Assembly (NCBI RefSeq): GCF_964213995.1
Contig: NC_135808.1
Coordinates: forward strand, 65,596,001-65,660,000
Source: Mustelus asterias
Lineage: Eukaryota
Direction of reading: 5' to 3'
DNA length: 64,000 nt
In this document: in pieces, positions 1 through 64,000 of the stretch
Layout of the letters: each line of letters begins with the position of its first letter
Position numbering within the stretch: the first letter of the stretch is position 1
The notes under the pieces: generated by a model
What the model was told of the DNA's origin: nothing
The model's database searches: none
What the model saw: only the letters and a program-made list of their open reading frames with translations
Translations under genes and position numbers: made by a program

Positions 1-492
1 TGAGCAACTTACAGCAGACATCTCAAAGCACTGAAGATGTAACACCAGCAGTGCCTTCGCAGGATCCACCAAATCTGATGGCAAGAAAGGCGAGCCAACA
101 GCAGTGTCCTCTCCCACGCCAACACACTCAATAAGTAGGTGTCAATCCAGCTCTGCTGGGCAGGACTTGTCATTTGCATGCCTGACACCAAGCTCTGAGC
201 AATTGTTCTATTTTGAACTTGATTGTGACAGGAGACTCTCAGGAGTACAATGGAAATGTTTTAGATGTTCTCAAAGCATCCATGAAAAGATCAAATATCC
301 CTGCCAACTTATACAAGTCCCTGGCTTGTGACTGACCAAAATGGCAAAGGTTTGTTTAGAAGGTACTAAACATATTGAGGAGACTTCGGCAGCCCCAAAC
401 GCCAAGCTGAGGCATCACTGAGAGTACACAAACACCCCAACTGCCCGACTCTTCCTGCCTCTGACAATACCTGCCCCGTATGTGGCAGAGTC

Positions 493-1263
493 CAGTAAGA
501 AGTCTCACAACACCAGGTTAAAGTCCAACAGGTTTATTTGGTAGCACAAACCACAAGCTTTCGGAGCACAGCCCCTTCATCAGGTGAGTGGGATTTGTGT
601 TCACAAACAGGGCACAGATAGACACAAACTCAATTTACAAGATAATGGTTGGAATGCGAGTCTTTACAGGTAACCAAGTCTTAAAGGTACAAACAGTGTG
701 AGTGAAGAGGGTTAAGCACAGGTTTAAGAGATGTGTATTGTCTCCAACTAGGACAGTTAGTGAGATTTTGCAAGCCCAGGCAAGTCATGGGGGTTACAGA
801 TAGTGTGACGTGAACCCAAGATCCCAGTTGAGGCCATCCTCGTGTGCGGAACTTGGCTATCCAAGATATTGTTCAAGACTTGGATAGCCAAGTTCCGCAC
901 ACATGAGGACGGCCTCAACCGGGATCTTGGGTTCATGTCACACTATCTGTAACCCCCACGACTTGCCTGGGCTTGCAAAATCTCACTAACTGTCCTGGCT
1001 GGAGACAATACACATCTCTTTAACCTGTGCTTAACCCTCTCTCCAGTTACATTGTCTGTACCTTTAAGACTTGATTACCTGTAAAGGCTCGCATTCCAAC
1101 GATTATGTTGTAAATTGAGTTGTCTATATAAGCCCTGTTTGTGAACACAATTCCCACTCACCTGATGAAGGGGCAGTGCTACCAAATAAACATGTTGGAC
1201 TTTAACTTGGTGTTGTGAGACTTCTTACTGTGCTTACCCCAGTCCAACGCCGCATCTCCACAT
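493..1263. mobile_element. Penelope-like element, palindromic 5'-truncated insertion (inverted pLTRs)
   Basis: About 370-bp inverted arms (493-865 and 879-1230) with an extra ~33-nt tail on the right arm. A 12-bp TSD tgtggcagagtc sits at 481-492 and 1264-1275. The arms encode the PLE endonuclease C-terminus IAKFRTHEDGLNRDLGFMSHYL*. Confidence 0.9.
552..586 (-). ncRNA. Minimal type I hammerhead ribozyme motif in Penelope pLTR
   Basis: Minus strand reads CAC-CUGAUGA-A-GGGGC-UGU-GCUCC-GAA-AGCU-U-GUG: both core boxes, a 5-bp helix II, palindromic AGCU helix III and CAC/GUG helix I. Confidence 0.75.
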
Positions 1264-4200
1264 TGTGGCAGAGTCTGCAGATCATGTATTGGACTCATCA
1301 ACAATCACAACCCATCAAACTGGAGTGGAAGTTAAGTCATCCTCGATCCTAAGGGACTGCCTAAGAAGAAAGTGGAGATTGGCTGGGATGATGGGGAGCA
1401 CTAGCCTGTGCTTGAAACAAAAACTCATTTTCTGAAGAGAGATTTAGTCAATTATTCTGTACAAAAGGACGATAGCTTCATGATTAAGTGTAATACCTGG
1501 ATTGTTTTTCAAATGTATTTGCTGTATTTCATTACGTCATTATATTAAACAGTATACAAATGGACAATCTAATCCTTTATTTTGATCAAGTTCAGCAAAC
1601 TTAGTGTATAGGAATGAATGCCAATGAAATACAAATAAATTATTGTTGGGTTGTGATGTTTTGTAGCTCAGAAGGAGATTGATGTTGTGAAGTACAGAGG
1701 CAATGGTTTGCATAAAGCTTTGTCTCAAATTCTAGCGGAAGACTGGAACATTGGGCAATTGAGGTTCAAGTGCTGGAGTTTATCATTCATTCTCAGTTGC
1801 ACTGGTTGTCCGTCCCTGAGAACCTGGGGCGATCTTTGTAGTGGTTTGATGCAACTGAATGAGGGCGTTTAAGAGTAAACCACATTGGTGTAGGAGTGGG
1901 GTCACACAAGGAGGAAGAACAGGTTTCCTTCCATAAAGGACATTAGTCATCGAAGTGGGTTATAATTGCACAACAGTTTCACAATCACGCTTGTTAATGC
2001 CAGCATTTAAAAAACTGAGTTCAGTTTTCACTGCCATGTTGAGATTTAAACTTGCATTCTATGGATTATTAGTGCACTAGACTAGAGGTTAAGACTCATC
2101 TGTGCTACAGTTTCTGATCTCTTTTAATTTGCATTGATACAAGATTTTCATTTGTAAAATCCAATTTTCATAAAAGTTCCAAACAACATCCTGGATAACC
2201 TGAGCATTAAAAGGTTTATGAGCGTCCACATTAAATATTACATTTCCCATATCTGTTTGACTCAAACTTTCTGCAGCATCATTAAAAACTGCTTCTTTCT
2301 GTGGATCAAGCGAAATCTCGACGCACTTAGAAAGAAGGAAACATTTTATTTGTGTTGATTTCATCCTTTTCCAAAGATTTCAATTTAATTCACCTTTCAA
2401 TGTCTTTTTCATGACAAAGAAAAATGGTTCGAGTCAGGATCTTATTTTCAGAAATACATAAATACTTCAAGACAAATTCAGGCATTACAATCTTTCTGCC
2501 ATTAAATGCGACTATTGGCACACCATAAATCCTGACTAATTAAAGAAGTGCCATGCATTGACTTTTTTCTCTTTCTTATGTAAAGGATATCAAAATTAAT
2601 ATGCAGTGAATAATGAGCCTTAATGAGCCATTGTTCCAGTGAAATGGAGAAACAGTTTGATTAATACTAGATTGAAATTATGGTTGCCCTTATGTAATAA
2701 GAGTTTATGTACTAAACTTGACACCACAAATAGTGTGTGTTTAAGTCTTTAATAGGAAGTCTATTGTCCCTCTTATCTTCCTCACTTGCACAAGCAACAG
2801 AAACCAGGTCTGTGTGTCGCAATGCATTATATTTGATCCTAATTTAAATACTGTCCTTTTTAAAATACAAAATGTTTTTTCCAGAGCCTCCTGATCGATT
2901 GTCACATTCTATAATAGATCCAGCTATTTAAGTTTTCAAGTGGGGGAGAGAACTGTAGGTTTGAGATTCTGCAACATGAATCATGAGTAAATGGCTACAT
3001 CAAATAAAATCTCTGAACCCCAAAATCTAACCCCAAATGATTGAAAACATTTTGTGAAATCTGGAGGCAGTCGGGTCTGTGATATCAACCAAAAATTCAC
3101 ATCCAGTATTGAACTTGTTCTGAAGTCTCAACTCGCCTTCTCAATGCTGCAGCTATCTGTATCCAATAAGTCATGGACCTTACTCAGACATCTCCTCATT
3201 CTTTTTAAGTCACGTTTCCATATTTTAGATATATATTTTTGGCTGCAGAAGTATTCATATAGAAATAATCATTAACAGCTAGAAATCTATCTCTGCTGGC
3301 TTGTCCTTTCATTTTTTAATGTAGATAATATGTTCCATTCTCTAATCCCAGCTCTAGTTCAAAATACCATTGCGTTGACGTCATTTAATATCAAGTTTTG
3401 GCCAATGCTTGCAATGAATGAACAAATAATGGGCCAGAGTTTCCTGCCAAGATAATGGTGAGGCTAATTGCGCTCAGAATCATTTATACGTAAATAGTGC
3501 AGCAACCTTGTGTGGGACAGATATCTAAAAGATACTGTCCAATTTGCATATCTCACCGACTTTTCTCTTGCGAAACATTTCAGTTTTGCTGTCTGTCTCA
3601 TCATTGACATGCATTGAGTGTCATGGAGTTTGCTGGATTTGCACGTTAGACATGAACTAAATCTGCCACAGAAGTTTAAGGCTTGCAATTACATGCGTAA
3701 GTACACTTTTAACATTTGTTAATTCCTGCACACAGCTTCACTGACGCCAAAAATGATCAGTTACAAGTATGAAGTTTTATTCCTTCAGGTTTAAATTTTT
3801 TGTGTTGATTTCAAAAATGATTTGTAGAAAATTCCTCTGTTTCCTTTCTGTGTTGTCATTCAATCTTTCTTCCATTTTATTGACAATTAATTCCCCTTTA
3901 ATTCATCCTTCTTTTCAGACTTTCTGCTATTTACTTCCCAATCCCAAATCCCCTTGGTTAAGGGAGTCGGCTGATGTGATACATGTGAATCAAACTGCTT
4001 TAGAGCTTCCTCAGACAGAACACAATGTTGGCATATAATACTGTTAATGTTTCCAGTGGTTTGTGATACCCAGTGAAACAGGTTTACACCATTACAGACT
4101 TGCCAGCCTTGAGGTCAACCACTCTATGCCACCAATTTGAAAGTTGCCCAGAGGGCAATTATTAAATGGTGGACACTGGGTTTTGAATTATGACCTTTAT

Positions 4201-5869
4201 AATAAAGAACATTGGTGGTTTAGTATATAGCAGTACTATCTAACATCAACAAATGTAGGCGAGTTCAAATATTTTCTTGGCTGTAACTTGTGATGCCAGT
4301 GTCATGTTATTGTGCACCATGTAACAGATTGAATCATTGAACATCTATACCTTCAGGCTCCATTTCACGAAAAACAAATCTATGCAAATTACTGCAACTG
4401 TCACTCTAAATTTTCTTAGTGGTCAGATAAAAGGATAAAATTGCATGCCTACCAATGTAAAATTATCCATCTAACAATTTTCTTTCTGCCAGAATCTATT
4501 GAAAAGCTATTTTCAATGTTATTTTGCATTTGTGATTTCAAAATTAATTGTGCTAGTTCAGTGGGTAATTGTATTATGTGGTGAGATACTGGAAGGAGCA
4601 CAGTTTTGATTCCTTGCCTTTGCTAAGCTCAGCTAGTGTTGCAATAGGGTGCTACAACTAGCCCTTAGCATTTCTGGGTTAACAAAGTAAAATTCGCTTA
4701 GGGTTTCTACTGGCAGGAGGGTTGGTGACTTAAATTTGATATAATTATCAAAAGAACCAGAGGAAGATGAGAATTCTATTTTGACGCAGTGAGTTGTTGT
4801 CATCTGGAATTGGATATACACTTGAAAACATTTGCAGGGAGTGGGTCTAATTGGAAAGCTCTTTCAGGGAGCAGGCACAATGGATCAAGTGGCTTCCTTA
4901 TGTTCTGTATCATACTACAATTCTAGTTCACATTCTTGATTATAGTATCTTAGCTGGAAAGTGTGCTGTGTGGACATCTGTTAAGGACAGTATCAGAATA
5001 AAAACCATAAGGACAAACTTGTCATTATATAGTGCATTTCTGGGCCTCCCCAAGCACTTCACAATCAATGAAGTACTTCTGGATTGTAATTATTGTCGTA
5101 GTGTTGGGAAACTTAGCAGCCAATTTATATACAGCAAAATCTCACACACAGCAATTGGATAAATGTCAAAATTAGCTATTTTAATAGATTACGGGTAAAT
5201 TTTGTTCACCACAGTAGAACTGCTCAACTATTCAAATAGTATCTTTGCATCTATTTCATTCACATGAGAGAGCAGACAGAACCTCAGATTAATGCCTCAT
5301 CAGAAAGACAGTTCCATCTGATGGTGCAGATCCTAGGTACTGCACTGAAATGTCAGCTTACATTATTTCTCTGAAGTGGGTCTTTGACCAATGATCTTCT
5401 GGATCAAAAGAGAAGACTGGCATCCTTGAGCCAAAGCTGATATCGAAAAGTTGGATCATGATGGTCCCCAGCTTGTACAAATCAAGTGAACTCCAATGAT
5501 TCATTGTTTTTATTTTGTTGTTCTACATAGCCATTTGAGTGAAGAGTTGTAATTTGATTCTGCAGTCTGGACTGGCTCAGGGACATTTCTAATCTTGATA
5601 ATATTGAGGGATCACTACTAGAATGTATGCATATGCTGTATAGTTATTGGGTGAAAACAAACAAATGTTCATACGTATGAACATATGAATTAGAAGCAGG
5701 AGTGGACCACTCATTCCCTCGAGCCTGCTGTGCCATTCAATAAGATCATGGCTGATCTGATTTTAACCTCGACTCCACATTCCCTCCTACCGCCAGTAAT
5801 CTCTCACCCCCCCCCTTGCTTATCAAGAATCCGATGTCCTATGCATTGAACAACATACCAACACTTCAA

Positions 5870-6173
5870 AGACTATTTTCTCGAGTGGATGGAGCTATTA
5901 CAAGGGGGCATAACTATAGGGTTCGTGGTGGGAGATATAGAAAGGATATCAGAGGTAGGTTCTTTACACAGAGAGTGGTTGGGGTGTGGAATGGACTGCC
6001 TGCAGTGATAGTGGAGTCAGACACTTTAGGAACATTTAAGCGGTTATTGGATAGGCACATGGAGCACACCAGGATGATGGGGAGTGGGATAGCTTGATCT
6101 TGGTTTCAGATAAAGCTCAGCACAACATCATGGGCCGAAGGGCCTGTTCTGTGCTGTACTGTTCTATGTTCTA
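5870..6173 (+). mobile_element. CR1 LINE 3' end (young)
   Basis: Encodes TRGHNYRVRGGRYRKDIRGRFFTQRVVGVWNGLP...FKRLLDRHM, followed by 3' UTR tgggccgaagggcctgtt and a gttctat tail. Confidence 0.92.
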
Positions 6174-6344
6174 CTCACTCGTTAGACTCGAACATAAAAG
6201 ATGACCAGTTGAGGGGAGGCTGTCGGTGTCTTGAAGTATAGTTGAATAAAGCACTGAGCCATCTGGAGAAGAGAGACATTGAGGGGGAAAAAATGACTTG
6301 AGGATTGATTTACTGAAAAGCAATTTTTTTTAAAATCTGGTATT

Positions 6345-7850
6345 TTGAAATTGATATTGCAATTCAGGAAAATTGCAAGGAACAACATCAACTGACTACG
6401 TGGCCCTTTTCAATTTCATGAAAGCCTTTGACTCTGCCCATTGTGAAAGCTTGAGTATCTTCAAATTTAGCCTCCCTCAGAAATTTGTCATCATTCTCCA
6501 CCTACTCCACAATGACATGCAAGCTGTGATCCTCACCGATGGAACAACCACAGATCCTATTTCAGTGAAAATTGGGATTAATCAAAACTGTGGCATTGCA
6601 CCAACCCTATTCTCCATCTTCCTCACTGTGATACTGCACCTCACCTCCAACAGACTTCCCACAGGCATGAAGATAATGTACAGGATACATGGGAAACTGT
6701 TCAAACTACACTGCCTTCAAAGCCAAACTCGTTTTAGCTTCAGTATGCAGATGGCACATGGGTGCATGCAGACTCAAACTAAGCTCCGGCTCATTCTTGA
6801 CTCCTCCGAAGTATACGATAAAATAAACCTTTTACTGAACATCCGGAAAACTAAGGTCCTCGCCCACAAGGCTCCCAAAGGATAATATCTGTTAAGATTA
6901 ACGGCAGGATCCTGGAAAATGTAAACCATTTTCCGCATCTTGGGAGCCTCCTCTTGACAAAGGTAAAAATAGAGGACAAAATTCATCATTACCTTTGATC
7001 TGTCTACAATAGACTTTGACTAGTGAGGAAATGAGACTTTGAAGATCAGGATCTCTAAGATCATGGTTTATCAGGCACAATGGTCTACATGTTTCAGAGA
7101 CGTGGACGGCCTAGAGCAGGCATCTCAAAAGCATCAGTGCTACCTTTGCAAGATCCTAAAATCCAAAGCTGACTTGCCCACCAGTGAGGTACTAATCACT
7201 CAAAAACACCACTTCGGGGCAGAACATGTCATTTATATATAACAACAAAGTGGTGGAGAAACTCGAGTCTGGCAGCATCTGTGGAGAGAAAAACAGTTAC
7301 ATAGGACTCTTCTTTGAAAGCAAAGTGTTTTACACAAAGCATCAACTCTGTATCTCTCTCCACAGATGCTGCCAGACCTGCTGAGCTTTACTACCCCTTT
7401 CTGTTTTTATTTCCGATCTCCAGTGAACCCTGCAGTTTGCTTTTATAATGGAATTCATACACCTGATAAAAACACCCAAAGCTCTACTCAGGATTCGGTC
7501 ATTACATAAAACTCCCAGGAGGACAACAGAAACTCTCTCGTGCGTCACTAAAACATCTCTGAAGAAGTCAAACATTTGCTGATACATGAGAGTCCCTGAC
7601 TTTTGACGAAAATGGCAAGGTTCATTCGGGTGGGTATTGAACACGTCAAAAGACTTTGTTGGGAACATGCAGAGGCAAAGTCGGGGCATCGGAGAAAGAG
7701 CACAAGTCTCCCAACAGTTCACGTTCTCAATCCTCCCAGCTGTCCTGCAAGTGGCAGAGTCTACAGATTGCATGTTGAACTTATCAGCCATCTCAGAACC
7801 CATCAAACTGGAGTGGAAGCAAGTCATCTTCGATCCCAAGGGACTGCATT
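6345..7850 (+). mobile_element. Decayed RTE-type LINE (RT and 3' end)
   Basis: The ORF at 6373-6885 contains KAFDS, LPQKFVIILHLLHNDM and NCGIAPTLFSIFL (RTE RT motifs). It has many stops, and its 3' end matches the copy at 1276-1370. Confidence 0.85.
7245..7423. mobile_element. Short palindromic Penelope-derived element (second family)
   Basis: Inverted repeat gtctggcagcatctgtggagaga / tctctccacagatgctgccagac, inserted within the RTE fragment. Confidence 0.65.
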
Positions 7851-8996
7851 AATAGTTGTCCGTAAACCATATAAAATCTGTTCTCGCTCTTGGCTGCAAC
7901 TTTTGGGTACTTAAAATAAACTTGCCTTTCAAGCTCATTGAGTGAATATTTACTAAAAACTGCAACAGTGACTTTTCAAAATATGTTTGAAGTCTTGGAC
8001 TGAAAGCCCCCCTTTTTTTTTATAACCCTGCACTCCAGGTAGTATATGTGCACTATAAAATGCTGACTCATTATAGCCTTGTGAAATCTGTTATAATGAT
8101 AATTGCATTCTCCACTGCTTCCTGGCTAATAAAGGAAAAAAATACTCCTTGGTTTTATGTGGGGGTGGGTTGATTATGGGGAAATGTTATACTTAATGGA
8201 GCAAAGTGTTCACCTTTCCAAGTGTGCATTCTAGTCTTGAGAAGCCAAAGTGTGAACAAAGACCCATCTCTCAAAATTTCAAATGAGTAGGACAAGAAGA
8301 TGAAATATTATCAAGAATATGAAAACAAAATACTGCAGACACTGGAAATCTGAAATGACAACAGAAAATGCTAATAACGCTTAACTGGTTGGGCAGCATT
8401 TGTGGAGAGACAAATAGTTAATATTCCAGTCGATGACATTCCATCAGAGCTCAAGAATATGGTCTGTTCAGTTGCATCTTGGGCTTATTGGATGACTTTC
8501 ACAAATTTGCCCTTGTATCACTTAAAGTTTCAAAATTTTTACCATATGGAAAATACACTTGGCATTGTATCACCATGCCTTCAATCGTCTAGGTTTTTTT
8601 ATAACTGTGTCTGGGTAGAGGACTGTTTTACTATCCTTTGAAATCCAGCTGTCTGCAAGCATTGTGTTTTTTAACATCCCTGTTAACTGTTTAGAACAGG
8701 TATCAATTTAGTTCTTGATACCTAATAGCACCAATTTGACCCTTCTTCACGATGAGGATTTACTGGCAAAATGGTTGCCAGTTTAACCATAATCGTTATT
8801 AGTGAGTGAATCATTCAGGCATGAAAGAAATATGCTGAGTTGTGAATTTCCACAAATTGCTGGACGATTTGTGTCATTCCACTATTAACATCTAAGTTTT
8901 GGTAGCTTGCCCTCAAGCTCCCTGCAAGTTTCAAGAAATTACTTCATTTGCGCATTAAATGATAATTAAACATGGGGCAGAGTGTTTGTGCTGGTT

Positions 8997-9352
8997 GGGG
9001 AGGCAGTAGTTTAGTGGTATTGGCACTGGACTAGAAACCCAGAGACCCAGGGTAATGCTCAGGGGACCCAGGTTCAAATCCCACCATGGCAGATGGTGAA
9101 AGTTGCATTCACTAAAAAAACTCTGGAATTAAAAGTCTAATAACCCCATGAAACCATTGTCAACTGTCGCAAAACCCCATCCGGTTCACTAATGTCCTTT
9201 AGGGAAGGAAATCTGTCATCCTCATCTGGTCTAGCCTGTATATGATTCCAGATCCACAGCAAGGTGGTTGACTTTTAAATGCCCTCTGAGATGAGCAATA
9301 AATGCTGGTCCAGCTAGTGATGCCCACATCCCATGAACGAACAAAAAAAAAA
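8997..9352 (+). mobile_element. tRNA-derived SINE (family B)
   Basis: A-box tagtttagtgg, B-box ggttcaaatcc, and tail caataaatgctggtccagc..gatgcccacatcccatgaacga(a)n. Confidence 0.8.
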
Positions 9353-9944
9353 CAGCATAAGGAACCTCTTGATGCCAGCAATGCCTGTCCAGCTGAGAAA
9401 GGGAACATTTGACACTGGAATCCAATTTCTGCTGATTGCCAATTAATATTCCTTTTTTTTTCTCTCTTAATCCAGTCTTTCTTTTTCCCTCCTTTATTTG
9501 CCTTTCTGTCCTCAATGTGACTCTCATTCCCATGAAAGTGAATGAGAGTCACATTTCCATTATCTGTTGTCCCTCTACTGAAGTCTCATTGGGTAAGGAG
9601 ATAGACTCATGGTTCCATCGTTCATTAGGGTCCAGGTGTCCCATCGCCCTTGTTGTGCTTCTTTCAGGTCATAATTAGTTTTCAAGCTAAAGGATGAGGG
9701 GAAAAAGCCAAATGAACTAGACACGTCACAAGATCCTCCTCCAGCAAAATCTAGGCCAACATTACAATCAGAATTGGGTCAGATGCATTAATTAGCACTT
9801 GTATCACCACCAAATTTACTTTATACTCCTGTGGGTAGAGTTCAGTTTTCAACTGGAGGAATTACTCGTCGTCCCATTCACCAGCCTCCTAACACAGCAA
9901 TGCACAAGATCAGATTTCCAGTTGCAGCTTGTTCCATCATACAC

Positions 9945-10620
9945 AAATATGCAAATCAGGAGCAGGCCACTCAGCCCCTCGAGCCTATTCTGCCATTCAA
10001 TTAGATCATGACGGATCTGCTTGTAACGTCAATGTCACATTCCTGCCTACCCCAATAACCTTTTACTCTCTTGTTAGTCATGAATTTACCTAGCTCTGCC
10101 TCAAAAACATTTAAAGACTCTGCTTCCACTTCCTTTTCAGGAAGAGAGTTCCAGAGACACTCAACCTATGAGTGAAAAAAATTCCCCTCATCTTTGTCTG
10201 AAATGAGCGACCCCTAATTTTTAAAGCGATCCCTAGTTCTAAGTTCTCTGACAAGAGGAAACATCTGCTCCACATCCACTGTGTCAGTACCCCTCAGGAT
10301 CTTAAAGATTTTGATCAAGTTGTCTCTTACTCTCTAAACTTTAGTGGATACAAACCTAACCTCTCCAGTCTTTCCTCATAAGACAACCTGCCCATTCCTG
10401 ATATTAGTCTAGTAAATCTTCTCTGAACTGCTAATGTATTTACATCGTTGCTTACGTAAAACAGCACACTACTCCAAGTACGGTTTCACCAGTGCTCTGT
10501 ACAACTGAAACATACCTTCACTACTTTGTAATCAATTTCCTCCACAATGAATGTAACATTCTATTAGATTTCTTAATTACTTGCTTTACCTGTATTCTAG
10601 CCTTTTGTGCTTCATGCACG
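9945..10620 (-). mobile_element. CR1 LINE 3' fragment
   Basis: Reverse-complement CR1 3' UTR (aggagcaggccactcagcccctcgagcct) and decayed RT C-terminus. Confidence 0.8.
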
Positions 10621-12544
10621 AGTTGCAAGTTTAAAAATGTGGTAGTGTAATTGATTAAATTCATAAGTATGGATGGAGGTGTGGAGACCAGTTGTGGGAG
10701 GAGGGATGGCTTTAGCACAAGGTTGAGTAAATTTCAGTGTTTGTCTATTCTCAACTTGTTAGGGACTTTAGTGGGTCATTTTCTACAGAGATTCTCCGAT
10801 AATCGGCCATTACTTCAACAGAAGATTTGTTGGAGATGCAGTTTTAATTATTTACATTGTGCAATACTTTGGTTAAAGATTATCTCTGTTATAAACTGTC
10901 TTACCACATCAAAACATCTCAAAGTAAGTACTTGCCACAATTGTTTTTGAAGTGAACTTATGCTTATCAAATTAAAGTGTGCACTTGAGGAACTGAACAA
11001 ATTTTTAATTTGCACAATCATATCAAACACTTGCTGGTTAGAAATAGCATGGTTTAGGTTTATGTACACTTTAACACACAATCCCCAAAAAACACATTAG
11101 TCTTCAACAAGCGATGAATTGCACTCAGTTTGTCCGTGTGCTCGGACTGTTTTGAGACATTCCAAATTAATTTAAGACCTTCAATTATGAGAGAGAGGGG
11201 GTAGCTTCCAGCCGTCAGTCTGGCTGGATGCAAATCCAGATGCCAGAGTTGAATAAACATCATTCTAGCTTGCTGCACCACCCAGTCTCTAGATGCTAAA
11301 TGATTTATTTAATATTAAGAAATAACAGCAACAAATTAAAAACTTGCAAATGGAGAATGAAATAGCAACTGTAAAAGAACTTTGAGTAGAATAGTGGATT
11401 TTTAACTACACGTCTTTCATACCTGCAGAAGCAGGGAATCAAATTAAATTGACTGGAAGTCGATAAGTCTTAATTGTCTGCAATTAAAGAACCATTTAGA
11501 TTTTCACTATATAAGCTTCATTGATTCAAATGTAATGTTAGCCGACTTAGAAAAATAAGAATGTAGGAATAAGAAAAGACCAATTGAACTGGTCCTGTTG
11601 ATTTAGGTCCCTTGTTCTTTCATCCACTGAGATCATTTTCAGCTCCCTTTTGCTCTGGCGTCAAGCGCCTACCCCATGCTGAATTTGAAATGTTTCCATT
11701 TCCTTTTTTGATTGCTTCAACTGAGTCTACATTCATTGTGCTTCATGGCAGTCTGCTCCATAAACTAACAACTCAAAAAGTGAACAAGTTACTGCTTAAG
11801 TCAATTCTACCGTGATCCATTGTTTATTAATTACATGCAAAATTCATCTACAACCACCCTGTTGATTCTCATACCTCTCATACCTCCGGATTTTAAACCT
11901 TGGGATCATGCAGATAATTATTTCTTAATTAATTTAAGAACAAATCTGACCCTTCATAGGTTAGTGATCATAAGCTTGGAATCAGCTTTGTCCTCCTTTG
12001 ATCTTTTTTCCACTGTTTTCATAACCTCGGTTACCAAAAACCAACATTTGCGATTGTACCAATGCCCTATTAATTACCGATCTCATCTCCCCGAACTTGC
12101 AATCAAAATACATGGCAATCATTGCCTTGAAATACAAGGATGTTTTTAATGGGTAGAAATCAGATTGGCTGTTTCTTTAATAATCTATCTTCTTATAATG
12201 GTCTCTAACACTGACATTCATTATACTGTCAGTGTTCCATTGACTATTCATTCATATGGTTGCGATGTTTTTCTTTGTTTTGCATGATCCGTTGTAGTCC
12301 ACTTTATGCTCAGAATTTTGTCCTGAATGGCATTGAGCTTCTTGAGTGTTGTTGGAGCAGCATTCATCCATGCAAGTAGAGAATACTCAATCGCACTCAT
12401 GTCTTGTCCTTACTCCTTACGGAGGATGGAAAGGCAGTCAGGAGTTGATAACTCTCAGTCGCAGACTTACTCTTGTAGTCTGCTAAGTGCCAGGTGGGAG
12501 TACTCAGTCATGATCATGCCATTGAATGTTGGGGGAAGACTAGC

Positions 12545-13275
12545 CAACTAAAAAGATACATTAAGTTGGGATAAATGGATCATTTTCAGGTTGGCAAACT
12601 GTTGACTAGTGGAGTGCAACATGGATCAGTGCTGGACCTCAACAATTTGCAATCTAATGACGTGGATGAAAGGAGTGAGTGACGAGTGTATTGTAGCCAG
12701 ATTTGCTGCTGATATAAGGATAGGTGGGAAAGCAAGTTTAAGGAGGACACAACGTGAAAAGGATATGGATAAGTTAAGTGAGCGGGAAAATGTTGGTAAA
12801 GATGCAGTAAAATGTGAGGTTATCCACTTGGTAGGAAGACCAGAAAAATAGAATATTATTTAAATGGAGATAAACTACAGAATGCTGCAATACAGAGAAA
12901 TCTGGGTGTTCTCATATATGAATCACTAATGGTTAGCATGCAGGTACAGCAGATAACTGAATAGGCAAATGAAATGTTGGCATTTATTGCAAAGGGGTGG
13001 AGCATAAAAATAGGGAAGTCTTGCTATAACTGTACAGAGTGTTAGTGAGACAAAACATAGAGTACTGCATAAACTTTTAGTTCCCTTTTTAAGGAGGGAT
13101 ATACCTGCACTGGAAACAGTTCAGCAAAGATTCACTAGGTTGATTCCTGGGTTGAAGAGGTTATCTTCTGAGGTTAAGTCGGTTGGGCCTATACTTGGAG
13201 TTTTGAAGAAAGAGAGGTGATATTGAAACATATAAGATTCTAAGAGGGTTAACAGGGTAGACGCTGAGAAATGTT
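12545..13275 (+). mobile_element. CR1 LINE RT fragment
   Basis: Degenerate motifs FAAD.RIGG, KCEVIHL and VQQRFTRLIPG. Confidence 0.8.
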
Positions 13276-14129
13276 CTGCTCCAGAAAGAGATTTCTTAAA
13301 ACATTCCAACCCAGCACTCGTCTCTCAAAGAGCAACCAGCTGAGTTGTCTGCATCTTTAAATTGGAAGTGTCAAGACCACCAAATTCAGCTGGAAGCCAG
13401 CCGAGTTACCAAACTATAGACTGTATACTCTTTTATTGCTTTCACAGAATCTTAAGTTGGCCAACCTATCCTTCCCAATTCTGTAATCTGTGTGAGAGAG
13501 CTTCAGATGTGTGTGGAAATCAGTGCAAATTTTATTATTTGATTTGTTTTAGTTTAAGTATAATAAAGTTAACATATTTCTTTGTTAAACTCAAGAAAAC
13601 CTGTCCTATTGGTTCTTTTATGATCACAGAGTGTAAACAATTAATTACTCTGATTTGGCAGGCATATCCTTTTCAAACAAAAAACTTATTGTAGTCAAAT
13701 GAGGAGAGGCAAAGAGGGGAAGCCATTTGACTTCTCGTCACTTGGTCGTAGCACAGGGCACCTTGAAAACATACTTGGTCAAATGCTGTCTTGACCTAAA
13801 GGGCAGTCACTCTCACCTCACCTCACTTCTGGAATTCAGCTCCTTTGCCCATGTTTGTACCAAGACTGTGATGAGGTCTGAAGCTAAGTGGCCCTGGTAG
13901 AATCCAACTAAGTAATGGTGAGTGCCAATTGATTATTCTATCAGTGGCACCTTCCATTGCTGATGATTGAGAACAGGTTCATGGGGTGGTTTTGGTTGGA
14001 TTTATCCTGCTGTTTATCAACAGTGCATAACAGGCCAATGTTATACTTGTTGCGTAGATGCCAGTGTAATATCTGTACTTGCATAGTTTGCTGAGAGATG
14101 TAGTTAGCTCTGAAACACTAACCTTCAGC

Positions 14130-16900
14130 ACAACAGAATTATTGAACCTTACAGCACAGAAGGAGGCCATTCGACTCATCATGTTCATGCTGGCCCCCTA
14201 CCAGAGCAGCTCAAATGGTCTCACTCCCCAGTCCTTGTAGCATGCATTTTTCTTTTCTTGAGGTGTTTCTCCAGTTTCTTTTTAAAGCCAAAATTGTATC
14301 TGTCTCCACCACACATGGAGGCAGTGTATTCCTGTTCTTAACCATTCGCTATATCAAAAAAAGTTTTCCATCTGTTGAAATTACCTTTAAATTGGTGTCA
14401 ATCGGGTTTTTGACCCTTTTGCCAATGGAGCAGTTTCTCTCTATCTACTTTGTCTAGACTCCTTTTGATTTTGAACACATCTATCAAATCTCCTCTCGAG
14501 CTTCTTTTCTCCACAGAGAACAATCCCAGCTTCTCCAATCTATTTATCTGACTGAAGTCCCTCATCCCTGGAACTATTCTTGGAAGTACCCTTTCCAAAA
14601 CCTTCACGAGCCTTCATGTTCTTCCTAAAGTGTGGTGTCCAGAATGGGGCACAGTAGGAAATCAGTTTTGTGAGGGTTGATCATAACTTCCTTGCATTGC
14701 ACTCTGTGCCTCTATGAAGCCCAGGATCCTGTGTGCCTTTTAAACCACTTTCTCAACTTGCTGTGCCACTTTCAGCAATTTGTATGTGTATACCCCCAGA
14801 ACATTCTGTTCCTGTACATCCTTTAGAATTGTAGTGTTTATTTTATACTGCCTCTGCTTGTTTTTCCTATCAAAATGTATTACTTGACACGCGACTGTAT
14901 TAAATTTAATCTTCCATGTGTGGCCGTTCCACCAGCTTTTCTATATCCTCTTGAAGTCTATCACTATCCTCCTTATAACTCTCAATACTTCCAAACTTTG
15001 TCATCTGAAAACTTTGATGTTTTCCCCTATAGACCCAAGTCTAGGACATTCATATTGATTAAGTAAAACAATTATCCTTGTCCCAACCCCTGGAGAAACT
15101 CCCAATGTATGTCATTCTCAAGTCTGAAAAACAACCATTCTCCACTATTTTCTGTTCTTGTCATTCTGCCGTTGTGCCTTTTATTCCCTGGGCTTCAGCT
15201 TTGCTGACCAGCTTGTTATGTGGCCTTTGGCCAATTCCTTTTGGAAGTCCACGTACACGACATCATTTGCATTACCTTGATCAGATCTTTCTGTTACCTC
15301 ATCAAAAAGCTAGGCAAGTTAGAAAATACCTTTTTGCCTTTAATAATGTTGGCCTTCCTTAAATTAATCCACAGTTGTCCAAGTGACTATTAATTTTGTC
15401 GTGGCTTATTAATTCTAAAAGCTTTCCCACCACCGTGGTTAAGTTGACAGGCCTGTGAAAGGCTGACAAGGCAGGGTTTATCCTTGCACCTTTTTTTGGA
15501 ATAGGATATAACATTTGAAATTCTCCAATCTGCTGTAACCATTCTTTATCGAAGGAGGATCGGTAGATTATGGCCCATACCTCCACAATTTCCACCCTTA
15601 TTTTCTTCTGGATCCTTGGATGCATCCCATCTGGCCTTGATGACTTACCAATTTAATACAGCCAATCTTTTTAGTATCTCTTTATAACTGAGCCCATCCA
15701 GTGTCTCGACTATCTCCTCTTTCACTGACTTTGGCACATCCATTTCCTTCATAAAAATGGTGCAAAGTGTTCATTTAGTATTTCAGCAATGCCCTCCACC
15801 TACATACATACCCTTTTCTTGGTCTCTCCTCTTACAATTCTTTTATTATTCATACGTAAGACTTTTGGATTTCTTTTTATGTTAATTGCAAGCTTCTCCT
15901 CATACTTTATCTTTACCTCTCATTCCTTTTTTCACTGCCCCTCTGAACTTTATATATTCAACCTGGCCCTCTCTTGTATCACCACCCTGTCATCTATCCT
16001 AGGCACACCCTTTCTGCTTCATTTTGCTCTCTACCTCTTTTCTTATCCAGGGAGCTCTAGATTTGTTTTCTCTAACTTTACCCATGAGGGAAGGTATCTC
16101 GACTGCATTGAAACCAAAGGAAGTTCAGTGCTGCGTTACAGATTTGTTTGCTAATCTTTGATTCCAGTTTATCGAACAAATCTGTTCTCGCCTTGGTGAA
16201 ATTGGTCTTTCCAAGTATTTTACTCTGGGTTGCTCCGTGTTTTTCCTATGAACATAAACCTTGTGACACTATAATCACTTCTGTCGCTGGTCCTCTACTG
16301 CTACTCAGTCTACTTGACCAACTCATTCCCCAGATCCGGTAATGCCTCCTTCCTCGGAAACATACTGAACAAGAAAAATCTCATGAGAACACTTCAGTAA
16401 GTCCTCCCCCTCTCCGCCCTTTATGCTATTCCAGTCAATATTAAGATATTCAAAGTTCTCCATTATTACTGTATAGTTGTTGCACCTTTCTGTAATTCCC
16501 CTGCAAATTGGCTGTTCTATATCTTTCCCACTAGATGTCCGATAGAATAAACCAAGTAGTGCAGTGTTACCTCTCTTTTTTCTTAACTCTAACCAGATAG
16601 ATTCTGTCCGTGACCACGCCAGAACTTTCTCTCTCCTAGACTTATAACTCACCAACCTTGTACATGGTCACTGTTTTTAGAACTCAGTGCATTCTTTCTA
16701 ATATCTTACTATTCCTCACTCTAGTGCTTTCTGTCTCTCCCAATTGTTTGTGCACCGATTTCTCCTTTCTAATATTACATCTAGTTCCCTCCCTCTCCCG
16801 AGTTGGTTTAAACCCTCTCAAATGGCACTAGCAAACTGCCCCTTGATTTTTTTTTTAGTCCCAGCTCTGTTTAGATGCAATCTTGCTACAAGCATGTACA
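14130..16900 (-). mobile_element. Long decayed CR1 LINE (endonuclease, RT and 3' UTR)
   Basis: Minus-strand pieces TESIWLELRKKRG..LLGLFYR (APE), RPVNLTTVVGKLLE (RT) and RLEKLGLFSVEKR..RGDLIDVFKI (C-terminus). Confidence 0.88.
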
Positions 16901-18761
16901 GGTCCCACCTTTCTCACTCTTGGGCTGCGCATTGAAGTCTCATCTAGGATGTATTCTGCACCCTTGCTACCCTTGGTGTTTCTTCTGAAGCTGTTCAACA
17001 TGGAGAGTGCAGAGAATCAGAATGGTTACAGCACAGAAGGAGGCCATTGGGCCCATCTTGTTTGTTTCAGATCTCTGCAGGAGCAACTTACCTGATCCCA
17101 TTTCCCTGCCTTTTTTTTTCTGGAGCTCTGCAAAAGTTTTTCTCTTCAGATGATGTGCCAATTTTCTTTTGGAAGTCACAATTCAATCAGTGAATTTCAG
17201 ATTCTAACCATTTGCTGTGTAAAAAGATTTTCCTCCTGTCACCAATTCTTTTGCCAGTCACCTTAAAAACATTAGAAAATCAGAAACAGTTGCTTTCTGC
17301 CCTCAACACGACTCACTTCATATGCACTGGATAGCTAGTTTCTACCTATAGTTTTTATGGAGATTGCAAACCTTAGATTCAGCACTGTGAGTTGTGTTGT
17401 GGGACAATGGGAATTGAGTCCAGTGCATTATTTACCAAGTCCAGCTAGATCAGGTAGGAGAGATTCATAAATTGAGTGTTGGCAATCAATCAGAGATGAT
17501 CAGCCATTAGACATAATCAACCAGGGCGCTTGTCTGCGGGATATTCCCAGAGTTGACCAATTAAGAATAGTGGGTGGATTCCTGAGGCTACAGGCCCAAT
17601 TTGAGGTCCTGCAACCTTGAAAAGATGACAACTCCACCTGCAGAATGGGGGCCTACTAGGGAGCCTCCAATTTGATTAATGTTGTATCATCCAGATGGTA
17701 AACTAGTCTTTATTCATCTTGATCCTAATCCTAATAATCATGTTGGTTCAGTGTTTCATGGCTTAATACTGCTCCATTCATTCATATCCTTTCAAGGACC
17801 AATGCACCAATTTCTAATCACAACTACAGAAGATTATAATGTCTTTTTTAAAATACTTTTCTGTTTTTCTTCTCTTTCTAGATCCACACTTCCTCTCCCT
17901 CTATTTGAATTTCTGTCACTAATTCACCCTAATTCCTTTTCTTTATCCTTTTCTTTCTTTAAAGAGAGAAACCATTGAGCATGAGTTCTTATTTCTGGGC
18001 CATTACCAATTCACATTTCCAGCAAATTGTGATACAAAATATAGGGTGAACTAAAGAGTGAGGGGGGAAAATATCCCGTTCATACTGCTCATCATGAAAT
18101 GTGCCATTCCAATAATTTCTAGTCTGGTCAAGAATATGGCCGTTGAGCAAGATGCTGCCTGGGATTGTTGCCTTCAAGATAAAGTTAGCCACCCTGATCC
18201 AGCCAATTCATCATTTGCATTTTTCTCCTTTATCCAACGAGGATTCACTGTAGCCATCAGTTTCTTGTGATCAGTTTTATTATTGAAAGTAATCCGAAAG
18301 TTCACTTACAATATAATTCATTTGTTGGTGTCACTTCTTTGTTCCCCTCCCTAAGAAATGTCTGTCCACTACGTTCAGCTCGGAAACATTTTAACTAATC
18401 ATTAGCTGTAATGAGTAGCTTATGATGTAATTCAGTGCCAGTGAGTAGTCAGCGAGCTAATAATGGTGTAGCAAAATAATGGCTTACAATATACTGCTGT
18501 TGTACATCTCCATAAAAGTTAATCTTGTAATATAATGTGAAAGATAAATTTGAACATTTGCCAGAAAACAAGTTTATAAATGATTTTGTTTTCTAAAATG
18601 TTGTTCTTCTTTGGTGTGTAGGTAACTAATTCTTAGCATCAGGAAATCTAGGGATATGTCCTTGCATGACATTTTAATAGTTTTCTGGCCACAAATAGGG
18701 CAGTTTTAAGAAGCTTTAAAGTCGAATTGCGAGTTAACTTTTTTTTCTCTTGTTTTGTCAG

Positions 18762-18862
18762 TGTCCAGAATCAAGTAGATGAAGTTATCGATGTGATGCA
18801 GGAGAACATCACTCGAGTGATTGAACGAGGTGAACGACTGGATGAGCTACAGGACAAATCTG
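18762..18862 (+). CDS. VAMP4: VAMP4 internal coding exon (R-SNARE motif, N-terminal half)
   Basis: Acceptor ttttttctcttgttttgtcag and donor G|gtgagt. The 101 nt read (x)[33 protein letters not shown](E), matching vertebrate VAMP4 [33 protein letters not shown], including the zero-layer Arg. Confidence 0.97.
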
Positions 18863-20569
18863 GTGAGTATTTCCTTTGCTTTATTTACACTGACTTATTG
18901 TTATATCTTAAATATATCATTTAGTTAGCTCTGCTCAACTCTGCCAAAGTGCCTTGGTCTTGACCTCTTGAAGTAATTCCCTCACTTTATTGATGACTTA
19001 TTGATCAACTTCCCTTATTGATGCCTCTTGGACCAGTTATCTTTGCACCAAGTTAGGAGTAGTCTTGTGCTGGGAAGTCAGCTGAATTGAAACTGGCTAG
19101 GTTCTTGCAGCCAATAAACAAAATACATTTTCATCACATGAGTCTATAAACTGGATTGGAATTCAAATGACAGGTGAAAATAGGATGGGTACCCAAGAAA
19201 ATGCATTGCATGTAGGAATAGGCCTTTCAGTTCCTCAAGCCATGATTTAAATTAAATCATAGCTGGTATGTACTTCAACTCCATTTAACTGCCTTTAATC
19301 CATAATCTTAGAAACCTTTTAAATAACAAAAATCTGTTGAACTCAGTCCTGTAAATTTCAGTTGATTCCCCAGTGCCTACGGCCCTTTTTGAGAGAAGAG
19401 TTCCAGATTTCCATTACTGTCAGAAGTGGCAAAATAAGTTGAGAAAAAAATGTGAAAAGCTACACAGGGTCACAAGCCTTATAAATAGAGGCATAGAGTA
19501 TGAAAGCCAAGGAAGTTATGATGAATCTTTAAATAAAAGAAAACCTGTTTTTTGTTGGGCTTTCCCTTCTTTGAAAGCCATGTTGGCTGCTTTTACTAGG
19601 TTATTGTAATAACGAGTGGAAAATTACTGAGGCTTCTGATGATCAGTGATAAACAATACTTGAAATGATTATTTATTTTATGTACATTAAACAATAGCCG
19701 AAACATTTGAATTACAAGTTTTAAGTCTTTTAAGTAGGAAAGTTGAATAGTTTGTTGTATGCTTACATTTCGTCATTTTAAAATTAATTGTTAGTCTATC
19801 ATGCTAAATGGAGAAAATCTTAAATTTTCAGAAAAGATTTAATCAATATTTTGCAAATGAGAAAATACACAGAGAAACATTGCCTGTTTATTTGGAAGAG
19901 AAAAGATAACAATTGCTATAAACTCTGCAGGTTTTGAACATATTGCACTATTTTGCTACAAACAATATTTAGGTCTACATTCTGGACAGGACAATGTTGA
20001 CTTGTGTCGCCTGGGAATGGAAACCTATTGAAGTTATGATAGCAGTTGGTACTAAATGCTATTTTCCAGAACTGAACTGTTGAATATAATGACGTATTTG
20101 CTTCAGAACGTACCTATTTTCACATAGTTGTTGTTAGTCACAGCAGTCGCTAATCGCGGTACGGGATAGTTTATCATTAGCGATCCACAAGATTTATTTC
20201 GAAGACCTGCACAGCTGTTGAGTTATCCTAAGCACCTTTGTTTAAAAGAAGTGTTCACTTTTCTTTGTGCGCATTAGGGAAGATAAAATATGAACTGTGC
20301 AAAGAGCTTACATTAATTAATGCAATAATTTATCTCGGTGTACTAACTTGGGGAGATGTTCAGACAGCCCCTCAACAATACTACTTCAAATAAGTTTCCA
20401 ATCTAGGTTTGTCAGTTTGCTTTGGGTTGCAAAATTCATTCCACAGCAGTCCAGAGCCTCTCCTGCCATAAGTCTGTATGAGACCTGCTGAAGCATCGCG
20501 AGTAACAAGATCAATTCACAAGTTCCAGGCTACTGAGCATCCAATCTTGGCTTAGAAGATTGTTGATTT

Positions 20570-20939
20570 TTTTATTTAATACATTCGTGGGACATGGACA
20601 TTGCTGGCTGGCCAGTATTTATTGCCTATCTCTAGTTGCCCTTGTTCAGAGGGTAGTTGAGAGTCAACCACATTGCTGTGACTCTGGAGTCACGTGTAGA
20701 CCAGACCAGGTAAGGACGGCAAATTTCCTTCTCTGAAGAACATTAGTGACCCAGATGGGTTTTACCAACAATCGATAATGGTTTCATGGTCATCAGTAGA
20801 TTCATAATTGCAGTTTGTTTTTATTGAATTCAAATTCCACCATCTGCCGTGGCAGGATTCCTACCTGGGTCCCCAGAACATTAGCTGAGTTTCTGGATTA
20901 ATAGCCTAGCGATAATACCACTAGGCCATCGCCTGCCCC
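20570..20939 (-). mobile_element. tRNA-derived SINE (family B)
   Basis: Full-length reverse complement of the family at 8997-9352. An older copy is at ~1860-2085. Confidence 0.8.
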
Positions 20940-21410
20940 ATGATTTGAGTCAAATTGATTGTCTTACTTTGGTAGCTCTCAACTAGACTGATAGGCTGTC
21001 TGGTGCCTCACTACCAAAACAACTGAACATAGACCAGTATTGATGGCAATCATGGAGAAACCTGTAGCCCAGATCATCTCACCCTCCCAACCAAGAAAAT
21101 GTATAAAGTTGACCAGCACTTTGGGGAAAATTGTGGAAGAAATGTGCTTTTTATTGATTTATTGTATGTGTATCCTTTTGAAACTTTACGACATAAGTTT
21201 TGATAACCTTTTTGATTGCATAGTCTTTATCTGATTTTATTAGGCCCCATGTCATCAAAATCTCTACTCCCTCCCATGTTACTGCTCTGGGGTTCTTTTT
21301 CAATGTCTGAGACATGTGAAAACTCAGCACCATGTTTGAGGATCTCACAATGAAGCTATCCTGAGATCCATTCCAGAACAATCACTTCTTACCTGATACT
21401 AAGTGCACAC

Positions 21411-21547
21411 TCTAAACGTGTTCCTGCAGGCTCAGTGTTTAGGTGCAGTTTGACAGTGCCAAGCTTCAGGGATCATTCTAAACTTGTTCCTGCAGGCTCA
21501 GTGTTTAGATGCAGTTTGATAGTGCCATGGTTCAGGGGCCATTCTAA
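21411..21547. repeat. 66-bp tandem duplication
   Basis: tctaaac.tgttcctgcaggctcagtgtttag... starts at 21411 and 21477, with a partial start at 21543. Confidence 0.9.
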
Positions 21548-24032
21548 GTATTCGAAAAATAAGTTTAACTATTTAAGGTTCTGCAATTTGCCAATTTACA
21601 ATAATAGATTTCCCGTTGCTTTACCAGATGGGGTCACTTTTACCCAGTAGGATTAGCTTGGAGGATTTTCGAGAGTTGTCTCGAGCATTCCCAGCTTCCA
21701 GTGATAAGTCTTGATCTTCAAGGTCCCAATGCTGAGTGAGGATAGTTGGTTGATCATGAGGTGTGCACAGACAACTGTACCCCTGACTGACTCAGATATT
21801 GGATTACTGACTACAAAGGTTTTAGATGATGGTTCCAAGCCTCTTTCATCAGGTGTACCATCTCTGGAGTCACTTCCATCCCCCCAGGACTATGCTTATC
21901 TCCCTCTAAAGATGGCCAATCATTTGTTGTCAGATAATGGTTGAGAATTACCATCAGTTTCCTTTCCATTTTGTGGACATGCACCATGGAACAATGTTTC
22001 CAACTGGTGCTGCTGGGGAACAATAATAGCATTTCCTTGCCTCTCTGCAACCCACTTGTGACAACTACTGAACCCAGATATATTGGTTTATGTTCTGTTA
22101 CCTAGCCTCTGCGTAACTTCAAGCACTTTAACAGTTCTATAACGTAAGTTAAAGCTAGTACCACTTATCGCTGGGCTGCAGTCTTAGTGCTAGTTTTGCT
22201 TGCGTGACCATTCTTCATATGAGCCCAGAAGTTTTTGCCTGGCACATCCCTGATAAGCATTTCATCATTGATGGCTGTGTCTTAAGTTCTGGAATTCCTG
22301 CCCCATCCCCCCTTCACCTTCAAGTTTTCCTTTCTTAAGTCACTACTTAAGAGCTACATCTTTGACCTCACCTGTCCTGATAACTTCGAGATTTCTTTCT
22401 ATCTGTTTGATGCTCTATAATTGCAAAACTGGGGGGGTGGGGGGTGGGAGAATGTTAAGAACATCCATCTCACAGAGAAAGTTGCAGACCAATCAACATC
22501 CAACAACCTGTTCTGAAAACTCTGCTCACATTTTGACAGCTGTGACAAAATACACCACAGCAGCTGAGACAATCCACAGCATTCTAAGTAACGACATCAC
22601 TATATTATTTAAAATAAAAGTTAGTTTGCCCTATCTCCCAATGTTAAAGGATCATCAAAAAAGTGCACCAGGTTTTGTTGAAATTCTTCCATTAGTTTTT
22701 GAAAATATGCTGTTTAAAACAGGCAAAACAGTACCTCAGTCCACCATAAGGAGAGTATAAAAGACCACCATTCATCTTCTGTTGTATATCAATGGCCTTT
22801 TAACTCTACACCATTCTTGGTGGACAGTGGCCTGAAACTAGCTTCTGATACTGAGATCCTTTGTTATCCCAGGACCCAGGAGAGATCTGGGCAGATTGCA
22901 GAAGAATACTGACAGTACAACAGCTGCAGAGAACAATTGTGCCATCTTTGCCTTTTAAGAATAGTCAGTCATCAGCCAGTCTGAGAGCCAGACTCGGAAA
23001 CTGGCTGCAAGTCATCAAGTAAAGTACCTCACCCATTCCAGTTACAAAGTTCACCTGAGAACTAATCTTCCAGATGTTTGACTATACAAGCTTTGCAACC
23101 CACTGTGAACCCTTTGCTTCACAGGACCCTCGCTTCGATTTTAAATAATCAAATTCATTCAAGCAACCATTGGCCTGCCACGCAAGAGTCCGGAAATCTT
23201 GTATCTGAAATTGTGAATAAAACTGAATTACCTGTAACCTGTCAAAATGCATTATCTTTCTCTGTGTCCAATCTTTGTAGAGTGCGTGTGTGTGTGCACA
23301 TGTGTGCACGTATGCATGCGCATGGACACTTCTATGAAGTTGCATTAATTCATGGTAAGTGTGTGAGAATAAATAACCGTCCACATTTTAAACTCTCAAA
23401 AGCTTGCTGCTGAATTATACAATTGGGATATAAGGGTAACAAAATACACACCCCTTTCCATACAAAACATACTGATCACGGGCCGTAAGAGAGAAAATAT
23501 ATTCTATCCATGACGCACAAAATTTGTTTATCTTTTTACTCGTCTTTAGTAACATGAAGCCCCAAAATTCTACATAGATTCCTGTGGATAACCAAGGTTC
23601 TGTTGTAGATAGCTGCAGGTGAAGGAGCCTTAGGGGACATCAAGGAACTTGGATAAATAATCAGTCCAGTGAGACGAGGTCCTTCTTACCTGGCTATTGC
23701 AACTGGTATACCAGACAGTGGTTTTCTAATTAATGGTTTTTACCTTTAATCCTTGTATATAATTTTAACTAACGGCACTGCACTTCAAAATAAATGCATT
23801 TCAATTTTGAACAATGCAGGAAAAAGACACTTGCAGCTTACTGCAAAGCGGTACCTGAGCCGCACGTAACCTAGCCTCCAATTTCACTGCAAGGGCTTTT
23901 TTGGAGTACTGTGTATCATAGTGACATGCAGTAATTTGGTGGAGTTATTGATCAATTGATTTGCAAGCTTCTACACTTTTTAAAGCTGTGTTTCAACATT
24001 CTGTCTTGGACCCGATTCATTTCTTTTTGCAG

Positions 24033-24112
24033 AAAGTTTATCCGACAATGCCACGGTTTTCAGCAACAGAGCAAAGCAGTTACGACGCCAGATGTGGTGG
24101 AAAGAGTGCAAG
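24033..24112 (+). CDS. VAMP4: VAMP4 internal coding exon (SNARE C-terminal half and juxtamembrane WW motif)
   Basis: Acceptor ttctttttgcag and donor AAG|gtgagt. The 80 nt are in phase with the previous exon and read (E)SLSDNATVFSNRAKQLRRQMWWKECK. Confidence 0.97.
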
Positions 24113-24769
24113 GTGAGTGATGCGAAAAGCGCGCAGATGTTTGAAAGTGACTGGGCTGGAGATAATTGCTAAGTACAAATGTCAAGAAGGCCAGGATAAT
24201 GACTCCTGGGCCACAGGGCTTACTTGAAAGGAGGACTCTTGTCTCTTCCAATAATTATTAGAGCCCATTGACCCAAGGGTCCTGTGGCTGCATGCCCAGG
24301 TGTGTTGATAAATGTTTACGTGAATATCATTCTAAGTGAAAGAGTACTGCCACAGTAGCTGAAGAAGGCAATCTTTAAATTTAAAACAATGTTGCAGAAC
24401 GTAATGTCATTTTACTAATTAAACCACCTCAGCGCTGACTTGATTTAAAATGAAGTCCCGTTGCTATTGGCACAATGCTGTCAGTACACTCTGTCCTTAT
24501 CCTTAGCCATTAATTCCGAACTCTTTCAACCTGTCCATATCTCTCAGATAATGATTCAGGAGCCTGGAAAAGTGTATACATATGAAGTTATCAGGATAAA
24601 TAAGTACCAGCATATGTAACTATCAAATTACCATTCAGATTGTACCTATAAGGAAAACATAACTGAAGTTTCTCTGATGTGGAACCTTCTTCGCAAAAAC
24701 ATGTTTGCCTTGTATGAGAAATGAAAATAATATAAGTCCATTTTACGGTGATCAGTTTTAAGCATTTTT

Positions 24770-25185
24770 GTGGTTTAACCATGGCTCATTCACCTTTGAA
24801 TCAGTGGGTCATAAGTTCAAATTGGATTCCTGCAACCTGAGCACATAATCTAGGGCAGAATTTAGTGCGGTACGGAGGGAGTGTTGCAGTATCTATGGTG
24901 AAGCTTTTCAGTTAAGACATCAAGCCAAGGGTCCATCTGCCCTCATAAATGGATGTAAAAGATGCTACAACATTATTTGAACAAGAGCAGGGGAATTCTC
25001 CCTAGTTTCCTGGACATTTTTCCCATCCCAATGTCACTAAAACAGAGTATCTGCTCAGTTATCACCTTGCTGTTTGCCTTTTGTGAATTGAATCTCACAT
25101 TACAGCAGTAACTACACTTCAAAATACTTGGCTGTAAAGTACTTTGAGGTGTCCCAAGGATATAAAAGCCTGTATAAGTGGATAT
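24770..25185 (+). mobile_element. Deu-domain SINE (SacSINE1/AmnSINE1-like)
   Basis: Core gagggagtgttgca...ggatgtaaaagat...gagcaggggaattctc...ttgctgtttg and an L2-like tail. Further copies at ~5010-5440(-), 26650-27262, 31330-33610, 41630-41820, 44130-44600 and 61485-62135(-). Confidence 0.7.
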
Positions 25186-26649
25186 TATTTTGTCACACAC
25201 AAAGATGGTTACAAGTTAGGCAGAGAATATACAGTTCAGAAAGTTTCCCATTTCTGATCACTATCCAGTAACCTTTGCTCACGGTGCATTCCTGGCCATT
25301 GGGCTGGGTTAGGAGAGGTTAAAGCACAGGTTTGACGCTCATTGCAGTTGCATTGCCTGTCAGCATTAGCTGATGGACCTCTTGTATGAAGAATAGCCCT
25401 CTCATCAAGATGCATCACAGAAAAGTTGAGTGAAAATTCCTGGAATAAATTGTCTTTGCATCAGCTGGTAGCAAGATACATTTTCAGGTTGCGTTTGTAA
25501 GAGTTGAGGTTACCATGAAATGCATTTCTCAGTAGTGCCACATACATATGCTTCCAGGAAATAAGATGATGAAGTATTAAATTATGATAAATGTTTGTGG
25601 TAAAACAGATGGCAGGATAACTTCTCTGAAATAGAGTTTATATATAAGGTTTGCTTTAGAACTGAATTAACCTGATAAATGTATTCTTTCTGAGGAGGAC
25701 TGTTATGCAGCCCATAACCTAAAACTGACCCCACTGTTTTATATCTTTATTGACCCATCATAAATAGCCTTTAATTAAAGGCTCTGGAACTAAGTATGGA
25801 TGGTGGAGAACAACATCTACTTGTGTTTTGCACATCTAACAAATTTGAATGTCCAGAATTGATTATTTGAGCAGCATAGCTACAGGGCTATAATCTTACA
25901 GCTGTCACTGTAATAATGTGTCTGGTTTACCCTGTGAAGAATTTATAGATTTTGACTGACATTTGTGATGCCACATGAACGATGGTTCATGGACTTTTTT
26001 AAAAATGTGCTTTTAAAAATATGCCAGTTAAGCCTGTTTGGAGGATGATATAAAGTTTTGAAGGTTTGATGTTAATTCAAAAAGAAATAAACAGAGCTCA
26101 ATAATTTCATTGTGGGCAAGATAACAAATCGAATAAGTGTTTAGAGTTAGAATACCTTTCCGATATTCAGCTGGTTACACAATATTGGTGGCTGTAGAAG
26201 AATTTGATCTTTGTGTTTAATTTGCAGAGGACAGTAATACAAAGGTAAAATGTGAAAATACTGCTGTACCTTTTTGTTACTTATTAGGGCTAAACATTTT
26301 TGGTTAATTAAATGTAAGGGAACTGTAATATAGTCGACTTTCTATAGCTGCTGAAAGAATCATCATCTTTGACATTTTGTTTGAATCAAATAATTCCCCC
26401 TCAGATGTAGAAAAAGATAGGAATATTAATGTAATCTATTTTCCAGATCTTGTTTAGAACCTAGGTGTGAGGCAGTTTTTAAAAGTGATGCAGGTCTCCT
26501 TGTGAAAGTATTGTGTATGTTTAGAATGGGGTTATTCTTGCCCATTACCTCAAAGTTATACTCTGAACAACTCCATGGGTTGAATTGTGTAAAATTTACA
26601 TCACACAAATGGGCCATTCAACTTAACAGATCAATATCAATGTTTAGAC

Positions 26650-27262
26650 TTGTCTGACTTTTCTGTAAGTTGTCATCACTCTCGTCTCGGAGTCAAATGT
26701 TTGTAACTTCAAGTCCCATTTTACAGACTTTAGCATGAAACTCTAGGCTGAAAATTCAGTGCAGCATTGAGGGAGTGCCATCTTTCAGATGGGACATTGA
26801 ACTGAGGGCCCGGTATCTGTCTGCCTTCAAGTGGACATAAAATATCCTATGGCACTATTTTGAAAAAGAGCAGGGGTATCATTCCTGGTCTCCTGGCCAA
26901 TATTTATTTTTTTAATCCACATCACTAAAAACAGATATCCTGGTCATCATCACGTTGCTGTTTGTGGGAGCTTGCTGTGTACAAATTGGCTGCCATATTT
27001 CCAACGTTACACCAATGACTGCACTTCGGAAGTACATAATTGGCTATAGAATGTCCTGAGGTGACAAAATCTTAGAATCGCTACTGTGCAGAAAGAGGCC
27101 ATTTGGCCCATCAGGCCTGCACCAACAACATTCCCACCCAGGCCCTATCCCTGTAACTCCACATATTTACCTTGCTAATCTCCCTGACACTGTGGTAATT
27201 TAGCATGGCCAATCAACCAAACCTGCACATCTTTGGACAGAAGATGTTATACAAATCAAAGT
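26650..27262 (+). mobile_element. Deu-domain SINE with a minus-strand HE1 3' fragment (27072-27240) inserted in its tail
   Basis: Core ttgctgtttgtgggagcttgctgtgtacaaattggctgcc. The tail resumes at about 27242 after the insert. Confidence 0.75.
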
Positions 27263-28519
27263 TTTTTACTTTTTGATACGGGCTTCTTCCCCCTTTAATT
27301 AGCACTTGCCACCTAGCCTGTTTATCCTTCTATTTCCTTCTCCATCGTGTATGTATCAAACTTCCTGTTAAATGCGTCAATGCAATTTGTTTCAACTACT
27401 CCACTTCTTAGTGAGTTCCACATTTTCACCAGTCTGTGTAAACAAATTGCTCCTAAATTCCTTTTACGATCTGGTAGTGGCTATCATTTATTTATGTTCC
27501 CTTGTTCTGGACTCAACCAAGATGGAAACACTTTATCTAAATCCATCCTAAGGAACCACGCCATGATTTTTAAAGGCCTCTAACAGATGTTCTCTCGGGC
27601 TTTTTTCCAGAGAAAATAGTTCCAACCTGTTCAATCTTTCCTTATAATGTATCCTCTCAATTACTGTAACTCTTTTCTGTAATGTCTCCAGTGCTTCAGC
27701 ACTTGTTTTGTACCATGAAGAACAGCGCTGTGTTATGGTTCTTTATAAATTAAACATGACTTTCCTGTTTTGTTATTCTGTTCCTATAGAAATAAACCAC
27801 AATACTTTGTTATGTTTTATGGTCTTATCAGCCTCTTTTCCTACTTTTAATGAGTTATGTATCTGGATTCCCAGATTTCTTTGCCTCTCTATTAATATCC
27901 TCTTTAAGTTGTAACCTGGAAGTTCGCGTACAGGCTGTCATTGCATTTAAGATACCATGCACGTGTGGGTACACAAAGAAGTTTAAAGGAAGCACACCTA
28001 AATGAACAGGCTGCAAACCATACAAAAAATGAGAGTGGCTATTGTTCTCTGCCCAATTTAGTGCATTATTTTCCAATGAATAAGTAGGTGCCTTATTCCT
28101 CCGACTATCATTTAGATCTCCTTGATCCAACCAAAATTTCACCCTGCACCTATTTCAATTCTACATCCTGCACCAAGTCCTGCTTGCTCATCACTACTTA
28201 CCTCTCTGGTTTCCATTGGTTCAGGAGCTCAAATGTTAAATTCTAAATCATCTTTCATCCTTCTTTACAGATTTCTCGCACTGTACCCCACCTTCCCTCA
28301 CATTGTCCTTCTGGGGAAAAGGAGATAAATAAATGCAAGTTATTCATTGTGATTCTAGTGAAATACTGCGCAGCTTTACAGCTTATTTTTAAAGCAACAG
28401 TTTCCTCCATTCACTTCTCTACGATCTTCTGAACAGAAGTGTCCATGTGGATACAGCTTTGTAGTTCAAACCCTAAATTTCCCATTTATAACTTGGTGCT
28501 GCTTCTAGTTCTGAGTCTG

Positions 28520-28752
28520 AGGTCACGTACCAACCGACTTGAGAACAACTTCTTCCTTGCTGCCGTCAGACTTTTGAATGGACCTACCTTCCATTGAGTT
28601 GATCTTTCTCTACACCCTAGCTATGACTATAACATTACATTCTGCACTCTATCGTTTCCTTCTCTATGAACGGTATGCTCTGTCTGTAAAGCATGCAAGA
28701 AACCATACTTTTCACTGTATGCTAATACATGTGACAATAAATCAAATCAAAT
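28520..28752 (+). mobile_element. Rex1/Babar-type LINE 3' end
   Basis: Encodes RSRTNRLENNFFLAAVRLLN, and the 3' UTR ends gtgacaataa(atcaa)n. Confidence 0.75.
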
Positions 28753-28970
28753 AGTAGACAGTGGTGCACAAAACCACAATTAGCATACAAAATCAGTTTA
28801 TACTTGAAGTGCGTGCATAATATTGCTGAACAAATATGCAATGCCTTTTAACTGGAATCCTGGAAAATCAATCGAAAATGCAATCCTCCTGAGTTAGCCA
28901 TTTTGAGAGCCATTACCTTACATACTTAAAACAAACAAATATTAACATGAGAACAATGTTAAGTTACTTA

Positions 28971-29285
28971 ATCGCTTCTCGGCCTTTTGGCTAAGATCAA
29001 GTGTGGTATTGACATGCTGTGCTTGGTTGAAGTCATTAGGTTACATTTTAGCTTCTTTTGAAGCAATTTTTAAAAGCGGCATCTCGGCCTTTTGGCTAAG
29101 ATGCAAATGAGATCAAGCCTTGGAGGAGGTGCAATGCCTGCTCCAATCAGCTTGGATCATGTAGATCAAGCCCAAGACAGGAGGTGAGAGCCCTGTCTTG
29201 TCAGCTTGGATCGGGAATGTCTCAACTTGTTGAGACTCTGAATTGGACTTGATTTGATTGAACTGGAATAAAAACAAAAAAAAAA
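28971..29285 (+). mobile_element. U2 snRNA-headed, poly(A)-tailed retroposed element (candidate SINEU-like SINE or U2 chimera)
   Basis: 28971-29004 is identical to U2 nt 1-34 (ATCGCTTCTCGGCCTTTTGGCTAAGATCAAGTGT). A second U2 piece (nt 7-27) is at 29082-29102. The body has several hairpins, AATAAA at 29267 and an A-tail to 29285. Confidence 0.75.
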
Positions 29286-31570
29286 TGGCAGGAATAGTTT
29301 TATTACTGTCTGACCAGCTTGATACATACCTGTTAAATCGAGACAAAAATGTTAACTCTTGGTTCGTCTTATCTAACTTTTCCCATTCCCTCTTATGCCC
29401 CCACCCCGTTTATTTTAACTTTACTTGTTCCATATTTCTGTTTGATCCCACCAATGTGTTTTATTCTTTTTATCCCCTTTCTTTTGTCCATTTCCAGGTC
29501 ACAATAGCTATTGTGTAGGTAATAATCATATCAAACTAACTGGAGTTAGCTAAAAACCAAATCTGAAATGGGTCAACTTTTTCCTTCCAGTTAATAGTGG
29601 TCTAAAATTCTGAAGGATGATTTTGTTGTGTCTATGAGAGTGACCACCTAAGTCTTTGACCATCTTTCTTCTAGCTACTAAGGGAGAGAGGTATTATTAG
29701 TTTCTGTGATCTAATCATGCCTAGTGCTCTGTGACATGCAATTTCTAATAGTTTGTCACAGATAAACTCAATAGTCCACTATAAAATCAGACTTTGGAAT
29801 CTGATTGAATGGAAAATATTTTTGTCCTATTTGTAATTGTTGTTCACCCACCCGCTGGATTACAGAAATTTGTGAAATGTGTAAAACTATTGCCTATGGC
29901 ATTTCTCTGCTAGTTAACTGACCTTTCCTTCACCTTTAGGGAGATGCCTTTCATTATTTTGTTCAGCATTCTGGCACCAGAATCAATAAATCATGAAGAT
30001 CACAAAAGGGTTTATTTAACAATCTTGAAACAAGCTGTTTAAAACTTCATAATGGCAACTTCTTTTTGACACTTGTATTTGGTTCTAAAATAGTTGTAAT
30101 TTATCCTGTCTCCCCCCGGGCTGAATTTTACTTGCCCTTAGTGGGCGTGTTTCCTATGGTGGCGGGGGGGGAAGCTTTTGACCCTAATAATATGCTGCCC
30201 ATGGCATAATACGCTTGGAGTGGACAGCAGGATGGAATCAGGAATCCCGATTTTTAAACTTAAGTAAAGGGTGGGAAGGAAAGTGGGTGGGGGGAGGGGG
30301 GGTCATTTTTCAGAGGCTGCTCTTTGCTGGTAGCAGGTTGACCCTGCTTAGATTGTACCCTCCTTGTTCCTACCCGCTCCTTTTCTTAAACCCACCCTCT
30401 TCTCCCTCCCCAGCCTTTCTCCCTCATGCTCCTAAACCCTACCGGCCCAAGACCCCGGACTTGCCTGCTCCTGGGGTCCTACATTTCAGACTCCCCTCTT
30501 TAGCTGCAGTCCCGGCAGCTGCCGCTGATGCTCTCCTGGCACTATTGGCACTGGCTGACAGCTCTGCAGGGTGGGACTTCTGCGCCAAGAGGGTCGGATG
30601 ACCCATTCAGCCCTGGTTAATAAGCCCAGCAGCACTTTATTATCATGGGGCTGCTCAGCGTGGACACAGTTAGCTTCACACCAAGGTGGTTTCTGGGAGA
30701 TCTGCCGTCCGTGCCCCCAAACTATTCAACCCCTTGTTTCTGTTTTTTCATTTATGTTAAGATCGTGGTATCATAACTTCTTGGAAGTTTGTGTTAGAGT
30801 GCTTTGAAACATTAGTTATTTGAGAGTTATGTATAGTACTACAGCCACTGATATGTAACAGAGTTCAATTGAATGGGTGTGTAAATAACAAAATGTGTTT
30901 TGAGAGGAAAAGGAGTCCTTAAAGATTCATGCAAGGATATTTCTAATTTGTGTAGATACTTCATTTTTAATTAAACTGCATTTAAAGCTTTGTAATTTTT
31001 CACTTAGAATGTGCTGCCTTCATGCATTTGACTTTTATTTAAATGTGAACTTTATATTTAAGCAGCTACAGATTTCATTCATTATCATCTAAAAACAGTG
31101 ATGTCAGTGATGTAGGTTTATTTAAGAAATTCCTTGATTCGTTATTGCTCCATTCCAGTATGTGCAACACCAAAGAGACAAAGTTCACAGCGAAGCTTCA
31201 TAAATTCAGATACATAATTATTTTGATTCAATTTATTATTTTAAGAATTATTTTATTTGTTTTGAAATGTATGGTCTTTATTAAAATTTGAAGGTCCTGC
31301 ACGTACATTGCTACACAGGCGGAGCCAGTACTACACACCAGGAACATGAGCACAAAACCTAGACCGACATTCCAGTGTGTTATTGAGGTAGTGCAGCACT
31401 GTCACAGTTCCTCTCCTTTAAATGAGACATTAAACTGAGGCCCCTTTAGCCCTTACATTTTGACATTAAAAATCCCATAGTACTTTTTCAAAAAAGACCA
31501 CTGGTGTTCTGGCCAACATTTATCCCTAAACCAACATTAATAACAAATAGATTGCGATCATTGTCACATT

Positions 31571-33458
31571 GAGCAAAGAACAATACAGCACAGGAACAGG
31601 CCCTTCGGCCCAACAAGTCTGTGCTGACAGATGTCTCGCAAATCTAATATTTTCTTGCCTCTACGTGGTCCATATCCCTCTATTCCCTGCCTATTCATGT
31701 ATCTATCCAGATGCCTCTTGAACGTTGTTATAGAAACGGCTTCCACCACCACCTCTGGCAGCATGTTTTAGGCATTCACCACCCTCTGTGTGAAAAACTT
31801 ACCCCTTACATCTCTTTCAAACTTTCCCCCTCTCACTTTCAACCTATATTCCCGAGTAATTGACCCTTCGACCCTGGGGGAAAAAACTGACTATCCACTT
31901 GGGTCCCCCCTCATCCTCCGACGCTCCAATGAAAACGAACCAAGTTTGTTCAACCTTTCTTCATAGTCCATATCCTCCAAACCAGGCAACGTTATGTTAA
32001 AACTCTTTCCAATGCATTAACATACTTCTGGTAGTGTGGCGATCAGAATACACCAAATGCAGCCTAACCAAAGTCTTCTACAGCTGCAACATGATTTTGC
32101 AAATCCTGTACTCAGTGCCACAACCGATGAAGGCCAGCATGCCATACGCCTTCTTGACTACCTTGTCCACCTGAGTTGCCACCTTCAGGGAACTGTGGAT
32201 CTGCACGCCTAGATCCCTCTATGCTAATATTTCTAAGGGCTCTACCATTTACTGTATATTTTCCTTCTGCAGTAGACCTTCCAAATTGCATCACCTCTCA
32301 TTTGTCCGGGTTAAATTCAATTTGCCACCTTTCAGCCCAGGTCTCCAGCCGATTTACATGTGACAATCCCCCTCACTATCCGCTACTCCCCCAATGTTTG
32401 TATCATCTGCAAATTTACTATTCAGACCGCCTACATTTTCCTCCAAATCAAATATATATATTACAAAACAGAAGTCCTAGCACTGGCCCTTGTAGAACAC
32501 CGCTTGTCACAGACCTCCAGTTAGAAAAATACCCTTCCACTGCTACTCTCTGCTTTCTATGCCCAAGCCAATTTTGTATCCATCTTATCAACTCACCTCG
32601 GATCCCCTATGACTTCACCTTCTGTATCAGACTGCCATGAGGAATCTTATCGAAGGCTTTACTAAAGTCCATGTCTACAACATTCACTGCCCTGCCCTAG
32701 TCAATTTTTTTTGTCACTTCCTCGAAGATCTCAATCAAGTTTGTGAGACATGACCTCCCCTTCACAAAACCATGCTGCCTATTGCTAATAAGCCTATTCT
32801 CTTCCAGATGTGAGTACATCCTCTCCCTAAGAATCTTCTCCAATAATTTCTCCAGCACTGATGTAAGGCTCACCGGCCTGTAATTTCCCGGATTGTTTAT
32901 TCTGCCTTTCTTAAACAGGAACAATGTTAGCTACTGTCCAATCCTCTGGTACCTCGCCTATGGCTGAAGAGGATACAAAGATTTTGGCCAAGGCCTCAGC
33001 AATTTCTTCCCTCGCCCCTCTCAGTATTCTGGGATAGGCCTTATCTGACCCTGGGGACTTGTCCACCTTAATGTTTTTCAAAGCCTCCAATACCACCTCC
33101 CTTTTTATCTCAACAGGTCCTAGAATGTCAACATTCCCCTTTCTGCATTCGCCATCCACCATATCCTTCTCCTTTGTGAATACTGATGCAAAGTACTTGT
33201 TAAGGACCTCACCCACCTCATCTGGATCCAGACACAAATGCCCTCCACTGCCCATGAGTGGACCTATCCTTTCCTTAGATTTCACCTTATATACGCATAA
33301 AAAGCCATGGGATTCTCCTTAATCCTGCCTGCCAAGGACATTTCTTGGTCCCTGTTTAAGCTCTTCTCTGCTATCTTTGTAATCCTCAAGAGCCTTATCT
33401 GTTTTCAATTTCCTGAAATTTATGTTTAAGTATGCCTCCTTTTTTCACTAAGCTCACA
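31571..33458 (-). mobile_element. CR1 LINE ORF2 fragment inserted into a Deu-type SINE
   Basis: ORF pieces KVDKSPGSD..YPRIL, PGNYRPVSLTSVLEKLLEKI..QHGFVKGRSCLTNLIE and FKRHLDRYM, with a ttgttct tail at 31571-31585. Confidence 0.93.
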
Positions 33459-34014
33459 ATCACAAGTGCGGTTGTGGGAGCTTGCTGTGCACAAATTCTT
33501 GCCATATTTTGTATATTACAAGGGTGGCTACATTTTAAAAGTACTTGATAGATTTAAAGCACTTTCGGACATCCTGAGGCCATGAAATACACTATTTAAC
33601 TGCAGTTCTTTTACTGGCAAATGTAGTATAATAGGGATGCAAAAGAGATGTAAGAGGCTTAGTAAAGAAGGACACCTACTTATGTTGCTATTTATTTTAG
33701 AAGATACTTCTCCTAGTATATAGGTAGATGTATCTGTTCAAAAGCATGCCAAATGTGTCCGTGCCTAGTTTCACATGACTGGATTACTTATAAAAGTGTT
33801 TCTTAAATCCTCAATATAACTAAAACATTATAAGCACACATTAAAACTTTGATGCTCAGAAGAAGCAACAATGAAAAATACACAAGACCATAGTTCAGTA
33901 CACATTTCCTAAATTACACAAAAATCTGTATTTACAGATTAACACTATTTAGCAATGGTTCTGGAAAGATTGCAGTGTACTACTGTTTTGACTATGTTAA
34001 CGTTTTCCTTTCAG

Positions 34015-34066
34015 ATGAAAGTCATCATATCAGTGGTCGTTGTAGTTGTCTTGTTGGTCATCATCA
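34015..34066 (+). CDS. VAMP4: VAMP4 transmembrane exon
   Basis: Acceptor cgttttcctttcag and donor A|gtaagt. The 52 nt (phase 0 in, phase 1 out) read MKVIISVVVVVVLLVII(I), a hydrophobic anchor. Confidence 0.93.
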
Positions 34067-34689
34067 GTAAGTATCCTTATAATTTTAAAGTAAGTACAAG
34101 CCCTTAAATTCTGTACTGACTATATAATGTTCAAGTTGGAATTCCTCTTCAGCCAGGCTATTCTGACATGTATATGTCAAGAAAGACCATATTATTTATT
34201 TCCCAATATTCTGGTAGAAAGGTAATAAACAGCTTTCAGTGCAGTGTGCATCATTTATCACTTCTTCCAATGACTCTATGCATGTGACCCTTTATCACAA
34301 TACATATCTATTTTTAAAAAACACTTAAGAATAAGAAACATCTAACAATGACTTAAGTCTACAATTCATATATCCATTGGCTATTGAGGAAGTCAATGTG
34401 AGGAAAAAGTTAAATAGGCAAGATAAAATTAATTATGTGAGAGAATTAATTAAATCTATTCTATTTCAATTTATTTTCAGGAACATTGAAATTAATAGAA
34501 TGCAAATCGGATTATTTTAAATTCTGTTTGTCTCATTCTCAATTAATAATTGTAAGGAACCACTGTTCTTTACTGGTCGTTTTACTTGTCAACAAGTTTC
34601 TCTTAAGATAATATTTATGTGGTGTTATGCAGGCTTTTCCAAATAACCAATAAAAATATTTTAACAAATTATTTTTCATCTCCTTGCAG

Positions 34690-34718
34690 TACCAGTAATT
34701 TTGAAGAATCGCTCCTGA
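34690..34718 (+). CDS. VAMP4: VAMP4 terminal coding exon to stop codon
   Basis: Acceptor atttttcatctccttgcag, then TA CCA GTA ATT TTG AAG AAT CGC TCC TGA = (I)PVILKNRS*. Same length and character as the mammalian C-terminus ILIVMKYRT*. Confidence 0.9.
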
Positions 34719-35552
34719 TGACAAGACATGTCCAGCATTAACGCAGGAAAGTTACTGCCTCAATCTCTAGAAACTACGAGAGATTTGTACAAAATATCTC
34801 AGTTATTGTAAATAAGGAGTATGTTTCTGTCTGTCTTTCACAGAAGAAAACTATTTATGGGTACTCATTGCAATGAGCACCCTTCTGGAATAGGGGACCA
34901 ATATGGTATAAACTGCTGTCTACAGGAAGATAGACTATTTCCTTTAGGATGTATTGCATAATAGCCATGAAAGGTTTTTTTGCCCCTCACTATTACTGTG
35001 AGACCTCGTACCTAAATGTGCCGTCAACAACTTTCCCCCCACCCCAATTTTCTCTCAAGGACACTGGTTCACATTTGGAGTATGGTTCCACAGATGCAGA
35101 CCCTCGTTTGGTCCCTTCCTCAAGTCTTTGTGTATGAGTTGAATCAGTGAATAAGCATTGTTACATCACAACAAAGCCAAAACCTGAGCACATTATGGTT
35201 CTTCCAGCAGGAGGGAACGAGTGGGAATCCTGGCTAGTTTCTTTTCCCTTCTCCATAGCCCAATGGGGATTGCGGCTTGTTGTGCCCAATCTGCCATTCT
35301 GGCTAGCTTAATGTCATCCTGGATTGAATCTGGGACCTCTTTTGGTTTGGGTGGTTCAGTACTAAACCAGGAGGTACAATAATCCACTAAACTTGTTAGA
35401 GAAGCAGTTAAAGTATATGATGAACTAAATGAGGATTGAGTGGATTCTACACTGAAAAAAGGATCAATGGTTTTCCAATAGTTCCCTATTTCTGAGCAGA
35501 ATCTATTTTGTCATAGACTATATCTATTAAGAGATTATATGGACTAGTCTGT

Positions 35553-35616
35553 AATAAATTATATGCAACCATTTTCTGACTGTCAAACTGTTGTGTTTTA
35601 CTTTGTGTGCTCTTTT
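35553..35616 (+). terminator. Candidate VAMP4 polyadenylation signal
   Basis: AATAAA at 35553-35558, followed about 30 nt later by a GU/U-rich tract (tgttgtgttttactttgtgtgctctttt). It lies about 0.8 kb after the stop. Other AATAAA hexamers exist further downstream. Confidence 0.4.
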
Positions 35617-35687
35617 ATTCTGTTATTTAAAACCCGTCTTTATGTTCAAAAATTTTGCAATTCATTTTTTCATTTAAAAAACACAAT

Positions 35688-35822
35688 GGCCAGAATTCTC
35701 CGATCTCGTGTGCCTCGCCATCGCTGTTAGTGAGAACGGAGAATTTGGCGCTCAGCCAAAACTTCACTCACTGCATGGGACCGGAGCATCCCAGCCGCGG
35801 GCGAGATCAGAGAATTATGGTC
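35688..35822. mobile_element. PIF/Harbinger-type MITE
   Basis: About 21-bp imperfect TIRs ggccagaattctccgatctcg / cgagatcagagaattatggtc, with a 3-bp TSD AAT on both sides. Confidence 0.75.
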
Positions 35823-38800
35823 AATGCCTGACAGATCAGCCAGATTGCCACTTGCACATAGTGTTTGGTGACTAGCTTCACTTACAGCCCAGTTTGGTGG
35901 GACATGTTATTTTTTGCTTTTGATATCATGAGTGAAATTACCGGTAACAAGCATTCTCGCACAGTCCGTGCCATAGATCAGTTGCAATGTGACTACATCT
36001 GTGTAAATTGAATTTTAAGATCATATAAAACTAACATTATAAAAGTGCTCTGACAATCTGTGCTGCTTTTAAATTTCTAATACTAGAAAATAGTTGACTC
36101 AATTTTGACATTGGTATTGGCAAACTAAACCAATTGAATGCACCTAAAGAGAATTCTGCTGTCCCCTGGTTTGAGAGGGCATAACTAGAAAACATAACCA
36201 TGATTAAGAAATGCTCCAGATATAGTGCTGCTGGGTGCACTGCATTGGGATGTAAAATGGTGCAGTACATCCAGTTACATGCTGATTTAGACTGCTGTTT
36301 TAAAAAGATAAAATACTCAATTCTTCATTATTTCTTGGCTTAGCTATCATCTTTTAAAAGTGTGAGCGTAACATTTTGAAGTCCGTGAGGATCTTGCTAA
36401 GTTAAGCATGCAAAGGAAAACTGTGTTGCATCTGTTGCAGTTTGTCACACCCCCATGTCAGTTGCAAAATTATTTTTTTTTAAATGTAAGAGAGTCAGTC
36501 ATTGATCCAGAGCCTGAAACTTAGATGAATTTACAACCGCGAATGAATTGATCGCTGCGATTTGTAAATAGGTGCACTATCTTGAGTTTGGCTGTTTAAA
36601 GCGTTGGCCTTCATGGTGGAGGTAGGATGGCAAATAAATAACAAAAATGCTCCAGGCTCCAGACCCCAGACCAGCCATATGATGACTAATGGCATAAGAT
36701 TTGCCTGAATCAAACATTGTGTGATTTCAGCAATAGTTTTCTTTTTAAATAACTTGGACTTAAATGGATTTTTCTTCATTTGATTGTAATGCCTGTTGGT
36801 CAGACTTATAATACAGATGAATTGGCAGTCCAGAGTATTTTTTGCTGCCTTAATTTTCAAGTTGAACCCAATACATGGTTGAGGCATTGCAGGGTCTTCA
36901 TACTTGGGTCAAAAGAAGTGTAAAATTTGGGAGAACAGAGAGGAGTTTTACAAGTTTGCAACCAAGAAAACCAAGCATTCTGGAGAGTAGCCAAGTAAAA
37001 TACAAGATTGTGAAACAGTAGACATTTCCATTGAATGCTTACAAATGTAATTTGTGAATGAGAGGTTTGTTTGCCTGCTAAAGCAGCAATAAAAAAGAAT
37101 ACAGTTGAGCACAGTTTGGGAAAATGATTCAGCACTTTATGTTTCAAGTGCACTTTTAACAATTTTTAAAAATTTTACTTTTAGGAATGTTGAACAGAAG
37201 GTGATGGTCACTAATTTCAGGGACAGTTGGATGGTGATCAGAGATGTAGTTATTTAAACAAGTTGCCATTTAAGATGAGATTTTGCGTGACTATTATATA
37301 GTGCAAAATAACATAGCAGTATGTGATGAGTGTAAAATGGCATGCACACACTGATCGATCAGACAAATAGTCACTTAAATAGTCCTCCATGGCCCCATTC
37401 ATTTTGATTGAAGACCAAACTCGGTGATGGCACTGGAGAGTTGTGGAAGAGCTGATTCTTTTAAAAAGAAACATGCTCCATTTTAATTTTGTACATAGTA
37501 ATTGTTTAGAAACATTATAGTGTCAATCTGCAAACATGATGGCACTTTGTCAATTTCAGCCAGGAGGAAGCCATGTTTCCCACAGGAAGTTATTTCAAGA
37601 CTGCACTTGAAAGGTGCCTTGCGAGACAAGAGACTCTTGATTTACAGCCATGGTTGCTGATAGCAGTGTTGATGAGTCTCTTTATGTACCCAGTTTTAGT
37701 CCTTTACCAATTCACCTCTTGAGAAATGTTCCTGATTTTGTTGAACTTTTGTGGAGATCCACGGAAGAATCGGTTAGTTCAGCATGATCATCTTCTGATT
37801 ACTGAATCCTGACTGAACAAATGATCAGCATCAAAGAGTGGTCAGTACAACCAGCTTGAGCAGATCATAAGTGCTGGAAAATTATAGCGCTCAATGTAAT
37901 TAGGGGTTTAACATTTTAGCAGCATCTGTATCAACTAATAATAATGTCAAGAATGATCAGGAGATGTCCCTGAACCAAGTGGGTAGGAACACCCAGATAA
38001 GTGAAAATGCTAACTCTATAATGTCATCCACTTTAGTGTAGAAATGTTTTATTCATCTGCGATGAACATTTGATCCATGATGCCTATAAAGCAGACTGGG
38101 AAGCGAACAATTCTTTACCTACAGCAGACTTGAGTACAGAGCATGCCCTATACATTAATTATACCTTGGACAAATAATGAGCTGATAATGCTGGCCTTTA
38201 AAATAATGTATATATTTAATATTTGTAAAAGAGGGACTAGGCGTTATTGATCTGCTATCATTTGCAAATCAATAGATTTTCACTTGAAAAGAATGTTGCC
38301 TTTTTGTAATTTTACACTTCAATTGAATACACATTTCTGCTTCTTGCTGTAAAGTTAGCAGGAATTTATTGTATTGGACTCTGTATAAAGCCTTTATGGA
38401 ATATTTAATAAAGAAGGAAAAAGAGCACACAAGCAATTTATTTCTGTTAGTTACTCCATTGTCAGTTTTAATCGACAAGCTTCAAAAGGTTGTGATGGAG
38501 CACATTATAAGAACTTTAGTGTTTAAATAGTTTTTCTCTCTTTCTCCCCACAGTCATTGATTGATGGTCTGCAGATCTGTTCAAGTCCTGTTGAAATAAC
38601 CATTGACCTAAAGAAAATCCAAACTGAAATGGGTTTCATTCGTAATCCTAATCAAGGGTAACTCCTTTCTCACAATGCAGTTTAATGTGTACCCTTTGGA
38701 ATTCAATATTGACCCAATTAAAATTATCCACGTAATGAGCAATTCTAAACATGATTACTTTTTCCCCCTTGTACAGTATTTGAATTTTCAGTTTGCAAAA

Positions 38801-41800
38801 TGTCTGCAACATATCTACACATGTATGTTTGTACAGCCTTCTCCCTTCAGCTCACTCCTTTCACCCTCAGCACATGAATCGATAGGGGTCATACTCGCAG
38901 GACTTTGCCAGTGCCATTTTGTACATTACTTCAAGTTAGTCTGTTATTTGGCTTGGATCATACTTGTGCAATGATTTTCCTCCTTTATTGTACTGCCATC
39001 CCTATTGCCCGTCTCCTCAACTTCCTGTCCACTTATAATTGGCAGTTGGCTGGGTCACAGTGAGAACTCACGTGCTGGTTAGGTGCATTGGACGTGCTAA
39101 ATTCTCCCTCAGCGTATCCGGATAGACACCAGTGTGTGGCGACTAGGAGATTTTCACAGTAACTTCATTGTAGTGTTAATGTAAGCCTACTTGTGACTAA
39201 TAAATAAACTTTTATAAAATCTATAGTGCAGGCTGTTGATGTACCCATGGAATTATCAGGGCCCAAGATTTTGTTTTGTACCTTTCACTGTTAACCAGAA
39301 GTGATGTAATGGTCTTGGTGCTACACATTCCCTCGCCGCTATTCCATGCAGGCCCTGGCAATCTGGGTGGCAGAAATTTGAGTAGGATTGCAGAAGGATT
39401 CGGAGGTTATGCAAAGCCTGACAGGGACTGACATGAGCCTTCACTCTGTGGTCCCCAGTGGTGTGGTGGCAATTGTGAAGAAACCGAAACCCTCTTAAGA
39501 CGCATTGTAAAAAGACTTGAATATTTACGGAGCTTGAAGTGTCAAATTTTGTTTTGTGTTGTAACTGTGTATTTTAATGCAATAGTATTTTTTAGTCACT
39601 ATGATTGCAGATCACCCTTCACTTATTATGTATAATATGTCTGGGTGAATGCAAGGACAATTTGACAGCATGCCCTGAGCCATGAGGGAAACTACTGAGT
39701 ATTGATCTAATTTCCAGGTAAAATAGTAAATCATTTTATTGCCTGTTTATTTTTATAATTTGTGTTGCAACATAACGTGATTTGAACGTTTTCATTCCTT
39801 TGAAAGTTGTACTGAGCTGTGAAAATAAAAAGTTGTTCACTATCACTAAATCCTATTATTTTTTAAAAAGGAAGCACACTCTATTAAAGTAAGAAAATAC
39901 ATATTTCAGGCTAAGTGGTCTCAGTGAAGTTTTTTTCTCCTTTAGCTTCAAGGTAAAATTCCAGTAAATCAACTCATTGAAATCACTGATCTATTGACAT
40001 TCAGTATTGCAATTCACTTGTGGTCCTCAGATTAATGGATAACATTGAAAAATTGTTTCTTCTCTTCCAGACTTTTTTAAAGTTACAAAATGAAAAAAGC
40101 TTAGTCACAAAAGCTGTGCGCAATTTACACTACAGTCTCTCATACTTTGCCCAGTTTATTTAATCATGAGAGTTAAAAGAAAGTTCCAAGAAGTTAAAGC
40201 ACTCCCGTTTTTCCTAATCATTTGTATTTACAGAGAAAGGATTTCAGATTGCCATTCTAACTTTACAATTTGTTATTCCATCTAAACAGTTTTATTTCCT
40301 AACTGGCACTTCCTTGTTCCTGCTAACACCGGAACTATTCTGTTCCATTTATTATCATGATTACCAATAAGTCGTTAGAACTCCCTATTTCCTTCAGTGT
40401 TATGGTTAACCACTATTGATCCAGCATGTGGAGCTAATCAATTTATAAAGCATTGTGTTTTTTTCTAGAAGTCTCTAGTGTACTTTTATTTTTGTACTGG
40501 AGACAGAACTCGTCATCCATTTATATAAACCAAGATTTTTCAAGATCTTGATCATTTTCCCTCTTGGCCAACATTTTTCCAATGCAATTAAAATCTAATG
40601 AAGATTAATTCTGTGCATTTCTCTTCATAACCTGGTAATGATCCAGGAATTGTCCTTTGTGCTCTCCTCTGGATCTTCCCCAGTGTAACCATGATCTTTT
40701 GGATAAAGGTTGTATGCAAGATTCCAATATAGCCATTACTGTGATTGACATGAGTAAAATGTCCCATTTTAACCAAATTGCAAACCATCGAGAACCTTTT
40801 TACTTGATGTGCTTTACTGATTGCTTTGCATTGATTAAGTTGTTTTGAATAAAGTAATTTATATTCACATTGTAGTCAAAGCAGACAATGCTTGTCTAGG
40901 GATTGCGCCTTTTTAAGTTAGTAGCTGATTGCTTTCAGAACAATGAACAAAGAACAATACAGCACGGGAACAGGCCCTTCAGCCCTCCAAGCCTGCACCA
41001 TTCATGTGTTCCTAACTAGACCATCCGTTTGTATCCCTCTGTTCCCAGTCTGTTCATGTGGCTTTCTAGATAAGTCTTAAATGATCCTAACGTGTCTGCC
41101 TCGAAGTTCCGACAAACTGGTGAATTGGATCAGATGGAAACTGCATTTTCTAAATATCCTGTTTATAAGGAAGAAGATACATGCCTTTAAGTAATATGAT
41201 CCCTGTCAATATGTTTAATTATTCTGCACAATTATTGCAGCAAACTCATAATATATCTACATCATACTACTTCAATGCCCAAGTATCTTGAACCAACTTG
41301 CTTCTGAAAGATAGAATGAACCTTTATTCACTTTTTAAAAAGATTAAATGTAAAACCTGAACTTGGCACTGCAGATATGTTTAACTTAAACAAATTGATC
41401 TACTACTTATGTAGGCATGGAATAAACTAAACACAATGGAGACAAAGGCACGATTTTGTAAAAAAGGGCTGTTTATAAAGGAACAGAGATACTGAATGTC
41501 ACTGGCCTTTCTGAACTAGCTGGGCCATGCATTAATGTAGCCTAAATACCAGTGTGTTACACTTCAAACTATTGCTTCCAGCATGGAACAGAGGAAAATG
41601 ATTGTGAACATCACATATATGGTACTAATTTGAGCGCACAATCTAGGTTGACACTTCAGTGCATTACTAAAGAAGTGCTGCACTGTCAAAGGTGCCATCT
41701 TTCAATGAGATGTCAAAACTGCAACCCTGTCTGTTTTCTCAGGTGAACATAAGTTTTCATGGTAGAATTTGAAGGAGCAGCTGAGTTCTCCAAGATGTTC

Positions 41801-41969
41801 TGGCCAATGTTTGTTCCTATGTCTCAACAAACTCCTAAACCTGTTCCTGTTTCTTCTAAAACTCCCTGTTTGAATCCCTCCAGTCAGGTTTCTGTTTCAG
41901 CCACAGTAACAAATTTGCTCTTTAGGATGTTACTTGTGACTTTAATATGTGACACTAACTATGATAAAC

Positions 41970-42740
41970 AATCTCCTCATCCTTAACCTGTTGGCAGTCT
42001 TTGACATGATTGACCACACAATTCTCCTCCAAAGCCTCTCCAGCTGAGTGGAATTGTACTCAACCTGGTTTCATTCTTCATCTGTCCATCATAGCCAGAG
42101 AAACCCCTGCAATGGTTTCTCTTAATATTCCCACTATTTCTGGTGTCCCCAAATAATCTGTCTACAGTCTCTTCCTATCAGATTTATATTCTGTCCCTCC
42201 ACTGCATCATCTAAAACAATTATCTACCTCCACATGTACATTGATAACAACCAACTCTACCTCAGCACCAACCTGTCTTGACCCCTACGTTATTTCTAAA
42301 TTGACAGACTGCTTCTCTGACATGACAGCAGAAAATTCCTGCAACCAAATACTGAAAAAGAGAAAGCCAAAGCCATTGTCTTTGCTACTCCATTCTTCTG
42401 GAACCGTCTGAAGCTGAGCCAGTCTATTTGCGACATAGTACTTACAATCAGTGTTGTTCTCTGTAAGGCCATCGCCAACTATCTCCATAACTAACAAGGC
42501 CTAACTCCACCTGTCCTCAGCTCACCTGTTGAACATCTCATCAAAGCCATTGTTAACCTTAAGACTTGACTGTTTCAGTGCACTCCTGCCTTTTCTCCCT
42601 TGATCATCTGCTAGATCATCCAAACTTCTGGCCATGTGCAGACTTGTACATAGACCCATTCACCCATCACTCCCTGCTCATTGACCTATATTGGCTTCTA
42701 GTTAAGAAATACCTTGGAAGTTTTCATCCTTTCCAATTTC
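41970..42740 (+). mobile_element. Decayed L2 LINE RT fragment
   Basis: ctcatccttaacctgttggcagtctttgacatgattgaccacacaattctcctc corresponds to LDLSAAFDTVDH.ILL. Degenerate GVP and Y.D.TQLYLS motifs follow. Confidence 0.7.
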
Positions 42741-44470
42741 TGAAACCTCTGCTGGTGTGAAGAAGTCTGACATCCTGAGATCATGAAAGGCTCAAGTTCT
42801 TTTACTAATCAAGAAATATATTGGGCTGTAAAGTCCGTGCTCCCCAGCGTTGGATTGGAGTGGATGTCCTAAAGATGTGCTGTTGAATTCCTCATGGAAC
42901 TTCACCGATTAGTGTTTGCATAGAAGTTACCCAATATGGCAACAGCTGCAGTAATCCAGGTAAATTAAAGTTCCCATTGAAATTAACAGGCCAGGGAGAA
43001 AGTAACTCTCCAAGGTATGTGGATAGGATTTGGGGTGTGGGAGGATAGGGGGTAAGAGATCAAGGAAGGGAGTCAGACCTCAGTGGTGGGTGGGGAAGTC
43101 AGACCTTGGGGTGGTGGGAGGTAGTCCCATGTAGGTGGTGCGGGGCGGCGGTGGATCCCAAGGGTTTGGGAAATACTTTGGGTGTGTGGTGCCAGTGGAG
43201 GGGTTGTGGGAGTCCCCTGGGTGGTTGGGGCTTTCTGAGCATTCCTTGGGGGGAGGGGGGGGTGCGGGAGGGGTTCAGTATGGGTTTTTTCAATAGTTAC
43301 CCAGGAGTTAGAAAAGGTTTTAATTCTAATGTTTTCTAGGTAGCTATTTGTGTAAAACAGTTGGAACCATCTTAAGTTTGTGATTCAAATCGCATTTTCT
43401 GATCGTTCCCAGCGTCGGGAAGTTTACACTCCTGGGCAAAATAAATGTAGTACAATTATCCCCATTGTCTTCAACACCTAAGAGAGAAATTCTCGCTCGG
43501 TAATGCTTTGGAAACAGACATTCAATAGGTAGTTTTTGGACTTCCCAACCACTCCCCCGTGTGTATGTGCAAATCGCATTCTGTAAGTTTAATCATCACC
43601 TTGTGTTTGTGTGCTTTCAAAAACTAAAATATAAGTAAAGAAATATAGATTGTGATGCTATTTTTTCCGAAATAAGGAACTTCCTGGATCCCAAAAACTA
43701 GATGGTAAACCAGTATCTTTGTTACAAAAGCAAATAACTGCTGATAGGAATCTGAAGCAGAAACAGAAAATGCTGCAAAATCTCAGCAGTACTGACAATG
43801 TGTGGCGAATAGTGCTAACATACTGAAAGACTGCCTAATATCATGCCCAGTACTTGACCGAACTTGCACACTATTCCTTTTGCTACTGCAATTATCACTG
43901 CGTGATTGAAATAACACATTGTTAACACAATATTTGGGATGTAATCTGCTTGCTCTGCACCACAGGTGCTTATACTTTGATAGTATGACAGGCCTTTTGG
44001 AAGAAAATTCTCAGGCTAAACGACTGCTTATGTCGCAGTTGTGAAGTGGTTTCAGTTGATTATTTCTGGAAACTATTACGTTAATGCCTTACAATTGTGC
44101 AACACATGCATGGATAATTACTAAAATAGAGACCTGAGCACATGATGTGGGCTAACCTTTCATTGTGGTGCTGGGGGATTACTGGCTTGTCACGCCGTAC
44201 TTCAGATGAGAAAATAAACCTTGCTGCCTGTTCCTTTTCTCTCCTCTCAGGTGGATATAAAAGATCCCACAGCATTATTCAAAGAAAAGCAAAGGAGTTC
44301 TTGATGTCCTCGACAATACATATTGCTCAGTTAACATTACTAAAAAAAAGAGCAATTCATGTAACTCATGACTGTTTGTGGGATCTTGCTGTGTGTAAAT
44401 TGGCTGCTGCGTTTCCTACAGCCGAAACTTCAAATGTACGTTCACATGTCCTGAGGCTGTGAAAGACATA

Positions 44471-44589
44471 GGGCGGGGTTTTATGGCCCTGTTAGTCCTA
44501 AAATCCCGCCCGAGGTCAACGGACCTTTCTATAGTCCGCCCCTCGCCCGCTCCGATTCCTGTGGCGGGCAGGGCGGTAAAATTCCAGCC
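44471..44589. mobile_element. PIF/Harbinger-type MITE
   Basis: Termini gggcggggtttta / taaaattccagcc with a 3-bp TSD ATA. It interrupts a Deu-SINE tail. A related copy in the opposite orientation is at ~58995-59118. Confidence 0.7.
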
Positions 44590-44746
44590 ATAAATGCTTT
44601 ATTGTTCCTCGAGCATATAACCATGAAAAGGCAGCTGTGACCCATTTGGTTGCTAGCAAATGATGACAACCACTCTAACCACACATTCCCTTGACCAACT
44701 GCAGTGATGCGGCTTTTGCAACAAGTTATATATTTCTTCTAATTAA

Positions 44747-44920
44747 GAACAGAAAATGCTGGAAAAACTCAACAGGACTGGTAGCATCTGTGGAGAGAGA
44801 AACAGAGTTAATATTTCACGTCTGTTGAGTCATACGGACTCGCAACGTTACCTCCTGTTTCTCTCTCCACAGATGCTGCCAGACTTGCTGAGTTCTTTGC
44901 AGCATTTTCTGTTTTTATTT
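44747..44920. mobile_element. Short palindromic Penelope-derived element (second family)
   Basis: About 65-bp inverted arms aacagaaaatgctgga...aacagag / ctgtttctctctccacag...cattttctgtt. The centre gagtc-atacg-gactc-gcaacgtta resembles hammerhead helix II plus GAAACGUUA. Single-arm relatives are at ~8322-8450 and ~43725-43810. Confidence 0.7.
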
Positions 44921-47900
44921 CTACTTTTCCTTTCTCAATGTTACAAAGCCAATGTACAGAGTGGATATGGCAAGCCCTTAATCCAACTCCTTGCTTGCTC
45001 CAAAAGTCAATTCAAATTCAGATTGAATCCAATTCAGGATCCCCACAAAAGGGGCATTCAAGATCCAAGCTGACAAGAACAAGAATTACATCTGGGCTTG
45101 TTATTGGCTAAAATATATATTTCTTGCAAGTTATTTCCATTGAGTGTGGAAATGTTGAAAGATTTGGCAGCTATTTTCTGCTGGTCCATGAGGGCTCCTC
45201 CTTTAGCTACCATGCCCTAAATGGCAACCCTGGACTTCCATTGGATTGGTCCATGATGACGCTTGGCAAAGTAGTGCAGTGGTTTGCTGCTGCCTTCTGC
45301 AGTTTGGCTAACCAAGGAATTCCCCTGCTCTCACTGACTGCTGTTCACATCTTGGAAGGACTTACAGGCTGATCGTCAACCTGTTTGGCCACATTATGAA
45401 CGCGGTCAAGTCTGGAAGTGAGATTTGAACCCAGAGCTAGGGACGCTACCAAAAAGACCTCCTTGGGTCTATGATACAGAAATGCCAAATAATATCCTTC
45501 CGTAATAAATAGAGGATAACCTTACCATTAGGGCCAGGTAAGTCAGGAAGCACTTCTTTATACAAAGGTGAATGAAAAAGGGGAACTCTCTTCCCCAAAG
45601 GATTCTTTATTCCTGCCTAATTGAAACTTTCAAGGCAAATCAAATTATTTTGAGAGGTCAAGAGATTAAGGAGCCAAGGCAGATCAATGGAATTTTGGCC
45701 TGGTTTGGGCTTGATCCAATTGAATAGCAAAACATATTTGAGAGGCTAAATGATCTAGTCCTTTTTCTAAGCTCCACATTGAATTCACTAACGTGCCAGT
45801 ATCACACAATGGTGGATTCTGAAATTTTAAACCCCAGACAAATAAAGCTAAATTGTTGCTTCAGTGTTTCAAATAAAAACTTAGTGAGTCAGCTGGTTAA
45901 AGGAATTGAGAGTTGCAACCCTGGAAAGCTTTAAGAACTTTATTTCTTCCTATCTCAAATCTACTTGAAGCTGTTTTAACTTTAGCTCTGCAATCAGTCT
46001 GCATCAAACAACTTACTCAAAACTACATTATCCAAACCCCTCATCCATTTGAAGAACTGAACCAGTACTTTTCAATCATCTTTCGCGCAAAGAAGTCAGT
46101 TAATAAAGTCTTTGTAACTTGATGTTTTGTTGCTGTTACCCTTTGAATCCATTTCTTTTTGGAACGTAGGCTGCCCAAGTTTATCTCCAATATTTTAGAT
46201 ATAATCTTAGCAAAAAATCACAGAGTGAACTCATTTCAAATGCTCAGTCTGTGCATAACAGTTTTATAAATGGTAGCCATGATTTTGTGGACTTGGTTTC
46301 TCATAATCCTTACTATTCTTAATTGCGTCATGATTAAGTCCAAAAATGATTGCTGAAATGGTGTATATTTTTACAATTGATCCTTTCTCTGCTTTATGTA
46401 TGTTGTGATGGTTTTGCAATCAGCAAAAATCCTTGCATACCTCACTCTTCTTCATGAGTGAAGTTAGTGAGTGCCAGGGGCTCATTGAACATGAAGTGCT
46501 TCCTGTTTTCCTACAAATTCAATGTTGTTCTCCTGCAACATTGTCCCCACTCCAAACATGCACACACATGTGCAGATACTCACATGTAGGAGATCCAATA
46601 CTTGTGTCCAGTATTGGTGATTTATTGAAGAATTTCAGAAAAAAATGGGAAATGCCATTTTAAATCTTTTTACAAACATTATTTCAGCAATGTAATTGTC
46701 AGACAAACATTACTTTTGCTGCCAATTAAAGGTTCTATAATATACTGCCAATTGAGCTTTATATGTTTAACCTTTTTTATAGTACATTGAATGAAGATAA
46801 TTTCACAACGTTTGCTATAATTTAATCTGTTACAAAATATGGTTACAAAGATGACAGACCAACTGGCCCATCCATTGATGATCCTTTATGTATTATCATA
46901 CAGACAGGTACAGTTATTCACGGCTTTGTGAATAGATTTCCAGCTCTCTCTCGCTCTCTCTCTCTCGAAGAGATTCAGAAAATCTGTCTTCACCACATAA
47001 ACGGCAAACCCGGTCTACAGGTGCAATGCTCTCTGGAAAGACAGAATTGCCTTATATCCAGCCCAGTACTGTGCCCTGATATAACTTGTAAGAGTGACCT
47101 TGGTCCTCTCTACCTAATGCACTTGAAATAATAAGCCAATGGAAATACAATTGAGTCTCTTGATTAGAACACCCCTGACTCTACACTGCTCTGCATAATA
47201 CAGACACGCACCTCTTGTGTGCCTACCTGGATAACTAAGGTGTTTTAATCATGTCTTTCTTCCCTGCATCCTTTCCAATGCCTCAATATCCCCACCATGT
47301 GATGGGAACAAAATTGGACACAGAACCCTATTGAAACCTAACCACACCCTTACCAGGACAAAATGATACTCTTTTCCTCTGCTGAAGCCAACCTAGAACT
47401 CTGTTTGCTTTAGCAACAGCTTTATTGCATCGGGCATGAATCTTTCAAGACTGAGTTTATTTAAGTATTTTATTTATTAGTGTCACAAGTAGGCTTACAT
47501 TAACACTGCAATTAAGTTACTGTGAAAATCCCCTAATCACCACACTCCGGCTCCTGTCCGGGTACACTGAGGGAGAATTTAGCACTCAGACTGTGGGAGG
47601 AAACCAGAGCACTCATAGGAAACCCACGCAGACATGGGGAGAACGTGCAGACTCCTCACAGACAGTGACCCAAGCCGGGAATCGAACCCGGGTTCCTGAA
47701 GCTGTGAGGCTGTGCCACCCCCGTGTATGTATTACATGTATGTATTACATATATAAAATGCTAAATATGATTTAGATTATGTCGGAACTACAAAAATTTA
47801 TCACGACTCAGCTGGTTATTCATCAATACAATACATTAAAAAGCTGTTGCTTTATTAAAATGAGCCACTTCATATAACAAGATTATTGACAATAGAAGGA

Positions 47901-49134
47901 ATGCTCTTCTCAACACTCCTGCATTCCTTTGGTGATATGTCACATTACTGCTTTGAATGAACCCATAAAAAAACCATTTAACCATGAGGCAAAGAAACAT
48001 ACCGTTGCGCTATAGTTGCTTTACAAGTCTGAGTTGTAGGTTGAGGTCTTGCTCTGGGCCTTGACATGTTATTATCCCTCATGCTGTTTTGTGGTTCTGT
48101 TTTAAGTCACGGTCTTGCAGTGATCTGGCACCAAGTTTGTTTGCCAACGTGCTGATTCTAAGCATTGAGCGCTGGGGAATTGTGGCAACCCAAACATGAC
48201 CTTTTGTGGCTCACTTCACAAGAGGTCAGTGCCGCAAACACTTCTTGTTTTTTTTTCTCAGCCAGCATGAGATCAATTTCTCTTTGAAAACAGATGCTCT
48301 GTAAACATTGAATGGTACCTTGCTTTTTTTGTGTTTCCTAACACTCCTTAATCACATGAGAACTGCAAATATGTTACAGTCAATTCTGTCTGATTTTATA
48401 TTCTATCAGACAGATCTGAATTGTAACATTAGAAGAATTATCCGCATAAACACTTTGAAACATTTCCAAACTGTTGATAATCTCAGGAATAAAGAAAAAT
48501 AAATCCAATACTCCTATTTTTGCCAGATTGGCCAACATTTTTGAGTCAAACAAGTGGTTGGTTAAGCATTGCATACAATATTGAACCACATCTGAGAACA
48601 TTGCAATGTTATATGCAGTATAATTATAGAGGAATTATCCTCATAAATATTTGTACTTTCAGACAGTTTACAAGGCATTTACAATTCAAGCACAAGAGGA
48701 AGCAATCCAATATTTCATACTTCAGTTTCTGCCAGCATTTTTGAGTGAGACAAATATCTTGATGAGCACTATGTGTAACATTAAACATCAAAGTGCATCT
48801 TAAGTTGGTATTAGAGGATTAGGAGCAAAGCGTAACTTTCAAAGTTCTTGTTAGCCTCGGGAATGCACTGCCTGAGAGTGTGGTGGAGGCAGAATCAATC
48901 GCAGCCTTCAAAACAGAATTGGATAATTATCTGGAGAGAAAATATGGGGACTGGTGGAGTTGCTGTTGCAGAGGGCCAGCATAGACACAAAGGGCCGAAT
49001 GGCCTCCTTCTGTCCTGTGACCATTCTATGATTCTCACAATCATGAATTTCATTACATAATTCCATTTCAACTCGCCTCATCGTCTCGCTCGAGTTGAAT
49101 GATCAAAGTGTCATCAATTGTGATGTCGACAGAC

Positions 49135-50020
49135 AGGGAACATCCTCCGGGATCAGTCAGGTTCACTGGAATATCTGTAGGGAAGTCAAATTCACTAGAA
49201 TATCTGCAGGGCTCAGTCAAATTCGCTGGCATATCTGCAGGAATCAGTCAAGGTCACCGGCATATCTGCAGAGATCAATCAAGTTCACTGGAATATCTAC
49301 AGGGATCAGTCAAGTTTGCTGGAATATCTGCAGCGATCAGTCAAGTTCGCTGGAATATCTGAGGATCAGTTAAGTTCACTGGAATATCTGCAACGATCAG
49401 TTAAATTCACTGGAATATATGCAGGGATCAGTCAAGTTCACTGGAATATCTGCAGCGATCAGTCAAGTTCGCTGGAATATCCCCTGCGGATATTCCAGTG
49501 AATTTAACTGATCCCTGTGGATATTCCAGCAGACTTGACTGATCGCTGCAGATATTCCAGTGAACTTGACTGATCCCTGCAGATATTCCAGTGAATTTAA
49601 CTGATCCTCACGATCAGTTCAATTCACTGGAATATCTGCAAGCATCAGTCAGGTTCACTGGAATATCTGCAGGGATCAGTCAAGTTCACTGGAATATCTG
49701 CAGGGATCAGTCAAGTTCACTGGAATATCTGCAGGGATCAGTCAAGTTCACTGGAATATATGCAGGGATCAGTCAGGCTAGCTGGAATATCTGCGGGGAT
49801 CAATCAAGTTCACTGGAATATCTGCAGGGATCAGTCAAGTTCACTGGAATATATGCAGGGATCAGTCAGGCTAGCTGGAATATCTGCGGGGATCAATCAA
49901 GTTCACTGGAATATCTGCAGGGATCAGTCAAGTTCACTGGAATATATGCAGGGATCAGTCAGGCTAGCTGGAATATCTGCGGGGATCAGTCAAGTTCACT
50001 GGAATATCTGCAGGGCTCAG
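49135..50020. repeat. 31-bp minisatellite with an inverted block and 93-bp higher-order repeat
   Basis: Unit AGGGATCAGTCAAGTTCACTGGAATATCTGC, about 28 copies; units at ~49483-49610 are reverse-complemented. Confidence 0.97.
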
Positions 50021-51009
50021 CCCTCTTTGCTGAGCTCACTTCCCACTGCTCTGCAGCTCAGGGACGCCTTCAGTTTATTTGAGTCCCATCAATGTCTCCT
50101 TCATTTACCATACATGAAAGGCAAAACCAATTCGTAATGTTGCCTGAGGTCACAAGATCCCAACTTTCTGACATAGAAATTCATGGCATCCAGCGAACTG
50201 ATCAAAAACTCAGTTTTAGCTTCAGAGTAAAAGCTAGTCTTTTATCGAGCTAAGAGCTTTCAGTGCTTACCCTAGAAAAGCTTAATAACTCTGGCGTCCA
50301 TTAGCTGAACATGTTTTCTTCTTTAGAAGGTGAAGAAGTTTCACATTCATTGGACCAGAAATTTCAGTATAGGCCATGCAGTTATCCAGCATGATTAACA
50401 TGCATCTGCCCTGAGCTCAGAATTTCCTATCCATTGATCAAATGCACTCTTCGCAAATCATAACATTCTTCAAAGAACATCAATTAACATGTTACGCGAT
50501 GCCTGCAAGGAAGTGTTGGACATTTTTGAAAGATTTTGGCCACTCACTTTGACTGACGAACAGTTGAGAAATGCTTCTAAGATGTGTCCATTCTGTCGTC
50601 CAGAGGAAATGTTGCATGCACCTTGTCCCTTATAGAAAATAGAGCCATGTCATGATCATGTTAGAGACTGATCACTTTTAAAAGCTTTCTTAAAGAAACA
50701 GCCAATCCCAAAAAACCTATCTAGAACAAAAGGCAAAACTTGGTGGCAGCAGACAACAAGTAAAAGACTCCCTAAAAAACTCCAAAAAAAACCTATAGAC
50801 ATGACAAGCCTACAGATCTTTGCGAAAAGGATTAAAAGAAAATTGATTAAAGATCCATTTGAAAAACTTGAAGCCTTTGTGGTGTAGCAGAAGCAAGGTT
50901 TGACACAGACCCAGAGTCCAGATAGCAGTGAGCACAGACCAGAATTCACATGCCAGACTGATGAAACAGCAACAAGTATAGAGTTTAGTACAAGCATAGA
51001 GTGTACATT

Positions 51010-54000
51010 GCCACTCCTCCAAAGCACTGAAGCCTCGCAGAAAGCTCAGCTGACATAACTGGAGAAAGAGGTTTTCCCAGTATAGAACCACTTCTGGTTT
51101 GCACAAGATGGAATGAAAGAATCAGGTCAGGACTTTACTGTCTGCAGTTGGACCTATTGCCAATGATCTACTAACCACACATGAAATTGCTGAAGATTCC
51201 TCTAGGCATACAATTTGTATTTCAACATTTTAAAAAGTTTAATTGTTGAGTGAGCAAAAGTCAATAAGAGAAAAAATCCCAGTGAATGCATGAAGTCATT
51301 TATCAATGACCTATATAGGCTAGCAGAAAATTGTGACTGTGGGATATTGGAGGAAGAATTGATTTGTGATCACATAGTGGGGGAGGAGGGGGGTCCTAGA
51401 TAAGTTCTATTCAATCTCTTGCAAACAATCTAATATAATTAAGGCAGTACAAAGCGCACAACAGGCCAACCTTGTGAAACTAAATAAATCAGTTTTTTGT
51501 GGCGAAAGTGATGTCCCTTTGAAATGAATGAGTGAGGCCATTCAATATGTTGACCACAAAAGAGAAAGTGCAGTGAATTGGAAACCTGTGAAATCAGGGT
51601 AAGGAGCTCCAATCACATCTTCAAACGTTTGTGATGTGACAGGGAAAACCTGCACAGTGGAAAGAATGCCCAGCAGAGGGCAGCATAGTGCCACAGCTGT
51701 GGGAAATTAGGACATTTTAAAATTGTCTGCTCACCTAAAACACAAACAGCCTAGAAAACGAAAGGGAGAATAACAAGGTCAAACCAGATACTGTATCAGA
51801 AGTGGAAGAACCACAGAAAAATCCAAAAAACCAACTTTCCTATGAGAGGTGAAAGAAACAGAAAATAATTACTGGAGCATTAATCTAGAAGTGGATGGAA
51901 ACTCCTTGGAGTTTAAATTAGATACAGGCACAGGTGTTTCAGTCTTATCTGATGAAGTAAAGTGGCTTAAGCCCATTACACTACAACCATCGTCTATCCA
52001 AATACAAGGTCTAGGTTGGACTATGCAGAAAATCATAGGACAACACCAGGTAAAATTAAAATACAAGGATAGAGAAATCATTGTTACGAAGGGAGCCATG
52101 CTTACAACTGATGTTGGTTTACAAAGTTGATGAAGTTGCTGATGTTCGGCACAGTAAGGCATTCAGGAATAGATTTCTAACATTATTTACAAGCTTTGGA
52201 AAGCTAAAGACTGAAGCTCATGAAACCCTAAGAGCTGATGCTAAACCAATTGGCCTCTTCACATTGAGGGAAGTCTTTCACATATTCCTGGACAAAGCCA
52301 AGAGTGAAATTCACCACATGTTACGGCAGGGGGTTATTTCTCCAATGACCATGGAATGGTCACAATCCCAATGCCTAATGGCTCAATTAGAATCTCTGTG
52401 GACATGACTCAACAAAACAGCAAGAGATAACCTCCCCATCTCCCTTTGACATTCAATGGCATTACTGTCACTGAATCCCCTACTATCAACATCTTGGGGG
52501 TTACCATTGACCAGAAACTAAACATGACCAGCCATGTAAATACTGCAGCTACAAGAGCAAGTCAGAGGCAGGGAATTCTGCTGCAAGAAACTCATCTCCT
52601 GACTCTCCAAAGCCTGTCCACCAAGTCAGAAATGTAATGAAATACTCTCCAATTGTCTGGATGAGTGCAGTTCCAACAATCCTCAAGGAGCTAAAGTCAT
52701 CCAGGACAAAACAGCCCACTTGATTGGAACCAATCCACCACCTTCAACATTCATTCCCTCCATCACCGACGCACAGTGGCAAAAGTATGTACCCATCTAC
52801 AAGAAGCACTACAGCAACTGGCTCTTTTGTCAGCACCTTCCAAACCTGCAACTTCTATCATCTCGAAAGACAGGGGTTGGAGATGCATTGGAACACCATC
52901 ATCTGCAAGTTCCCCTGAAAGTCACTGTATTGTTGTTCCTTCACTATTGCTGGATCAAACTCTGGAATTCCCTTCCTAAGGTAGAATTGCTTTTGCTCCA
53001 GAAATACTCTGGAGAACAATGTCTCACAAGCTGGAAGACAGAAAAGGAGTAATATGCCATATGAACCACATAGTTGTACACAGATCCTTGAGGGAAGAAC
53101 ATGACCATAGAGTAAGAGCAGTCCTTAAAATTTCCACAGAAAATGGATTTGACGTTGAACAAGGAGTGTGAATTTGCAAAGTCAGTGATTAAATTCCTAG
53201 GGCACATGGTGCAAGCTTCAGGAATAACAGCCAATCCACAGAAAGCTAAGATGAATAGCATTCCCACAACCCAAGAACATTATAGAGCTGCAAAGATTCG
53301 TTGAGATGGTCATCAAGTTTGTAGGTTCTTACCGAATTTGGCAGGAGTCAATGAGGCATTGGAGTACCAGTTGAGTCAAAGCCGACAGTGGTGCTGGAAC
53401 ATGGACCAGAAAAATGCTTTTCACAAAACCAAAAATCTTCAAATTTCACCTGTAAATTCTACCGTGCTATGATCCTGAACTGCCAACAACTGTAGCAGCG
53501 GACATATTGTCTACAGATCTGAGTTCAGTATTGTTTCAAGTTCAAAAGATGGTAAAGATAGACCAGTTTATTACACCTCAAGTTCACTCACAGACACAGA
53601 GAAAAGGTATGCAACAATTGAGAAAGAAGCACTGCGGCAATAGAGGCATGCAAGAGGTTCTCATATTATATGAGAGGATTGTGGTTTAAATTTGAACTGA
53701 CCACAAGCCTTTGGTTACTCTTCTTAACCTAAAGGAGATTGCAAAGATGCTGCCTAGGATTCAACAATTCAGACTGAGACTAACTAATGAGATATGATTC
53801 AGTAACTGAGTATGTTCAAGGGAAGCACCAGATGATGACAGGTGCATCACCAAGAATACCAGTGGAAGCAACCAATATGGAAACTTCGAATTTCAATGAG
53901 GAAGTGAAAACATATGCCAAACACTTACTGGCTACTGAAAAGAGGTTACAAAAAATTAAACAAACACAGCAGCAAGATGACGAATGTATCCAAGTGATGG

Positions 54001-54050
54001 AATATTGCCAGAAAGGATGTCAACACCACTGGAAAAATGAATGTTACACC
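51010..54050 (+). mobile_element. Decayed Gypsy LTR retrotransposon (gag-PR-RT-RNase H)
   Basis: In order: gag WRKRFSQYR and CDCGILEEELICDHIV; zinc knuckle CHSCGKLGHFKIVC (~51690); protease FKLDTGTGVS (~51915); RT pieces MLRQGVI and EEHDHRVRAVL; RNase H YATIEKEAL and TDHKPLV. A possible polypurine tract ggaggggga|tgtt is at 54196-54208. Confidence 0.9.
52428..52980 (+). mobile_element. Non-LTR retrotransposon 3' fragment nested in the Gypsy RT
   Basis: Reads TFNGITVTESPTINILGVTIDQKL..SHV followed by EYSP.VW and LWNSLP, which are LINE RT C-terminal motifs. A homologous 3' end is at 57895-58180. Confidence 0.8.
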
Positions 54051-54239
54051 ATCAGTTTTCAGCCGTCAACCTCTGCGAAGGAATTCCTCATGGGTCTTTG
54101 GTTCTGGACCTTACATGAACCAATATTTATTTTCTCTGTGGTTTCTGTACTATAAAACCTTCTTTTTGCTATCCCTCTATTTACTGCATGTGCACGGAGG
54201 GGGATGTTGCAAACCCTCCTTTTCACATCTTTTTGAATA

Positions 54240-54760
54240 TATCCTTATCTGAGGAAGGATGTCCTTGCTATTGAGGGAATACAGCGAAGGTTTGCCAAGC
54301 TGATTCCTGGAATGGCAGGTCTGTCATATGGAGGAGAGACTAAGCCAGTTAGGATTACATTCACTGGAGTTTAAAAGAGTGAGAGGGGATCTCATTGAAA
54401 ATTCTAATAGGGTTAGACAGGGTAGATGCAGAACGAATGTTCCCGATGGTGGGGTAGTCCAGAACTAGGGGTCATAGTTTGAGGATAACAGGTAAATCTT
54501 TTAGAACTGAGGAGAGGGGAAATTTTTTCACCCAGAGGGAGGTGAATGTGTGGAATTCACTACCATGGAATGTAATTGAGGCCAAAACATTAATTTCAAG
54601 AAGAAATTAGATATGGCTCTTGAGGCTAAAGAGATCAAGGGATATGAGGAGAAGGGAGGGGATTAGGATATTGAATTTGATGATCAGCCATGATCAAAAT
54701 GAATGGTGGAGCAGACTCAAAGGGCCGAATGGCCTACTCCTGCTTCTAGTTTCTATGTTT
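54240..54760 (+). mobile_element. CR1 LINE 3' fragment
   Basis: Encodes PYLRKDVLAIEGIQRRF and RGHSLR, followed by 3' UTR gggccgaatggcctactcctgct and a ttctatgtt tail. Confidence 0.88.
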
Positions 54761-56936
54761 CAATGTGCAATAAACTCGCCTTTTGAATTCATCCTACCTC
54801 GGGTTTTTGTGGGCTTATTAATAGGAATTGGATCACACAAGAATCAGAGGAGTTGGGAAATTCGCCACCACTTATTAAAATGGAAAAAAATCAAAAGTCC
54901 TTTTTGTTTATGGATGGTTGGGGAGAAGAAACCCCAACTCCCCCCACACCCACACACTCCATCTGTAACGATGGGAAGATGACTAAGAATGCAATTTTCA
55001 GCTCTTCAACAGAAACTACAATCTAATACTAGTGCAGATGATCATGAGAGAATTCAAAAGTGTGAGGAACAACAGGGAAACAAACAGCCTCATAGTTTCA
55101 ATTCCAGACACAAAACACAGAACTTAAAATTGTTACAGCCCGGGGAAAGAATATGGAAATGAGACCAACAGAGCGAAAGTATAATAAATTGAAGGATTTC
55201 CACAACCAAGTTCTTATACAGTTCAGATGGATAAAAAGGGAAATATAGAGAGAAATGGAAAAGCCTTGATATCCTTGGAAAGGTAGCCAGCAGAAACACG
55301 GGCTTACTATTCAGACAGGGAAGAAGATAAGGGACAAGAAGCCATACAAAGCTCTGCAAGCACCCTGGAGAGAGAGAGAGAGAGGGAGAGACACTCGTAT
55401 CGAACGAAGAGAGTCCACATAGACCTCAACCCTCAGAAAGTAATCACAACAAGATCAGGAAAATTTGTCAAGGCACTTCAGAGACTAACCTTATGTTTAG
55501 CTAGTATAAACTAGGAGGATGTAACATCTGCTGATATAACCATGATGCAATGACTGAATAATAGTAATCTGGAGGGAAGAAGTCCAACCTGAGAGGTACA
55601 TAGAGCTGTAAGTAAATAATAACGCTTTATGTGAAATACAGTAGCTTCCTTAGGGAAATAGCCAAACCCTAAAGAACCCGATCTGGACCCCGAACATTTG
55701 AGACTCAGCTTGAGATTTTCCTGCTATGTTGCAAAATGAAAGATGATCTGCCAAATTTCCCCACCTGCATTGTGCATTGAAAATGGCCATGTGGGTGAAG
55801 TAAAGAAGGACAAAGAATGCAAGTTGTTCTCTGAACAAGTCATTGTCTTCCTGAGAGGAGGGCTAAATGTGTATTGAGGTACGTCAGGCACTGCATTTGC
55901 TTGGTTTTCAACCTGTGAACATTGATATAAAATCAAGCACAATGAGTAGGTAATGAAAGTGTCATGTGTGGCATGGGGTGTATTGCCCTGATCCAACACT
56001 ATGCTGAAAGACTTGGTAAGGGGCCAGAGAATTTGCATGTACTTTAGATAAGGCAAAGGAACTATAATTGTGAAGTCATATCTGATCGTTTGAATACGTT
56101 AGAAGTCTAGTTAGAGCGTAACCAGCTCTGAATTGACATCAAGGGCACCAAAGTTGGATGAGGGGAATTTACCACCATCCAGATAACTTTGTTAGACACC
56201 GTCAATACTGCTGAAATACCAGCCAGTCATATCTGTGTTTTACAACGTTGTGTTTACGAGTTGGCGTTGTTATGTAGAAAATGCCTGTGGAGTTACTTCA
56301 ATGCTCATTCCCATTCTTTGAGCTAGTTTGTCCTCGGGGCCTTATGTGGCCTCCTCATCAAAACAAAGCCAGTTTCGGGTCAGAAACTGAAATGCCTCAG
56401 GTAGGCAGTAAAAGTTCTAATCTTAAGACTGATATTGAGTGTGCTGTAGATTTCATCTTCCCTCTTACTTTTGTTCTCTCGAAGGAAAGGATTCGATTCT
56501 CACAGGATTTTATAAAACTATTCTGTTGTACCACAGGGTCAATTTTACAAGTACACACTACTCACTACAAGGGAGAAATCTTGGGCCCATTGTGTAATAC
56601 ATGTAGTGTAAACATGCTGCCTGTGATTTGCGGCAGCACATACTTGGGAAAGTGGCCTGGACTTGTTAACTTTAACAATAGGGGCAAACAAAATGTGTAA
56701 CAAAGATTCACTCATAGTTTGTTGGATTGTGCCCCAATCTCAGGTGAACATTTTCTGCCATACTTTTAACTTCTCTTTCTAATTTCCACTCCAACCATCA
56801 TGTCAATTTAATTCCAGTATTGTGCTGTGTGCACACCCTACACAGAGTAAGTGAGATGGCTCAAAATGTTTCACAGGATTGGACTTTCTCACATCATTGA
56901 CGGTCCTGAACCTGAACCCAGATCCCAAAGGCAATT

Positions 56937-57237
56937 CAGATTTATTTATTAGTGTCACAAGTAGGTTTACATTAACACTGCAATGAAATTACTGTGAAAA
57001 TCCTCTAGTCGCCACACTCTGGCGCCTGTCCAGCTACACTGAGGGAGAATTTAGCATGGCCAATGCACCTAACCAGCATGTCTTTCAGACTATGGGAGGA
57101 AACCGGAGCACCCAGAGAAAACCCACGCAGACACGGGGAGAACGTACAGACTCCGCACAGACAGTGACCCAAGCCAGGAATCGAACCCAGGTCCCTGAAC
57201 CTGTGAGGCAACAATGCTAACAATTGTGCCACCATGG
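56937..57237 (-). mobile_element. V-SINE variant with a non-CR1 tail
   Basis: HE1-like head and V-domain, but the 3' end reads ttttcacagtaa.ttcattgcagtgttaatgtaa.cctacttgtgacactaataaa. Relatives at 47466-47722(-) and 39068-39209(+). Confidence 0.85.
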
Positions 57238-57459
57238 GGGAACTGAACATGCCACACCACGTACACTATCTACAAAGCTTTTTATTACCTAAAGGATTTT
57301 GTACAAATTACAATAAAATGGTTATAGGGAAGAGGTAAGTTTAGAATTTCATTTCTAATTCTTAAAGGGAATACACACATTTTGAGAATTCAGTATACAA
57401 TCTACGCAGGGGAAGGCATGGCAAGAAATGAAACTGAATGGACCATATGGCATTGACTT

Positions 57460-58183
57460 AGGGGGAGGCAATGGGGTACTGGTATTATCACTGGACAAAT
57501 ATTCCAGAAATCTAGGTTAATGCTCTCGGGACCCGGGTTCAAATCTCACCACGGTAGATGTTGAAATTTCTGGAGTTAAAAAAAAGTCTAATGATGACCA
57601 TTGCTGATTGTTGTAAAACGTCATCTGCCCTTTAGTGAAGGAAATCTGCCACCCTTACCTGGTCTGGCCTCCATATGGCTCCTGATCCATTGCAATGTGA
57701 TTCACTCTTACACAAATCCCCTCTGAAATGGTTCAGCAAACCACTCAGTTCAAGGGATGGACAATAAATGCTGGTCCAGCCAGCGATGCCCACACCCTCT
57801 GAGCAAATTTTTAAAAAAAGACAATGGCAAACTCAGTCCTGTCAACTGTGTAAAGACCTCCTTACTAACGTCTGGGGGCTGGTGGTCCAAACCCACGACT
57901 ATTGCCATCTAAAAGGACAAAGACAGCAGATATATGGGAACACATTCCAAGTCACTCACCATCCTGACTTGGAAACATGTCACTATTCCTTCACTGTTGC
58001 TGGACCAAAATCCTGGAACTCCATCCCAACAGCACTTTGGGTGTACCTATACCACACGGACTGCAGTGATGCAAGAAGGCAGCTCACCATCACCTTCTCA
58101 AGGGTAATTAGGGATGGGCAATTAATGCTGGCCTAACCAGCAATGCCCACATCCAATTATTCAATGGATGAATAAAGAAAAAG
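57460..58183 (+). mobile_element. SINE family B copy followed by a LINE 3' end with the same tail
   Basis: SINE at 57460-57820, then LINE C-terminal sequence (KSWNSIP) ending in a second gggca.t.aatgctggcc..ccagc.atgcccac tail at 58115-58155. Confidence 0.75.
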
Positions 58184-58284
58184 TTCTGGTTGTTTTTACA
58201 CACGCCTGAAGTTACATTTTGCTGAAGTTCAGGATAACTTAATATGGGTGGGGGTTTTGTTGATTGTTCCTTTCTGACCAACTG

Positions 58285-58367
58285 CGAGAGAGAGAGTGTG
58301 TGTGTGCGTGTGCATGTGTGTGCGTGTGTGTGTGCATGTGTGTGCGTGCGTGCATGTGTGTATGCAC
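58285..58367. repeat. Compound (GA)n/(GT,GC)n microsatellite
   Basis: gagagagagagtgtgtgtgtgcgtgtgcatgtgtg..., an alternating purine-pyrimidine tract. Confidence 0.95.
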
Positions 58368-59582
58368 GAGGGGCATCTACATCATGTGGGTTGTTGAAAA
58401 GGTCTCTGCTCTCCAAGTTGCAGGCAGAGTTCCTTTGTTATCAACTCTTTGCAGACTGATTTTGTCGCACAGATATTTCTCCCATATGTTGTGGGGACGA
58501 TGGTGTGTTCCACAATGGAGAAGTGGATCTCCTGTAGGGAGGAGTGTCCATGGCACTAGCTGTCTGGTGCAAGATGCGGCAATTCTGGACAAGCCTAACA
58601 TGGTACACGCTTGGGTGCGATCATAAGGTCATCTGAATCCAGGCCAAGAGTGATTAAACGCAGCACGTGTCCTGACAGGGTCCTTCTAGTCACAGTGGAG
58701 GGTTTGTACAGTCCACATCAAATGCATTTTCCAGCCATTGTGGTAGCTAAGAAGTGATATGAGGCCGGTTGTTGTAGCACTGGTTTGAGTGGAACACAAT
58801 GGGCAAAAGTCGGACAGAATCAAAGAACAAAGGACAAAGAACATTGTTATAGAATCTGTTTCCATCACCTCCTCCAGCAGCTGAAATTGGGTAAAGTGCA
58901 AGAATCACACTGTTAGTGTCTGGCACGTCTTCTGAATAAGTGGACCTCAAAGGGCTGCCTTTCACAGTTGAAGCACTGAACAAACTAATGTCCACAATCG
59001 GCAGTTTCCCATCCCGCCCGCCACGGGACTCATAGTGAGCGGGACAAGACCATGCAAAGGTCCGTGGACCTTGAGCGGGAATTTCCAGCCTCACTTGCCT
59101 CAAGACCGGAAAATCCCAAAGTCTGATAAGTGTTTTGATCCTTTTCTGAATAATTTGCTGGAGATTTTAAATCCTGGTGATGCCACAAAGGAAGATTCCC
59201 TTCTTTAGATTTGCAAGAGTTTGCTTCGGTCCATGTGTGGAATAGCCGGCGAAGGCTGGTGAAAAGAGCAAACACAGTCTCACTCACCCACTGGTCGCGG
59301 GAACAGATGGTAAAGACATTTTCTGGATCAGGAGGATTGCCAGGGTGGAAATCTCTAAAGTTCGCCAACGTCTAATAACTTAATGATGAATAGCAGCATT
59401 AATGGCTTAATGATGAATAGCAGCAAGAGCTCACCCTTGAACTTCACCGAGAGAACTTACAAAGCGCTGAGGCTAAGTTCTGTTTGAAGAAGTGTGTTAC
59501 TCTGCCAACATTCCAACCTACATCCTCAGTTTATATGTACCCATGGGAAAATGGAATCCAGAGGGAAAGGTCCATCTTGTTT

Positions 59583-59930
59583 CACGGTGGTTAGCACTGC
59601 TGCCTCACAATGCCAGGGACTTGGGTTTGATTCCGGCCTTGGGTGACTGTGCAGAGTTTGCACGTTCTCCCCATATCTGCATGGGTTTCCTCCGGGTGCT
59701 CTGGTTTCCTCCCACAGTCCAAAGGTGTGCAGGTTAGGTGGATTGGCCATGCTAAATTGCCCCTTAGTGCCCCAAGATGTGTAGGTTAAGTGGATTATCC
59801 ATGGTAAATGAGTGACATTACAGGGATAGGGCAGAGGGGAGGGCCTGGGCGGGATGCTGTTTTGGAGAGTCAGTGCAAACTCGATAGGCCAAAGGGCCTC
59901 TTTCTGCACTTTAGGGATAGTATGGTTCTA
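59583..59930 (+). mobile_element. HE1-type V-SINE
   Basis: tRNA head (gtggttagcactgctgcctcaca), V-domain gggtttcctccgggtgctctggtttcctcccacagtccaaa and a CR1-derived tail. Confidence 0.88.
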
Positions 59931-60035
59931 CATTTCCATGATGTGGAGATGCCGGCGTTGGACTGGGGTAAACACAGTAAGAAGTTTAACAACACCAGGT
60001 TAAAGTCCAACAGGTTTATTTGGTAGCAAAAGCCA

Positions 60036-60072
60036 CACAAGCTTTCGAAGCTCTAAGCCCCTTCTTCAGGTG
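60036..60072 (-). ncRNA. Minimal hammerhead ribozyme motif (left pLTR)
   Basis: Exact reverse complement of 60792-60828. Confidence 0.75.
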
Positions 60073-60281
60073 AGTGGGAATTCTGTTCACAAACAGAGTT
60101 TATAAAGACACAGACTCAATTTACATGAATAATGGTTGGAATGCGAATACTTACAACTAATCAAGTCTTTAAGAAACAAAACAATGGGAGTGGAGAGAGC
60201 ATCAAGACAGGCTAAAAAGATGTGTATTGTCTCCAGACAAGACAGCCAGTGAAACTCTGCAGGTCCAGGCAACTGTGGGCG

Positions 60282-60572
60282 TTACAAATAGTGTGACATG
60301 AACCCAATATCCCGGTTGAGGCCGTCCGCGTGTGTGCGGAACTTGGCTATCAGTTTCTGCTCAGCGACTCTGCGCTATCGTGTGTCGCGAAGGCCGCCTT
60401 GGAGAACGCTTACCCGAATATCAGAGGCCGAATGCCCGTGACCGCTGAAGTGCTCCCCAACAGGAAGAGAACAGTCTTGCCTGGTGATTGTCGAGCGGTG
60501 TTCATTCATCCGTTGTCGCAGTGTCTGCATAGTTTCCCCAATGTACCATGCCTCGGGACATCCTTTCTTGCA
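60282..60572 (-). pseudogene. Penelope GIY-YIG endonuclease C-terminal fragment
   Basis: Translates CKKGCPEAWYIGETMQTLRQRMNEHRS...PVGEHFSGHGH...RDTR*RRVAEQKLIAKFRTHADGLNRDIGFMSHYL*. It has the YIG motif, CCHH residues and GLN end, with one in-frame TAG. Confidence 0.9.
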
Positions 60573-60791
60573 GCTGCAAGTTGCCTGAGGCCTGCAGAGA
60601 CCTGCAGAGTTTCACTGGCTGTCTTGTCTGGAGACAATACACATCTTTTTAGCCTGTCTTGATGCTCTCTCCACTCCCATTGTTTTGTTTCTTAAAGACT
60701 TGATTAGTTGTAAGTATTCGCATTCCAACCATTATTCATGTAAATTGAGTCTGTGTCTTTATAAACTCTGTTTGTGAACAGAATTCCCACT

Positions 60792-60828
60792 CACCTGAAG
60801 AAGGGGCTTAGAGCTTCGAAAGCTTGTG
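60792..60828 (+). ncRNA. Minimal hammerhead ribozyme motif (right pLTR)
   Basis: Reads CAC-CUGAAGA-A-GGGGCU-UAG-AGCUUC-GAA-AGCU-U-GUG. Confidence 0.75.
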
Positions 60829-61587
60829 TGGCTTTTGCTACCAAATAAACCTGTTGGACTTTAACCTGGTGTTGTTAAACTTCTTACTGTGTCTACATTT
60901 CCAGCCAGTACATCACTTATTCCCAATGGGACCAGCCAACCTGCAAACCATCAGATTTTGGTGGCCAGGGGTAACAAGGATACAATGACCTAAAAGCAAT
61001 GGGCTACTGAATTATTTCCATTTGAACACATTTGTATTGACACTCGTCAGTCAGCCACTATCCTGGGTGAGGTATCAGCTTAGATTGTACAAGGTGCTCA
61101 GCACATAAGGATTGTATCTGTACACCACCTTTCATTAACTCAGGACATCCCATGGCCAGTGAAGGACTGCCAATGTTGTAATGTAGGACAAATGGAACAA
61201 CACTGGCAGGTGAAGAAATTGGTCACCATGAGACATGGGCAGTGATACAATGCTGTAATTCTTTCTGATCAAAGTAATGCTCACTTTAATAACATTGATA
61301 CCCTGGAGGTGAAGCTTGTCTGTTGGTTGTGTTTGACTAATTTCATGGCTACTTCCCAAAAACATATTTTCTGGCATGTTTTGGTAGCTGTAGATAGAGG
61401 TTTTTGTTTGAAGGAACAATGCTAGACCCAACAGGATAGCCAGCTATCTTCTTGAGGATGCTGCGACTGACAGTTAAAGAAAGAAATAACTTGCATTTAT
61501 ATAATGCATTTCACAACTACAGGATGCTCCAAAGCACTAAACAGTATAGTCACTGTTGAAATGTAGGAAAAAATAGGAAATGTAGAG

Positions 61588-61927
61588 AGGCATGATGGCA
61601 CAGTGGTTAGCATTGCTGCCTCACAGCTCCAGGGACCTGGGTTCAATCCCGGCCTTGGTCACTGTCTGTGTGGAGTTTGCACGTTCTTCCCGTGTCTGCG
61701 TGGGGTTCCTCCGGGTGCTCCAATTTCCTTCCACTCTCTAAAGATGTGCAGGTTAGGTGGATTGGCCATGATAAATTGCCCCTTATCATCCCAGATGTGA
61801 GAGATTAGCCATATAAATGTGTGGGGTTATGGGGGAGAGGGCCTGGGTAAGATACTGAGTCAGAGTCAGTGCAGACTCGATGGGCCGAATGGCCTCTTCT
61901 GGACTGTAGGGATTCTATGATTCTATG
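61588..61927 (+). mobile_element. HE1-type V-SINE
   Basis: Full head, V-domain and CR1 tail gtgcagactcgatgggccgaatggcc...(attctatg)n. Confidence 0.9.
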
Positions 61928-62135
61928 AAACACTATAGCCAATTTGCACACAGCAAGCTCCCACGAACACCAATATGATATTGTCCAGGGCACTCCCTTT
62001 GCTATTCCACAGCCTTGTGCTGTGGGATCTTTTGCAGCCATTCAAGAGGTCTGGAGGCCTTAGTTTAGCATCTTATCCAAAAACTGACACCTTTGACAGT
62101 GCAGCACTCTCTCAGCACTATACTGAATTAAATCT

Positions 62136-62510
62136 GGGCGGCATGGTAGCATAGTGGTTAGCACTGCTTCTTCACAGCTCCAGGGACCTGGGTTCGATTC
62201 CCGGCTTGGGTCTCTGTCTGTCCGGAGTTTGCACATTCTCCCCGTGTCTGCGTGGGTTTCCTCCGGGTGCTCCGGTTTCCTCCCACAGTCCAAAGATGTG
62301 CGGGTTAGGTTGATTGGCCAAGCTAAATTGCCCCTTAGTGTCCCGGGATGCGTAGATTAGAGGGACTTGCGGGTAAATATGAGGATTAGAGGGATTAGCA
62401 GGTAAATATGTAGGGATATGGGGATAGGGCCTGAGTGGGATTGTTGTCGGTGCAGACTCGATGGGCCAAATGGCCTCTTTCTGCACTGTAGGGGTTCTAC
62501 GGTTCTATGG
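62136..62510 (+). mobile_element. HE1-type V-SINE
   Basis: A-box tagcatagtgg, B-box ggttcgattcc, V-domain and CR1 tail. Retained CpGs suggest a young copy. Confidence 0.9.
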
Positions 62511-63184
62511 TTTTTGATTAGGACAGGTGTAAATGTTGTCCATCTTCATAAAGATGACTGTGACAACTTAAATTACAGTCGTCAACAATTGGCAGATGCA
62601 AATCCCACCCACCAATTGTCCAAAAACAATGGGAAAATTGGAAGCCTGAGATCGAATCGGAAACCCACACAAGCTTGGTGAAAATGGACAATTTCTATCC
62701 TCTGAGCAAGGAACAAACCAAAGTTCTGTTCAACCAATGTTCCTTCACGCAGCTAATCAGTGCTGGTATTCCTGACACAATCAATTTTGGAGTTGGATCT
62801 TACAGGTATTTCCATGCAACATGCAAATTTCCTGGAAATGACAATCACATTTGGTATCAAATGGACATTTTTGAACTCAATCACAGAGAGGTCAGAACTG
62901 TATTTGTGTGTAAACTAGTTACCGATACAGCTCTCCTCTGACTGTTTAATTAAAATCCCTGCTCACTGATATGTATTATCCTGTCACTCAGATTTGATAA
63001 TATTTAATGATGACAGAGTGCATCTTGTCCCCTGTTCATCTATATTTATAATTCTGGGATCTCACTGTGACTTTTAAAACAAGTTTTCAAATGAACAACA
63101 ATATCTAAACCAAACCAGAACGTGAAAAAGCAAATAAAAGAGAAAGTAACAAGGAGTGATTAAGGTGAATGGAAACACACACAG

Positions 63185-63850
63185 CAACACAGAAAATAGG
63201 AGCAGGTGTAGGCCATTCGGCCCTTGAAACCTGCCCTGCCATTCATTATGATCATGGCCGATCATCTAACCTGTTCTACCTTTCCCACATATCCTTTGAT
63301 CCCTTTAGCCCCAAGAGTTATATCTCACTCCTTTTTGAAAGCTTACAATGTTTTGGCCTCAACTGCTTCCTGTGGTAGAGAATTCCACAGGCTGACCACT
63401 CACCGGGTGAAGAAGGTTCTCTTCATCTCAGTCCTAAATGGTTTACCCCATATCCTTAGACTGTGACCCCCCCCCCCCCCCCCCCCCACCCCTGGTTCTA
63501 GACTCCCCTGCCATCAGGAACATCCTTTCTGCATCTACCCTGTCAAGTCCTGCTAGAATTTTATAGGTTTGTATGAAGTCACCCCTCATTCTTCTAAACC
63601 CAGCGAATATAATCTTAACCGATTCAATCTCTCCTTAGACATCAGTCCCACCATCCGAGGAATCAGTCTGGTAAACCTTCGCTGAACTGCCTCCATAGCA
63701 ATAATATCCTTTCTCAGATAAGGAGACCAAAACTGCACACAATATTCCAGGTGTGGTTTCAGCAAGGCCCTGTATAAGACATCCCTGCTCCTATACTTGA
63801 ATCCTCTTGCTACGAAGGTGAAGATATCATTTGCCTTCTTCACCGCTTGC
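63185..63850 (-). mobile_element. CR1 LINE 3' fragment
   Basis: The ORF at 63586-63843 reads LYRALLKPHLEYCVQFWSPYLRKDI.AMEAVQRRFTRLIP; CR1 3' UTR at about 63185-63260. Confidence 0.92.
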
Positions 63851-64000
63851 TGCGTAGATACCTTTAAGGTGAGGATAGATCACTAAGTGTGGGCGGACGT
63901 GTTGATAATGTTAGAGGGAGAGGACGAGGAGGAGACTGATTTGATGCATTAAAAAAAGATAAAATGTCCCTGTGGTCCATAAGCAGCTCTCTCTCCTCTT

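Follow-up and report, generated by a model that had tools for sequence, protein, structure and literature searches.

A several-thousand-copy U2 snRNA-derived SINE family in the shark Mustelus asterias, with copies inside U2 genes

The window copy and its family

We identified a full-length, U2 snRNA-headed short element of 315 bp in the stretch of Mustelus asterias DNA analysed here (64 kb; 'the window', to which positions without a C label refer). The element, its parts and a copy of an older relative (family C) are located as follows.

28971..29285, + strand: full-length dimeric SINE with U2 head, subfamily A, diverging by 2.4% from its subfamily sample majority
28971..29010, + strand: head, U2 snRNA nt 1-40 up to the Keno site, comprising stem-loop I and the branch-site pairing region
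29014..29042, + strand: imperfect antisense strand, predicted partner of U2 nt 11-38 that masks the head (MFE fold)
29051..29077, + strand: small hairpin, then a U-rich single strand that the Rfam alignment puts on the U2 Sm site (putative)
29079..29104, + strand: second U2 stem-loop I, closing stem extended
29110..29158, + strand: hairpin module 1, tandem duplicate of module 2
29163..29212, + strand: hairpin module 2, homologue of the only module in the older monomer, family C
29213..29266, + strand: hairpin (29219-29236) and U-rich linker, aligned via family C to U2 stem-loop IIb and the pre-Sm-site region
29267..29285, + strand: A-rich tail, AATAAA adjoining
44914..45077, - strand: 5'-truncated family C copy, 78% to family C over 164 nt

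A preliminary description of this DNA had the element start at U2 nt 1, match 34 of 34 nucleotides and leave U2 at about nt 39-40. Comparison with the genome's own U2 gene bears this out: 28971-29009 is identical at 38 of 39 positions, with nt 1-34 exact and the mismatch at nt 35, and in sister copies the U2 match mostly runs through nt 39-40. The second copy of stem-loop I placed at 29082-29102 is also there (U2 nt 7-27, 21/21 identical) and is likely the head of an ancestral monomer. Hairpin modules 1 and 2 align with a score of 52 (highest among 300 shuffles, 28). Rfam reports a U2 match over 28971-29169 (52 bits) and nothing else on the element, neither a U1 part nor a ribozyme. The region 29213..29266 has no significant direct match to U2.

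The element is highly structured, as had been proposed, with an MFE of -112.4 kcal/mol (z = -5.55, 0/100 shuffles equally stable), and all 10 of the 10 copies tested fold strongly (z -4.4 to -10.4). Two negative observations also hold: no ORF of at least 120 aa overlaps the element, and no target site duplication (TSD) was detected in the inspected flanks of the window copy. ARAGORN finds no tRNA gene in the 64-kb window. The AATAAA at 29267 and the A-tail are present as described, but the hexamer is not conserved. It occurs in 16 of 30 subfamily-A tails (counted by eye) and in 0 of 30 tails of an all-subfamily sample, so canonical polyadenylation of the element RNA through this signal is doubtful.

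Other features of the window include an Rfam match to a CPEB3/HDV-like ribozyme at 39392-39467 (- strand, 35.5 bits, cut-off 35), which may belong to a retroelement, and a tandem repeat at 49570-50137 with two open frames in which a 22-residue unit recurs. A 176-aa open frame at 6355-6885 (+ strand) looks like a reverse-transcriptase fragment.

We identified 4,598 exact matches genome-wide to a body 28-mer near the 3' end (control 0) and 637 to a 28-mer specific to subfamily A; as exact motif counts, both are lower bounds on copies. A search of the genome with the body gave 2,631 candidates, and the best 40 other places are 96-98% identical to the window body. A wider search for the U2 family gave 135,653 first-look candidates, a rough figure and no copy count. 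An exact U2-head 25-mer has 3,104 matches; of the 30 that come first on C1, 28 continue into this body, one into a related family and one into other DNA. Head-body junctions of 85 distinct near-full copies fall into recurring types, the commonest with 19, 10, 6 and 5 identical copies.

Most copies in the samples checked retain the U2 head and have the 3' end in common. In two positional samples of 30 copies (all-subfamily, then subfamily A), 5' ends lie within U2 nt 1-15 in 21/30 and 22/30, and TSDs of 9-18 bp flank 13/30 and 11/30; mismatched flanks used as control give 1/150 and 3/200, respectively. Subfamily A has a median divergence of 2.6% from its own majority sequence, and the family comprises many short-lived, mosaic subfamilies. 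Contigs from four runs, belonging to four studies and four organism codes, span the entire body, an observation of presence only and not of expression, start or strand; in one of these runs, loose contig ends run into U2-like letters. The family is thus not limited to the M. asterias genome. The window element is a copy of a several-thousand-copy U2 snRNA-derived short retroposon family and no chimera. One further locus (L130, C1:8827653) has a U2 head that extends to nt 34 and, behind it, a body that by eye is unlike the SINE or family C; this is possibly another U2-headed element.

U2 genes, a Keno-type LINE and SINE copies at its target site

True U2 genes form arrays on C24, where we count 58 major-promoter motif sites. 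A variant U2 that shares about 85-87% identity with the major type forms 448-bp units in a cluster on C21 (C21:28045000-28082000); an intact gene stands behind 4 of the 8 promoter sites in this cluster, and the remainder lead into Keno or the SINE. Both U2 clusters are invaded by a LINE with ZCCHC3-RBD/zf-CCHC domains in ORF1 and APE-RT-zf domains in ORF2, whose protein matches include a zebrafish protein named TX1 149-kDa. The A tail of this LINE is followed by U2 nt 39 onward, and its 3' junction (U2 nt 39-58) coincides with the Keno target as given in the available text of PMC6136364. Keno has an APE endonuclease and Utopia lacks one, according to the accessible part of PMC4640811; the APE domain therefore makes the LINE Keno-type and not Utopia.

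From domains and junction, we assign the LINE in the U2 arrays to Tx1-type Keno, inserting at U2 nt 38/39; the assignment compares the junction at U2 nt 39 with the published target. The Keno-type LINE has its own U2 head. One copy holds an uninterrupted 1,144-aa ORF2 frame (C21:28065689-28069120). The LINE is mainly dispersed, with 593 motif matches versus 33 A-tail/U2 junctions of all kinds. At C24:44815000-44943000, an 8.03-kb unit made of an intact U2 gene, a U2-headed Keno with split ORF2 and U2 39-191 is present in ~15 tandem copies. Keno 3' ends are near-identical across these units, and the repeat is a DNA-level amplification of an invaded unit. Seven U2 units of the major array (C24:43020124-43053408) are 16 nt longer and have a rearranged piece at the Keno site, which looks like a scar that an unsuccessful insertion left and that homogenisation of the array then spread.

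We identified 9 loci at which a family-type tail is followed by exactly U2 nt 39-52 (control 0), seven with this dimer and two with relatives. At C24:43060250-43064357 a promoter is followed by U2 1-40, the element, U2 39-53, a truncated Keno, U2 39-53, the element again and U2 39-191, which represents three insertions at one site. The first of these elements (C24:43060550) is seamless behind its U2 promoter, whose last 120 nt are identical to those of an intact gene at 117/120 positions. On C21, the region 28064221-28064792 contains promoter spacer, element and U2 remainder; this element (C21:28064531) is likewise seamless, behind a spacer identical at 257/260 positions to those of intact variant U2 genes. 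The element thus stands at one of the 58 major-promoter sites and at one of the 8 variant-promoter sites of the C21 cluster. Genome-wide, the variant promoter end occurs at 15 loci, leading into the element at seven, Keno at four and intact U2 at four; six of the seven loci with the element lie outside the C21 cluster.

The master copies with an upstream promoter that had been sought are therefore represented by two candidates, C24:43060550 and C21:28064531. Neither is a proven active master, because they differ from their own subfamily majority by 7.3% (C24) and 3.2% (C21) and the C24 copy has no second head. Of ten copies compared, the one at C24:43063890 lies closest to its subfamily majority (0.7%). 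No promoter-linked copy of the window's subfamily A was found in the assembly. A search for the exact major-promoter end joined to the head and body junction gave two matches, one of which (L063) was rejected as a promoter-linked copy, because its flank matches over only 5 nt and a TSD of its own surrounds it.

More than 99% of family copies lie outside U2 genes, and copies inside U2 genes already bear A-rich tails similar to the dispersed ones. Among 27 dispersed Keno 3' ends, 4 adjoin a family copy; chance would give ~0.0002 per site for an assumed 20,000 copies. No significant tail is common to the body and Keno (2/300 shuffles score as high for the last 120 nt, 28/300 for the whole body), so recognition by Keno rests on shared sites, and another Tx1 or an L1 could mobilise the element. 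Joining of U2 to a known LINE 3' end, which the preliminary description had named among the results that would refute it, likewise finds no significant match in the partner LINE. An internally deleted, SIDE-like Keno was rejected, the body having no significant similarity to the Keno 5' UTR, the whole element or its 3' end.

Several dispersed copies carry DNA of U2 loci. In L263 (C1:70.570 Mb), a 14-bp TSD encloses a subfamily-A element with its tail, then U2 39-191 and 45 nt of the U2 3' flank. L067 has U2 33-53 upstream and U2 39-58 downstream of the element, within its own TSD. In L105 and L107, a U2 piece ending at nt 48-52 is followed by 93 or 36 nt of promoter DNA and then the element, within TSDs, and L065 holds a Keno tail, U2 remainder, spacer, element and truncated Keno, again within a TSD. 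Judged by their structure, these five copies are the traces that would be expected of RNAs made from U2 loci.

Origin of the body and predicted RNA structure

The body had been described as hairpin-rich and not derived from U2. It is hairpin-rich, but its 3' third shows homology to a monomer family that derives from whole U2 and has since diverged. This older monomer, family C, has at least 1,092 exact motif matches in the genome. Family C aligns to U2 nt 44-169 with a score of 99.5 (shuffle maximum 54) and to the 3' third of the element with 95.5 (shuffle maximum 50.5); direct alignment of the element to U2 is not significant (score 23; 103/300 shuffles as high). These alignments indicate that the 3' third of the body descends from the older U2-derived monomer. 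Some family C copies among L160-L189 look intermediate to the dimer, with a duplicated module in L172 and a shortened 3' end in L163 and L188. The family C copies L179 and L225 are directly followed by U2 nt 39 onward. The history probably led from U2 to a monomer with one inserted hairpin, after which the module was duplicated, the 3' end of U2 was lost and a new U2 head was gained. A processed pseudogene colinear with U2 was rejected as an explanation of the element, given the antisense strand, the second head and the duplicated modules.

U2 nt 25-38 are predicted to be paired (probability >=0.7) in 40 of 40 random copies out of the 85, compared with 0.0 in U2 itself. Nucleotides 33-38, which we take to be the branch-site pairing region, are predicted to be paired with probability >=0.5 in 39 of the 40. 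The antisense strand is not significant by plain alignment (28/300 shuffles as high). It is predicted to lock the branch-site region, which would stop the element RNA from disturbing splicing.

We also compared variants across 83 copies (the 85 minus two hyper-edited ones), with helices taken from the window copy and set partly by hand. Base pairs are kept by 19 of 31 variants present in at least three copies versus 34 of 108 private variants (p = 0.003), a value that lends modest support because copies are related and transitions favour wobble pairs. Shared variation is found in 26 of 145 paired versus 53 of 141 unpaired columns, and 7 of 12 shared pair 'breaks' are at loop-closing pairs. Only one two-sided compensatory change was found between subfamilies, in module 2. 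RNAalifold on all 85 copies gives a poor consensus because of loop indels.

Two of the 85 copies, L005 (about 1920-2250) and L099, are hyper-mutated from A to G, with the changes clustered (20 of 22 and 13 of 17 changes in the two copies). Such copies are consistent with ADAR editing of duplex RNA before reverse transcription.

Proposed life cycle, rival readings and known systems

Because the family occurs at the Keno site and behind U2 promoters, and because dispersed copies carry U2-locus DNA, we consider it likely on this genomic evidence that the source copies lie at nt 38/39 of U2 genes, that the host U2 promoter drives their transcription and that Keno enzymes paste them elsewhere. Pol II would start at U2 nt 1 of an invaded gene and read through the insert, sometimes to the U2 3' end. 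Keno ORF2 would prime on the A-rich tail, and relaxed specificity would leave most copies dispersed and without a promoter. On a rare return to a U2 gene, cDNA of the head may anneal to the target and so rebuild a promoter-linked source; target-annealing cDNA has likewise been proposed for R2 in 28S genes (PMC3774820, available text). An insertion leaving a TSD would gain an extra U2 piece at its 5' end, which would explain the second head. If the family borrows the U2 promoter and Keno enzymes, as seems likely, the transcription of elements lacking a promoter would be explained.

The preliminary description had offered two readings, a U2-headed SINE family and a non-autonomous U2-targeting element transcribed from a U2 promoter. 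The former is substantiated by at least 4,598 copies, junctions constant within subfamilies and TSDs; the latter is supported by Keno-site copies with a promoter and/or a downstream U2 remainder. Here, the two describe the same thing. A fuller picture may be drawn of a self-renewing parasitic snRNA that homes into U2 via the Keno endonuclease, is produced as a capped transcript of snRNA type, re-establishes its promoter link through the head, locks its branch site by the antisense strand, arose independently of SINEU and followed a path from U2 through monomer to dimer. We advance it tentatively and give it somewhat less than an even chance of being right as a whole.

An alternative source of the head is template switching, in which body RNA made from unrelated upstream promoters has a U2 head re-added from free U2 snRNA. 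This has been proposed for SINEU-2, which carries U1 5' extensions with variable ends (PMC4494074, accessible text), and both the existence of several junction types and the extra U2 pieces on some copies would fit. We regard this as improbable: identical junctions are common to many copies per subfamily (the sets of 19, 10, 6 and 5 among 85), the end points of the extra U2 pieces (nt 48-58) match the TSD window of the Keno site, and a native locus of such structure exists under a promoter (L112). Copies with the U2 3' remainder and flank, such as L263, are impossible from a 5' switch. The single-locus explanation, a one-off U2 pseudogene or chimera, draws on the missing TSD of the window copy, but its probability is negligible. 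It is refuted by the 40 other places at 96-98% identity to the body and by the motif count, and the body is evidently not single-copy.

Transcription from an internal promoter would make any dispersed copy a source, and thousands of copies set against few promoter-linked ones would suit a conventional Pol III SINE whose A and B boxes evolved from U2. The earlier remark that no pol III boxes are obvious holds for the A box. A 9-mer resembling the B-box consensus is found at 29111 and 29164 and in 32/32 subfamily-A copies. This 9-mer is present in just 17/53 non-A copies (49/85 overall) and comes largely from U2 nt 25-31; moreover, there are five T4+ runs, the first 15 nt from the start, and read-through copies bear U2-locus DNA. 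A Pol III route for the element is unlikely, and the internal-promoter reading in full seems highly improbable to us; a classical Pol III SINE was rejected on the missing A box, the T runs and the patchy 9-mer. The source might also be a U2-variant small RNA gene that the host has domesticated and that has a function of its own, the dispersed copies being its processed pseudogenes. The strong fold in 10/10 copies, the preferential retention of pairs by shared variants (p = 0.003) and the putative Sm-site-like stretch from the Rfam alignment are in keeping with such a gene, which we nonetheless think very improbable. We saw no conserved gene array of the element, copies in the U2 clusters disrupt U2 genes at a retrotransposon site, subfamilies are many, short-lived and mosaic, and structural selection is expected for a parasitic RNA too. 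Transcription from U2 genes and mobilisation by Keno is the reading that we retain.

The closest known elements are SINEU-1, -2 and -3, which in the available text of Kojima 2015 (PMC4494074) are found only in crocodilians and tied to Tx1-Mar and Mariner targets; no cDNA was found and transcription was left open there. So far as that text describes them, they share with the present family a U2-derived head, a length below 500 bp, non-coding sequence, an A tail and internal T runs, 5' ends to which U2 pieces have repeatedly been added, insertions in tandem around the TSD, and a Tx1 partner whose own 5' end has a U2 head. Like SINEU, the family is a multi-copy unit of constant structure (4,598 matches, shared junctions, TSDs), and the same U2 nt 38/39 site together with tandem insertions points to mobilisation by a Tx1-clade LINE through a shared target. 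Family C resembles SINEU-3 as a remodelled whole U2. Unlike SINEU as described in that text, the present family belongs to another lineage, has no U1 part noted, has a partner that inserts in U2 genes and not in Mariner-N4, and has copies in U2 genes behind the promoter; the two are compared here by description.

With Keno (accessible parts of PMC6136364 and PMC4640811), the element has in common a 3' junction that lies at U2 nt 39, together with TSDs no longer than 20 nt. Unlike Keno, it is non-coding and has no significant similarity to it, so it is not an internal-deletion derivative. Like R2 and R2 SIDEs (available text of PMC3414825 and PMC3774820), it is non-autonomous, sits inside a multicopy RNA gene, is co-transcribed in the proposed cycle, and has precise 5' junctions as when the RNA carries target sequence. 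SIDEs are deleted LINEs, ribozyme-released and found in rDNA, as far as PMC3414825 describes them; the present element is built from a host RNA, keeps the gene's own 5' end, is spread genome-wide and has no Rfam ribozyme match. No shark or other non-crocodilian U2-headed SINE was found in the literature searched, which includes the accessible text of PMC5786205 and PMC4758252; Repbase, Dfam and subscription papers lie outside this scope.

We have identified a genuine SINE superfamily that derives from U2 and homes into U2 genes, and M. asterias adds a second lineage with U2-derived SINEs. If the history proposed above is true, the whole path from a U2 gene through the monomer (family C) to the dimer is visible in one genome. 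The recent subfamilies may serve as insertion markers. The proposed cycle also offers a mechanism for the repeated 5' U2 additions of SINEU. Promoters of snRNA genes lie outside the transcribed region, and for that reason it was left open how snRNA-headed SINEs are transcribed when SINEU was described (PMC4494074). Candidate source loci, a partner LINE with a long open ORF2 and read-through copies that mark transcript bounds make this question directly testable.

Follow-up and report, generated by a model that had tools for sequence, protein, structure and literature searches.

The twin hairpin modules at positions 29111–29158 and 29164–29212 of the window (the whole 64,000-nt stretch of Mustelus asterias DNA that was analysed) are read here as the body of a SINE built from U2 and U4 pieces, which was likely moved by a Tx1 retrotransposon and transcribed from U2 genes, and whose hairpins likely serve as handles for the Tx1 RNP. 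We assign this reading a probability of about 0.6. An earlier note on the same DNA, made from the letters alone, had described the two modules and had proposed that their RNA structure was under selection. This proposal is supported across the subfamilies of the element by consensus pairs that were kept, by two-sided changes and by an excess of G·U over A·C. The origin of the modules from the U2 branch-point stem-loop (BSL), a third hairpin further upstream and selection on source elements are points that were absent from that first description.

The modules lie within a retroposed, A-tailed SINE

The element that holds both modules is a 315-nt, A-tailed SINE copy on the forward strand (28971–29285). 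Its parts are as follows.

28971–29285, + strand: whole SINE of the young U2-headed subfamily, with A-rich tail (from copies, ends and flanks)
28971–29009, + strand: U2 head, U2 nt 1–39, with stem-loop I and the branch-recognition sequence at 29003–29008 (38 of 39 nt identical)
28995–29028, + strand: third (head) hairpin, predicted 15-bp stem of U2 nt 25–39 and an antisense-like arm (from folding)
29029–29052, + strand: decayed remnant of the U4 5′ stem-loop, U4 nt 23–47, clear only in older subfamilies
29051–29064, + strand: 5-bp hairpin at the U4 junction, loop AUUU in the family and UUUU here (from folding and copies)
29063–29071, + strand: 9-mer resembling an Sm site, identical to U4 nt 116–124, predicted to be single-stranded
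29079–29104, + strand: second copy of U2 stem-loop I with extended stem (from alignment and folding)
29111–29158, + strand: module 1, duplicated arm of U2 nt 25–31 and rewritten U2 nt 22–61, a locked BSL (from alignment and folding)
29164–29212, + strand: module 2, tandem duplicate of the same U2-derived module (from alignment and folding)
29219–29236, + strand: hairpin homologous to U2 stem IIb, about U2 nt 68–84 (from alignment)
29267–29285, + strand: AATAAA signal and A-rich tail (from sequence)

A search of the 3.68-Gb genome returned 3186 candidates for the SINE, and among the 40 that were scored the best other copies were 96–97% identical across all 315 nt. Exact two-arm patterns gave 2554 and 1292 genome matches (3,846 together) and none with the reversed controls. 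The copies have flanks that are unrelated to each other and tails that are A-rich. Target-site duplications of at least 8 nt were found in 14 of 47 full-length copies, compared with 1 of 235 mismatched control pairings; the other 33 copies have no duplication of this length, and none was found in the flanks of the window copy. At the level of sequence, the element is shown to be a retroposed family with subfamilies and not a set of independent chimeric retrocopies: its internal junctions are common to copies that are 96–97% identical, and several subfamilies can be distinguished. Only 13 of 57 copies that bear the linker start with U2 nt 1–4. No open reading frame of at least 120 aa overlaps the element. 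Runs of 4 or 5 T are present in the head, the linker and the second stem-loop I, which argues against Pol III transcription.

Near-identical SINE sequence was also present in DNA sequencing runs of four other organisms (85–96% of the sampled words). One run labelled as fish metagenome contained less than half of the sampled words and was left out, and no RNA runs were listed among the runs that matched SINE words. Pattern matches in viral and metagenome sequences (2 and 3, respectively) had no similarity to U2 or to the SINE and were treated as chance. In one locus, a 5′ fragment of 18S rRNA (L073, 1–496, − strand) lies beside a cluster of SINE copies.

Fold of the twin modules

The module pattern occurs twice in the window and was not found in 100 shuffles. 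Folded singly, modules 1 and 2 reach −22.3 and −21.2 kcal/mol (z −3.3 and −3.5), with an 8-bp outer stem containing one bulge, a 1×3 internal loop and a 9–10-bp inner stem. The 231-nt region 29030–29260 has a folding z of −5.06. As recognized in the earlier note, the 5′ arm is identical to U2 nt 25–31, here compared with the U2 genes of the same genome. The outer arms do pair in the single modules as had been described, but the arm sequences are repeated, so that over the full 315 nt of RNA other registers compete with the outer stems. Whole-RNA folding gives the window copy outer-stem probabilities of 0.17 and 0.31 for modules 1 and 2. Among 30 copies these probabilities exceed 0.5 in 19 and 17, respectively, and those of the middle stems in 29 and 25.

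Other details of the first description had to be revised. Both middle stems are paired, but they are not fully exchanged: four of the six pairs differ on both sides, and the central G–C and A–U pairs are common to TTGGAG/CTCCAA and CAAGAC/GTCTTG. The apex, which had been regarded as fixed, is variable. The commonest loop of module 1 is not the one in the window (25 vs 15 of 50 copies), the GGAGGTG motif present in both modules sits in different registers of the alignment, and other subfamilies carry unrelated module loops of 7–10 nt. The hairpin at 29219–29236 is present but folds with 7 bp and a 4-nt loop, not with the TT loop given for it. The UUUU-loop hairpin, which had been likened to U2 stem-loop I, comes from the U4 junction; its loop (29056–29059) is a rare variant, AUUU being found in nearly all other copies, and the true copies of stem-loop I are located at 28977–28996 and 29079–29104.

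The modules are rewritten copies of the U2 BSL

The U2, U4 and U1 genes of the same genome were used as reference snRNAs. With the head left out, six older loci are collinear with the U2 gene from about nt 21–26 to nt 141–190 (0 of 300 shuffles for each). Because these loci align collinearly, alignment shows each module to be U2 nt 22–61 in rewritten form, preceded by a duplicated U2 arm (nt 25–31). The window modules alone are too diverged for a direct match to U2 (16 and 11 of 300 shuffles), so their U2 origin rests on the intermediate loci. For the hairpin homologous to stem IIb, older subfamilies are likewise collinear with U2 (0 of 300 shuffles), and the window copy alone gives 11 of 300.

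The inner ten pairs of the module are in the BSL register, with U2 position 27 opposite 43 and position 30 opposite 40. In human U2 the BSL contains an A30–C40 bulge and a U27–U43 mismatch, and the substitutions A30G and U43A were tested as stabilising; according to the accessible text of that study, little or no splicing of the reporter remained with U43A or with the double mutant, and U2 levels were low (PMC13019295). The subfamily series contains the same BSL-stabilising changes as those engineered in human U2: the 30:40 position is G–C in all seven subfamily consensuses (A30G), and the 27:43 position is U–A in family A (U43A). U2 nt 21–61 folds with −2.9 kcal/mol, compared with −21 to −22 kcal/mol for the modules. 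The branch-recognition hexamer, U2 nt 33–38, is mutated in every module class. Whereas the BSL of U2 is weak and must open, the module is locked; its loop is mutated, and a newly formed outer stem takes up part of stem IIa.

Pairing has been kept across subfamilies

The module alignment comprised 150 of 167 distinct 48–49-nt modules, 17 of the 49-nt ones being left out. Of its 2700 module cells, 91.5% are paired, compared with 28–51% in slid controls. Two-sided changes were observed in 218 cells, compared with 80 ± 6.5 after shuffling, where cells represent sequences and not independent events; the number of pairs with a two-sided change (8 vs 7.4 shuffled) shows no excess. Four middle pairs switch type in 34–71 of the 150 modules. 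At the subfamily level, pairing was kept or gained in 22 of 27 changed pairs. Across the seven subfamily consensuses, 62 of 70 pairs were kept, compared with 34.7 ± 7.3 in a neutral simulation (2/100,000) that placed the same numbers of substitutions at random under an assumed lineage order, with classes that are partly defined by stem sequence and include two of only 2 and 3 members. G·U cells outnumber A·C cells (189 vs 79), as would be expected from selection on the sense RNA but not from repair of DNA palindromes. Statistically, pairing has been kept on the sense strand across the subfamilies.

The outer stem also changes: in other subfamilies one of its pairs goes from A–U through G·U to G–C (1 and 7 of the 8 loci shown), in loci that were found via their flanks rather than their arms and with loops left free. 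The apparent invariance of the arms is in part due to the search patterns, which required them. RNAalifold applied to all 150 decayed copies kept only 8 pairs. In 30 young copies, private changes amount to 24 in 84 stem nt and 18 in 42 loop nt. These changes are not clearly rarer in the stems and are compatible with near-neutral decay; selection on inserted copies was rejected for this reason, and selection is placed on the source elements and not on the window copy.

Head, linker and order of the subfamilies

Rfam reports a U2 match at 28971–29169 with 52 bits, which rests on the head, while true U2 genes score about 190. A U2 gene or a plain pseudogene was considered and rejected, as the element is not collinear with U2 nt 1–191 and stems III and IV are absent. 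The branch-recognition sequence of the head is intact in the family and is buried in the predicted 15-bp head hairpin; of 61 heads, 37 have all six of its nucleotides paired and 58 have four or more paired. This hairpin folds on the sense strand only (−10.6 kcal/mol, vs −1.6 kcal/mol for the antisense), its base resembles that of the modules, and its stem is lengthened in the youngest subfamily. The junction between head and linker does not vary inside a subfamily, and head and linker are complementary in sequence. A fold-back copy may have been the origin of the head arm (L069), and the arm just behind the head may be a decayed U2 nt 40–57 (L152).

The U4 part of the linker is best seen in loci L058 and L131, in which 21 of 25 positions are identical to U4 nt 23–47 (0 of 300 shuffles); in the window copy alone it is not significant (384 of 1000 shuffles), with a weak U4 match at E 2.8. 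A U2 origin of this stretch was rejected, the comparisons with U2 giving 872 and 526 of 1000 shuffles and those with U4 giving 2 and 6 of 1000. The Sm-site-like 9-mer lacks the G that follows it in U4 and is too short to be significant alone.

The older family (2266 candidates) consists of a U2 head, one module, a hairpin and then the U2 Sm region and stem III. Its only Sm site is a changed U2 one, and the modules predate the U4 piece. A related subfamily is composed of a U1 nt 1–95 head, U4 nt 23–47, the U4 Sm-site 9-mer, U2 stem-loop I and two modules, and later subfamilies have a U2 head in place of the U1 head. Judged from identity and structure, the window copy would belong to the youngest U2-headed subfamily. 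Modules became more numerous: the older family has a single one, the young family two and, in addition, the head hairpin. Direct alignment to the genes of the same genome identified the U1 and U4 pieces, and cmscan on seven loci did not detect them. In four loci (L058, L129, L131 and L146), U1, U4 and U2 pieces are combined in one element and part of U1 is out of order. A one-module relative of the older type also lies in the window itself, at 44928–45092 on the − strand, with the U2 Sm region and stem III kept (81% over 166 nt).

A Keno-like Tx1 family shares targets with the SINE

The earlier note had suggested a connection to a retrotransposon, and this is supported in that the modules are part of a SINE tied to a Keno-like Tx1 family. 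A Tx1 element located in a U2 array (L205; domains PF03372, PF00078 and PF13966) contains ORF1 with ZCCHC3-type RNA-binding domains and zf-CCHC, and ORF2 with APE, RT and zf-RVT domains. Its 3′ end lies at U2 nt 37/38, the target site that the available portions of the literature report for Keno, and the U2 target sequence that comes after it is also the same (PMC6136364, PMC4640811). A Tx1 element in every unit accounts for the period of about 8 kb in this array. In this array (L205 929–6622, contig C24, ~44.8–44.9 Mb), Tx1 has been amplified together with U2 in at least 15 near-identical units with a period of ~8,035 bp; the units of the other U2 array recur every 1,833 bp. The Tx1 family, with 5388 candidates of which the best 150 are 94–100% identical, is by these sequence measures abundant and young. 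Its members begin with a U2 head, and duplications of 15–18 nt were found in 5 of 10 full-length copies.

The two families have targets in common. SINE tails stand directly before U2 nt 38 onward in 8 copies (control 0), one of which (L279) is 95% identical to the window SINE body; these exact U2-site insertions number only 8 against thousands of SINE copies. Only 1 of the 15 dispersed Tx1 top hits ends at U2, and this SINE follows within ~20 nt of the tail in 4 of 15. The SINE 3′ end was compared with the Tx1 3′ UTR in six comparisons, one of which reached 7 of 1000 shuffles and the others were not significant. A LINE-derived 3′ tail is weak or absent and was rejected as the connection, so the link between SINE and Tx1 rests on targets. 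From these shared targets, mobilisation of the SINE by the Keno-like Tx1 is very probable. The arm of the older family has a marginal similarity to the Tx1 5′ UTR (12 of 1000 shuffles), and at the Tx1 5′ end the U2 head of that element is predicted to form a hairpin with a comparable short closing duplex. Tx1 ORF1 (L205 1208–2074) matches both Pfam RNA-binding domains that are named after host ZCCHC3, a protein for which double-stranded RNA binding through zinc fingers is reported in the accessible text of PMC10351740. SINE copies and a full-length Tx1 copy were also observed between U4 genes (L193, L195 and L268, contig C1418).

SINE copies fused to U2 promoters

Nine SINE copies have their first nucleotide at +1 immediately after the upstream motif of a variant U2 gene class. 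Three of them have 235–250 nt of the U2 upstream region and lie inside U2 arrays. The other six carry only ~10–93 nt of U2 upstream sequence as a 5′ extension, five of these behind a stray U2 fragment. As U2 upstream sequence occurs as a 5′ extension on dispersed copies, templates appear to have been made at U2-fused loci. Two further promoter-fused copies, L284 and L276, stand one behind each promoter class. No promoter-fused copy of the exact subfamily of the window was found, the closest being 92% identical, and the main-U2-promoter pattern gave 0 matches before the youngest subfamily, a pattern that misses decayed cases such as L276. In line with these junctions, promoter-driven source genes have probably arisen where the SINE inserted at nt 37/38 and its 5′ junction was seamless. 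The second class of U2 genes (L269 8797–8981 on the − strand, L271 5271–5455, and L284) is 90% identical to the main class; it forms an array with a period of ~450 bp on contig C21, has a different upstream region and is heavily invaded by Tx1 and the SINE.

Proposed mechanism and alternatives

The mechanism that we propose starts from the U2 BSL, which, as the alignment shows, was duplicated, strengthened by A30G (and by U43A in one subfamily) and mutated in its branch-recognition loop. Insertion would be carried out by the Tx1 endonuclease and reverse transcriptase, for the most part at dispersed sites and in some cases at U2 nt 37/38; there, the SINE would be joined to the U2 promoter through a seamless U2 5′ end. 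Such U2-fused loci would serve as source genes that Pol II transcribes from +1 to the AATAAA and A-tail of the SINE itself. The weakest steps are that the long duplexes with a fixed base and a 1×3 internal loop may be bound by Tx1 ORF1p or ORF2p, and that more modules may lead to more mobilisation. A U2 sequence disarmed for splicing would be a side effect or an additional advantage. We put the role of the modules as Tx1 RNP handles at slightly below even odds; it is suggested because pairing matters and the sequence of loop and middle stem does not, because the number of modules rose and because the Tx1 head hairpin is similar. Somewhat more tentative still is the complete sequence of events in which the SINE would re-enter U2 genes via the Keno endonuclease and take over the promoter, with the BSL turned into a Tx1-binding module and the intron-engaging sequences buried.

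The U2 heads could instead have been added by template switching to U2 snRNA at insertion, with transcription from chance flanking promoters, as Kojima proposes for SINEU in the accessible text (PMC4494074); the promoter-fused copies would then be dead ends. Template jumps to U2 do occur, as indicated by extra U2 5′ fragments before L287, L288 and L292–L294, and pattern searches found no promoter-fused copy of the youngest subfamily. However, the junction between head and linker is fixed in each subfamily, the linker is complementary to the head, and dispersed copies have 5′ extensions of U2 upstream sequence, so that we consider this route doubtful, with a minor but real chance. The hairpins may also have been selected to disarm U2 sequence with no binding of a Tx1 protein, since an abundant U2-like RNA would disturb branch-site recognition or meet snRNP quality control. 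All three branch-recognition segments are neutralised, two by mutation in locked stems and one by burial in the 15-bp stem, and the module has both A30G and U43A, of which U43A and the double mutant left little or no splicing in human U2, as given in the available part of PMC13019295. Yet a mutated loop needs no further pairing, while here pairing was kept through later changes and the module was duplicated; in the same text (PMC13019295) U43A also lowered U2 levels, which is no help to an RNA that needs to accumulate. Selection for disarming without Tx1 binding is accordingly unlikely. A hijack of snRNP biogenesis, in which the Sm-like site would recruit the Sm ring for stability or nuclear import and the modules would be a scaffold, is improbable. 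The use of SRP9/14 by Alu offers an analogy. An exact U4 Sm-site 9-mer is present in 77 of 97 copies (a count that depends on a fuzzy match), whereas the neighbouring U4 stem-loop has decayed, and the 9-mer is predicted to be unpaired with a probability of 0.69–0.96 in 30 copies, but the G after the U-run has been lost, and the modules are older than the U4 piece, the one-module family having only a changed U2 Sm site.

Compensation could in principle arise with no selection, by template-switch repair of quasi-palindromes or by conversion between arms, given that the arms are repeated and partly self-complementary and that the head arm may be a fold-back copy (L069). Such repair would give perfect DNA palindromes, whereas the bulge and the 1×3 loop persist, G·U exceeds A·C (189 vs 79) and the head hairpin is formed on the sense strand only (−10.6 vs −1.6 kcal/mol), which makes this explanation very improbable. 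The small catalytic or processing motif that had been put forward in the earlier note would correspond to a self-cleaving ribozyme that frees the SINE from a longer transcript, and source copies in tandem U2 arrays could indeed be read through. We give this idea almost no weight: Rfam ribozyme models had no match to 29075–29290 at E up to 10, nor did another Rfam family account for the modules; the module loops vary without constraint, and both modules have a central position in the element, away from its ends.

Relation to known elements

Our preferred reading, a U2/U4-built SINE likely moved by Tx1, places the element close to SINEU. In the accessible text of Kojima 2015 (PMC4494074), SINEU-1, -2 and -3 are reported only from crocodilians, target Mariner-N4 and have their transcription left open, a description that is repeated in the available part of a 2017 review (PMC5381603). 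As described there (PMC4494074), the SINEU elements have U1/U2-derived heads that were added repeatedly, partial duplications, a length below 500 nt, a poly(A) tail, internal oligo-T, insertion with and without duplication, tandem insertion and a Keno-related Tx1 partner deduced from shared targets. The features found in the present family are the U1/U2 head, a short non-coding body with an A-tail, copying from master elements, oligo-T and targets shared with Tx1. SINEU-3 resembles a rewritten U2 gene, as does the older family here. The accessible part of the SINEU paper contains no U4 piece and no structural analysis (PMC4494074). In contrast, the element described here targets U2 nt 37/38 or dispersed sites, contains U4 pieces, has a structure-conserved BSL module as its body and has copies behind U2 upstream regions. 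Likened to SINEU by described features and not by consensus sequences, it is a new SINEU-type family. In the titles and opening lines of abstracts that the literature search covered, an snRNA-headed SINE was not found for any further group of vertebrates, and neither a U4 piece nor an analysis of structure came up; an entry for the family in Repbase or Dfam may exist.

The partner resembles Keno, as far as the available texts describe it, in being a Tx1 element with an APE-type endonuclease and RT that ends at the Keno site (PMC6136364, PMC4640811). Unlike Keno, the SINE is non-coding, and the Keno-like family here is only partly U2-specific. Like R2 in the accessible account (PMC4494074), the SINE would be a promoterless element that uses the promoter of the multicopy RNA gene it enters; unlike R2, it is non-autonomous, resides in Pol II snRNA genes and has no ribozyme. 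The family supplies candidate U2-fused source loci and a co-resident Tx1 with long open frames, and its subfamily series records compensatory changes step by step. Through it, the expression of a SINE with no internal promoter and the RNA structure that Tx1 recognises in trans become testable. If the SINE does dwell in U2 genes as proposed, this would explain how snRNA-headed SINEs are transcribed and would provide the first RNA determinant of Tx1 trans-mobilisation.

The window contains three further features. A CPEB3 (HDV-like) ribozyme model matches 39392–39467 on the − strand with 35.5 bits (gathering score 35), a tandem array of 28 copies of a 31-nt unit occupies 49149–50020, and a 66-nt duplication is present at 21411–21547.
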